From: Gammaproteobacteria bacterium
Lineage (GTDB): Bacteria; Pseudomonadota; Gammaproteobacteria; UBA4575
Reading direction: 5' to 3'
Assembly (NCBI GenBank): GCA_965221955.1
Contig: CBDCTA010000006.1
Span: 1-48,476 of the forward strand
Length of the DNA: 48,476 bases
Of the stretch, positions 1 to 48,476 are shown piece after piece. Each line of letters begins with the position of its first letter. The first letter of the stretch is position 1. The translations under genes were made by a program, and so were the position numbers. The notes below the pieces were generated by a model that ran no database searches, was not told the origin of the DNA, and was given only the letters and a program-made list of their open reading frames with translations.

Positions 1-56
1 ACTGAGTAAAATTAAAAAATAGACAATATCGATAAATTACAATAATAAAATCAGGA

Positions 57-635
57 ATGAGAAAAGTGCATTTTTCAAAATATGTGCTATTTGTTTTTAT
101 ACTTTATACACCCTTCCATAAAGCACTTGCCACTAATGAAAGTGAAAGTATAAATCATAACTTATATAATGCATTTTATTCTGCGATTACGTCTGACAGT
201 TTTATAGAAATAAAAGAATTCTTACAATTTGGGATTGATCTTAATCACAAGTACAACGGCGATTTAACACCATTAATGATAGCCGCAAATTTTGAAAGTG
301 AACGATCTGTAAAAACTTTGATCGATTTGGGTGCAAATACAGAACTTGTATCCAAAGAAAAGATGACTGCACTCGATTATGCAGAAAAAACAAATAACAA
401 AGCAATAATTTCGATTCTTCAAAGATATTCATTCAATAACAAACCATTAGTGAAGGAAATTCAATATTACTTAAAAATATTAAATTACAATACAGGTAAA
501 ATTGATGGCGTCCTTGGCAGAAAAACGGTTTCAGCATTGAAAAAGTTTGCTAAAGATACTAAACAAGCACATCCAGCCGAAATATCCCAAAGACAAGTAG
601 AAATACTAAAAAATACTTATTTTTATCTCAATTAA
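57..635 (+). CDS. Exported ankyrin-repeat protein with C-terminal peptidoglycan-binding (PG_binding_1-like) domain
   Basis: Hydrophobic N-terminus ending in ALA (signal peptide); ankyrin motifs GDLTPLMIAA..V..LI..GAN and MTALDYA; C-terminal VKEIQYYL..LNY..GKIDGVLG.KT..ALKKF. Confidence 0.75.
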   Translation: MRKVHFSKYVLFVFILYTPFHKALATNESESINHNLYNAFYSAITSDSFIEIKEFLQFGIDLNHKYNGDLTPLMIAANFESERSVKTLIDLGANTELVSKEKMTALDYAEKTNNKAIISILQRYSFNNKPLVKEIQYYLKILNYNTGKIDGVLGRKTVSALKKFAKDTKQAHPAEISQRQVEILKNTYFYLN

Positions 636-659
636 AGCATCACGATAAACAAAAGATAA

Positions 660-787
660 GCTCAAGGAAGTGAGCACAGGGATGTGCGAATAAGAAAGCA
701 TCATGGAAGACGACCTACATGGATGTGGCTTATTAGAGCAATGCAGGAGCAGTTGCCAAGGAGCAATTTTCTGCCGCAACAGATTAA
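660..787 (+). repeat. GGA-hairpin repeat element, copy 1 (CsrA/RsmA-site-like array; 51-bp core with 62-bp insert at 713-774)
   Basis: Six GGA motifs, mostly in hairpin loops (GCTCA-AGGAAG-TGAGC, GCAC-AGGGAT-GTGC, CTAC-ATGGAT-GTGG, TGC-AGGA-GCA); core aligns ungapped to 3265-3364 after removing the inserts. Confidence 0.75.
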
Positions 788-1045
788 TGTCTGCAATAGT
801 TTAACTATTACTAGTCTACAAACTTAAACGCAATATCAAAAAGAGCTAACATGCCATTTATAAACCAGAAGCATATTCTAAGCCAGATTGATCAGCGGAG
901 CCTCTTGGTTTAAGCACATGCGATTCTTCTAAACTGTGCGCCCAAATTAAACCTTTTATATCAATCACACCTTTCAGTTCTTCGCCATTTAAGTGCAGGT
1001 TGTATTGTAAATATTATCATAGATCGCACACTCGCCTACGATGTC

Positions 1046-1077
1046 TATAAAAAAGAGAGCGCTCAGCTCTTTTTATT
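1046..1077. terminator. Possible intrinsic (bidirectional) terminator hairpin
   Basis: A-tract, AGAGC-gctca-GCTCT stem, then T-tract; the stem is short. Confidence 0.35.
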
Positions 1078-1248
1078 GCAATCAGCAACCATTCTTCTGT
1101 GAATAGTAACAATCTGTCATTTTAAAAAGCTAGAGCTCATATTGTTAGTATAAATTTTGCTAACTATTACAGCTTAAAAGCTCTAAATCATTCAAATTGA
1201 TCTAATAGCTGTATTTACTTAATACTCAAAAAATACCAATAAATTCTC

Positions 1249-2467
1249 ATGAAAAAATACATATACCTTATAAGCTCTACACTATTAATCATATTTGTAC
1301 TTAATGCATGTGCAACTCAGAATCTAAGTTCGTCTAAAGCGAATAACCCATTACAGATTGATTTGGCATTAGAACGCGAAGCGAATATAACTAAAAGTTT
1401 TCAGGTAGACACCGGTGATTTTTTCACTGCAAACATTTTTGGTAGCAATCAACCCAAACTGATTGAACACGATGAATATTACCAAGTTTCAGTACCAATC
1501 GGCGCCGACATTAACGCCGAGTGTTTTGTATATAACACTGCTTATGATACGGCAGCAAGCTTAATGAGATTGTTCAACGGATCTTTGGGTGCAATGGAAA
1601 AAACAAAGATACACCATATCGATGCAGGTACATTTAAAGACATGCCTTATCTGTATCAAGAAAACATGTATTTGACCAAACAAAATAAAGTTGGAGTACT
1701 AAAAAGCAATCTCTATACCTTTAGACTCCTCATTGTTACTTTGCATACACGATACTCCTGGATACCGCAGCACATTTAAAAAGATGGCTTCAAGTTTTGC
1801 GCGTTCTATTAATATACAACATGCAGCAAAAGAAAATTGGCAACGCGAAGAAATTCTAGTGTGGACATTAAAAGACATGAAGGTAGGCTTTACTTCAAGT
1901 CGCGCGGTACCTGATGAAAATGGCGACATTAAGAATGTAATTGAAACTGCTTTGTTAATTCCTCGCTCTGAAGATGAAGCGTTAACACACGACGAATACA
2001 ATCTCACATGGGAACAACCTAATGGTGAGTTAATTAATGGACGCTATTCAGAAGCAGAAAATGGCGAACTCAAAATCAATGTAACCCTTGACTCAAATGA
2101 GCAAGGTGCATATCACGTATCTGGAATGTTTCAAGGCAAACAAATCGATTCACCAGTAAAAACTAAAGAAAGCGTAGATGGCCCCTTCTACCAGCAACGT
2201 GAAATGGTACGTGCAGCTGCATCAGCGAGTGGGCAATCAAAACCATTGCATATCAACACATATGTACCTTCATTGAACCCGTTGGAAACGATGGAGTTAA
2301 GCGCCAAACCTACTGGCGAACTGGTTGATGGTCACCCTGAATATGAAATGTTGTTTTTAGGTATGAAAGCAATTTCTGTTGTGGATGACCAAGGAAGTAA
2401 ATCGATGGATCTTGAAATGGGCCCATTAAATATTCAACTTTCTCGAGCTTATATTAACGAAAAGTAA
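1249..2467 (+). CDS. Hypothetical lipoprotein (~405 aa), split by a +1 indel in the A run at 1701-1705
   Basis: Lipobox LNAC after a hydrophobic stretch; removing one A joins ORF 1249..1779 to ORF 1733..2467 (…VGVLK-AISIPLDSSLLLCIHDTPGY…). Confidence 0.65.
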
Positions 2468-2481
2468 AGTATGTACGCACA

Positions 2482-3258
2482 ATGCACATACTTAGCTACG
2501 TTGTAATCATTGTATTGTGGCTGTTAAATGCTAGTGTATTAACAGCCCAAGACAATACTTTGTTTATTGGGCAAATGCCTGTTGAAGATGTGCGAAGTAA
2601 AGCCGACAAACATCTTCCACTTCAGTATGAAATTATTCATGCAAACCCCTCAGCGATACAGCAACACCTAGCTAGATGGTTTCCTCAAAATGATCTGCAA
2701 TCGACTTCAATCGCAATAAAAGCAGAACACTACCCACAAGCGAAAGACACAATTGAAGACGAACTGTATCGCGCTTCAACCTTCTTAATCGATTACCAAG
2801 AGCCATCGATAGAAGCATTAACAGAAAAAATTACCAGTGCATATGGAAATACACCCAGCACTAAAGACCTTGAACAGTTTGTATACGATTTTATTAGTGA
2901 TAAAAATTATGCAAATGGATTTGATATTGCATCTCAAGTAGCGAAATCACAAGAAGGAGATTGCACTGAACATGCTGTATTACTCGCCGCTTTGCTACGC
3001 ATGTATAGTTATCCAGCAAGAGTCGTCACAGGTGTATATATATCACTAGATGAACCTAAGCTTGCCTATGGGCATGCATGGACGGAGTACTATGAAGATA
3101 ATAAATGGACTGGACTTGATGCGACACGTATTAGCCAAGAAGTTGATCATCTGCATATACCCTTTGACATCATTGAAAATGAAACCATCGGCTATTCGAT
3201 CGAATTAATAAAATTAGCCCAAACATTAGCGATCGAAAAAATAATCATCAGCGATTAA
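2482..3258 (+). CDS. Exported transglutaminase-like (Cys-His-Asp) protein
   Basis: GDCTEHAVLLAALLR..YPARVVTG, HAWTEYY and W..LDAT motifs; N-terminal signal peptide. Confidence 0.85.
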   Translation: MHILSYVVIIVLWLLNASVLTAQDNTLFIGQMPVEDVRSKADKHLPLQYEIIHANPSAIQQHLARWFPQNDLQSTSIAIKAEHYPQAKDTIEDELYRASTFLIDYQEPSIEALTEKITSAYGNTPSTKDLEQFVYDFISDKNYANGFDIASQVAKSQEGDCTEHAVLLAALLRMYSYPARVVTGVYISLDEPKLAYGHAWTEYYEDNKWTGLDATRISQEVDHLHIPFDIIENETIGYSIELIKLAQTLAIEKIIISD

Positions 3259-3264
3259 TATGTA

Positions 3265-3364
3265 AGCACATGGACGATGTGCAGATGCACAAGTGTCGCG
3301 GGAGACAGGATGTCGGGAGCGACCGTGCGAATATGAGCTCGTCAAGGAAGACGCAACAGATTAA
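3265..3364 (+). repeat. GGA-hairpin repeat element, copy 2 (51-bp core with 47-bp insert at 3277-3323)
   Basis: Five GGA motifs; hairpins GTCGC-GGGA-GAC-AGGAT-GTC-GGGA-GCGAC and CGTC-AAGGAA-GACG; shares the 3' end CAACAGATTAA with copy 1. Confidence 0.75.
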
Positions 3365-3457
3365 AGTTTGAAGATGTTACAACTTCTGCTATTCAACAAA
3401 TTATAAGTGTCGTATTTTCTAATCAATAAATGTTCCTACCACTTCTAGATAAATCAA

Positions 3458-5239
3458 CTACTCTTCCGCCTTCGGCTTAGTTCTTTTCCTAATATGCAAC
3501 TCTTTCAACTGCCTTTCACTCACTTCTGCCGGCGCATCGGTAAGCAAACACGTTGCGTTTTGAGTTTTCGGGAATGGAATGACATCACGAATGGAACTGC
3601 TTCCTGTCATAAGCATGACTAAACGATCCAACCCGAAAGCGATACCACCATGTGGTGGCGCGCCAAATTTTAATGCTTTTAATAAGAAACCAAATTTTTC
3701 TTCTGCCTCTTGTTCTTCTATACCCAACACTTCAAACACCGCTGATTGCATATCTTGATTATGAATACGCACTGAACCACCGCCGACTTCGGTGCCATTT
3801 AACACCATGTCATAAGCTTTACTCAATGCTTCACCGGGGTTGGCTTTAAGTTCTTCTGCACTGCATGTAGGTGCGCGGTAAACGGATGATGCAATGCAGA
3901 CCAACGTTTTGCATCCGCATCCCATTCAAACATGGGGAAGTCGACTACCCAAAGGGGTTTCCAACCTTCTTCTACCATATTTAAATCATGACCCAGTTTT
4001 ACGCGCAATGCACCGAGTGCGGCATTCACTACCGTTTTCTTATCGGCACCGAAGAATAATAGATCTCCATTTTCTACTTTTGAAACTTCAACGAACTGTT
4101 GAATGACATCATCGGATAAGAATTTTAATATCGGTGACTGCAAGCCTTCTTTAAGATCACTTACATCATTACATTTGATATACGCCAAGCCTTTTGCACC
4201 GTATTGGCCTAACGTAGTCGGTATAGCCATCAATTTCTTTTCTAGAAATGTTCGAACCTTGCGGCACTTTTAACATGGCTATGCGGCTTTCCGGATCATT
4301 CGCCGGGCCATTGAACACTTTGAACTCTACATTTTTCATTACATCGGTAATGTCGATGAATTCTAATGGTATGCGTAAGTCGGGCTTGTCACTTCCAAAA
4401 CGATGCATGGCTTCTGCATAGGTCATTCTTGAGAAGGGGTTGTCTAATTCAACATTGCAGTTTTCTTTAAACGATTCACGCATCATGTCTTCCATAATGT
4501 TCATGATTTCATCTTGGTTCATGAAAGAAGTTTCAATATCCAACTGGGTGAATTCCGGTTGACGATCGGCACGCAAGTCTTCATCCCTGAAACAACGCAC
4601 AATTTGATAATAACGATCAAAGCCACTCATCATGAGTAACTGTTTAAACAATTGTGGCGATTGCGGTAACGCAAAAAACGAACCGGGTTGTGTACGACTG
4701 GGTACTAAATAATCGCGCGCACCTTCTGGTGTGGCTTTGGTGAGGATTGGTGTTTCGATATCTAGAAAACCTTGATTGTCTAAAAAATTGCGAATACCAC
4801 TAGCCACTTTTGCCTTAGCTCGGATACGTTCTTGCATAAAGGGACGACGTAAATCGACATAGCGATATTTCAATCGGTTTTCCTCATGTACATCGTCATC
4901 ATCTAATTGAAACGGCGGGGTATCCGATTCATTCAGCACTTCTAATTCTTTAGCGAGGACTTCGATTTGGCCTGTAGGTAAATCGGGGTTAATGGTGCCC
5001 TCTGGGCGCATGCGTACACGACCTTTGATGCGTAATACATATTCATTACGAATTTGTTCGGCAATGGAAAAAATCTCAGGGGTATCCGGATCAAACACCA
5101 CTTGAAGAATACCTTCGCGGTCGCGCAGATCAACAAAGATCACGCCACCGTGATCACGTCTTTTGTTCACCCAACCACAGGCTTCAACTTCCTTATCGAT
5201 CAACTTCTCGGTCACTTGACCGCAATAGTGAGTTCTCAT
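3458..5239 (-). CDS. aspS: Aspartate--tRNA ligase, split over three ORFs by two indels (~4210, ~3875)
   Basis: MRTHYCG start, [45 protein letters not shown] and [15 protein letters not shown]. Confidence 0.97.
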
Positions 5240-5341
5240 TCCTTACCTTATATATGTATGAATACCAAGCGGCAGATGGTACGGATTGCTCGTTGCCTAT
5301 GCAATATAGCTTACAGAGGTAGCCCTAATAAACAGACAGAT

Positions 5342-5710
5342 TTATTCGGCTGATTTTGACTTGGCTTTAGTAGATTTTTTTGTTGAGGACTTGCTATCAG
5401 TCTTTTTTGAATCGATCTTTTTCTTATCTGTGCTTTTGCCGTCTTTATTCTTGCCCCCACCTTGGCTAGATTTTGAATCGGCTTTCTTTTCGCTATCCTT
5501 CGAACTTAAATTACGCTTATTATCGCTATCTGATTTGAAGTCAGTCTCGTACCAACCGGTGCCACTTAAGCGAAAACTAGGCGCTGAAACCAGTTTTTTC
5601 AATTTTAATTTTCCACATTCTGGGCACTTCTTTAAAATCGGATCGCTGACTTTTTGCAGCTCTTCAATGACAGCTTCACAAGCTTGGCACTGGTATTCGT
5701 ATATTGGCAT
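5342..5710 (-). CDS. FmdB-family zinc-ribbon protein with Lys/Ser-rich tail
   Basis: MPIYEYQCQAC...CPECG...F.LSGTGWYETDF; usual position upstream of aspS. Confidence 0.9.
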   Translation of the reverse strand: MPIYEYQCQACEAVIEELQKVSDPILKKCPECGKLKLKKLVSAPSFRLSGTGWYETDFKSDSDNKRNLSSKDSEKKADSKSSQGGGKNKDGKSTDKKKIDSKKTDSKSSTKKSTKAKSKSAE

Positions 5711-5712
5711 GC

Positions 5713-6012
5713 TTATAAAATTTTAAAGTTTTTTAAATCTGTAAGTTCAATTTGTTGGTGACTTAAAGTTTCACAATTTACATTATCCACTACAGCATTT
5801 CTTGGACCTTGCTGCAGCCATTGCTTGAGCTGTTCAATAGCATCCTTGTCACCGTGCGCGAGTACTTCGACATTTCCATCGATTAAATTTTTTGCATAAC
5901 CATTGATATTAAGACGCAAAGCTTGTTCGCGCGTTGAGGCTCGAAAAAATACACCTTGTACTTTACCTGCAATAATGCAGCGTACCGTGACCATATTTTC
6001 ACCCATATCCAT
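5713..6012 (-). CDS. acyP: Acylphosphatase (start probably at 6012, 6006 or 5994 rather than 6081)
   Basis: GKVQGVFFRAST...GYAKNL.DGNVEV...GP..AVV. Confidence 0.9.
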   Translation of the reverse strand: MDMGENMVTVRCIIAGKVQGVFFRASTREQALRLNINGYAKNLIDGNVEVLAHGDKDAIEQLKQWLQQGPRNAVVDNVNCETLSHQQIELTDLKNFKIL

Positions 6013-6130
6013 AGCGTAATTATATGTCCATTTAGTATAAGAAACGCTAAGCCTTTTCTTATATTCGCATACAGAATCCAATATACTATTAAGTAAATAT
6101 AACTAGATTTTTTCAGGAGAAAAAGCAGTA

Positions 6131-7071
<941 letters not shown>

Positions 7072-7097
7072 TTTATCCCTAAATAATACATCAACTA

Positions 7098-7823
7098 TCA
7101 ACTAATATTTAAAGCCATTTTCACAAACGGCACCGTCACTTTTCTTTGCTGAACGAGAGATTGTTTATCCAGCTCGTCTAACAATTCTATTAATTTATCT
7201 AGCTCACGCGGAAAACGTTTCAATAAATAACCACAAACTTCAGGCGATAACTCTAAACCACGCGCTTTTGCGTGCACTTGTATTGCTTGTGCCTTTTCTT
7301 CATCTTCGAGCTGATTGAGCTTATAAACCGGACCCCAAACTAATCTAGAGGCTAAGTCAGAAAAAGAAACCTTAGCTTCATTTGGATTGATACTTGAAGT
7401 CATCACAATCGATTTATTGTTGGCACGCAATTCGTTAATTAAGTTAAATAATTTTCGGTCCCAATTTTCTTGACCTAAAATAACTTCAATATCATCAATA
7501 CAGACCACATCGTGTTGATACATATCTTCTAATATTTTTGCATCAAGCTGTATTAACTCTTGCATGGGTAAATAAATTGCACTCGCTTCAAGCGTTGCAA
7601 ATTGATTACAAATTGCTTGTAGTAAATGCGTTTTTCCAGTGCGAGCTGCTCCCCAAAGAAAATACTGCTTTGGTTCTATTTGAGATGAGGTTTGATTTAG
7701 TTGTTTAAGCTCAGATAGTAGTTGACCTTCGCTCGTATCAACAAAAGTTTCAAAAGTAGCAAACTTTGGTAATGCAATATCTAATGAATATTGCGTAGGA
7801 GCCTGCAGACGAGAAGTCGCCAT
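7098..7823 (-). CDS. hda: DnaA regulatory inactivator Hda
   Basis: Clamp-binding-like QYSL motif, GxxxTGKTHLL, DLASRLVWG; next to purM. Confidence 0.92.
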   Translation of the reverse strand: MATSRLQAPTQYSLDIALPKFATFETFVDTSEGQLLSELKQLNQTSSQIEPKQYFLWGAARTGKTHLLQAICNQFATLEASAIYLPMQELIQLDAKILEDMYQHDVVCIDDIEVILGQENWDRKLFNLINELRANNKSIVMTSSINPNEAKVSFSDLASRLVWGPVYKLNQLEDEEKAQAIQVHAKARGLELSPEVCGYLLKRFPRELDKLIELLDELDKQSLVQQRKVTVPFVKMALNIS

Positions 7824-7859
7824 TCGTATACTAAATTATTAAAGACAAAAAGTTACGAT

Positions 7860-8417
7860 TTAAACTTGTTTACCAGAATGCTTTGCTCTTCTTGAGCGTT
7901 CTTCCACTAAATAGTTGTAGCCACTGGCAATAGTAGTAACAAGTGTTACCCCTATCAATATATTAATTACCAGAGACGGAAAAGCATTCACTTGGCTATA
8001 AATAACCGCAAGAACCAATATGATTTGTACAAATGTATTCAGCTTGCTGATTAAGCTTGGCTCAATTTCTAAACGCCTGGTCATGGAAACATAAGATACG
8101 GCGCCTGCAAGCAAGGCAACATCACGTATAATTACGATAAACACTAACCAATGTGGTAGCAAATGCAGTGCACCTAGAGCAACATAGGCACTGATAAGCA
8201 TGACTTTATCTGCTGCAGGATCAAGGTAAGAACCCAATGTGGTTTTCCAATTAAAGGCCTGCGCCAAATACCCATCTAGTGCATCAGATACGCCCATCAG
8301 TAGACACAGCAATAGCGCGTTATAAAATTGGTTATCAAATAACCACCACACCAACAACGGCACTGCTGCAAAACGCAGTAAGGTGATTACGTTTGGTATG
8401 TATCTCCAATAAGACAT
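7860..8417 (-). CDS. CDP-alcohol phosphatidyltransferase family protein
   Basis: IPNVITLLR...SDALDGYLA...LGSYLDPAADK motif. Confidence 0.9.
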   Translation of the reverse strand: MSYWRYIPNVITLLRFAAVPLLVWWLFDNQFYNALLLCLLMGVSDALDGYLAQAFNWKTTLGSYLDPAADKVMLISAYVALGALHLLPHWLVFIVIIRDVALLAGAVSYVSMTRRLEIEPSLISKLNTFVQIILVLAVIYSQVNAFPSLVINILIGVTLVTTIASGYNYLVEERSRRAKHSGKQV

Positions 8418-8622
8418 GCTATGTCTGTACTCCTCAGTGGATTACAATAAAGTCCCAATTCCATCCACAATTAAAATGCTTATTATTGCTAGCCTTCTGA
8501 TGGTATAAGTATCCGAATTATGAAGCAATTTAAATTGAATATTTGCGATGCAATGCTTTAATTCATTTATTTGTATATAACAATATCAATTAGTTACATC
8601 ACACACTTAAATAAAAAAATAC

Positions 8623-9648
8623 ATGGGCCTTAGTTACAAAAAAGCCGGCGTCGATATTGACGCAGGCAATCAACTTGTTGATCTGATTAAACCTGCGATC
8701 CGCTCCACTCATCGATCTGAGGTGATGTCTAGTCTTGGTGGCTTTGGGGGCTTATTTGCTCTACAACAAAATAAATATCAACAGCCCATACTGGTTTCTG
8801 GCACTGATGGCGTAGGCACTAAACTGCGCTTGGCACAAAAACTAAAACAACATGCCACGATAGGTATCGATTTAGTCGCCATGTGTGTGAATGACGTGAT
8901 TGTTCAGGGCGCCGAACCTCTATTCTTTTTAGATTATTTTGCTACTGGTAAGCTCTCGGTTGAGGAAGCTAAAACGGTAGTTGAAGGCATTGCAGAAGGA
9001 TGCCGCCAATCTGGTGCTGCTTTAATTGGCGGTGAAACTGCTGAAATGCCAGGCATGTATGACGATGGCGAATATGATCTTGCTGGTTTTTGCGTTGGCG
9101 TTGTTGAACGTGATCGGCTCATTGATGGCAGCAATATTAATGAAGACGATGTCATTATTGGCTTACCTTCTAGCGGCATTCATTCAAATGGTTTTTCTTT
9201 AGTCAATAAAATTATTGAAACCACGAACACTTCTCTAGATGAAAAGCTTGATGGTAATAGTTTAGGTGAGTTATTACTTGAGCCCACGATTATTTATACA
9301 CAGATCGTATTAGCACTTTTAGATAAATATGATGTGCATGGTTTATGTCATATAACAGGTGGTGGCTTAGTTGAAAATGTTCCGCGTGTGATTCCTGATG
9401 GTTACCTTGCACAAATTGATAGCCAAAGTTGGGAACGTCCGGTTGTATTTCAATGGTTACAAAATATGGGGCAAGTGGATGAATCTGAAATGTTACGTGT
9501 TTTTAATTGTGGAATGGGCATGCTAGTCATTCTCCCTAAACATCAAGCGGCTGAGGCGATTAAACTCTGCCAAGAAAAAAATCACCAAGCTGTTGAAATT
9601 GGTTGTATTGAAAAATCATCTACTGATCAAAAAATAAAACTTTTATAA
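8623..9648 (+). CDS. purM: Phosphoribosylformylglycinamidine cyclo-ligase
   Basis: [32 protein letters not shown] and HITGGG. Confidence 0.98.
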
Positions 9649-9660
9649 AACAGTAAAACT

Positions 9661-10332
9661 GTGTCAGAACCTTCCTGCAAGATTGCGGTTTTTATTTCCG
9701 GAGGCGGAAGCAATCTACAATCGATCATTGATCATGTGAAACAAAGGCATATCAATGCATCGATCGCTTGTGTAATCAGTAATAATCCAAATGCATACGG
9801 TCTTACACGTGCTAAACAAGCCAATATCCCTACGCATATTATTGAACACAATAAGTATACATCGCGTGAAGTGTTTGATGCGGAACTCGTCAAAATACTT
9901 GAGGTCTATAAAGTTAAGCTAATCGTTTTGGCAGGATTTATGCGCATACTTAGCCCTACTTTCATAAATGAATATCAAGGTAGAATCTTAAATATTCATC
10001 CTTCTTTATTACCTAAATACACTGGGCTGCATACTCATGCACGTGCTATAAAGGCAGATGACTCAGAACATGGTTGCAGTGTACATTTTGTGACTGCAGA
10101 ATTGGACGAAGGTCCAATCATTATTCAAGCTAAAGTTGCAATCAAAAGTTCTGACACAGCCGAAGTGTTAGCCGAACGTGTGCTAGAGAAAGAGCACATT
10201 ATCTATCCTTTAGCAGTTAAATGGTTTTGTGAAGATCGCTTACATTTAGAAAATAATGAGATTCATTTTGATGGTGCTCCCATTGATCAAGCCATCCTGC
10301 TTAATCCTACTCATGAAGAAGAACTGCAATGA
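9661..10332 (+). CDS. purN: Phosphoribosylglycinamide formyltransferase
   Basis: ISGGGSNLQ, LAGFMRIL, NIHPSLLP and ELDEGPII. Confidence 0.97.
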   Translation: MSEPSCKIAVFISGGGSNLQSIIDHVKQRHINASIACVISNNPNAYGLTRAKQANIPTHIIEHNKYTSREVFDAELVKILEVYKVKLIVLAGFMRILSPTFINEYQGRILNIHPSLLPKYTGLHTHARAIKADDSEHGCSVHFVTAELDEGPIIIQAKVAIKSSDTAEVLAERVLEKEHIIYPLAVKWFCEDRLHLENNEIHFDGAPIDQAILLNPTHEEELQ

Positions 10333-11084
10333 AATCTATACTTTTGGCATTCTTCTCTATATCTTTGTTTGTACAAACTGCTCACGCCGACCCTGCTTCT
10401 ATTTTAAATGCTAGCAATCTCCCACCTGAATTTGAAGCGAACTATGATGTGCATAAAGGCTCTCTGCGCGTTGGCAAAATGGAAGTTAGCCTGAAGAAAG
10501 TTGGCAATGAATTAATATATCAATCCACCACCAAACCTGTTGGTATGGCGGCTTTTTTTCTAGGTGACCAAGTGATTACGGACCGCACGGTTTTAAAGCT
10601 AATCGATGATCGCTATCATCCAATAGAATTCAAACATGAAATGAAAAATAGTGATAAAAATCGTAATGAATTTTACTCATTCGATTGGGAGAATAATAAG
10701 GCCTCTATTGAATATAGAGACAAAAAAAATCAAATAGATATTCCTAAATATACCTTTGACAATTATTCCGTACAGTTATTGCTTATGCGCAAACCAAATG
10801 GAGAAAGTAACAATACTGTTTATTCAGTAATATCCAAAGGTAGATTAAAAGAATACAACTACCAACGAGAGAAAAATGAATTTGTTACGACGAAAGTCGG
10901 TAAATTTGATACAAACAAATTTGTGCGCCGAAAAGATAACGATAAAAAAACAACTTACTATGGCTGGTATGCCGAGAAACTGAACTATATTCCTGTAAAA
11001 TTGGATAAATTTGAAAATGGAAAACTTGATGTTTCTATCCAATTAACCAGTGTTGAATGGCTAAATGAAAACACTGGAGAGTAA
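10329..11084 (+). CDS. DUF3108-like exported protein
   Basis: Signal peptide, beta-rich body, W.A..LNYIPVKL C-terminus; usual position after purN. Confidence 0.7.
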   Translation: MKSILLAFFSISLFVQTAHADPASILNASNLPPEFEANYDVHKGSLRVGKMEVSLKKVGNELIYQSTTKPVGMAAFFLGDQVITDRTVLKLIDDRYHPIEFKHEMKNSDKNRNEFYSFDWENNKASIEYRDKKNQIDIPKYTFDNYSVQLLLMRKPNGESNNTVYSVISKGRLKEYNYQREKNEFVTTKVGKFDTNKFVRRKDNDKKTTYYGWYAEKLNYIPVKLDKFENGKLDVSIQLTSVEWLNENTGE

Positions 11085-11087
11085 CGA

Positions 11088-12425
11088 CTAATTTCCCGCA
11101 ATCATCAAATCATCGACCAATAATGAAGGTGTAATAATATTGCTGCGCTGATCGACATCACTACCAACCGCAACAATTTTTTGATACATATCTTTTAGAT
11201 TACCTGCAATCGTAATTTCATCCACTGGATATTGTATTTCTCCGTTCTCTATCCAATAACCCACTGCACCTCGTGAATAATCACCGGTAACCGTATTGAC
11301 TCCATGGCCAATAAGCTCTGTAACTAACAATCCTTTTTGCATGTGTTGCATAAGTTGCTCTAAATTCTCGTTACCTGTCTGCATGGTTAAATTATGTATT
11401 CCGCCAGCGTTGCCGGTAGATTGCATGCCTAACTTCCTAGCCGAATAGCTACTTAACACATAGCCTTTCAATATTCCTTCATCGACTAATGTACGCGCTT
11501 GAGTCGCCACACCTTCTGAGTCAAAAGCACTACTTCCAAAACCACCTTTAATAAAAGGATCTTCAGTAATCGTAATTTGATCGGAAAAGACTTTTTTATC
11601 CAAGTGATCAATTAAAAATGAAGCTTTGCGATATAAAGCACCGCCGCTGATAGCAGAAATAAAATGCGATAATAACGAACGCGCCATATTGGCTTCAAAG
11701 ATAACAGGAGTCGTTTGCGTAGCAATCTTTCTAGCGCCCAGCCGATCTACGGTACGTTGTGCAGCTTTTTTACCAACACTTACTGCAGATTCTAATTTTT
11801 TCGCGTCACGTGTAGTGGTATACCAATAATCTCTTTGCATACCGCCATTTTGCTCAGCGACCACTACGCAAGATAGATTATGCCGTGTTGAGGTATAACT
11901 ACCGATAAAGCCATGTGTGTTAGCATAAATCGAAGTGCCACGTGATGTGGTAAGTGAAGCTCCTTCTGAATTTGAAATCTTATCTTCATCGCGCGCAGAA
12001 TTTTCACATTCGATTGCAATTTCTAGTGCTTCTTCGGGAGATAAACCCCAAGGATGATCCAAATCCAGATCTTGCACGTCTTTTGCCATTCGATTGGCAT
12101 CGGCCAAACCCGCACAATCATCTTCTTCAGTGAAGCTAGCAATATCACACGCCGCTGTGACGGCATCTTTAATTGCAGAAGATTCAAAATCTGTTGTACT
12201 CGCAGAGCCTTTCTTCTGCCCCATATAAATCGTAACGCCTAAACTACGATCATTATGGTGCTCTAACGTCTCCGCTTCACCTAAACGGGCTGTGACCGAC
12301 AAGCCATGCTCAACATTAATACTTACCTCGGCACTGCTTGCACCTTGTTGCTTTGCTTCATGCAAACATGATTGCACTAAATCTTCTAATTTATCTTTTG
12401 AATAGGGTGAAGGTTGAATATCCAT
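11088..12425 (-). CDS. pmbA: Metalloprotease PmbA (TldE)
   Basis: MQRDYWY, ISGGALYRKASFL, STGNAGG and VTGDYSRGA. Confidence 0.95.
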   Translation of the reverse strand: MDIQPSPYSKDKLEDLVQSCLHEAKQQGASSAEVSINVEHGLSVTARLGEAETLEHHNDRSLGVTIYMGQKKGSASTTDFESSAIKDAVTAACDIASFTEEDDCAGLADANRMAKDVQDLDLDHPWGLSPEEALEIAIECENSARDEDKISNSEGASLTTSRGTSIYANTHGFIGSYTSTRHNLSCVVVAEQNGGMQRDYWYTTTRDAKKLESAVSVGKKAAQRTVDRLGARKIATQTTPVIFEANMARSLLSHFISAISGGALYRKASFLIDHLDKKVFSDQITITEDPFIKGGFGSSAFDSEGVATQARTLVDEGILKGYVLSSYSARKLGMQSTGNAGGIHNLTMQTGNENLEQLMQHMQKGLLVTELIGHGVNTVTGDYSRGAVGYWIENGEIQYPVDEITIAGNLKDMYQKIVAVGSDVDQRSNIITPSLLVDDLMIAGN

Positions 12426-12440
12426 CTTTTTATTACTCGA

Positions 12441-13883
12441 TTATTGAGCCGTACCTCCTACAGTAATACCGTCAATACGTAAGGTAGGTTGACCGACACC
12501 TACTGGCACACTTTGTCCTTCTTTCCCACAAGTCCCTACACCTTGGTCTAATTGCAAGTCATTACCAATCATACTTACTCGAGTCAGTACATCAGGACCG
12601 TCACCAATTAGTGTTGCGCCTTTTACAGGTTTGGTAACTTTACCTTTTTCGATTAAGTACGCTTCAGATGCAGAAAATACAAATTTTCCTGACGTAATAT
12701 CGACTTGCCCACCACCAAAGTTCACTGCATAAAAGCCTGAATCTACCGAGCTTATAATTTCACCAGGATCGTGTTCACCCGCAAGCATGTAGGTGTTTGT
12801 CATACGCGGCATAGGTAAATGTGCATAGGATTCACGTCTACCATTTCCGGTAGATTCGGTTTTCGAAAGTTTTGCGTTCAATCTGTCTTGCATAAAGCTT
12901 TTAAGAATCCCGTCTTCAATCAATGTCGTGCATTGAGTTGTCGTACCTTCATCATCGATATTCAATGATCCTCTACGATTCTCTAAAGTCCCATCATCCA
13001 CAACTGTGACTCCTTTACTTGCTACACGCTCACCAACTCTCCCGCTAAATGCAGAAGTACCTTTGCGGGTAAAATCACCTTCTAATCCATGTCCGATCGC
13101 CTCATGCAGTAACACTCCTGGCCAACCTGGACCTAGCACAACATCCATCTCTCCTGCGGGCGCATCCACCGCTTCAAGGTTTAACAACGCCATACGTACA
13201 GCTTCATGCACGTAGGACTCTGCTCGATCTTCTTGAGTGAAAACCTCATATCCAAAACGTCCGCCGCCGCCAGCACTACCTTGTTCCAGCCTGCCTTGAT
13301 CTTCTGCAATAACTGATACATTAAGTCTCACTAATGGCCTTACATCTGCTGCCATTGAGCCATCACTATTCGCAACTAAAATAATTTCATGTGTGGCAGC
13401 AATCGATGCCATGACTTGCTTGATGCGTGGATCTTGTTTACGTGCTAGTACATCTAAAGAACGTAACAAATTGACTTTGTCCGACTTAGTAATTGAATCA
13501 AGTGGGTTATCCGGTAAATAGAGTTGATTCCCTGTGTTCGATTGCCACGCTTGTACCTGAGCATTTTGATTTCCTCGAGCGATCGCGCGCGCTGCTTTGC
13601 AAGATTCTAATAAAGCAGGAAATACAATTTCGTCTGAATATGCAAATCCTGTTTTGTCCTCTTTAATAGCACGAATACCAACGCCTTGATTAATATTATA
13701 ACTTGCATCTTTAACGATACCGTCCTCTAAAGACCAAGCTTCATGCTTACGCATTTGAAAATAAATATCGCCACTATCTGCAGACGAGTGCAATAAAGTC
13801 GAAAATGCTTGAGACAAATGAGATTCATCTAAACCAGAAGGTTCTAAGATGCTTGCTTTAGCAAGATCTAAAGAGTTTTGCAT
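12441..13883 (-). CDS. tldD: Metalloprotease TldD
   Basis: [22 protein letters not shown] and [15 protein letters not shown]. Confidence 0.97.
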
Positions 13884-13919
13884 AATTTTTTTAAGTAGTT
13901 TTAGGTTATTTCATTCAGC

Positions 13920-14735
13920 TTATTTCATTCTTCTGTGTTCAATACACGGAAATGTTTTGCGTCTTGAATGTAAATAATCGAGATTGATATCAGCAATAGC
14001 AAATCCTGCACCATGTTTGATGCGATTTAATATTGCACCCCAGGGATCGACGATCATGCTATCACCATAGGTTGCGCGACCATTGATATGATAGCCACCC
14101 TGGCCGGATGCAATAATGTACATTAAATTTTCAATTGCACGTGCACGTAATAAACTTTCCCAATGTGCTTGACCCGTAGCGGCAGTAAAGGCTGCAGGTA
14201 ACACAACAATTTCTGCACCTAAATCTAATAGTGCTCGAAATAATTCTGGAAAACGCAAGTCATAACATACTGCTAAACCTATTTTACCAAAGGGCGAATC
14301 CACTACTTTTAAACCTAGACTACCAAACTCAATCGTCTCCGACTCATTATAACTCTCACCAGTATCCACTAGGTCTACATCAAACAAATGAATCTTGTCA
14401 TAACGTTCAACAAGATTGCCTTCATTGTTGTACACCAAGCAAGCCGCTAGAATTTTATTTGGATCATCACACACCAATGGTACAGTCCCACCCACTAGCC
14501 AAACATTATGTTGTTTTGCTTGTTCAGACAAAAATGCTTGAATAGGCCCGTCACCCTGTGTCTCGCGAACAGCGACTTTATCTTCCTCTTCGATACCCAT
14601 AATGGCAAAATTTTCGGGTAACACGACAAGCTCTGCACCTGCATCAGCAGCTTGAGAAATTAATCGACCCGCCTCTCGCAAATTAGCATCAACATTAGGG
14701 CTAGAAGCCATTTGAATTGCAGCAACTTTACTCAA
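13920..14735 (-). CDS. Carbon-nitrogen hydrolase (Nit1/deaminated-glutathione amidase-like)
   Basis: LPENF, YDKIHLFDV and VCYDLRFPE (Glu-Lys-Cys triad). Confidence 0.92.
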   Translation of the reverse strand: MSKVAAIQMASSPNVDANLREAGRLISQAADAGAELVVLPENFAIMGIEEEDKVAVRETQGDGPIQAFLSEQAKQHNVWLVGGTVPLVCDDPNKILAACLVYNNEGNLVERYDKIHLFDVDLVDTGESYNESETIEFGSLGLKVVDSPFGKIGLAVCYDLRFPELFRALLDLGAEIVVLPAAFTAATGQAHWESLLRARAIENLMYIIASGQGGYHINGRATYGDSMIVDPWGAILNRIKHGAGFAIADINLDYLHSRRKTFPCIEHRRMK

Positions 14736-14896
14736 TTTAATTCCATTTCTTTTGCTTGTAAAAAGGAACGCTATTATTGCATATTCTTAGTGTAGAACGG
14801 CTCTACTCAAGTAGGGATAAATAGGTATAAGTGTGATTTTTACTGACTAAAAATAATGCTCTACGGTGTTGCTCGATCAGCTTTTACTTTAGGTTG

Positions 14897-17800
14897 CTAT
14901 GGCTGAGATGGAGGAAGAGCGGTTGAGGGTTGACCTTGGGTCGCTTGGTTTTTTTCTGCGACTTGTTTCGCAATCGGTTCAATTTTAGGTTCTTCCCAAC
15001 TTCCTGTCATGCTGTACTTTACTTGAGTAACTTTGTCTACATCCATTCCAATTGTCTTCGCTATTTTTTCGCCCACAATTACTCCTACAGCACCCAATGG
15101 CCCTCCAACCGCTAAACCAATCCAAGGAAGCCCACCACTGACGTGTGGAGTAACCGTTACGACTTGATCATAATCTTTAGCTGTGACGCCTGTTCTTCCT
15201 TGAATTAATATATCTGCAGATGGTCCTTTAATTTTTAAGTTTTCAGTCGTTAAATTTGCATCTTTAAAAGCTAAGTCACCTCGAATTTTGTCGAATGAAT
15301 AACCTTTAGAAAAAAAATCAGTGAAATCTAAAGACAAGCGACGAGTAATTTCACTTAAATTAACTAACCCAATTAAACGTCCAGCCCCACCTGGCTCAAC
15401 CGAAGAAACTGCACCATCTTTAAACCTAAGATTAGCATTACCTATTACAGAAGCTAACGAAAATTGGTAAGGTGCTTTTGGCCAAGTAAAATTAGCAGTT
15501 ACGCTACCCTCTCCTCCTAATATTGCACTATCAAAGCCTAATCCTGTCAGAGAGTTCTGTATATTTTTTGTTTGCAAACTAATTGCAAGCTTAGTGCTTT
15601 GAGAATCATCTGCTTCAACATCCCAGCTACCATGTGCAGATACATGCAAGTCATTACCTTTGCCTTGCAATGAATCTATAGTCAAACCATTTACGGATGG
15701 TTTTGTTTTAAGGCTAACATCTGTAAATACAGCATCTTTATATTCAAATCGGTTTGTATTCACAACCAATGTTGGCAAGCTACGCGGATCAAAATCTGTC
15801 GAACGTTCTTTAGATTGTGTACTTGGCGCATTAAAACGTATGTATTCAAAATTAGCCGTAGCTACACTTCCACTATCCGTATCAATAGGATATTCGAACT
15901 GACCTTTAACAATTGATGAATTAATATTTCCTGACCAAAATTGAGTATGCTTCTCAACACTAAAATCTACATTGTCGAGTTTTAAATTTCCCAATGACAC
16001 TTGATTGATAGACAAATCAATTTCATTTACAGCGATATCATTATCTTTTTCTGAATTTAACAATTCTCGCCACTGTGATAAATCTAATTGTTTAAGTCTG
16101 CCAGAAATTTTAATACCAGATTTTGGCAATATGAATTGCTCATTACCCATACGCACTTCCATTTTGGATAACTTGCTTGATTCTTTATCAAGAATCGCTT
16201 GCATGAAAACCTGACTATTTAAATTCGCAAAAATTTTGCTATCTTCACCTTGTTGATGCTGCGTATGTATTGCTAGTTGCCTTGATTCATCAAACTTCTT
16301 TTCAAAAGGTTCTGGCAACGCTATCTTTGTGCCATATAGATTGCTTTCAACACCAACTCTTAAGGCTTTATCTCTAGTATTTTTACCAAACCGAGGAATA
16401 TCAATTTCAGCAGTTACGGGGGCCAAGCCCTTCAAATATTTATTGAGTTGGGTATAGTTCGTAGCTAAATAGCTATCGAGATCCAATTCTCCTGTTAAAA
16501 ACACTTTGGTACGTCCAGAGTCCGATTTTTTAGCCCTTGCTGTTATTTTTGCACCATACAGGTCAGCAGTTAACCCCTCTCCTTCTGCTCCATTTTTATC
16601 AAAACGCAGCTTGCCATTTAATTTAGTAAACGGTAGAGACAACGCATTTACGTTGATACCTGCATTTTCAAATTCAACTACACCGCTTACCAAACGTTGT
16701 TTTTCTAGTTTCTTCGATAGTGTAATCACTAAATCCAAATCAAGTTTTGAACGGCCACTCGCAGTAATATGCTTTACCACTTTACTGTTTTTTGGAAGCA
16801 ATGAAGATTGTTGTAAATATTCCAATATGTTTTTCGCAGGTCCAATAGCGTTTCCATTAATAACTAGCCTTGGCAATTTTAAATCTTCAATCTCTGCCTG
16901 AACATGACTCAGCGAAGAATCTAAAATTGAGCCTTGTTGTGCGTTTAATACCAAATAATTATTATTAATTTCAAAATTAGCTGCGATATTACTTGCGCTG
17001 GGCCAATCCGGTCGATATTCAAGAAGCCCATCTTCGATCTCTGTAACTATTTGAAAGCGGCCCGGCTTATTTTTAAATGGGAAATTTTTTGGATTACCAT
17101 GAATCATCAATTTACCGTTTTTAAGTATGCCTCCTGCAATACTCTCATTAAGCCATTTTGACAATTTAGGTTTCATACGCTTATAAGGCAAATATTGTTT
17201 AATTGTCTCAGCTTGTACTACTGGAATAGCTAACTGCATATCAACGTATGGCTTGTCATTAATGATACGAGCAATCCCTTGTACACTGGCATGCATTTCA
17301 TTCGAACTTACTAAAATTTTTTGCAATGCAAATAGTTTATCGTCATTTTGAATTTTCCAGCCTAATACACCAGAAATATTTTGATTCTCTAGAGGCTGAT
17401 TTAATAATTTATTTAGAACGATTGTAGTAGACTCTGAAGTAAGTTCGATACTGCCCTGCTGATGGTCGCCGCCCACTTTTCCATCCACAGAGGATGCAGA
17501 AAATTCATATTCAGGAATCTCAATACTTAAGTCTTGTAATGACGCCTGATAATCATACTTATAAACTTGTTGTTCATTGAATTCAGCCAGTAGTTTTGAG
17601 TTCAACAACTCACCATGGAGTTCTACTTTATTCAGCACTTCTTTCAAGCGCTCAGCAATATAAGGAAAATGCTGCAACGTAACGATCAGTTGATCAATAT
17701 TCAAATAATCTAACGCTGTTGAAAGCATGAGTCTCTGATCATCACAACCTTGACAGCTAATTTCATACTGCTTGCCAGGCCAAGTATGCTCAGGTGTTTG

Positions 17801-18761
17801 AATAGTGACCTCATCTAAAGCCAACTTCCAATTATTAATGTCTCCTTTAAACTGAAATTGTGTATCTATAGAAGTAATTTCCTTATTTTTCGCAACATCC
17901 ATTATATGTGTACTGGCATTTCGATAAACTAACTCACGTAAACTGAAACCCCCCACCAAGGTACGATTTGATAAAGAGTTAAAGTCCCCCCATATTTGAA
18001 AATCAGATACACCTTTTTTTACTCCAACCTGGATTTTAGGGAAAAAGTCATTTATTAACTCAAGATTGATACGCTCACCCTTACTATAGAGCTTTGCCTT
18101 TAATATTTTTTAAGCCTTTATCTAAATCTCGTATATCTGCAACAAGCTCTAACGATTTTCCCAAAGTCTCGGGCAAAATGAGTTTAGATGAAACTTTAAA
18201 ATACTCACCTGAAAATCCAAGCGCTATATCCACTCGATCAAAAAAATAGTTTAAATCTTTTGTCTCATCACTTATCCATATAGTGCTGTCTAATAAATTA
18301 ATATTAAATCTACTTTCTTTATCTAATTGCTTTTTTCTCGCAAGGCGTTCACTTATATCAATCCCATTTAAAATTATTTTTTCTTCTGAAGATCGCACTA
18401 CCTCAAGATTACCACCAATAAAGGTTAATTCTTTAAAGGCAATATTTCTCTGCACTAAACTCTTTAGTAAATCTAAAGATATAACTGCTTCATCAACATT
18501 TAATAATTGATCATAATGACTTTCATCCTCATAAATAGATAAATTTTCAGCGGTAATGAATGGTGTAATACCATGCCAATCAATACGAATCGAATCCACA
18601 TCGACAGGTTTACCTAATATCAAAGAGATGTTTTCTTGAATTGCGGGCAAGTATTTTTGGTATAACTCTGGATAACCACGTGCAACGCTAATAACTAAGG
18701 CAAGAATTAGTAAAGCCGCAACAATTAGATACCAAATACCTAAAAATAATTTTTGCAACAT
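14897..18761 (-). CDS. yhdp: YhdP (AsmA-family phospholipid transport protein), split by one indel near 18092
   Basis: N-terminal TM anchor, C-terminal RRLSLDFTDFFSKGYSFD...Y.MTGSWEEP; lies between rng and the nitrilase; the frame is open from ~18090 into ORF 14897..17959. Confidence 0.92.
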
Positions 18762-18772
18762 AATATTGATTT

Positions 18773-20278
18773 TTATAAAGGCACTACGTCAAATTGTTCT
18801 TGCGAATACAGTGATTCCACCTGCAATTTAATGGTTTTACCTATATAGTCTTCCAATTCGGCAAGGCTCGTTGACTCCTCATCGAGTAATAAATCCACTA
18901 CAGGTTGAGACGCCAAAACTAGCAATTCGTTCGTTTCATATTGCCGGGCTTCGCGCATAATTTCGCGAAATAGCTCAAAACAAACCGTTTCTGCGGTTTT
19001 AATATAACCTCGCCCAGAACAAGTAGCACAAGATTCACACAGAACATGCTCTAAACTCTCGCGCGTACGTTTACGCGTCATTTCTACTAAACCAAGCGGC
19101 GAGACTTCACATACCTGGCTCTTAGCTCGATCTTTATCCAAGGATTTTTCAAATACACGCATGACTTGACGTTTATGCTCGTCATCTTCCATATCGATAA
19201 AATCGATGATAATGATGCCACCAAGATTGCGTAAGCGTAGCTGTCTAGCAATTGCTTGTGCGGCTTCAAGGTTTGTTTTATAGATGGTCTCTTCCAAATT
19301 ACGATGCCCAACAAAACCACCCGTATTAATATCAATGGTCGTCATCGCTTCGGTTTGATCAAAGATTAAATACCCTCCCGATTTCAGCGCAACTTTTCTA
19401 TGCAAAGCCTTTTGTAATTCATCTTCTATTGAATATAGATCAAAAATCGGTCGACTTCCTGAATATCGTTTTACACTTGTTGCAAGCTCTGGAACAAGTT
19501 TTTCCGCGAACTCTTTTACTGTTTCATAAGTAATACGGGAATCAATACGTATCTCTTCAATATCTTCTACAGATAAATCTCTCAGCGTACGTACTGCTAA
19601 CGGTAAATCAGAATATACTTCGTCTATCGATGCAACTTGATTAACCTTTTCAACAATAGTGGCCCAAAGATTAAGTAAAAATTTTAAATCTCGCTTTAAC
19701 TCTTCTTCTCCAACACCTTCTGCTGCAGTACGTAAAATACAGCCACAATTAGCATCAAACTCATTTAAAAGATTTTTCGTAGTAGTACTTAACCGTTCGC
19801 GTTCTAATTCATCTTCGATTCGTGTTGAGATACGCACATCATTTGAATAAGGCAATAACACCATATAACGTGAAGGTACGGTTATATTTGTAGTTAAGCG
19901 TGCTCCTTTAGTTCCTAACTGATCTTTAACAACCTGTACAAGTAATTGTTGACCCTCATGCAACAAACTCGTTATGTTGTCATTCATGGATTGTAAAATC
20001 GTTTCATCAGGTCGACTGACTTCCTCTTGCTGATTGCGAGAGCTTTTAGGCAAAAAAGCAACATCAGAGCTATGAATAAAGGCTGCTTTAGATAAACCAA
20101 TATCTACAAAAGCTGCATCCATACCTGGCATCACACGACTCACACATCCTTTAAATATGTTGCCAACCAAGCCTTGTTTACTCACACGTTCTATCTGTAC
20201 TTCCTGTAATACTCCATTTTCAACGATGGCTACACGTGTTTCTTGCGGGGTCACATTGATTAAAATTTCTTCACTCAT
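18773..20278 (-). CDS. rng: Ribonuclease G
   Basis: MSEEILINVTPQETRVA, S1 domain, IDINTG and LRLRNLGGIIIIDFIDM. Confidence 0.97.
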   Translation of the reverse strand: MSEEILINVTPQETRVAIVENGVLQEVQIERVSKQGLVGNIFKGCVSRVMPGMDAAFVDIGLSKAAFIHSSDVAFLPKSSRNQQEEVSRPDETILQSMNDNITSLLHEGQQLLVQVVKDQLGTKGARLTTNITVPSRYMVLLPYSNDVRISTRIEDELERERLSTTTKNLLNEFDANCGCILRTAAEGVGEEELKRDLKFLLNLWATIVEKVNQVASIDEVYSDLPLAVRTLRDLSVEDIEEIRIDSRITYETVKEFAEKLVPELATSVKRYSGSRPIFDLYSIEDELQKALHRKVALKSGGYLIFDQTEAMTTIDINTGGFVGHRNLEETIYKTNLEAAQAIARQLRLRNLGGIIIIDFIDMEDDEHKRQVMRVFEKSLDKDRAKSQVCEVSPLGLVEMTRKRTRESLEHVLCESCATCSGRGYIKTAETVCFELFREIMREARQYETNELLVLASQPVVDLLLDEESTSLAELEDYIGKTIKLQVESLYSQEQFDVVPL

Positions 20279-20308
20279 AACTTATTGTACCTAGGCACCG
20301 CTAGAAAA

Positions 20309-20887
20309 CTATAAATTTGCTCGCTTTAATAACTGTGACACTTCGAGTAATGGGAGCCCCACCACATTGGTATAGCTTCCCGATATATATTCCACAAATT
20401 TTGCTGCTTGCCCCTGAATTGCATAGGCACCTGCCTTGTCATAAGGCTCACTGGTTAGGCAATAAGCATTTATTTCATCATCAGCAAGCTGTCTGAACTT
20501 GACTTTAGTTTGAACATTAGCTTGATAATCATTACTGGCATGCTTAAGACAAATTCCAGTGATTACATCATGCTCATTTAACGATAGCTCTTGTAAAATA
20601 CTTTTTGCATGCTGAGAGTTTTCCGGTTTTCCAATCACTTTCCCATGCAACGAAATGATGGTATCGGCTGCTAATACAGCTTGCTTGTCGCTCAACGATT
20701 CATACACTACTTGCGCTTTAGTGCGCGCCAGGCGGCTTGAATATTCAGCTGGATGCTCATTTTCCATTAATGATTCATCTATATTTGGTTTTTGTACACT
20801 GTAACGCAAATTAAGCCGACTCAATAACTGATGCCGACGACTTGAACCTGAAGCCAGGATAAGCCTCTCTAACAACAAATTAGACAT
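20309..20887 (-). CDS. maf: Maf-family nucleotide pyrophosphatase (YhdE type)
   Basis: LILASGSSRR, ADTII, DKAGAYAIQG and NVVGLP. Confidence 0.93.
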   Translation of the reverse strand: MSNLLLERLILASGSSRRHQLLSRLNLRYSVQKPNIDESLMENEHPAEYSSRLARTKAQVVYESLSDKQAVLAADTIISLHGKVIGKPENSQHAKSILQELSLNEHDVITGICLKHASNDYQANVQTKVKFRQLADDEINAYCLTSEPYDKAGAYAIQGQAAKFVEYISGSYTNVVGLPLLEVSQLLKRANL

Positions 20888-20920
20888 AACAATGAATAAT
20901 GAAGGACTAATTGTTCGGTA

Positions 20921-21391
20921 CTATTCCCGATGATAGGGGTGCCCCTGAATCACAGTCCAGGCGCGATATAACTGTTCTACTAATACTAGACGTACTAGCA
21001 TGTGCGGCATCGTCAGCGCCGATAATGACCACACGGCATCAACTTGCTCAAGAAAATCATCTGTAAATCCATCAGGCCCACCTATATATAAATTAACAAC
21101 TGGAATATTTTGCAACCATGCCTCTAATTGAGTAACTAGCTTTGCAGTACTCCATGTCTTTCCTTTTTCATCTAAAGCAATGCGATAACTATTTTTTGCG
21201 CTAGCTTTGAACAATAAGTTTTGTTCACGTTCTTGTGCCTTGAGGATGGAAATATTTTTTGTACGTTTTGTTGTCGAAACAGTAATGATTTTTACCGAAC
21301 ATTCATTCGGCATGCGTGCAAGATATTCATTAATCCCTGTATCTACCCAACTTGGTGTTTTGTCGCCAACTGCTAAAATATTTATTTGCAC
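20921..21391 (-). CDS. rlmH: 23S rRNA pseudouridine-1915 N3-methyltransferase
   Basis: IGGPDG...WSLSALTMPH...EQLYRAW...HPYHRE. Confidence 0.96.
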   Translation of the reverse strand: MQINILAVGDKTPSWVDTGINEYLARMPNECSVKIITVSTTKRTKNISILKAQEREQNLLFKASAKNSYRIALDEKGKTWSTAKLVTQLEAWLQNIPVVNLYIGGPDGFTDDFLEQVDAVWSLSALTMPHMLVRLVLVEQLYRAWTVIQGHPYHRE

Positions 21392-21402
21392 GGCTATGTT
21401 AT

Positions 21403-21741
21403 TTATAAAACTTGCTTCTGATCAGAACCAATTTGCCAAAGTTTTTCTAAACTATAAAAATCACGCGTTTCCTCTAACATCACATGCACAATAACATCAT
21501 ATAAATCGACTAACACCCACGATCGATCTTGCTCTACTCCAAGCACATCAAGACTTTTTGCTTTGGCATCCATCACTAAACGATCCGCTAACGATTTTAC
21601 ATGGCGATCTGACGTACCCGTGACTATGATCATAGTGTCAAATACGTCTGTTTTTCCTTGCGTATCAATTACAGTGATATCTTTACCTTTCATTTCTTCA
21701 AGAGCATGCACTGCGATTTCAACGCTATTATTATTTTTCAT
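21403..21741 (-). CDS. rsfS: Ribosome silencing factor
   Basis: LEEMKGKDI...GTSDRHV...WVLVDL.DVIVHVM...RDFYSLEKLW. Confidence 0.95.
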   Translation of the reverse strand: MKNNNSVEIAVHALEEMKGKDITVIDTQGKTDVFDTMIIVTGTSDRHVKSLADRLVMDAKAKSLDVLGVEQDRSWVLVDLYDVIVHVMLEETRDFYSLEKLWQIGSDQKQVL

Positions 21742-21761
21742 AAAAGTTATGGGATTGATTA

Positions 21762-22391
21762 TTATTTATATAATTTATTGCGTTTAATATAGTTCCACAC
21801 ATTACCTGGTATAACATATCTCGGCTGTTCACCATCAGCGATCGTTCTTCTAATTTGTGTTGATGAGATATCAATTTTTTCTAGGTCACTTAGAAAAATT
21901 TTTCCATATGCCGTATCCGTTAACAAAGCAATATCTTCTACCATACATGAATTAATATAGTCTTTCTCGCAACCCGATTCGGGTAGGGTATAACCAGGGC
22001 GTTGCAATATCATCAAGTGACAATAGGATAAGATATTTTCGTAATGATGCCATTGACAAAATTTCAAATAAGCATCTATCCCTAAAATTAAGACCAACGA
22101 TTTTTTATCACCAAATCTCTCACGTAATTCAATCAAAGTATCAATTGTATAGGAAGGTGCGTGACGTTTTAACTCGCAATCGTCAACCATCAACTTTTCA
22201 TGACTATTAGCGATTAAACTTAACATTTGCCAACGATGCTCAGCACTCGCATACACTTTGTTTTTATGTGGAGATTGTTGACAAGGAATAAAGCGTATTT
22301 GCTCAAAGTCAAAATTCTCTAGCAATGCCAAAGCTGTTTTTATATGGCCAAAATGAACAGGGTCAAAACTCCCACCAAAAATACCGATCAT
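21762..22391 (-). CDS. nadD: Nicotinate-nucleotide adenylyltransferase
   Basis: IFGGSFDPVHFGH, SYTIDTL and DISSTQIR. Confidence 0.96.
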   Translation of the reverse strand: MIGIFGGSFDPVHFGHIKTALALLENFDFEQIRFIPCQQSPHKNKVYASAEHRWQMLSLIANSHEKLMVDDCELKRHAPSYTIDTLIELRERFGDKKSLVLILGIDAYLKFCQWHHYENILSYCHLMILQRPGYTLPESGCEKDYINSCMVEDIALLTDTAYGKIFLSDLEKIDISSTQIRRTIADGEQPRYVIPGNVWNYIKRNKLYK

Positions 22392-22490
22392 ATAAATTTC
22401 GCAAGATCAGGATCGAAAGAACCGCCGAAAATACCTAACATAAATTACCTGCAGAACCAGGGTCAAGACTCCCACCAAAAATACCTTTCG
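22341..22490 (-). repeat. Three 50-bp-periodic copies of the nadD 5' end
   Basis: Core CAGG(G/A)TC...CC.CC.AAAATACC recurs at 22358, 22408 and 22458. Confidence 0.85.
22388..22441 (-). CDS. 17-aa uORF MLGIFGGSFDPDLAKFI resembling the NadD N-terminus; stop overlaps the nadD start (ATGA)
   Basis: ATG at 22441 preceded by AGGT 5 nt upstream; TGA at 22388-22390. Translation is inferred, not shown. Confidence 0.5.
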   Translation of the reverse strand: MLGIFGGSFDPDLAKFI

Positions 22491-22536
22491 CACTTCTGCC
22501 TTAGGCTTGAATCCACTAGGTACTGTGAATATAGGT

Positions 22537-23820
22537 TTACTCACGTATATTGCCATCTCCCAAAACAATAAACTTCTGCGTAGTTAAACCTTCAAGGCCT
22601 ACAGGTCCTCTAGCATGCAATTTATCTGTGCTAATTCCAATCTCGGCGCCTAAACCATACTCAAACCCATCTGCAAAACGTGTAGAAGCATTTACCATCA
22701 CCGAGCTGGAATCCACTTCACGTAAAAATTGCTGAGCGACCTCCTGATTATTCGTAACAATGGTATCAGTATGGTGCGAACCATATTTTTCAATGTGCTG
22801 CATTGCCTGAGAAAGTCCATCAACTACCTTTATTGCTAACACTGGGCCCAAATATTCTTCATACCAGTCTTCTTCACTTGCACTCGCTACATCTGTAAGG
22901 ATTTTTTGTGTTTCAGAACAGCCTCTCAACTCTACTTGTTTCTCAGCAAATCTTTTTTGCAATTCAGGTAAGATTTTGTTTGCTAGTTCCTTATCAATTA
23001 ATAGCGTTTCCATAGCATTGCATACACCAAACCGCTGTGCCTTGGCATTTACTGCAATCTCAATTGCCATATCTGGGTCAGCATCTTCATGAATATAGAC
23101 ATGGCATACTCCATCCAAATGTTTAATCAATGGAATACGCGACTCTTGTATAATTTTTTCAATCAGACCCTTACCACCACGTGGAATCACGATATTGATC
23201 GATTCATCTGCATGTAATAATTCTGTTACAGCATCTCGGTCGGCTGTAGTAATTACTTGCACAATATCTTTTGATAGGCCGGCTTTTTCTAAACCACGAT
23301 GGATACAACTTGCGATCGCTTGATTAGAATGTATCGCTTCAGAACCACCTCTTAAAATCGTTACATTGCCAGATTTAATACATAAAGCTGCTGCATCCGC
23401 AGTTACATTAGGACGAGACTCATAAATAATAAGGATCACACCAATTGGCACGCGCATCTTGCCAACCTGTATTCCCGAAGGACGAGTTTCCATTGCAGTG
23501 GTTTCACCAACTGGATCAGGCAATTCACTTACTTGCACCAAACCTTCTGCCATCGCCTCAATACGTGCATCCGTCAGCTCTAAACGGTCTAGTAAAGCGC
23601 TTGCAAGCCCTCGTTCTCTACCTGCTTGTAAGTCAAGTTCATTTTTATTTTTCAACTCTTTACGAGAAACCAAAATCTCATCAGCAATATAATGTAATGC
23701 CTTGTTTTTAATTTCACTGCTAGCAGCAGCTATTTCAGCACGCACATTCATTGCGCGCTGCGTTACGTCATCAATATAATTTTTAATAGATGATGTTTGT
23801 TTAGATACTGCAATATTCAT
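22537..23820 (-). CDS. proA: Gamma-glutamyl phosphate reductase
   Basis: [36 protein letters not shown] and [10 protein letters not shown]. Confidence 0.97.
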
Positions 23821-23830
23821 AATGATAAAA

Positions 23831-24832
23831 TTAAACGGCTATTCGTGTAGCTATACTTAATTGTAATAACTCGCGCCACGGATCCCCATAGGCACGCCCC
23901 TTGATTACACGATCAACTCGGGCACATTGTTTTAATAAGTCTGATGTTTTTGATGTATCTATAGCAGAGCATACATCTGTGTTTTTCCGATGCATCATAC
24001 TTATTTTTTGTAAAGAATTCATTTTTCCAGCAGTTGAAATTGATCTATCTGGTTTGCTCTCTAACAGTTTTCTGACTTGCTCAGTGAGACCCCATAACAA
24101 CAATGGAGGCGCAACATCCTCTTTTTTCAAACCTTCTATAATGCGAATAATTTTCGCAACATCACCTTTCAACACGACACCCATTAGTTCATTAAGCGAA
24201 TAACGACTACTGTTGCTTAAAATAGCTTGGATATTTTTAATATCTAAATTCTTATTCTCACTTACCAAAGAAATTTTTTCTATCTCTTGCATAGCAGCAA
24301 GCAAATTTCCTTCAACTTGTTGAGTAATAAATTCAACAACGTCATTGCTTGCATTTAGTCCTCGAACACGTAGTTTCTGCTGTAACCACCTGCGCGTTTC
24401 CATTTCATCTAATGGCCAAACACGCAATATCATGCCTATTTTATCTAAAGCTTTAACCCAAGCTGAATTCATTGCACTACGATCTAATCTTGGCACTTGC
24501 ACCATCAACATCACATCTTCGTGTATATTTTCAACAAAGCTTATAATGGCCTTAGAACCAGCAGCACCTGGTTTACCATTAGGGATACGCAGATCAATTA
24601 ATGTGCGTTCACCAAACAAGGACATATTATTTTTTTCCTGTTCGAGTTCAGACCAATCAAAACCTGTTTCAACCATTAGCACTTTGCGCTCGCTAAAGCC
24701 AAGCTCTTTAGCACGCGCGCGATACATATCACTTGCCAACATGTGTTGATAGGGCTCATCCCCGCTCACCAACAAAGGTGTAATTGAGGGTTTCGCTAAC
24801 CTATCTTTTAAGTTCGAAAAACGGATTTGCAT
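23831..24832 (-). CDS. holA: DNA polymerase III delta subunit
   Basis: LVSGDEP, SLFGER and [14 protein letters not shown]. Confidence 0.92.
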
Positions 24833-25010
24833 CAGCGCAGATTAAAGTGTTTCAGTAGAAATTATCACCATATATCGCAAGGCATATGATAGCCGATGAA
24901 CGGCACAATGGCCTAGATTAAGCGATTGCCAATTATCATTATATATACCTGGAATACCCTACACTATTTCTTGGGAAAATATAGCTATTTAGCAAGAAAA
25001 ATCGAGAGAA

Positions 25011-27539
25011 ATGTCCGAACCTAGTCTACAAGAAATTTACGATCATAATGGCCATTTAGACTATGACAAAGTAGTCGAAATTGTTCATATCAATCTAAAA
25101 AATTTTCTTATCGCAATCTTAAACGAAAGCTTTACTTTGGCTGCGGATGATAATTACCGTATCCAAATTGTCGACATTGACCGTAAAACACGTGATCAAG
25201 CATTTGATATATTTTTAGAGCGTAAACATGTGGTCAGCTCTGAGTTTTATGTTGAACTAGAATCGCGATTTTATACATCGAACTCTGTAGTCATGCATTC
25301 TCTCATTTCTGATCAAGGTAAGCTTCAAACAATTGATACTGATGTAATTGAACTGGCATTAGCAATAGACAATCTTGTTGACCGCAGTGTTGCTCGCCAT
25401 GAAAAATTGATTAAACAATTAAGCCTTCAATTAGAAGAGTTATCTTTTCTTTCACACCAAGAATTTAATGTCAATTGTTTACACCCTCAGGATTTTTATA
25501 AATTATTTCAAAATTGCATTGCCCCATTAGACACCCCTGCTGATGGAAAAATTCTTATTATTAAATTGCTTTACCAGAATATTTCACCAAACTTAAATGA
25601 CTTTTACTTAGCAATGCATCAATTTTTACTCGATATAGATATTCATGCCATTGAACAAAACAGTCAAAACGCTGATACGCAAGATGTGGCACTAGAAGAT
25701 AGCGATGACACTTTAAGCTCTTCGATTTTAAGCATGTCTACAGGGCAATTTTATGCACCCGTAGAACAAGAGACCTGGAATCAAGAGTTTAATGCGCAAC
25801 ATGATCCTGTAGGCGAACAATTAGATCGCACCCCTAAGATTCTAGAAACTGAGATCATCGATGAAGTTGCCATGGATGTCTATGGTCCCGGACAAACTGG
25901 ATTAGACGAAACAACCGTGAGCTTATTGCTTCAACCTTACAGTCCAGGGACACAATCTAATTCTTCTCCTGCACAAAGACGCCAATTTGTACGGGCACTT
26001 TCAAGAGTTCAAAAAGTAGAAACTGCAAGCAATGCTATTTTCCAAGCAAATCAAATTAAAACTGCAGTTCAAAGAACTCTGCATGAAAAAGGCGCACTCG
26101 ATGCAGTTGAAATCGTCAATAATGAAGAAAAGGTGATTGACTTTGTTAGTAATATTTTTCAAGTAATATTAGATGATGATTCTCTATGCGATGCAATTAA
26201 AGCGCTTCTAGCAAGATTGCAAATTTCTACCATCAAACTTGCATTAATTGACTTTACTTTTTTTCAAAATTCAAAGCATCCAGCAAGACTACTACTAAAC
26301 AAGTTAACCTCTATCGGTGTAAGTGTCACCGGAAAAGAAGGCTTATTATTTAAAAAACTTGAATCGATAGTAAAAAACATCACAGATAATTTCGATACTA
26401 ATGTAGAAGTATTTGCACAAGCTTTAGATGAGATTCAAAAAATTGACACTGAATCGTTACAGCAACAAAACTCAAAAAATGAGCTAGATAGAAATAAACA
26501 TAAGCTAAAATCTCAACGTTCTGCCGCAAAACGGGTAGTTATCCATACTATAAAGAAATTTGCGAAAGACAAAGAGATTCCCAACCCTATGCTCGAATTC
26601 TGCCTGAAGTGCTGGGCTCCACATATGGCTTATATCTATATGAATCATGGCAGGTCTACTCGAGAGTGGCGCAACGCTGTACGCACTTTGCGCAGAATAT
26701 TTGAGGTCTCCCAAGGCATACATTCACTGCATGAGGTGAGTCAGTACATTCATAGTCCAGAAGACTTTTTCGAAAATATACGTAGTGATCTAGAACACCT
26801 TTCAAACAAAAGCGGAGAATTTGAAGAAATATTGGAAGAAGCCGAAGTTTGGTATTTAACCTACTTAAGAAAAATTGAACAAGAAGTTGAAGAATTTGAA
26901 CATCAATCGGTTGATGAAGAAATTGTATACATTGAAGAACAAGATAATGTTCAAGATAACTTAATACAGCTGTTTAAAAACTTATCTAGTGCTCCAGAAA
27001 CGGCAACAGAAAAATCAGAAGAGAACAGGCAAGTTGAAGAACCTAATGAAGCTTCGAAATCAAAAAACAGCCATAATGAAGAAGGTCTCGAAATAAGCTT
27101 AGAAAAAACTACAGACGAAGAAAAAGTATCAGTAAGCACTTCAATAGATAAGGTCGATTCTGAAGTAGCAGCAGCGCCTGAAGAGGTTGAACAAGAAGAA
27201 ACTGAACCTGAAGAAGACGAGCCTGAAGTGGAACCAGAGCTTACAATTGCTGAACATCTCCCCGAAAGCATTGTACCTGGAGTATGGCTGGAAATTTTCC
27301 AGGGTGATGATAAAGCTAAACGTAGACTTAAGTTCTCCAGCGCCGATACTGAAACCAAGCAGCTATTTTTTACAGATCGTTCTGGCGATTATCGCTTCGA
27401 GATTGACCTTGAAACATTCCTAGATGATTTATCTACTGGAAGAAGCAATCTGATCAGCGAAAGCAATCGCTTTGATTTAGCTTTGAGTTCGGTAATCAGC
27501 AACATTCGTACAAGTCAAGATAAAGCTGGCACAAGCTAG
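25011..27539 (+). CDS. DUF1631-family helical protein with acidic linker
   Basis: LLARLQI..IKLAL.D.TFF....HPAR.LLN; C-terminal G.WLEI...RLK...FTDRSG...FD.AL domain. Confidence 0.75.
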   Translation: MSEPSLQEIYDHNGHLDYDKVVEIVHINLKNFLIAILNESFTLAADDNYRIQIVDIDRKTRDQAFDIFLERKHVVSSEFYVELESRFYTSNSVVMHSLISDQGKLQTIDTDVIELALAIDNLVDRSVARHEKLIKQLSLQLEELSFLSHQEFNVNCLHPQDFYKLFQNCIAPLDTPADGKILIIKLLYQNISPNLNDFYLAMHQFLLDIDIHAIEQNSQNADTQDVALEDSDDTLSSSILSMSTGQFYAPVEQETWNQEFNAQHDPVGEQLDRTPKILETEIIDEVAMDVYGPGQTGLDETTVSLLLQPYSPGTQSNSSPAQRRQFVRALSRVQKVETASNAIFQANQIKTAVQRTLHEKGALDAVEIVNNEEKVIDFVSNIFQVILDDDSLCDAIKALLARLQISTIKLALIDFTFFQNSKHPARLLLNKLTSIGVSVTGKEGLLFKKLESIVKNITDNFDTNVEVFAQALDEIQKIDTESLQQQNSKNELDRNKHKLKSQRSAAKRVVIHTIKKFAKDKEIPNPMLEFCLKCWAPHMAYIYMNHGRSTREWRNAVRTLRRIFEVSQGIHSLHEVSQYIHSPEDFFENIRSDLEHLSNKSGEFEEILEEAEVWYLTYLRKIEQEVEEFEHQSVDEEIVYIEEQDNVQDNLIQLFKNLSSAPETATEKSEENRQVEEPNEASKSKNSHNEEGLEISLEKTTDEEKVSVSTSIDKVDSEVAAAPEEVEQEETEPEEDEPEVEPELTIAEHLPESIVPGVWLEIFQGDDKAKRRLKFSSADTETKQLFFTDRSGDYRFEIDLETFLDDLSTGRSNLISESNRFDLALSSVISNIRTSQDKAGTS

Positions 27540-27562
27540 CTGCAAATAAGAACAGTTAATAA

Positions 27563-27586
27563 AAACTCTCAAACTTTTGAGTGTTT
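27563..27586. terminator. Weak hairpin after the DUF1631 gene
   Basis: AAAC-T-CTCAA/TTGAG-T-GTTT imperfect inverted repeat. Confidence 0.25.
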
Positions 27587-27629
27587 CTGCTAAGCTTTGA
27601 CAAGCTTAACCTTCAAAATTTTATTTAAT

Positions 27630-28511
27630 ATGAAAACACAGCGAATCGGCCTAATCGGATTAGGTATCATGGGCATACCTATGGCGAAAAATTTATTGCG
27701 GGCAGGCTACTCTCTTGGCCTCTATGCACGCAACTCACAAGCTACTCAAGCTTTTACTACTGAAGATAATATTGAAATTTATAACAGCCCTGCAGAATTA
27801 GCCCAGCATTGTGATACCACCATTACCTGTGTGTCAGATAGTCCTGATGTGGCTGAAGTTGTGAGCGGAAACAATGGTGTAATCCACGGTGCACAAGCAG
27901 GTCATTTGCTTATTGATATGAGCACCATCTCTCCTGAAATCACTCGGTCACTCGCGCAACAACTTGCTGATAAAAATATAGATATGCTGGACGCACCTGT
28001 TTCGGGCGGCGAAGTCGGTGCGATCGATGGAACTCTATCCATTATGGTGGGCGGCAGTACAGATGCATTTACCCGCGCCTTGCCTATACTTCAAGTTTTA
28101 GGTGAAAATATTGTACATGTTGGTGACCATGGTGCTGGGCAAGTCGCTAAAGCCTGTAATCAAATTTTAGCCGCACAAACTATTTCTGCAGTCGCAGAAG
28201 CTTTGTTATTGGCCAAATCTTCAAATGTAGACCCTGGCAAAGTCAGAGAGGCGTTGCTTGGAGGGTTTGCTAACAGCAAAGTATTAGATCTGCATGGCAA
28301 AAGAATGTTAGAGGATAATTATAAACCGGGCTTCAAAGCATCATTACATCTTAAAGATATGAGAATTGCATTGAACAGTGCTGAAAATAATAATATTTCA
28401 ATGCCTGGTGCAAAAATGGCAGAGCAATACTTGAAAAAAGTGGTTGATAAAGGGAACGGAGAATTAGATTCTTCTGCAATTGCAAAAGTAATCTTTAACG
28501 AGATTACTTAA
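27630..28511 (+). CDS. Beta-hydroxyacid dehydrogenase (2-hydroxy-3-oxopropionate reductase / GarR-GlxR-like)
   Basis: IGLIGLGIMG.PMA.NL, DAPVSGG and GAGQVAKACNQ; ATG at 27630 preferred as start. Confidence 0.88.
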   Translation: MKTQRIGLIGLGIMGIPMAKNLLRAGYSLGLYARNSQATQAFTTEDNIEIYNSPAELAQHCDTTITCVSDSPDVAEVVSGNNGVIHGAQAGHLLIDMSTISPEITRSLAQQLADKNIDMLDAPVSGGEVGAIDGTLSIMVGGSTDAFTRALPILQVLGENIVHVGDHGAGQVAKACNQILAAQTISAVAEALLLAKSSNVDPGKVREALLGGFANSKVLDLHGKRMLEDNYKPGFKASLHLKDMRIALNSAENNNISMPGAKMAEQYLKKVVDKGNGELDSSAIAKVIFNEIT

Positions 28512-28521
28512 TATGTTTTTT

Positions 28522-29007
28522 CTAGATCGTCTGCAGTCTATAAACGATTGATTTTGCAGCATCGTTGCGCATTTCATTAAAGAGATCTTGTTCTTCTTCA
28601 TTCGCTCCTAACAAATCGCTTTTATCAAAAACAAAGTCGCGATTCAGATTAATGGTTTGCTTCTTAAGCAAACTACTATTATCAGGCCTTTTAACTTCAT
28701 AAGTTATTTTCAGTAACAATTCATACTCACGTGCCTTACCATCATTATCTAGGGTAAGCACTTCTCTTTCGGTTTCTTCATTTAATATATGTAGAAAAGC
28801 AGTAGCCTTTTCTGCTTCAACAACATTGATTTTATTAGAGCGGAGATTTTTTTCTAGTAAACGTATTAACTCTTTACTAGAGGACGTTGCTTGCACATGT
28901 GTGTTACTCACTTCATTGCTATATTCACCTTGGCCAGCCAAATGAAATCCGCAGCCACACATCAGCAATAAAATATAAAATACAAAAATATATTTAATTT
29001 TATACAT
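28522..29007 (-). CDS. lptE: LPS assembly lipoprotein LptE
   Basis: Lipobox followed by CGFHL; directly downstream of leuS. Confidence 0.9.
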   Translation of the reverse strand: MYKIKYIFVFYILLLMCGCGFHLAGQGEYSNEVSNTHVQATSSSKELIRLLEKNLRSNKINVVEAEKATAFLHILNEETEREVLTLDNDGKAREYELLLKITYEVKRPDNSSLLKKQTINLNRDFVFDKSDLLGANEEEQDLFNEMRNDAAKSIVYRLQTI

Positions 29008-29023
29008 TTAAATTGTCTTTACC

Positions 29024-31495
29024 TTATTTGACTACTATATTGACCAATCTTCCTGGTACAACAATGACCTTAACTACATTTTTATCTTCAATAGACCGAT
29101 TTACATTTTCATCATTTAGTGCTACAGCTTCAATCTGTTGCTGATCCGCATGACTCGCTACACTGATGGTAGCACGCTTTTTACCATTCACTTGCACCAC
29201 AAGCTCAATACTGTCTTTTTTAAGCGCATCAGGATCGACTTTAGGCCATTGTACTTGGTGAATTGCCTGAGTATGGCCTAATTTATTCCATAACTCATGA
29301 CACACGTGTGGAACAATAGGCGATAGCATTAATACAATAGCGTCTAAAGCTTCTTGATACACTGCTTGACCTTGTGAAGAGTCATCGTCAAATTTTTGCA
29401 GCTCGTTGCTTAATTCCATATTTGCCGCAATAGCTGTATTAAAGGTATAACGCCTACCAATATCATCGGTCACTTTTTTTATCGTTTCATGCACCTTGCG
29501 CCGTAAATTACTCTGGCTTTCGCTTAATTCTAAAACTGTAATATCGTTGTTCTCTTTTGCATTGTGCTTAAAAATCTCAACCATTCGCCATAGTTTACTA
29601 ATAAATCGGTATGCACCTTCAACCGCAGTATCTGACCACTCAAGCGAGTGATCAGGTGGAGCTGCAAACATCACAAATAAACGTACCGTATCCGCGCCAT
29701 ATTTATTAATTAATTCTTCCGGATCAACAGTATTTCCTTTTGACTTTGACATTTTTGCACCATCTTTTAACACCATCCCTTGAGTTAAAAGGTTTTTAAA
29801 GGGCTCATCAAATTTATACAGTCCTTGGTCACGTATCAGTTTATTAAAAAATCTTGCATACAATAAATGCAATACTGCATGCTCAATGCCACCAATATAT
29901 TGGTCAACAGGCATCCAGTATTCCGCACGTTGATCCAACATTTCTTCATCATTATCTACGCAACAATAACGCACAAAATACCAGCTTGATTCAAAAAAAG
30001 TATCAAAAGTATCAGTTTCTCTTTTTGCTGCAGCATTACAATTTGGACAATTAACGTTTATAAATTCATCCAAAGTGTTTAGTGGAGAACTTGCACCATC
30101 AAAATCAATATCTTCTGGGAGCAACACTGGAAGATCTTGTTCCGGCACTGGAACGGAACCACAGGTATCACAATGAATCATTGGAATTGGGCAACCCCAA
30201 TAACGTTGACGTGAAACTCCCCAATCACGCAATCGATAGTTGATTTGTTTAACGCCCTTTCCTTGCCCTTCCAAATATTCAGCAATTTTCTCAAAGGCTT
30301 GCTGTGAACTTAAACCATCAAACTGTTCTGAATTAAATAACCAGCCCTTTTCTATGAAGGCTGCATTAGAAACATCTACATTGTTACCTGCTTTTTCTTC
30401 TGTAATAACAGGTTTAATCTCTAAATTGTATTTGCTAGCAAACTCCCAGTCTCGTTGATCATGAGCGGGTACCGACATTACAGCACCAGAACCGTATTCA
30501 ATCAGTACAAAATTTGCGATCCATACTGGAACTTTTTCATTAGTGACCGGGTGTATCGCAAATAAACCTGTATCGATACCTTGTTTTTCCAGGGTGCTAA
30601 TTTCAGCTTCAGAAACTTTGCTTTGCTTACAACTGCGAATAAATTCAGCCACAGCTTGAGAATTTTCAGCTGCATGTTGTGCAAGTGTATGTTCAGGTGC
30701 AATCGCTACATACGTTACCCCCATTAACGTATCCGGGCGCGTAGTATAAACACTAATAGATTCATGACTACCACCTTGGGAATCCTCTATAGCAAAAGTA
30801 ATCTCTACCCCTTCAGAACGTCCCACCCAATTATTTTGCATGGTTTTTACTTGCTCTGGCCAACCATCAAGCTGCTCAAGATCATTTAATAATTCATCCG
30901 CATAAGCGGTGATTTTTAAAAACCATTGCTCAATTTCTTTGCGTTCAACGATTGCACCTGAACGCCATCCTCGACCATCAATGACTTGTTCGTTTGCAAG
31001 TACGGTTTGATCTACTGGGTCCCAATTTACAGTAGCTTTCTTTTTATATACCAAGCCTTTCTCATATAACTTAGTAAAAAACCATTGTTCCCAGCGGTAA
31101 TACTTAGGATGACAAGTTGCTAATTCACGATCCCAATCATAAGCAAACCCTAAACGCTTAAGCTGAGCGCGCATGTAGTCAATATTTTCATACGTCCATT
31201 TAGCCGGCGGAACTTTATTTTTAATTGCAGCATTTTCTGCCGGTAAGCCAAATGCGTCCCAACCCATCGGTTGCATTACATTTTTGCCTTGCATGCGTTG
31301 ATAACGACTGATGACATCACCAATGGTGTAGTTGCGTACATGCCCCATATGCAAGCGACCACTTGGATATGGAAACATAGATAAACAATAGAACTTTTCT
31401 AGTTGGCTATTTTCAACCGCTTTAAAAGCTTTCCGCGCCTCCCATGTCGCTTGAACAGAACGTTCAATTTCTTGGGGATTGTATGAATCAGTCAT
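29024..31495 (-). CDS. leuS: Leucine--tRNA ligase
   Basis: [18 protein letters not shown] editing motif and KMSKS. Confidence 0.98.
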
Positions 31496-31631
31496 GATGA
31501 GTCGTTAGAAGTACGCCAAAAGCGTGCAAGCATAACAGCTAGAATCCATTGATCTCAATATATAAATAAACACGGAATGATATAGATGAAACCACTCATT
31601 ATGAAGAGCAGTTTATAGAGATTAAGACTTT

Positions 31632-33050
31632 TTAACGCCCATATACGTCATCAAATCGCTCAATATCATCTTCACCCAAATAGGTGCCTGACTGAACCTC
31701 GATGAGTTCGAGAGGAATTTTGCCTGGATTCTCTAAACGATGCTTAGTACCCACTGGAATGTATGTTGACTCATTTTCACTAAGCAAAAATTCTTCTTCT
31801 CCTCGAGTTACTCTTGCAGTACCTTTCACCACGATCCAATGTTCAGCTCGGTGATGATGCATTTGCAGCGATAATTTTTGCAAAGGGCTCACTGTTATCC
31901 GCTTCACCTGAAATCGGTCTTCTATATCAATGGTTTCATAGGCTCCCCATGGACGATACACTTTAGGGTGAATATCTACCTCATCACGTTTTGCTTGCCT
32001 TAATCGATTGACGATTTCTTTTACATCTTGTGCACGATCACGAGGTGCCACCAATACTGCATCTGCAGTTTCAACAATTACCTGATCCTTTACACCTACT
32101 GCAGCAACAAGGCGATTGCTTGCATGAATAAAGCAACCATCACAATCTTCTTCCACCACATCACCATGAGTAGCATTATTATCATGATCACGTTCAAATG
32201 ATTCCCATAAAGCATGCCATGAACCGACATCACTCCAACCACTATCTAATGGTACTACAGCAGCCTTATCTGTTTTTTCCATTACCGCATAATCCACAGA
32301 TATATTTGGCGCACTCGCAAAAGACGCTTCATCCAAACGGATAAAATCTAAATCCTTTTCAGCGTTCTCATATGCTTGCTCACATGCACGATATATTTCG
32401 GGTTGATGCTGCTGTATTTCTTGCAAGAAAAGTTCAGCACGAAATAGAAACATGCCGCTATTCCAAACATAGTTCCCGCTCTTTATATAAGACTTTGCAG
32501 TTTCATAATCTGGTTTTTCAACAAACTCTGTTACCGAAAAAGCATTCTCAGAAATTTTATTTTGATCGTGTTTAATGTAACCATAGCCTATTTCAACACG
32601 TGAAGGTACAACTCCAAAAGTGACTAAATTATTCTTTGCAGCTTGAGAAGCTTGCTGAACAGCAGAAAAAAACTTTTGCTTATCACCAAGTATATGATCA
32701 GCAGGCAATACCAGTAGACATGCATCAGAAGTTTTATTCATCGCATGCATGGCAGCAATGGTTACCGCGGGCGCTGTATTGCGGCCGACAGGCTCTAAAA
32801 TAATGTCTGAATTTTCTATATTTAATAATCGTGTTTGCTCGGCAGCCATGAATCGATGTTCATCGTTACATATCGTTACTATATTCTCGACACCGTCCAA
32901 TCCAGAGATCCGTTCAAGAGTAGTTTGATACAAACTTTTATCACCCTGCAAAGGAATAAATTGTTTAGGATAAAGCTTTCTTGAAAGTGGCCACAACCGA
33001 GAACCGGAACCGCCAGATAAAATAATAGGTATAAGTGAAGTAGATGACAT
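31632..33050 (-). CDS. manC: Mannose-1-phosphate guanylyltransferase / mannose-6-phosphate isomerase
   Basis: LSGGSGSRLWPLSR..PKQF, FVEKP, WSDVGSW; C-terminal cupin (RPWG, HHHRAEHW). Confidence 0.95.
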   Translation of the reverse strand: MSSTSLIPIILSGGSGSRLWPLSRKLYPKQFIPLQGDKSLYQTTLERISGLDGVENIVTICNDEHRFMAAEQTRLLNIENSDIILEPVGRNTAPAVTIAAMHAMNKTSDACLLVLPADHILGDKQKFFSAVQQASQAAKNNLVTFGVVPSRVEIGYGYIKHDQNKISENAFSVTEFVEKPDYETAKSYIKSGNYVWNSGMFLFRAELFLQEIQQHQPEIYRACEQAYENAEKDLDFIRLDEASFASAPNISVDYAVMEKTDKAAVVPLDSGWSDVGSWHALWESFERDHDNNATHGDVVEEDCDGCFIHASNRLVAAVGVKDQVIVETADAVLVAPRDRAQDVKEIVNRLRQAKRDEVDIHPKVYRPWGAYETIDIEDRFQVKRITVSPLQKLSLQMHHHRAEHWIVVKGTARVTRGEEEFLLSENESTYIPVGTKHRLENPGKIPLELIEVQSGTYLGEDDIERFDDVYGR

Positions 33051-33059
33051 TTATTATTT

Positions 33060-34553
33060 TTAATCTGCTGAGACGATACGTTTAGTGAAATAAAGACCTA
33101 TCAAAAATGTAAATACGAGACTGACGATACCCCAATTTCCCCATCGCGCATAGAGCGTAGTACCTCTATAAGGACGAATTGTCGCTCTCACCGTATCATC
33201 TTGAAACTGTACAGACTTATTAATAATTTTTCCTTCAGGATCAATCACCGCAGATATTCCAGTATTTGTAGCTCGCAACATAAATCTACCTGTTTCCACT
33301 GCTCTAGAACGTGTAATTTCTAAGTGTTGATGAGGCGCTAGTGAATCTCCAAACCAGGCGTCATTACTCACATTGACTAAAAACTTAGCCTCTGGCAAAG
33401 CCTCTATAATTTGGTGCCCATATACCGCTTCATAACAAATGGATGCGCCAACTGGATAGCCATTTAAATTTACTAAAGGCTGCCCTTCTCCACTTGAAAT
33501 ATCGGCCATTGGAATATCAATATAACGCTCTAAAAAAGTTAAGATTCCACGAAATGGAAGATATTCTCCAAACGGTACTAAACGCTGTTTTCGATAAAAA
33601 TTTTGCTCACTACCCAAAGTCATTACACTGTTATAGACTTTTCCATTCTCTGGATTAAAAGTAAACACACCAATTAAGTAATCCAAATCATTATCTTCAG
33701 CCGTCTCACTTACTTTTGGAATAAATGAGTCTTTCACCATTAGGTAATAAGTTGGAATTGCAGTTTCAGGCCAAATGATAATATCGGCATCAAAATGCCG
33801 TTTACTCATCTCTAAATACTTATTCATGATGAAGTTGTGTTTACTACGATCCCATTTCATCTCTTGAGAAATATTTCCCTGTATTAACACAACTTCTAAC
33901 TGCTCATCTTCAGCATGTGTCCAAATAATTTGGTTTAAAAAATATAAGCAGAGAGCAATAATTCCTATTGATAGCGCACTGATTACTTTTTGTTTACCTA
34001 TGGCAAACACAATAGTGGCACCAAAACATCCTAGTAACAAAGTCAACCAAGTTGCTCCATATGAGCCAAAAACTGGCAAAATACCTTGCAGTGGACCCGT
34101 ATGATGCACATGACCAATCAACAACCAGGGAAATCCAGTGAATATCCAGCTACGCACCCATTCAAAAACAACCCATAAACATGCAAAAGCCAAAGCACTA
34201 TAGATACTAATTTTATTACTTATAGAAAAATATGTAGTTAACGCTGCAACTAGCGCTGGGAAGAACGCAAGAACAATTATTAATAAACCTGCAAGAATCG
34301 CGCTTAGTAATATAGGAGCATGCCCAAATTCATGGATGCTGTTAAATGTCCAAGGCACTCCAAAACCGAAAAAAAAGAGCCCAAAAACAAAACCACATAA
34401 CAATGCGGCACGAGCAGTTTGATTTGCAATAACTATGTATAAAACTGTTGGACAAATAAACGTTAACCACCAATAAGAAAAAGGCGCATAGGCGCATACT
34501 AAAACTGCCCCTGAAATAGCAAGCAAAAGTAATTTAAAAATCAATACTGGCAT
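33060..34553 (-). CDS. lnt: Apolipoprotein N-acyltransferase
   Basis: TGFPW, QGNI, WPETA, LVPFGEY, ICYE and SNDAWF. Confidence 0.96.
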   Translation of the reverse strand: MPVLIFKLLLLAISGAVLVCAYAPFSYWWLTFICPTVLYIVIANQTARAALLCGFVFGLFFFGFGVPWTFNSIHEFGHAPILLSAILAGLLIIVLAFFPALVAALTTYFSISNKISIYSALAFACLWVVFEWVRSWIFTGFPWLLIGHVHHTGPLQGILPVFGSYGATWLTLLLGCFGATIVFAIGKQKVISALSIGIIALCLYFLNQIIWTHAEDEQLEVVLIQGNISQEMKWDRSKHNFIMNKYLEMSKRHFDADIIIWPETAIPTYYLMVKDSFIPKVSETAEDNDLDYLIGVFTFNPENGKVYNSVMTLGSEQNFYRKQRLVPFGEYLPFRGILTFLERYIDIPMADISSGEGQPLVNLNGYPVGASICYEAVYGHQIIEALPEAKFLVNVSNDAWFGDSLAPHQHLEITRSRAVETGRFMLRATNTGISAVIDPEGKIINKSVQFQDDTVRATIRPYRGTTLYARWGNWGIVSLVFTFLIGLYFTKRIVSAD

Positions 34554-34600
34554 TTAATGTCTTGCACGAATTGCTTATTGGATAAGCAAATTGGATTTAT

Positions 34601-35440
34601 TTAGTTATGGTGAGATACGTTTAGTAAATGTAATCTTCTTCTGTCTGCGCGTAATACTTCGATTTGAAAATTGTCGAATTCAATTTTTTCACCTTTTTTT
34701 GGCAAGTGGCCAAATTTACTCAAAACCAAACCGCCAAATGTTTCAAAATCACTATCACTATATTGAGTTGAAAAGAATTCATTGAAATCCTCGATTGGTG
34801 TCAATGCTTTTACTCCAAAATGGCCTTTGGAATGCTCAAAGATATAACGATCTTCTTCAGTGTCATGCTCATCAGTAATTTCACCAACAATCTGCTCCAA
34901 TACATCTTCAATGGTAACCAAGCCCGATACACTACTGTATTCGTCTACGACGATAGCCATATGATTTCGTCCGTCTTTAAACTCATTTAATAGAGTGTTC
35001 ACACGCTTGGACTCAGGCACTACCACCGCAGGCCGCAATACATCATCTAAGTTAAACTCTTCTTGTTTGCCTTCAATAAAAAATCGCAACAGATCTTTTG
35101 CTAATAAAATTCCCAACACTTCATCACGACTATCTCCAATTACAGGAAATCTTGAATGCGCCGAATCGATAATTAATGGCAACATATCTTGAAGCGTTGC
35201 ACCTTCTCGCACGACTACCATTTGAGAACGCGGAATCATAATATTTTTTACTTGAATTTTTGAAACCTGAAATGCACCCTCTATCATCTCAAGTATGTCT
35301 TTACTTAAGATATTATTTTTTTCTGCATTCCTTAGCAGCTGCACTATTTGTTCATGATTTTGTGGGGCACCATTTAACAGTAACTTTATAGAAGCCACCA
35401 AACCTAAACCCGTGGAACTAGTTTCGTTATTATTTTTCAT
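34601..35440 (-). CDS. corC: CBS-domain Mg/Co transport-associated protein CorC (YbeX)
   Basis: IMIPRSQM, SAHSRFPV and HMAIVVDEY..GLVTIED; operon context. Confidence 0.93.
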   Translation of the reverse strand: MKNNNETSSTGLGLVASIKLLLNGAPQNHEQIVQLLRNAEKNNILSKDILEMIEGAFQVSKIQVKNIMIPRSQMVVVREGATLQDMLPLIIDSAHSRFPVIGDSRDEVLGILLAKDLLRFFIEGKQEEFNLDDVLRPAVVVPESKRVNTLLNEFKDGRNHMAIVVDEYSSVSGLVTIEDVLEQIVGEITDEHDTEEDRYIFEHSKGHFGVKALTPIEDFNEFFSTQYSDSDFETFGGLVLSKFGHLPKKGEKIEFDNFQIEVLRADRRRLHLLNVSHHN

Positions 35441-35446
35441 CTTCAG

Positions 35447-35896
35447 TTACGCTGGCTCATATGGATTTGGAACATTCAAATCTTGTAGAATTTTAATTTC
35501 CATAGCTTCCATTTCTTTTGTATCTGAATCATTCTCATGATCAAATCCTTGTAAATGCAGTATTCCGTGCACAAGCAAGTGTGCCCAATGATCATTCAAT
35601 TGCTTACGTTGTTCTTGCGCCTCACGACTCACTATTGGCGCACAAATTACTATATCTCCAAGAAAGTTTATATTTAACTGAGTAGGAAGTTCTGCTGGAA
35701 AGGACAAAATATTAGTAGCTTTATCAATTTTTCGATATTGCTTATTCAGCTCTTTAGCTTCTGATTCATCCACTATCCTTAAACATGCACTCGTCTCAGA
35801 TTTATACGGTATAGATTGAACCCAATACTCAAGCTCCGACTTTTTAGGTATATCTAAACTTTTAGAAACAATTTGCACATCCAAATGAATGCCCAT
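35447..35896 (-). CDS. ybeY: rRNA maturation endoribonuclease YbeY
   Basis: TNILSFP, LGDIVIC and HGILHLQGFDH. Confidence 0.96.
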   Translation of the reverse strand: MGIHLDVQIVSKSLDIPKKSELEYWVQSIPYKSETSACLRIVDESEAKELNKQYRKIDKATNILSFPAELPTQLNINFLGDIVICAPIVSREAQEQRKQLNDHWAHLLVHGILHLQGFDHENDSDTKEMEAMEIKILQDLNVPNPYEPA

Positions 35897-35909
35897 TAGA
35901 CTAATTTTA

Positions 35910-36875
35910 CTACTCTTTTGAATTATTGGTGTAAGCTTGGATAATTTTTTTTACCAAGGGGTGTCTGACTACGTCTTTAGCCTGAAAATTGCAAAATGCA
36001 ATGCCTTCAGTATTGTGTAGTATACGTAATACGTGCTTTAACCCTGATTCCTTTGCGTTCGGTAGATCAATTTGGGTTACGTCACCAGTAACAATCGCTT
36101 TCGAGCCAAACCCAATTCGTGTAAGAAACATTTTCATCTGTTCAACAGTTGTGTTTTGCGCTTCATCCAAAATAATAAAAGCATCATTCAAAGTTCTTCC
36201 ACGCATATAAGCCAGTGGAGCAATTTCTATAACATTTCTATCCACTAATTTACTTACCTTTTCAAAACCCATCATTTCATAAAGTGCGTCATACATAGGT
36301 CTTAAATAGGGGTCAATTTTTTGCGCTAAATCCCCAGGTAAAAACCCCAGCCTTTCACCTGCCTCCACCGCGGGCCTTACCAACACAAGCTTACGGATAC
36401 GATCTCTTTCTAAAGCCTCAACAGCACAAGCCACGGCCAAATAGGTTTTGCCTGTGCCTGCCGGACCAACCCCAAATACTAAATCGTTTTCTTCAATGGC
36501 ACTAATATATTTCTCTTGATTCTCGCCTCTTGCCTTAATGACCGAGCGTTTTGTATGTACAGTGGCTCTACTGGAGTTAACACTGCGTTCTGCGCTTTGG
36601 GCTAATTCAGACTCTTGCAGATGGAGGTGCACATCAGACATAGAAAGAGTATTTAATTCAGTGGAATCATACAGTTCTTTAAGCACTTCAGCTGCAGCAT
36701 TTGCGGCCTTAGCTTCACCTCGTATTGAAAATGTATTACCTCGGTTATTGATCTCAATACCCAGTCTCTTTTCCATTTGACTGAGGTGCTCGTTTAAAGG
36801 CCCACACAAATTAGCAAGTCTTGGGTTATCGGCAGGTTCCAGCACGACGTCTATTGAATAGATTTCAGCTGACAA
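35910..36875 (-). CDS. ybeZ: PhoH-like ATPase
   Basis: GPAGTGKT, RPAVEAGE.LGFLPG, MRGRTL and LDEAQN. Confidence 0.95.
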   Translation of the reverse strand: MSAEIYSIDVVLEPADNPRLANLCGPLNEHLSQMEKRLGIEINNRGNTFSIRGEAKAANAAAEVLKELYDSTELNTLSMSDVHLHLQESELAQSAERSVNSSRATVHTKRSVIKARGENQEKYISAIEENDLVFGVGPAGTGKTYLAVACAVEALERDRIRKLVLVRPAVEAGERLGFLPGDLAQKIDPYLRPMYDALYEMMGFEKVSKLVDRNVIEIAPLAYMRGRTLNDAFIILDEAQNTTVEQMKMFLTRIGFGSKAIVTGDVTQIDLPNAKESGLKHVLRILHNTEGIAFCNFQAKDVVRHPLVKKIIQAYTNNSKE

Positions 36876-36901
36876 GTACTAAAATCCTTTAGTGTAAGGT
36901 T

Positions 36902-38233
36902 TCAAGATAGAGTACCACGTAGAGAGTTAGAAAACACTTCAGAAATTTTAAGCCGCACAAATTTCCCTATGACATGATCTTTTACTTCTTGGGGCACTGA
37001 AAAATTTACAACCCGATTATTCTCTGTTCGCCCAGAATATTCTTGGTCTGATTTTTTAGACAATCCTTCGACTAATACGGTTTGATTAGTATTTAACATT
37101 GCATTGGAATACTCAGTAGACATTTTATTTATTAATTGCTGCAAACGTTGTAATCGTTGTTTTTTTATTTCTAGTCCAACATCATCTTCATAAGAAGCTG
37201 CAGGTGTTCCAGGGCGACGGCTGTAAATAAAACTAAATGATTGATCGAAGCCAATTTCTTCAACAAACTTCAACGTATCCTCAAAATCTTCGTCTGTTTC
37301 ACCAGGAAAACCAACAATAAAATCAGAAGAAATGCTGATGTCAGGACGATGCTCACGTAATTTGCGAACAATAGACTTAAATTCCAACGCCGTATGACCA
37401 CGTTTCATCGCAGAAAGCACACGATCCGCACCGCTTTGCACAGGCAAATGCACATGATTTACTAACTCAAGTACTTCCGCATAAGCATCAATAAGATTAT
37501 CTGAAAATTCAATAGGGTGAGAACTTGTATAACGTATTCGCTCTATACCATTTACCTTACTCACAAAATAAATAAGTAAAGAAAAATCAACGACATCACC
37601 AGCCTCATCTAGACCACGATATCCATTTACATTTTGACCTAATAAAGTTATTTCACGCACACCTTGTTCTGCAAGCAATTCGACTTCTTTCATCACAGCT
37701 ACTAATGGTCGACTAAATTCTTCTCCTCTTGTATAAGGTACTACACAATAAGTGCAATACTTACTACAGCCCTCCATAATGGAAACAAAAGCCGTAGGCC
37801 CATCCGCTTTTGGCTCTGGCAAGCAATCAAATTTCTCAATTTCAGGAAAACTAATATCAACTACAGCTTTTTTATTTTTTTGTGCTTGCTCAAATAATTC
37901 TGGCAATCGATGAATCGTTTGCGGCCCAAACACCACATCTACTTGTCTTGAACGTTTTGCTAATTCCTCACCTTCTTGACTAGCAACACATCCACCAACC
38001 CCTATTAGTAAGTTAGGATTTTTTTCTTTCAGAGGGCGCCACTGACCTAACTGAGAAAATACTTTTTCTTGTGCCTTTTCACGTATTGAACACGTATTCA
38101 ATAACAACACATCTGCCTCAGAAACATCTTGAGTTACGTGCATCCCACAATCATGACTGAGTACATCCAGCATCTTTTCAGAATCATACTCATTCATCTG
38201 ACATCCTTGTGTCTTTATAAATACTTTTTGCAT
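36902..38233 (-). CDS. miaB: tRNA-2-methylthio-N6-dimethylallyladenosine synthase
   Basis: GCQMNEYDS, radical-SAM CSKYCTYC and TRAM domain; ATG at 38233 preferred as start. Confidence 0.97.
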
Positions 38234-38234
38234 T

Positions 38235-39636
38235 TTAGTATGCGTTTTTATGCACAAATCCCTTAAAAATTGTAAGAAAAAGAATTTTCAGATCCAACCA
38301 AAGAGACCAGTTCTCAATATAGTATATATCGTACTCGACACGTTTTTTCATCTTCTCTATTGTATTTGTCTCTCCTCTATAACCATTTATTTGCGCCCAC
38401 CCTGTAATTCCAGGTTTGACCTTATGTCGTAGCATATACTGATCAATTTTCTCCCTATAATCCAAATTATGCTCAATAGCATGAGGACGAGGACCAACCA
38501 AAGACATCCGACCTTGTAATACATTAAATAGTTGTGGTAATTCATCAAGACTAGTCTGCCTCAAAAATGCTCCAAATCGTGTAACACGCTCATCACCAAC
38601 CATTGCCTGAGTGATTGTATCGTCAGGTTCTTGATGTAATTCCATAGTTCTAAATTTATAAATATTAATCTTACGTCCATCCCACCCATGACGCCTTTGC
38701 TTAAACAAAATAGGGCCCTTTGAAGTTAACTTTACGATCAAGCTAATTATTAACATCAATGGGAGAAAAACAAAAAATAAACCTAGAGATAAAACACGAT
38801 CTTCCATAAACTTAATAAACTTGTTTGTTCCAACCATTGGTGAGATCGATAGGTTAATAACTGGATAACCGACTACTTCCGTAATTGAATGATTAAAAAG
38901 ATTTAAACCAAATATATCAGGCACATATCTTATATCTACAGTACTCAGCTTTAATTCCTTCAAAATACACTTCACTGCTTCTTCATCTTTTAGCGGCATT
39001 ACTATCCACACTTGGTCGATATTATTCTCTTCAACGTATTGAGCAATAGAGCTAATTTCTCCAAGAATAGGGAGCCCAACAACAGAATCCTTAGGATCAT
39101 ATTCTTTTAAAAATACACCTTTTAAATTAAAACCAGCCCAAATTTCATTTTTAAATTTCTCTGCTAACTCATTTGATAGCTTATTATTACCCACTAAAAC
39201 ATATTTCTGATATTAAAGCCTTTTTCACGTAACCAACTCAGAATACTTCTAGCAGTAATTCGAGATAATATGAAAACGATCCATGTAGAAATAGTCCAAC
39301 TCACCATCCATATGCGTGAATACTCCTCGCTAGTTTTAGTTAGCACAGAAATACTAAGTAATAAAAGCACAACAGTAGCCCAACCAAAGCTTAAACTCGT
39401 ATTTCTTCGTAGACTGAAGCACCACGCCAAGCTTGATAAAGAGAGAAGTATGGAAAAATCGTAAATACTGAGATAGCGGCTATAGTCAACGCAGATATAT
39501 AATACATCGACAACGGCCATTCACTTGGGTAAATAGAAAATATAAGCAACCCACACAAAATAACATACAACCAATCTAATGTCCGATGAATTAAATTTAT
39601 AATATCTGAATGCTTATTTAGTAATCCTCTGCGCAT
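38235..39636 (-). CDS. wcaJ: Undecaprenyl-phosphate glucose phosphotransferase (WcaJ-like), split by two indels
   Basis: [37 protein letters not shown] and FVHKNAY; N-terminal TM pieces in ORFs 39391..39636 and 39194..39520. Confidence 0.9.
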
Positions 39637-39704
39637 ATTATAAGTTTAGTATCTGTTTTATTCTTTAAATTATAAAACGTTAAACACCAATAGATATTTT
39701 TCGC

Positions 39705-40430
39705 CTAATTAGAGAGGTATAAAAATCTACTATTTAGCACTACATATCGCCTAAATAATCTTTTGGGCTCTTGTATAAACCTGTGAAGCCATTCTAATCC
39801 TAATGATTGCATCCAGCTAGGAGCTCTATTTTTAGAACCAGATAAAAACTCTATTACTGCGCCAATACCTACCATTACTGCACGAACACTATCTTGTTGA
39901 CTTGCCATCCATAATTCTTGTTTTGGACACCCTAATGCTACAAAAAGAATATCGACATTTGATTCATTAATTTCTTTAACAATATTTAAATTGTCTGGTA
40001 AATTTGTAGATTCTATCTTAGCGGAGCTTTTATATACAATACTGATATTCTTAAATTTTTTAGACAATTCATTACATGCTTTTTGCAGATCATTGGAACT
40101 CCCACCAATTAACCCAATGTTAAATTTAGAGTTTTCAGCTAGCGTACATAAAGCCATACAAAGATCAAAGCCACAGATTCTAGTTTGATTTTTGTGCCCA
40201 CGCTTCTTTAATCCCCACACCAAGGGCATACCATCAGGACATGCAACTAAGGCATTGTTAACGATATTCTTGAATGTCTCTGATTCGTAAGCTTCCATTA
40301 CCATATGAACATTCACTGCACAAATATAACCAAATTTACCTTTAGATATTTGCGAAATTACCTTTTCAACAACTTCATCTATTGTTCCATATGAAACCAA
40401 CAACCCATATATTCGCTCTTTTAATAACAC
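39705..40430 (-). CDS. WecB/TagA/CpsF (GT26) glycosyltransferase
   Basis: PDGMPLVW, VALGCPKQE and RAP.WMQ.LGLEWLHRF..EPKRL.RRY. Confidence 0.92.
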   Translation of the reverse strand: MLLKERIYGLLVSYGTIDEVVEKVISQISKGKFGYICAVNVHMVMEAYESETFKNIVNNALVACPDGMPLVWGLKKRGHKNQTRICGFDLCMALCTLAENSKFNIGLIGGSSNDLQKACNELSKKFKNISIVYKSSAKIESTNLPDNLNIVKEINESNVDILFVALGCPKQELWMASQQDSVRAVMVGIGAVIEFLSGSKNRAPSWMQSLGLEWLHRFIQEPKRLFRRYVVLNSRFLYLSN

Positions 40431-40572
40431 AACAATAATCTAAAAGTGTACATAAAAATCAAAATACTTATATATCAACAAACTGTATTTCACTTACCTT
40501 GTGCGCCAGAATCAGTACTAACTTTATATCAAAAGCTAATGTTTACTTTTATCATTATTCTATTATTTAGCT

Positions 40573-41255
40573 TTAGTGTTTGTAATATTTTTTTAAGATT
40601 GATTTTACATACTCATCATCAAATGATAAATCTAAATATTTATAAACATCTTTTAGCTGACTGTCACTTATTGCGTGCTCACCTTTATTTAATGTTTTTT
40701 TATTAGCTTTTTTATTCGTTATATCCTCAAAAACTTGTACAATATAGTCTACCTTAACAGGATGAGTGAAAATATTTACCGTAGTATTTAGAAATAAACC
40801 ACTTTCTATAATATATTTAACTATTTTACCTACGTCTGTAATGTCTATTAGATGCCGTTCTGCTTTAGACCAAATATATAACAGTTCATTATTTTTTATT
40901 TATTGTAAATATTATTCGCCAGTGTATTTGGATTCCCACCTTTCCCAATTACTTGTGGTAATCGGAATATTAGAAACGATTTAAAATTCTCATTAATAAA
41001 TTTCTCCACATCTTTCTTATGCTTAATATATAAATTATCGTTATCACCACTCTCAAACACTTTTGTTGAACTGAAATAAATTAATAATCTGCATTCATCA
41101 TTATCCGCCTCACTACGAAGTAGCCTCATCTCTCTTTCAAACTCACCACCTCTTTTCTCGTTTGAGTTTGATACACCCGATGCAAAAATAGTAACATCAT
41201 TACTATTTTTGTATACGTCGAACTCATTCGCGAGCAATCCATTTCCTATAATCAC
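40573..41255 (-). CDS. fcd: Short NAD(P)-dependent dTDP-4-keto-6-deoxyglucose reductase (Fcd-like), split by indels near 40900 and 40700
   Basis: MIIGNGLLA...IFASGVSNS...IYFSS...LY..HK...FRLPQVIG; the downstream frame continues (RHLIDITDV...EYVKSILKKYYKH). Resemblance to Aggregatibacter Fcd is from memory. Confidence 0.6.
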
Positions 41256-41285
41256 AATAGTTATTTTTTAGCTTTATACATATAG

Positions 41286-42290
41286 TTAACTTATTCTCAT
41301 GATTCCATTTTTATAAACACTTTTCATATTCTTAATATATTCCCTAAACTTGCTCACCATACTTAGTTGATCTTTTATATGTTTTGAACTTTTTCTATCT
41401 GCAAATATATAATTTAATTTATTTACTTTTATATCTTGTTCAATTTTCAAAATACAATTTATATATGGTTTATATAGTAATTTTTTTACCGCAGGATCTA
41501 ATCTCTCATAAGACGAAAACCCTAAATCATAATAATTTTTAAATACCCTTGATATACCATGAAAATGGTAACAAATTAATGGTACGTCATCGATGTAAAT
41601 CAAATAATTTTTTTTCTTCAAGCTTTATATCAGAAATATTCCAAGGCGCTACATTTACACCTCCGTGTTTAATCTCTTTAATATTTTCAAAATAATTTGA
41701 AAATTTTTCTATATATTTTTGATCTGCAAATCGATCATTTTGTACTTCATCAAAACACCACTTTGTACATTGATTACACCACCAACCTAAACATTCTCTC
41801 CCTATTTCATCATTTTTAAATGTAAGCATTCCAGCATTGAACATTCCAAATTTACTTAAATGATGTAATTTCTTTGAGAATCTGTGCGGTGTTATTGCAA
41901 CCGATTGATTGTCTATCAATGTTTCGTAGGCTTTAATCGAATTAAAGAAAAATATATCTGCATCTAAATATGTTACATATTCTGCATTAGAACCACATGA
42001 TTGAATATGTTTCAATAAATAAGACTTACACGTAAAATAATATTCAAATATATTTCTAGTTTTTTTAGTACTAAATAAACTCTCGTATTCAGCTTCTAAA
42101 GCTTTCAAGGGTATACATTTGAGATTTTTCTTTTCTAAAGATTCTAGAACAATCTGTGTTACTTCATCTAAACATAAAACCCAAAAGTATATTTAGAAGT
42201 ATATTTAGAAGTATATTTTTCTAACGAATTATATAGAGCTATACCTCTGGGAAGATAATTTGAATTAAAAAGAGTACATATATGATTCAT
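41286..42290 (-). CDS. GT-A-fold glycosyltransferase, split by two homopolymer indels (~42183, ~41612)
   Basis: MNHICTLFNSNYLPRGIALYNSL start (ATGA overlap with rmlB), YLDADIFFF, ITPHRF, FNAG, DQKY, NVAPWN and YHFHG. Confidence 0.8.
42185..42218. repeat. 12-bp tandem repeat (AAGTATATTTAG x ~2.8) inside the glycosyltransferase
   Basis: Seen directly; encodes KYTS-KYTS-KYT on the minus strand. Confidence 0.85.
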
Positions 42291-43292
42291 GCACTTAATT
42301 TATCGATATACCATTCAATAGTTTTGAAAAGCTTTTCATTAAATTTTGTTTTCGCTTGCCAATTTAGTTCATTATTAATTTTTTCGACATTTAACGCATA
42401 TCGCCAGTCATGCCCTGGGCGATCTTCCACGAATGAAATTAACTTTGAATAACTATTATTTATAGGAATTAATTCATCCATAATTTTACATATCTTTGTA
42501 ATTAAAGTAATATTTGTTCTCTCATTGTTTCCACCTATGTTATAAGTTTCACCAACACAACTACTATTCAGTATTCTAATAACTCCATCAACATGGTCTG
42601 TAACATAAACCCAATCTCTGATATTTTCCCCAGTTCCATAAACAGGAATTTCTTTTTTTAAAATACACGAATTAATTACCGTAGGTATTAATTTCTCTAA
42701 ATGCTGGTTCTTTCCAAAATTATTTGAACAATTTGAAATGCTTACAGGTAATGAATATGTTCTATGATATGCTCTTACTAAATGATCAGCAGCAGCTTTA
42801 CTAGCCGCATATGGTGAACTTGGATTGTAGGAATCAGTTTCTATTGAAGGTAAATCAACACTACTTAAAGAACCATATACTTCATCTGTAGATACATGAT
42901 GAAATCTACATCTATCTGAAATATCTTTATTCTTATGTAGCCAGACTGATTTAGCCACCTCAAGTAATATTTGAGTACCTTCAATATTTGTCTTAACAAA
43001 CATGTTTGGTGCCACTATGGATCTGTCTACATGACTCTCTGCCGCAAAATGAACAATTGTGTCTATATCATTATCTACTATAAATATTTTCAACTAAATT
43101 TTGATCACATATGTCCCCTAATTTAAATTTATACCTTTTATCGCTTTCAAAGACTTCAGTATTAGCTATATTTCCTGCGTAAGTTAATTTATCTAAGTTT
43201 ACTACTTTATCGATTAAATTAAGTTCGAGGACCCTGTTAATAAAATTAGACCCAATAAAACCTGAACCTCCAGTAACCAAAACATTTTTCAT
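42287..43292 (-). CDS. rmlB: dTDP-glucose 4,6-dehydratase, one indel near 43090
   Basis: VTGGSGFIGSNF, DKLTYAGN, HFAAESHVDRSI, STDEVYG, YAASK and DRPGHD.RY. Confidence 0.95.
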
Positions 43293-43305
43293 TTACATTC
43301 TGCTA

Positions 43306-44166
43306 CTAAATTAAGTTCAACAAATAATTTCCATACTCATTCTTACCAAATGACTTACCAAGCTTAATAAGTTGATCAGAAGTTATCCATCTGTTGGAAT
43401 AAGCAATCTCTTCGAGACAAGCAATTTTTAGTCCTTGTCTATGCTCGATAGTTTGAACATATTGGCTAGCTTCTTGAAGTGAATCTGGTGTTCCAGTATC
43501 TAACCAAGCAAACCCACGTCCTAAAAGTTCAACATCTAATTTATTCTCACTTAAATAGCATTTATTTATATCTGTAATTTCAAGCTCACCCCTTAAACTT
43601 GGTTGAATTGATTTCGCATACTCAATAACATTATTGTCATAAAAAAAATAAACCTGTTACCACATAGCTAGACTGAGGATTACTAGGTTTTTCTATTATA
43701 TCTATCACATTCATGTCATTATCAAATGATATAACACCATACCTTCTGGATCTTTTACTGGATATCCAAATATTTTTGCACCTGCAGTCAATTTTGCTGA
43801 AGCTCTCAACAAGTTTATAAAACCTTGTCCAAAAAAAATATTATCTCCTAAAACTAAACACACAGACTCTTTATCAATGAAGGATTCGCCAATTACAAAT
43901 GCCTGAGCAATGCCTTTAGGTTCTTGTTGTACTAAGTAAATAAATTCCACACCCCACTGACTTCCATCTCCTAATAAAGATTTATATAAATCAATGTCAT
44001 GTGGAGATGAAATTATTAATATTTCTCGAATTCCTGCAAGCATTAATACTGAAATTGCATAATAAACCATTGGCTTATCATAAATTGGTAAAAGCTGTTT
44101 AGAAATTGATTTAGTAAGAGGATACAGTCGCGATCCTTGGCCGCCAGCAAGAACAATACCTTTCAC
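43306..44166 (-). CDS. rmlA: Glucose-1-phosphate thymidylyltransferase, with indels
   Basis: [26 protein letters not shown] and LGDNIF; downstream RGELEITD and [11 protein letters not shown]; GTG start at 44166. Confidence 0.93.
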
Positions 44167-45121
44167 ACTAATAACTCTTAAATTTTCATTCTTTCTCATC
44201 TCTGTAAAATCTAATATTTTATTTAGCAAACCTTTAAAACTTCTTAAAATAATTTTAATCTGATCACCAGAATAAATCATTTTTTCTGTAAATGTATCTG
44301 CCTCTCTATTTGCTTCTATAGAATTTGGATGATCTAATGGAAAATGTATTTTCCTGAACTTAATGCTACATTTTTGGAATTATTTTTTGTATGAGTAGCG
44401 CCGTCACCAAATCCAATATTAATTACCAAATTTACTTTTGGTATTATTGTGAGAGCATTGTGCCACCAACAGGTGCACATCCAAACATAACCCCAACTAT
44501 TGATTTCATTATTATACGTCCGGTCAAAAATATCACTCCAATACTTTACTTGAGATTTGTTATCTAACAAACTATCGAGAACTTTTTCAGATTTCATTGC
44601 AGGCCAAATTGCCATCGAATTGTCGTATTTTTCCCATGCGCGTTTCCAAGTTGCCCACCCCCAGCAGTGCATATAACGTGAAAAGTAGTAGCTATTTGGA
44701 GATATATTAACATCTTTTTGAAAATTACTACCCGCGATTAAAAAAATCTCGCTATCATTTTTATAGCGTTCAAGTAATTCTTCACAAAAATAAAAAAAAT
44801 CATTATTTGCAAGACAATCATCCTCAAGAATAATGCCTTGCTCTACTGTTTTCAAAAAACCACGAAATTGCTTCAGACATTGCTTTTCTGCAGCCTAAAT
44901 TTTCACTTCGATATAGTTTTTTGACTTCACAGTCCCAATCTATATTATCTACAATCTCTCTAGCCTTAATACAATTTACTTTATCTGAGGAAATGTTCTT
45001 GCGAGGACCATCTGCAGCTATGTATAGCTTTGAAGGACGAATTTTTTTTATTGGATTGAAAAACTTTTTTAGTAGTTTCAGGCCTACTATGTATAGTTAG
45101 CAATATAGGTATATTAAACAA
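44167..45121 (-). CDS. Nucleotide-diphospho-sugar transferase (GT-A fold), multiple indels; 3' end uncertain
   Basis: PIL....[31 protein letters not shown] and NIGFG..ATHT. Confidence 0.78.
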
Positions 45122-45246
45122 TAGACTTGACTTATCTAAATAATAGTTAAATAGGTAGAATTACTTGGCACGATATATTTAATTCGAAAAAATAAAGCAA
45201 CATTTTTCACGAATACTATCAAGAAAATCCAAATGTTAACTCATTA

Positions 45247-45889
45247 TTATTTTTCACCTATAACTCTTACTTGAAAATATGATCTTTCTAATCTTGCATA
45301 TATTTTACAAAATAAATCAAATATAGTCCTACCTCCTAATCTTGCAATTAGCTGATATTTTGGCGGCCATTTATGAATATACGGCTTTGACTCAATGACA
45401 GTAAATCCCGCTTCATTAAATATATTTCCTAGACACATTGGGCTCCAGGAGTAAATATGATTATTTATGTCCGCAGGTTTGTATGCGTATGAAATACATT
45501 CACATGGAACAACAAAAACTATTTTACCACCTCTCTTCAACTTCAAGTAAAGTTCTTTTAATTCATTTAATGGAGATAATGTATGCTCTAACGCGTGATT
45601 TGAAATTATCAAGTCATAATAATTATCTTCTAATTGTCTTGCTGATGAAAATATTTTATATCCCATTTTTTTTTGCAATTTCAGCAGCGGATTCGTTTAT
45701 TTCTATGCCATGTTTTTCTTTGCAACTTAAATTGTTTAATAAATAACCTCCACCGCATCCAAAATCCAAGACAACATCATCTCTATTAATATATTCAGTA
45801 AATTTAGACATGTTAGCCCATCCGCCGAACTCTCCTATTGAGGACTGCCACTTAAAATACTTGCTATCGTAATGTTTACTTGCTGACAT
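45247..45889 (-). CDS. Class I SAM-dependent methyltransferase, indel in the poly-T near 45670
   Basis: VLDFGCGGG, GIEIN and DLIISNHALEH...LK.GG. Confidence 0.85.
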
Positions 45890-45951
45890 ATCTAAATGGT
45901 ATTTTATTTACCATAATTAAAACCCACAATTTAAAATAATTTTCAAAATTT

Positions 45952-46765
45952 TTAAGTAATATTATTTTGATTATTAAATGAAATTCCAATTCCTCCTCCC
46001 GGATACCAATGATTTAATGGGTTCTTCGCGAAAAAAAATAAAACTTCTTGAATTAGCTAACGAAAAATTTAATAACTTATCTGTAACATGTGAGTTATCA
46101 CCTAAAATTATTGCTTCTTCTGATAGTTTATTTGCAATTACGTTATATTCTCTTTCTTCATATTCTGCAGAATGATCACTATCATTAATAAATAAATCTA
46201 TATTTTCAGATAAATTTTTAAGTGACTCAATTGAGTCTCCATAAATTATTTTTCCATAAGGCTTATAGATATTTGAAAACATAAACCCTGCTTCTTCATT
46301 AATATCTGTACCATAATAAAATCCTTCATAACCTTCTTCTACGTTCTTCATTATAGCTGAAGTTAAAACACATGAACCAAAACCTTTATCAACACCAGTT
46401 TCAACAATTATTTTTGGTTTCATTATTCTTGCAATTGCATACCATCCTAGTCTTTTACCAAATTTACAAGATATATCTGATGTAATTCCTAATTTATTTT
46501 CGATAATTTTTTTTTGAATATTACTAATTAACTCTTCATTGTTTTTTAACTCATCCATATACCCAATGACCACATTAATTTCTACATTTAAGATGAATGA
46601 GATAAGCGAGGCTAAGTACCTTTCATTCTTATTTGTTAGATCATAAGTATAATTAGTGATTTCTCGTGAATTAAATAACCATGGGATTAAATACACCAAA
46701 GGCTTTGATACATATGCTAGAGAACTTTTTAACCTATGCAGAAAATAGATAGATTGACGAATCAT
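45952..46765 (-). CDS. Class I SAM-dependent methyltransferase (Methyltransf_24-like); true C-terminus probably in a shifted frame (HWYPGGGIGISF)
   Basis: KP.IIVETGVDKG.GS, GDS...L and FINDSDHS. Confidence 0.8.
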
Positions 46766-46822
46766 TTATTTAAATATATTTTGGGCAGCCACTATAAAAT
46801 TATATGTCTTTTCAGTTAATTC

Positions 46823-47512
46823 TTAACTTTTATTAAAAAATGTATTTCTATTAGTTCGTGCAAATGGATAATATCCTTTGCTAGAAAGATATTTTGAAAT
46901 TTCTGTATTGTATACGGCCTCTAAGCTGAACAGGCCTTCTATATGATCTTCAACTATTATTGTACTTGGACTGTGAATATTCCAATTGTTTGATTCTAGA
47001 ACATCCATTTCTAATCCTTCAACGTCTATTGTATATAAGTCAATAGTTGTGTCTTTTGGCAGTCTTTTATCAAGTATAACGTGTAATGGCTTTTGGTCAA
47101 TATCAAGTTGTTTAATTCTTTTGTACCCTGTTTTTATTGAAAATTTTCTTTCTTGCAAACTGTTAAGTGCACTTTCGTTATAAATATTACAACTAACCCT
47201 TCCTTCTTTTACACCTACCGCACTTTCGATATTAATATCTCTAGGCCTTACTTTATTGAATTCGCTCATACTTCCAGGAGTTGCATCTATATTAATTCCA
47301 CGCCAACCTTTTTTATAAAGAAGATAAGTATTTGAAAAACGCATTGGGTGATGCGCACCTATATCGACATAAAATCCTTTTACTTGTCCCCAAAAATGTT
47401 TATTTAGTATTAAATCCTCACCTTCTTGCGCATAGGACTCTTGCAACCATTTATTATGTTTATTAAAAACACTATTACATTGGTTTCGTAAGTATTTATA
47501 AATTTTTCTCAA
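46823..47512 (-). CDS. FkbM-family methyltransferase
   Basis: SYAQEGED, GFYVDIGAHHP..FSNT, GWRGINID and IDVEGLE. Confidence 0.9.
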   Translation of the reverse strand: MRKIYKYLRNQCNSVFNKHNKWLQESYAQEGEDLILNKHFWGQVKGFYVDIGAHHPMRFSNTYLLYKKGWRGINIDATPGSMSEFNKVRPRDINIESAVGVKEGRVSCNIYNESALNSLQERKFSIKTGYKRIKQLDIDQKPLHVILDKRLPKDTTIDLYTIDVEGLEMDVLESNNWNIHSPSTIIVEDHIEGLFSLEAVYNTEISKYLSSKGYYPFARTNRNTFFNKS

Positions 47513-47537
47513 AAGAATTTTCGGCTATATAAAAAAT

Positions 47538-48476
47538 TTATGATAGGGCGATAACTTTATCCACTGAACTCATTACAGCTTCATCATGAGTTATAAAGAT
47601 TAGTATTCTATTTTGATACCTCATCCTAATATTCTTTAATACTATATCTTTTGTCCCTTCATCGATAGCATTTGTGCTTTCGTCAAGTATTAATACATCT
47701 GGTTTTCTTAGCAATGCTCTTGCCAAACCAATTCTTTGCTTTTGTCCACCAGATAAATTACTTCCTTGATATTGTAGAATAGTTTCATATCCATTTCGCA
47801 TAGAATTAATATAGTCGTGTATGCACACATCTTTACAAGCTTCTATTACGTTTTTTTCAGCAACATTTTCCAGTCCAAATTTTACATTATCTATTATGCT
47901 TGTATTAAATATAGCAATATTTTGCTCTAGCAGAATGATTCTTTCTCTAATACTTTTCAAATTTATTGAATTTATATCAATATCATTAACGAAAATTGAT
48001 CTATTGTTTGGTTTATATAAACCTACTAGTAAATCTGCGAGAGTTGATTTTCCTGATCCAGATTGACCAACAATTGCATAACTTTTCCCAGCTTCAAATG
48101 TTATTTCAAAACCGTTAAATATTTCATTATCAGAATACGAAAATTTTAAGTCTGATATTTTTATATTCTTAATACTAGACTTTAAAACCTGTTCTCTATT
48201 ATCATTTAAGTCGTTAATATTAGTTATTACTTCTGTTACATCTTTCCCCACCCTTGCTTCTGCTGTTATTTTCATTAGGGCATTTAGACATTGCCCAAGT
48301 GCCGGAAAAAATCTAATCAAAAATAAGATAATAATTACTAAAAATGAATAATTTCCTTCATTGTGTATTTGAAATAAGCCAAATATTAAAAAAATAAGAA
48401 AAACAAAAAATAGAACAAGAACCGGAATATTTTTTGATAGTAAATGTGTTCCTTCAATTTTATAAAGCGTATCTGA
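47538..48476 (-). CDS. ABC transporter permease/ATPase (MsbA/PglK-like glycan flippase candidate), 5'-truncated by the window edge
   Basis: Walker A GQSGSGKST, LSGGQKQR and LILDE; TM segments upstream. Confidence 0.85.
   Translation of the reverse strand, partial: SDTLYKIEGTHLLSKNIPVLVLFFVFLIFLIFGLFQIHNEGNYSFLVIIILFLIRFFPALGQCLNALMKITAEARVGKDVTEVITNINDLNDNREQVLKSSIKNIKISDLKFSYSDNEIFNGFEITFEAGKSYAIVGQSGSGKSTLADLLVGLYKPNNRSIFVNDIDINSINLKSIRERIILLEQNIAIFNTSIIDNVKFGLENVAEKNVIEACKDVCIHDYINSMRNGYETILQYQGSNLSGGQKQRIGLARALLRKPDVLILDESTNAIDEGTKDIVLKNIRMRYQNRILIFITHDEAVMSSVDKVIALS

Follow-up and report, generated by a model that had tools for sequence, protein, structure and literature searches.

Nested GGA-hairpin modules in a lineage-specific mosaic intergenic repeat system of Gammaproteobacteria

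Two loci in a 48,476-nt stretch of DNA from a gammaproteobacterium of an uncultured, marine-type group (the whole stretch analysed, hereafter referred to as the window) are copies of a dispersed two-hairpin module, termed K here, and the segments interrupting them come from further families of dispersed modules, D/E and M3. K is part of a mosaic system of intergenic repeats that is specific to this lineage, and the nesting of modules within one another at a CpG is supported by the copies examined. The explanation favoured here, which is considered somewhat probable, is that K copies are distributed in this mosaic, that the other modules became nested in them by insertion at CpG, that the resulting composites spread and that the elements constitute predicted CsrA-binding tails of mRNAs. 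Bacterial genomes commonly contain small interspersed repeats, and their movement and function are usually unclear. The present system is unusual in that its parts nest at a defined dinucleotide in hairpin loops, in that none of the mobilising enzymes looked for (RAYT and IS110) is encoded in the source genome (G000) and in that every module hairpin displays the CsrA recognition motif.

The two window loci and module K

An initial annotation of the window had described two elements that share a 51-bp core and carry different inserts. Recomputation reproduced the alignment, the 51-nt strings left after cutting positions 713-776 and 3277-3325 being identical at 43 of 51 positions without gaps, and none of 20,000 random 51-mer pairs drawn from the window as a control reached 43 matches. 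The CG dinucleotides reported at both ends of each insert were likewise found, at 711-712 and 775-776 in copy 1 and at 3275-3276 and 3324-3325 in copy 2, with 62 and 47 nt, respectively, between them. The shared core therefore stands as proposed and its length does not, since K is longer: the family alignment gives a unit of about 64 nt consisting of GTGAGC, hairpin 1, GAATAWGAG, hairpin 2 and CAGATTAAAGTTAGG. The features of the two loci are as follows.

57..635, + strand: ORF upstream of copy 1, with its stop 25-35 nt before copy 1
660..675, + strand: small GGA-loop hairpin, GCTCA / AGGAAG / TGAGC, read from the sequence
670..712, + strand: copy 1 of K, 5' part (nhmmer, Infernal and family alignment)
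713..776, + strand: insert 1, an internally deleted D/E module (nhmmer, D model)
777..800, + strand: K tail (CAACAGATTAA), then a putative degenerate left half of palindrome P (AATGTCTGC..AATAG), from comparison with the K tail and the P consensus
2482..3258, + strand: ORF upstream of copy 2, with its stop 4 nt before copy 2
3262..3276, + strand: copy 2 of K, 5' arm and loop of hairpin 1 (GTAAGC start, GCACA, TGGA, CG)
3277..3325, + strand: insert 2, module M3, with two nested GGA hairpins (nhmmer, M3 model)
3325..3373, + strand: copy 2 of K, 3' part (nhmmer and Infernal)

Both loci were recognised by a profile and by a covariance model, each trained on K copies from elsewhere. Copy 1 was matched by nhmmer at 669-712 (E 3.7e-7) and by Infernal at 668-743 (E 3.2e-7), and copy 2 at 3325-3371 (E 2.9e-7) and 3313-3371 (E 4.9e-7), respectively. 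Copy 1 lies in the sense-strand tail of the ORF at 57..635 and starts with GTGAGC, followed by hairpin 1 (674-687, loop GGGA), the linker (688-696) and hairpin 2 (699-712, GGA within the loop); the small hairpin at 660..675, the stem of which was also flagged on the minus strand by a terminator scan, overlaps the start of the K core. Insert 1 opens with ACCT and a GGA hairpin and closes with ..TTTTCTGCCG; nhmmer aligned it at 715-776 with positions 36-96 of the D model (E 2.9e-12), which identifies it as a deletion derivative of a longer D/E module, adjoining hairpin 2 of K. Insert 2 is matched by the M3 model at 3278-3325 (E 2.5e-14), and its first loop reads GA where GGA is expected, the contigs of other sequencing runs having an extra G or GG behind position 3283. 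The 3' part of copy 2 comprises the 3' arm of hairpin 1 (GTGC, 3325-3328), the linker GAATATGAG, hairpin 2 (3340-3353, loop AAGGAA) and the tail CAACAGATTAAAGTT. The genes on either side of this copy converge, aspS being encoded on the minus strand from 3458 (homology to aspS in relatives begins at about 3463).

In G000, K was identified in 60 nhmmer matches at E<1e-3 and in 64 Infernal matches. It was matched in all 14 congeneric genomes (4-71 matches each), in three of ten other genera of the same family and in none of 16 other families. A search for the exact K pattern among 185,579 species genomes returned 61 stretches, 60 of which fall in ten uncultured gammaproteobacterial MAGs. The usual order of the mosaic unit is K, an optional linker L and P, a 28-nt palindrome with arms ATGTCCGCT / AGCGGACAT that occurs in 132 intact copies as against four in a shuffled genome; in one K subfamily, a 21-nt repeat of the left half of P stands on either side. 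In viral contigs the K pattern had no match and the P pattern matched two, and the K-L-P unit had no match in plasmids or phages. The Rfam search proposed in the initial annotation gave no family that reached the gathering score anywhere in the window, nothing relevant at E<=10 in positions 500-3600 (one chance ctRNA match, E=5) and, on the canonical K copies, only two chance matches with E about 7. A literature search, with supplements outside its scope, found no published description of the K family or of CsrA-type dispersed repeats.

Insert modules and their nesting at CpG

The two inserts are not confined to the window, their ends are not inconsistent and no known sRNA or REP family is matched, these being the three outcomes that the initial annotation had named as speaking against its proposal; both recur in the genome and its relatives with constant ends. 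Across G000 and the loci of relatives (3.32 Mb), M3, D and E recur with fixed ends and in a single orientation in hairpins of K, P and each other. M3 is represented by 31 distinct copies, 25 of them inside hairpin 1 of K, between the loop and the 3' arm. Its left junction reads CGA (GGACGA) in 27 of the 31 and its right junction CG in 22, with CA in place of the second CG in six. In 12 or more of the 25 copies hosted by K, the arms of the host stem on the two sides of M3 are perfectly complementary, in four arm types. D (26 copies) has CG on the left in 23 and YCG on the right in 19 of 25; by manual reading of the D copy alignment its hosts are the P loop (16), hairpin 2 of K (six), hairpin 1 of K (one) and others (three). 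The D copies in K start with ACCT and those in P with ACCA or ACCG, so that the ACCT type seen in insert 1 occupies hairpin 2 of K in six of the 26. E (12 copies) has CG on the left in nine and on the right in ten and is hosted by the D hairpin (seven), by M3 hairpins and by other hairpins. K with M3 was found in 8-17 copies in four of five relatives.

In one orthologous pair M3 appears as a discrete indel, one species carrying it and another having a single CG in its place. For M3, this pair supplies a filled and an empty site of the kind that the initial annotation advised counting; the empty hosts of E, on the other hand, contain no CG. Most empty K copies read GGAT, not GGAC, at the M3 site, and a filled copy is thus not simply an empty copy plus the insert; among 40 plain K cores, CG is present in hairpin 1 of one and in hairpin 2 of six. 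At the window loci themselves, no DNA-level match to the genes at 57-635 and 1249-3258 was found in the 14 congeners, so that orthologous sites are not comparable. The contigs of four sequencing runs over positions 1-6000 contained no clean joint removing either insert, and the one joint seen (694 -> 3328, depth 2, side 28, with 19 other letters between) most likely derives from another repeat copy. Aligned pairs of strain-variant contigs, in blocks that hold few elements, differ by one indel of at least 12 nt, which is not a module.

The initial annotation had further read the second CG as a duplication. CG is indeed present at both junctions in most copies; in M3 composites, however, the host stem begins with the second G, which covaries with that stem, and insertion between C and G therefore fits equally well as target duplication. 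Its broader proposal, of mobile modules that nest at a CG, holds in so far as the modules are dispersed, share the same ends and are preceded by CG in 27 of 31 (M3), 23 of 26 (D) and 9 of 12 (E) copies, and is to be qualified in that composite spread and recombination also build such arrays. The filled forms are multi-copy subfamilies, which indicates that many copies arose by spread of composites and not by new insertion, and that few independent insertions are needed.

Recombination between copies also builds composites, as chimeric junctions attest. In G007, D has the left half of P as one neighbour and the K tail as the other; a junction at C5:8682 links the 5' half of D with the 3' half of K; and at C29:609502 the start of M3 is joined to D. 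If recombination were the only process, unequal or illegitimate exchange and gene conversion at shared short sequences (GGA loops, ACG/CCG edges) would have swapped segments between mosaic copies, and the 'inserts' would be such segments, with no dedicated insertion step. This reading, which is regarded as rather unlikely, would account for the junctions above, for the occurrence of the hairpin-1 and hairpin-2 types of K in all combinations and for strain-variant contigs whose differences are entire gene cassettes, with P palindromes exactly at the joints. The last observation marks the repeats as recombination joints and implies that the repeat system also shapes gene content. The reading sits poorly, however, with module ends that are identical in hairpins 1 and 2 of K, the P loop, the D hairpin and the M3 hairpins, with the constant orientation relative to the host in all 16 P-hosted copies of D and all 25 K-hosted copies of M3, and with the orthologous pair, in which a single M3 at a single CG makes up the whole difference.

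Under the favoured explanation of CpG insertion followed by composite spread, the modules would enter a CpG, or a position adjoining one, where a hairpin loop ends on its 3' side, driven by a trans-acting activity that would be neither a RAYT nor an IS110 enzyme. The filled composites would thereafter be dispersed as whole units, with further shuffling by recombination between copies. An insertion rule of this kind, if true, would point to a hitherto undescribed mechanism for the movement of very short DNA.

RNA fold, gene context and candidate CsrA binding

Both stems of K covary, with 58 two-sided changed cells as compared to 20.6 in shuffles, a count reached by none of 500 shuffles; 88% of the cells are paired in the true register and 10-45% with the partner slid. 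Orthologous K copies in two species differ in hairpin 1 by compensatory changes. In the K alignment, A11 of the loop never varies and conservation reaches 90% or more at G13, G14 and A15. Among the 57 hairpin-1 loops, the N of A-NGGA-U is T 25 times, G 22 times and A 10 times. The mismatches in hairpin 1 comprise 10 G.U and 8 A.C, and thus provide no strand signal. Folding energies of the window copies are unremarkable on the + strand (z -1.05 for copy 1 and -1.44 for copy 2) and not discriminating on the minus strand (z -1.00 and -3.40). When perfect 5-bp hairpins were sorted genome-wide by loop content, GGA was not in excess, and with 4-bp stems the intergenic excess of GGA loops was modest (444; similar trinucleotides gave 233-428, and AGA and GAA 662-686). 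The catalogue of elements is therefore sequence-based, since hairpin counts by loop did not discriminate. A map of repeated 11-mers was too noisy for use.

All 60 K copies of G000 are intergenic. The upstream gene is co-oriented with K in 47 of the 60 (binomial p = 1.2e-5) and in 43 of 56 after removal of strain-duplicate contigs; 15 of the 47 co-oriented copies overlap or abut its stop codon. Convergent genes flank 25 copies and divergent genes five, against a background of 353 and 351, and the orientation of K agrees with GC skew in only 33 of 56.

In an alternative reading, K, with L and P, would be a functional mRNA-tail element belonging to a structured-RNA family, in which M3, D and E are not mobile DNA and represent helices grown or duplicated in place and kept for the protein-binding hairpins they add. 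The covariation seen in both stems of K and, across M3, in the host stem, the sense orientation behind genes, the retention of orthologous K with compensatory change, the position of the extra modules in loops, where the fold tolerates them, and the GGA loops in all module hairpins are in keeping with such a family. Growth in place is nevertheless difficult to reconcile with about 60 copies per genome that undergo presence/absence turnover (G000 is without K in four of ten orthologous intervals), with the same M3, D and E sequences in unrelated hosts as well as standing alone, and with G.U mismatches not exceeding A.C, and it is judged decidedly unlikely.

All the module hairpins carry A-NGGA-U loops, which correspond to the CsrA recognition motif; the CsrA SELEX consensus is RUACARGGAUGU, with GGA in hairpin loops, according to the available part of the source (PMC4347634). 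The pattern ACA.GGATGT occurs 34 times in the intergenic 12% of the genome and 15 times in CDS, four control motifs have 0-4 intergenic matches and G000 has one csrA gene, at C2:164402-164557, with a product given as 63 aa. Since A-N-GGA comprises the only invariant loop positions of all the hairpins, the elements are read as candidate CsrA-binding modules, and the motif and its placement suggest a putative 3'-UTR role for K and its modules in CsrA binding. In the favoured explanation, transcribed elements would act as CsrA-binding modules in the 3' tails of mRNAs, and nesting would raise the number of binding hairpins per transcript; a CsrA link, if true, would mean a regulon wired by ready-made sites spread into mRNA tails. 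A bolder form of the proposal is doubtful. In it, hairpin cassettes of 45-100 nt with CsrA-type A-NGGA-U loops would home, in one orientation, to a CpG in the loops of other hairpins by an activity other than that of known REP or IS enzymes, and through nesting would build up a distributed, evolvable CsrA-binding load over about 60 mRNA tails per genome. If true, it would describe a post-transcriptional regulon that is itself mobile, in place of a dedicated sponge RNA.

Sponge RNAs of the CsrB, RsmY and RsmZ type are encoded by one to few dedicated genes with their own promoter and terminator. The window loci resemble them as one-strand arrays of GGA-loop hairpins fitting the CsrA SELEX ligand, with six GGA and no TCC in copy 1 (660-787) and five GGA and no TCC in copy 2 (3264-3364), and might be taken for paralogous sRNA genes of the CsrB/RsmZ type with differing numbers of GGA hairpins. 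This is extremely improbable, however, as no promoter-like or terminator-like site was detected on the + strand beside either copy, the copies start within 35 nt of upstream stop codons, no Rfam family was matched and K is dispersed in about 60 mRNA-tail copies per genome.

Mobilising enzymes and known repeat systems

The system is one of modular small interspersed repeats, BIME/BOX-like in its build. The initial annotation had noted neither terminal inverted repeats nor a nearby transposase, and the searches made agree with it. No inverted repeats of at least 8 nt were detected in 640-830 or 3245-3400, the ends of K (GTGAGC.. and ..AAAGTTAGG) are not complementary, and genes for RAYT (PF01797) and IS110 (PF01548), the two transposase families covered by the search, were absent from G000, which is 96.6% complete. 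PF01797 was found in only one of 15 genus genomes (G001), the 14 genomes without it including three that are closed or nearly closed (G010, G014 and G000), and PF01548 in two of the 15. No copy of K, P, M3, D or L lies within 1.5 kb of the two PF01797 genes of G001, and self-comparison of G000 revealed no multi-copy IS-like segment.

These results bear directly on classical REP/REPIN or MITE elements, that is, RAYT-moved REPs or miniature derivatives of IS200/IS605 or IS110/IS1111, as the source of the modules. The extragenic position, the high-copy palindromes and the mosaic build resemble BIMEs, and G001, the sole genus genome with Y1 transposase genes, is also the one with the most K matches (71). 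Elements of the IS200/IS605 type insert beside a fixed short sequence in one orientation and have no inverted ends; the modules, which follow a CG in 23-27 of 26-31 copies and always keep one orientation, are compatible with this, a two-base target being too short to be diagnostic. Such an origin is very improbable all the same, considering that PF01797 is missing from 14 of the 15 genus genomes and unlinked to the elements in the remaining one, that PF01548 occurs in only two of the 15, and that terminal inverted repeats at the window loci and multi-copy IS-like repeats in G000 are lacking.

The likeness to the BIME/REP elements of enterobacteria, a comparison that draws in part on general knowledge, lies in high-copy extragenic palindromes that are mosaicked with other short motifs, located behind genes, rare between divergent genes and targeted by further insertions. 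REPs differ in having a RAYT cognate, for which there is no candidate in G000 and one unlinked instance in the genus, and a GTAG-type tag at the foot of the palindrome, whereas P and K have no such tag. The hairpins of the K system are small, with constant A-NGGA-U loops, and are nested in hairpins, whereas BIME modules lie side by side. MITEs differ from the K system in their terminal inverted repeats.

The BOX elements of Streptococcus pneumoniae (boxA, boxB(n), boxC) are, in the available part of their description, similarly modular composites with a variable number of internal modules, a predicted RNA fold in which the internal module folds separately and transcription in mRNA tails (PMC3049150). 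The same portion of the source describes terminal inverted repeats, target duplications and boxB in tandem, whereas the present modules are nested in loops with a CpG junction (PMC3049150). QMITE2 of Coxiella burnetii, compared by description only and from an excerpt of the source, is likewise a small structured repeat, located for the most part in 3' untranslated regions; it reaches into the last 1-10 bp of genes, has long and short versions, is a source of small RNA and includes a REP-like palindrome that further insertions target (PMC5896051). It differs, within that excerpt, in its length of 150-190 bp, its inverted ends and its direct repeats of 7-11 nt, and its GTAG REP is targeted by IS1111, whereas no IS1111-type gene is present here (PMC5896051). 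YPAL/RU-2 of Yersinia, as far as the accessible text of its source extends, shares the absence of a terminal TA and the presence of internal inverted repeats; its targets span or adjoin dyad symmetries, with target duplications of varying length, up to 26 bp (PMC2229807). The 21-nt repeat of the P left half around one K subfamily is comparable. According to the same text it is a single 168-bp unit with no GGA-loop rule, in contrast to the nested 45-100-nt modules described here (PMC2229807).

The TwoAYGGAY motif (RF01731) of Weinberg et al. 2010, which in the available portion of the source is reported from Gammaproteobacteria with no assigned function, resembles K in its two small hairpins with a loop GGA flanked by A and Y (PMC2864571). 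When 20 canonical copies of K were compared with its model, none matched at E<=10; the model had no match in the window, and fewer than half of the 57 hairpin-1 loops of K fit AYGGAY. K differs from it in a 9-nt linker and in having no enclosing stem. Two loci of G000 that are not K copies resemble TwoAYGGAY below threshold.

The two window copies and the repeat family K

The initial annotation had proposed a core repeated on the window and interrupted by a different insert in each copy. The following features are concerned:

660-787, + strand: copy 1 of the two-hairpin repeat module K
713-776: insert 1, a member of the D/E module family
3264-3364, + strand: copy 2 of K
3277-3325: insert 2, module M3

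Once the inserts are removed, the two 51-nt strings agree, as claimed, at 43 positions without gaps, an identity reached by none of 20,000 random 51-mer pairs drawn from the window. The four CG dinucleotides and their spacings of 62 nt and 47 nt had also been given correctly, and the reported absence of terminal inverted repeats holds, with none of 8 nt or longer at either copy. GGA occurs on the + strand six times in copy 1 and five times in copy 2, and TCC in neither. Both copies start just 3' of the stop of a + strand ORF (57-635 and 2482-3258, respectively); promoter-like or terminator-like sites were not found beside them on this strand.

Every part of both loci recurs elsewhere in the genome (assembly of 2.69 Mb in 29 contigs), as identified by short-word BLAST. 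A profile based on 16 copies gives 60 matches to K at E<1e-3, and a covariance model based on 40 gives 64. Of the 60, four are on contigs duplicating others at 99.5-99.7% identity, and there are therefore about 56 distinct loci. Contig pairs of 94-99.8% identity over 1-11 kb are numerous (C19/C3, C14/C23, C10/C29, C6:33915-39468/C24, C12/C13, C11/C26, C8/C18; C6 is the window), and the assembly therefore contains more than one strain (contamination figure 4.3%).

The unit of about 64 nt consists of GTGAGC, hairpin 1 (5 bp, loop NGGA), GAATAWGAG, hairpin 2 (5-6 bp, loop NGGA) and CAGATTAAAGTTAGG. Its stems covary, with 58 cells altered on both sides vs 20.6 in shuffles (attained in 0/500), and 88% of stem cells are paired vs 10-45% when the partner is slid; the loop positions A, G, G and A are invariant or nearly so. 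In an orthologous K compared between species, hairpin 1 likewise shows paired changes (arms GTAC vs GCGC). No excess of G.U pairs over A.C mismatches was found in the stems (10 vs 8), and folding energies are ordinary. The hairpin-2 variant GGAAGACGCAACAGATTAA is present in this genome in copies 1 and 2 and in no other K; since it is uninterrupted in copy 2 and broken after GACG by insert 1 in copy 1, the two are close paralogues differing by that insert.

Two genes split into overlapping ORFs were also observed in the window (1249-1779 / 1733-2467, and aspS as 3458-3925 / 3823-4233 / 4169-5239). At 1701/1705, 3871-3877 and 4208, the contigs from other runs are 1-2 bases shorter; these frameshifts (1249-2467, 3458-5239) may therefore be assembly errors or strain differences and not pseudogenes.

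Inserted modules and their nesting at CpG

The view of the inserts as units of a mobile-module type is borne out in that both belong to dispersed families. Insert 2 is M3, with 7 matches in this genome and 31 distinct copies when 137 loci of relatives are included (3.32 Mb). In 25 of the 31 it occupies one fixed position within K hairpin 1, and the remaining copies are solitary or reside in a different hairpin. On the left, the junction is GGA-CGA in 27/31, and the two bases after the last constant base are CG in 22, CA in 6, TG in 2 and CC in 1, the second of them being part of the 3' arm of the host stem and covarying with the 5' arm. Host arms across M3 are perfectly complementary in at least 12 of the 25, in four types (GTAC/GTAC, GCAC/GTGC, GCGC/GCGC and GCAT/ATGC).

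Insert 1 belongs to family D (15 matches in this genome, 26 distinct copies), which exists as a 43-nt core and as a form of about 90 nt with module E in the loop of the second hairpin. By our reading, the 26 hosts are the loop of P, a 28-nt palindrome (16), hairpin 2 of K (6), hairpin 1 of K (1) and other places (3). CG lies directly 5' of D in 23/26, and D ends in YCG in 19/25. Insert 1 starts like the K-hosted type (ACCT and a hairpin) and ends as all D copies do; with about 34 nt missing from its 5' part, it is a deletion derivative. The 12 copies of E are located in the D hairpin (7), in either M3 hairpin (loci L102 and L119 of the extracted set) and in other hairpins, just 5' of the host loop GGA, a position at which empty hosts carry no CG. 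The GGA strand of a nested guest is that of its host in every case.

One array combines several of these modules:

C29:283150-283450: M3, F hairpin and E, directly 3' of a small ORF of about 40 codons

It could represent a 3'-UTR-derived GGA-rich RNA. The array is followed by an intrinsic terminator and, beyond it, by a second F hairpin; this one carries a further GGA-hairpin insert bordered by an 8-nt direct repeat (GTATGCTG).

Filled and empty sites are best documented by an orthologous pair 3' of the same small ORF and terminator, where the congeneric genome G004 carries GTACATGGACG, M3 and TAATG, and the present genome GTACATGGACGTAC with one CG. Among plain K copies, CG is present at the right place in 1/40 for hairpin 1 and 6/40 for hairpin 2; most have GGAT, so adding an insert to a typical empty copy does not by itself yield the filled copies. 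In relatives the filled forms occur in multiple copies (17, 14, 8, 9 and 0 matches in G001, G004, G010, G007 and G014, respectively) and the K-hosted D copies are of a common subtype; composites therefore spread as units; chimeric junctions indicate that recombination between copies also occurs. The nesting of discrete modules at CpG is real, and this part of the proposed insertion with a duplicated CG stands; the target duplication itself cannot be told apart from insertion between C and G or from a module carrying its own CG, as the three readings fit alike.

Genomic placement and putative CsrA binding

With genes called crudely from ORFs (2,658 ORFs, 88% coding), K is intergenic in all 60 copies. 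The upstream gene is co-stranded in 47 (p = 1.2e-5), or in 43/56 without the duplicate contigs, and for 15 of these 47 copies its ORF terminates within K or at K's first bases. The gaps occupied comprise 25 convergent, 22 co-directional sense, 8 co-directional antisense and 5 divergent ones, the background being 353 convergent, 351 divergent and 1,925 co-directional. Orientation matches local GC skew in 33/56, no better than for genes generally (63%), and is thus tied to transcription, not replication.

CsrA is an RNA regulator that binds GGA in hairpin loops; the SELEX ligand described in PMC4347634 is RUACARGGAUGU, in which ACA and GGA do not vary and the GGA is placed in a hairpin loop. In copy 1, hairpin 1 is ACAGGGAUGU, and the positions constant across the K family are A-N-G-G-A. 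The motif ACA.GGATGT has 34 matches in 333 kb of intergenic DNA vs 15 in 2.36 Mb of coding DNA, while four control motifs have 0-4 intergenic matches each. GGA is present in the loop of all nine hairpin types of K, D, E, M3 and the F hairpin, and is absent from such a position in P and in L, the linker between K and P. Given these loop and motif data, the single csrA gene of the genome and the sense orientation behind genes, binding of CsrA by the transcribed elements is the most likely putative function.

Mosaic cassettes, distribution and related systems

The usual order is K, then L of about 48 nt (16 matches), then P, with the arms ATGTCCGCT and AGCGGACAT and an asymmetric loop of 10 nt. 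Intact P copies number 132 in the genome vs 4 in a shuffled genome; one lies within 120 nt downstream of K in 27/60 copies, with identical orientation in 20/20 of the K-linked cases where readable. Strain-variant contigs differ precisely at P copies:

C14:4050-8600 vs C23:10600-23550: cassette of 1.1 kb present or absent; cassette of 1.5 kb vs 11 kb

At two loci compared between species, the P beside a conserved K has a different loop and the added cassettes are bounded by more P copies. A conserved gene junction on C22 carries 0, 1 or 3 cassettes with differing K/P/D sets in four genomes. The loop of P flanking cassettes can change variant and orientation between species.

Two further arrangements were observed:

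C22:166987-167120, C29:132250-132380, C14:4190-4310 and C29:609570-609690: K subfamily (tail ..CAGATTCAATATTYCTTTTAATAGA) inside P
C29:312369-312440, C2:193085-193135 (minus strand) and C27:9706-9790: examples of a short frame after K

A direct repeat of about 21 nt, made up of the left arm and loop of P, borders the former and looks like a long target duplication across dyad symmetry. In the latter, the K tail (AAAGTTAGGT) is followed 6-9 nt on by ATG and a frame through L and P (M..RLGNSNQI.KMTANDPKRT.), P itself starting with ATG; coding is doubtful because D insertions shift the frame. Perfect or near-perfect tandem repeats were seen in the genome self-comparison at C22:1-1926 and C29:662144-663592 (periods of about 339 and 294 nt).

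K was identified in 14/14 congeneric genomes (4-71 matches). Beyond the genus, it occurs in 3/10 of the family's other genera (with 29, 2 and 1 matches) and in 0/16 other families of the class. Its exact pattern occurs in 61 stretches over 185,579 species genomes, all but one within 10 uncultured gammaproteobacterial MAGs, and in no viral contigs; neither plasmids nor phages contain a match to the K-L-P unit. The exact P pattern is present in two viral contigs (L188, L189). Ten intervals are orthologous to those with K in relatives, and K is present here in six and absent from four.

The initial annotation had seen no nearby transposase, and the check for RAYT (Y1 transposase, PF01797) and IS110 (PF01548) agrees, both being absent from the genome. 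PF01548 is present in 2/15 genus genomes and PF01797 in one, G001, the richest in K; the 1.5 kb on either side of its two genes contains no K, P, M3, D or L:

G001 C1:849465-849791 (L183): Y1-transposase (RAYT-like) gene
G001 C1:2385767-2386090 (L184): Y1-transposase (RAYT-like) gene

No IS-like multi-copy segment was found in the genome self-comparison.

The elements are modular small interspersed repeats, the closest kinds being mosaic REP/BIME elements and pneumococcal BOX repeats; small repeats inserted into one another are also described in PMC3049150. QMITE2 of Coxiella, as described in PMC5896051, resembles K in its 3'-UTR position and in overlapping the ends of genes but is larger and IS1111-linked, a distinction from K drawn by description, not sequence. 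The TwoAYGGAY motif (RF01731) is similar in idea, but its model has no match to K. Two loci that are not K copies match it below the gathering score of 43:

C5:52065-52230: TwoAYGGAY-like, 36.2 bits
C29:69046-69208 (minus strand): TwoAYGGAY-like, 31.3 bits

In both, two hairpins with the loops AAGGAU and AUGGAU are enclosed by a long outer stem.
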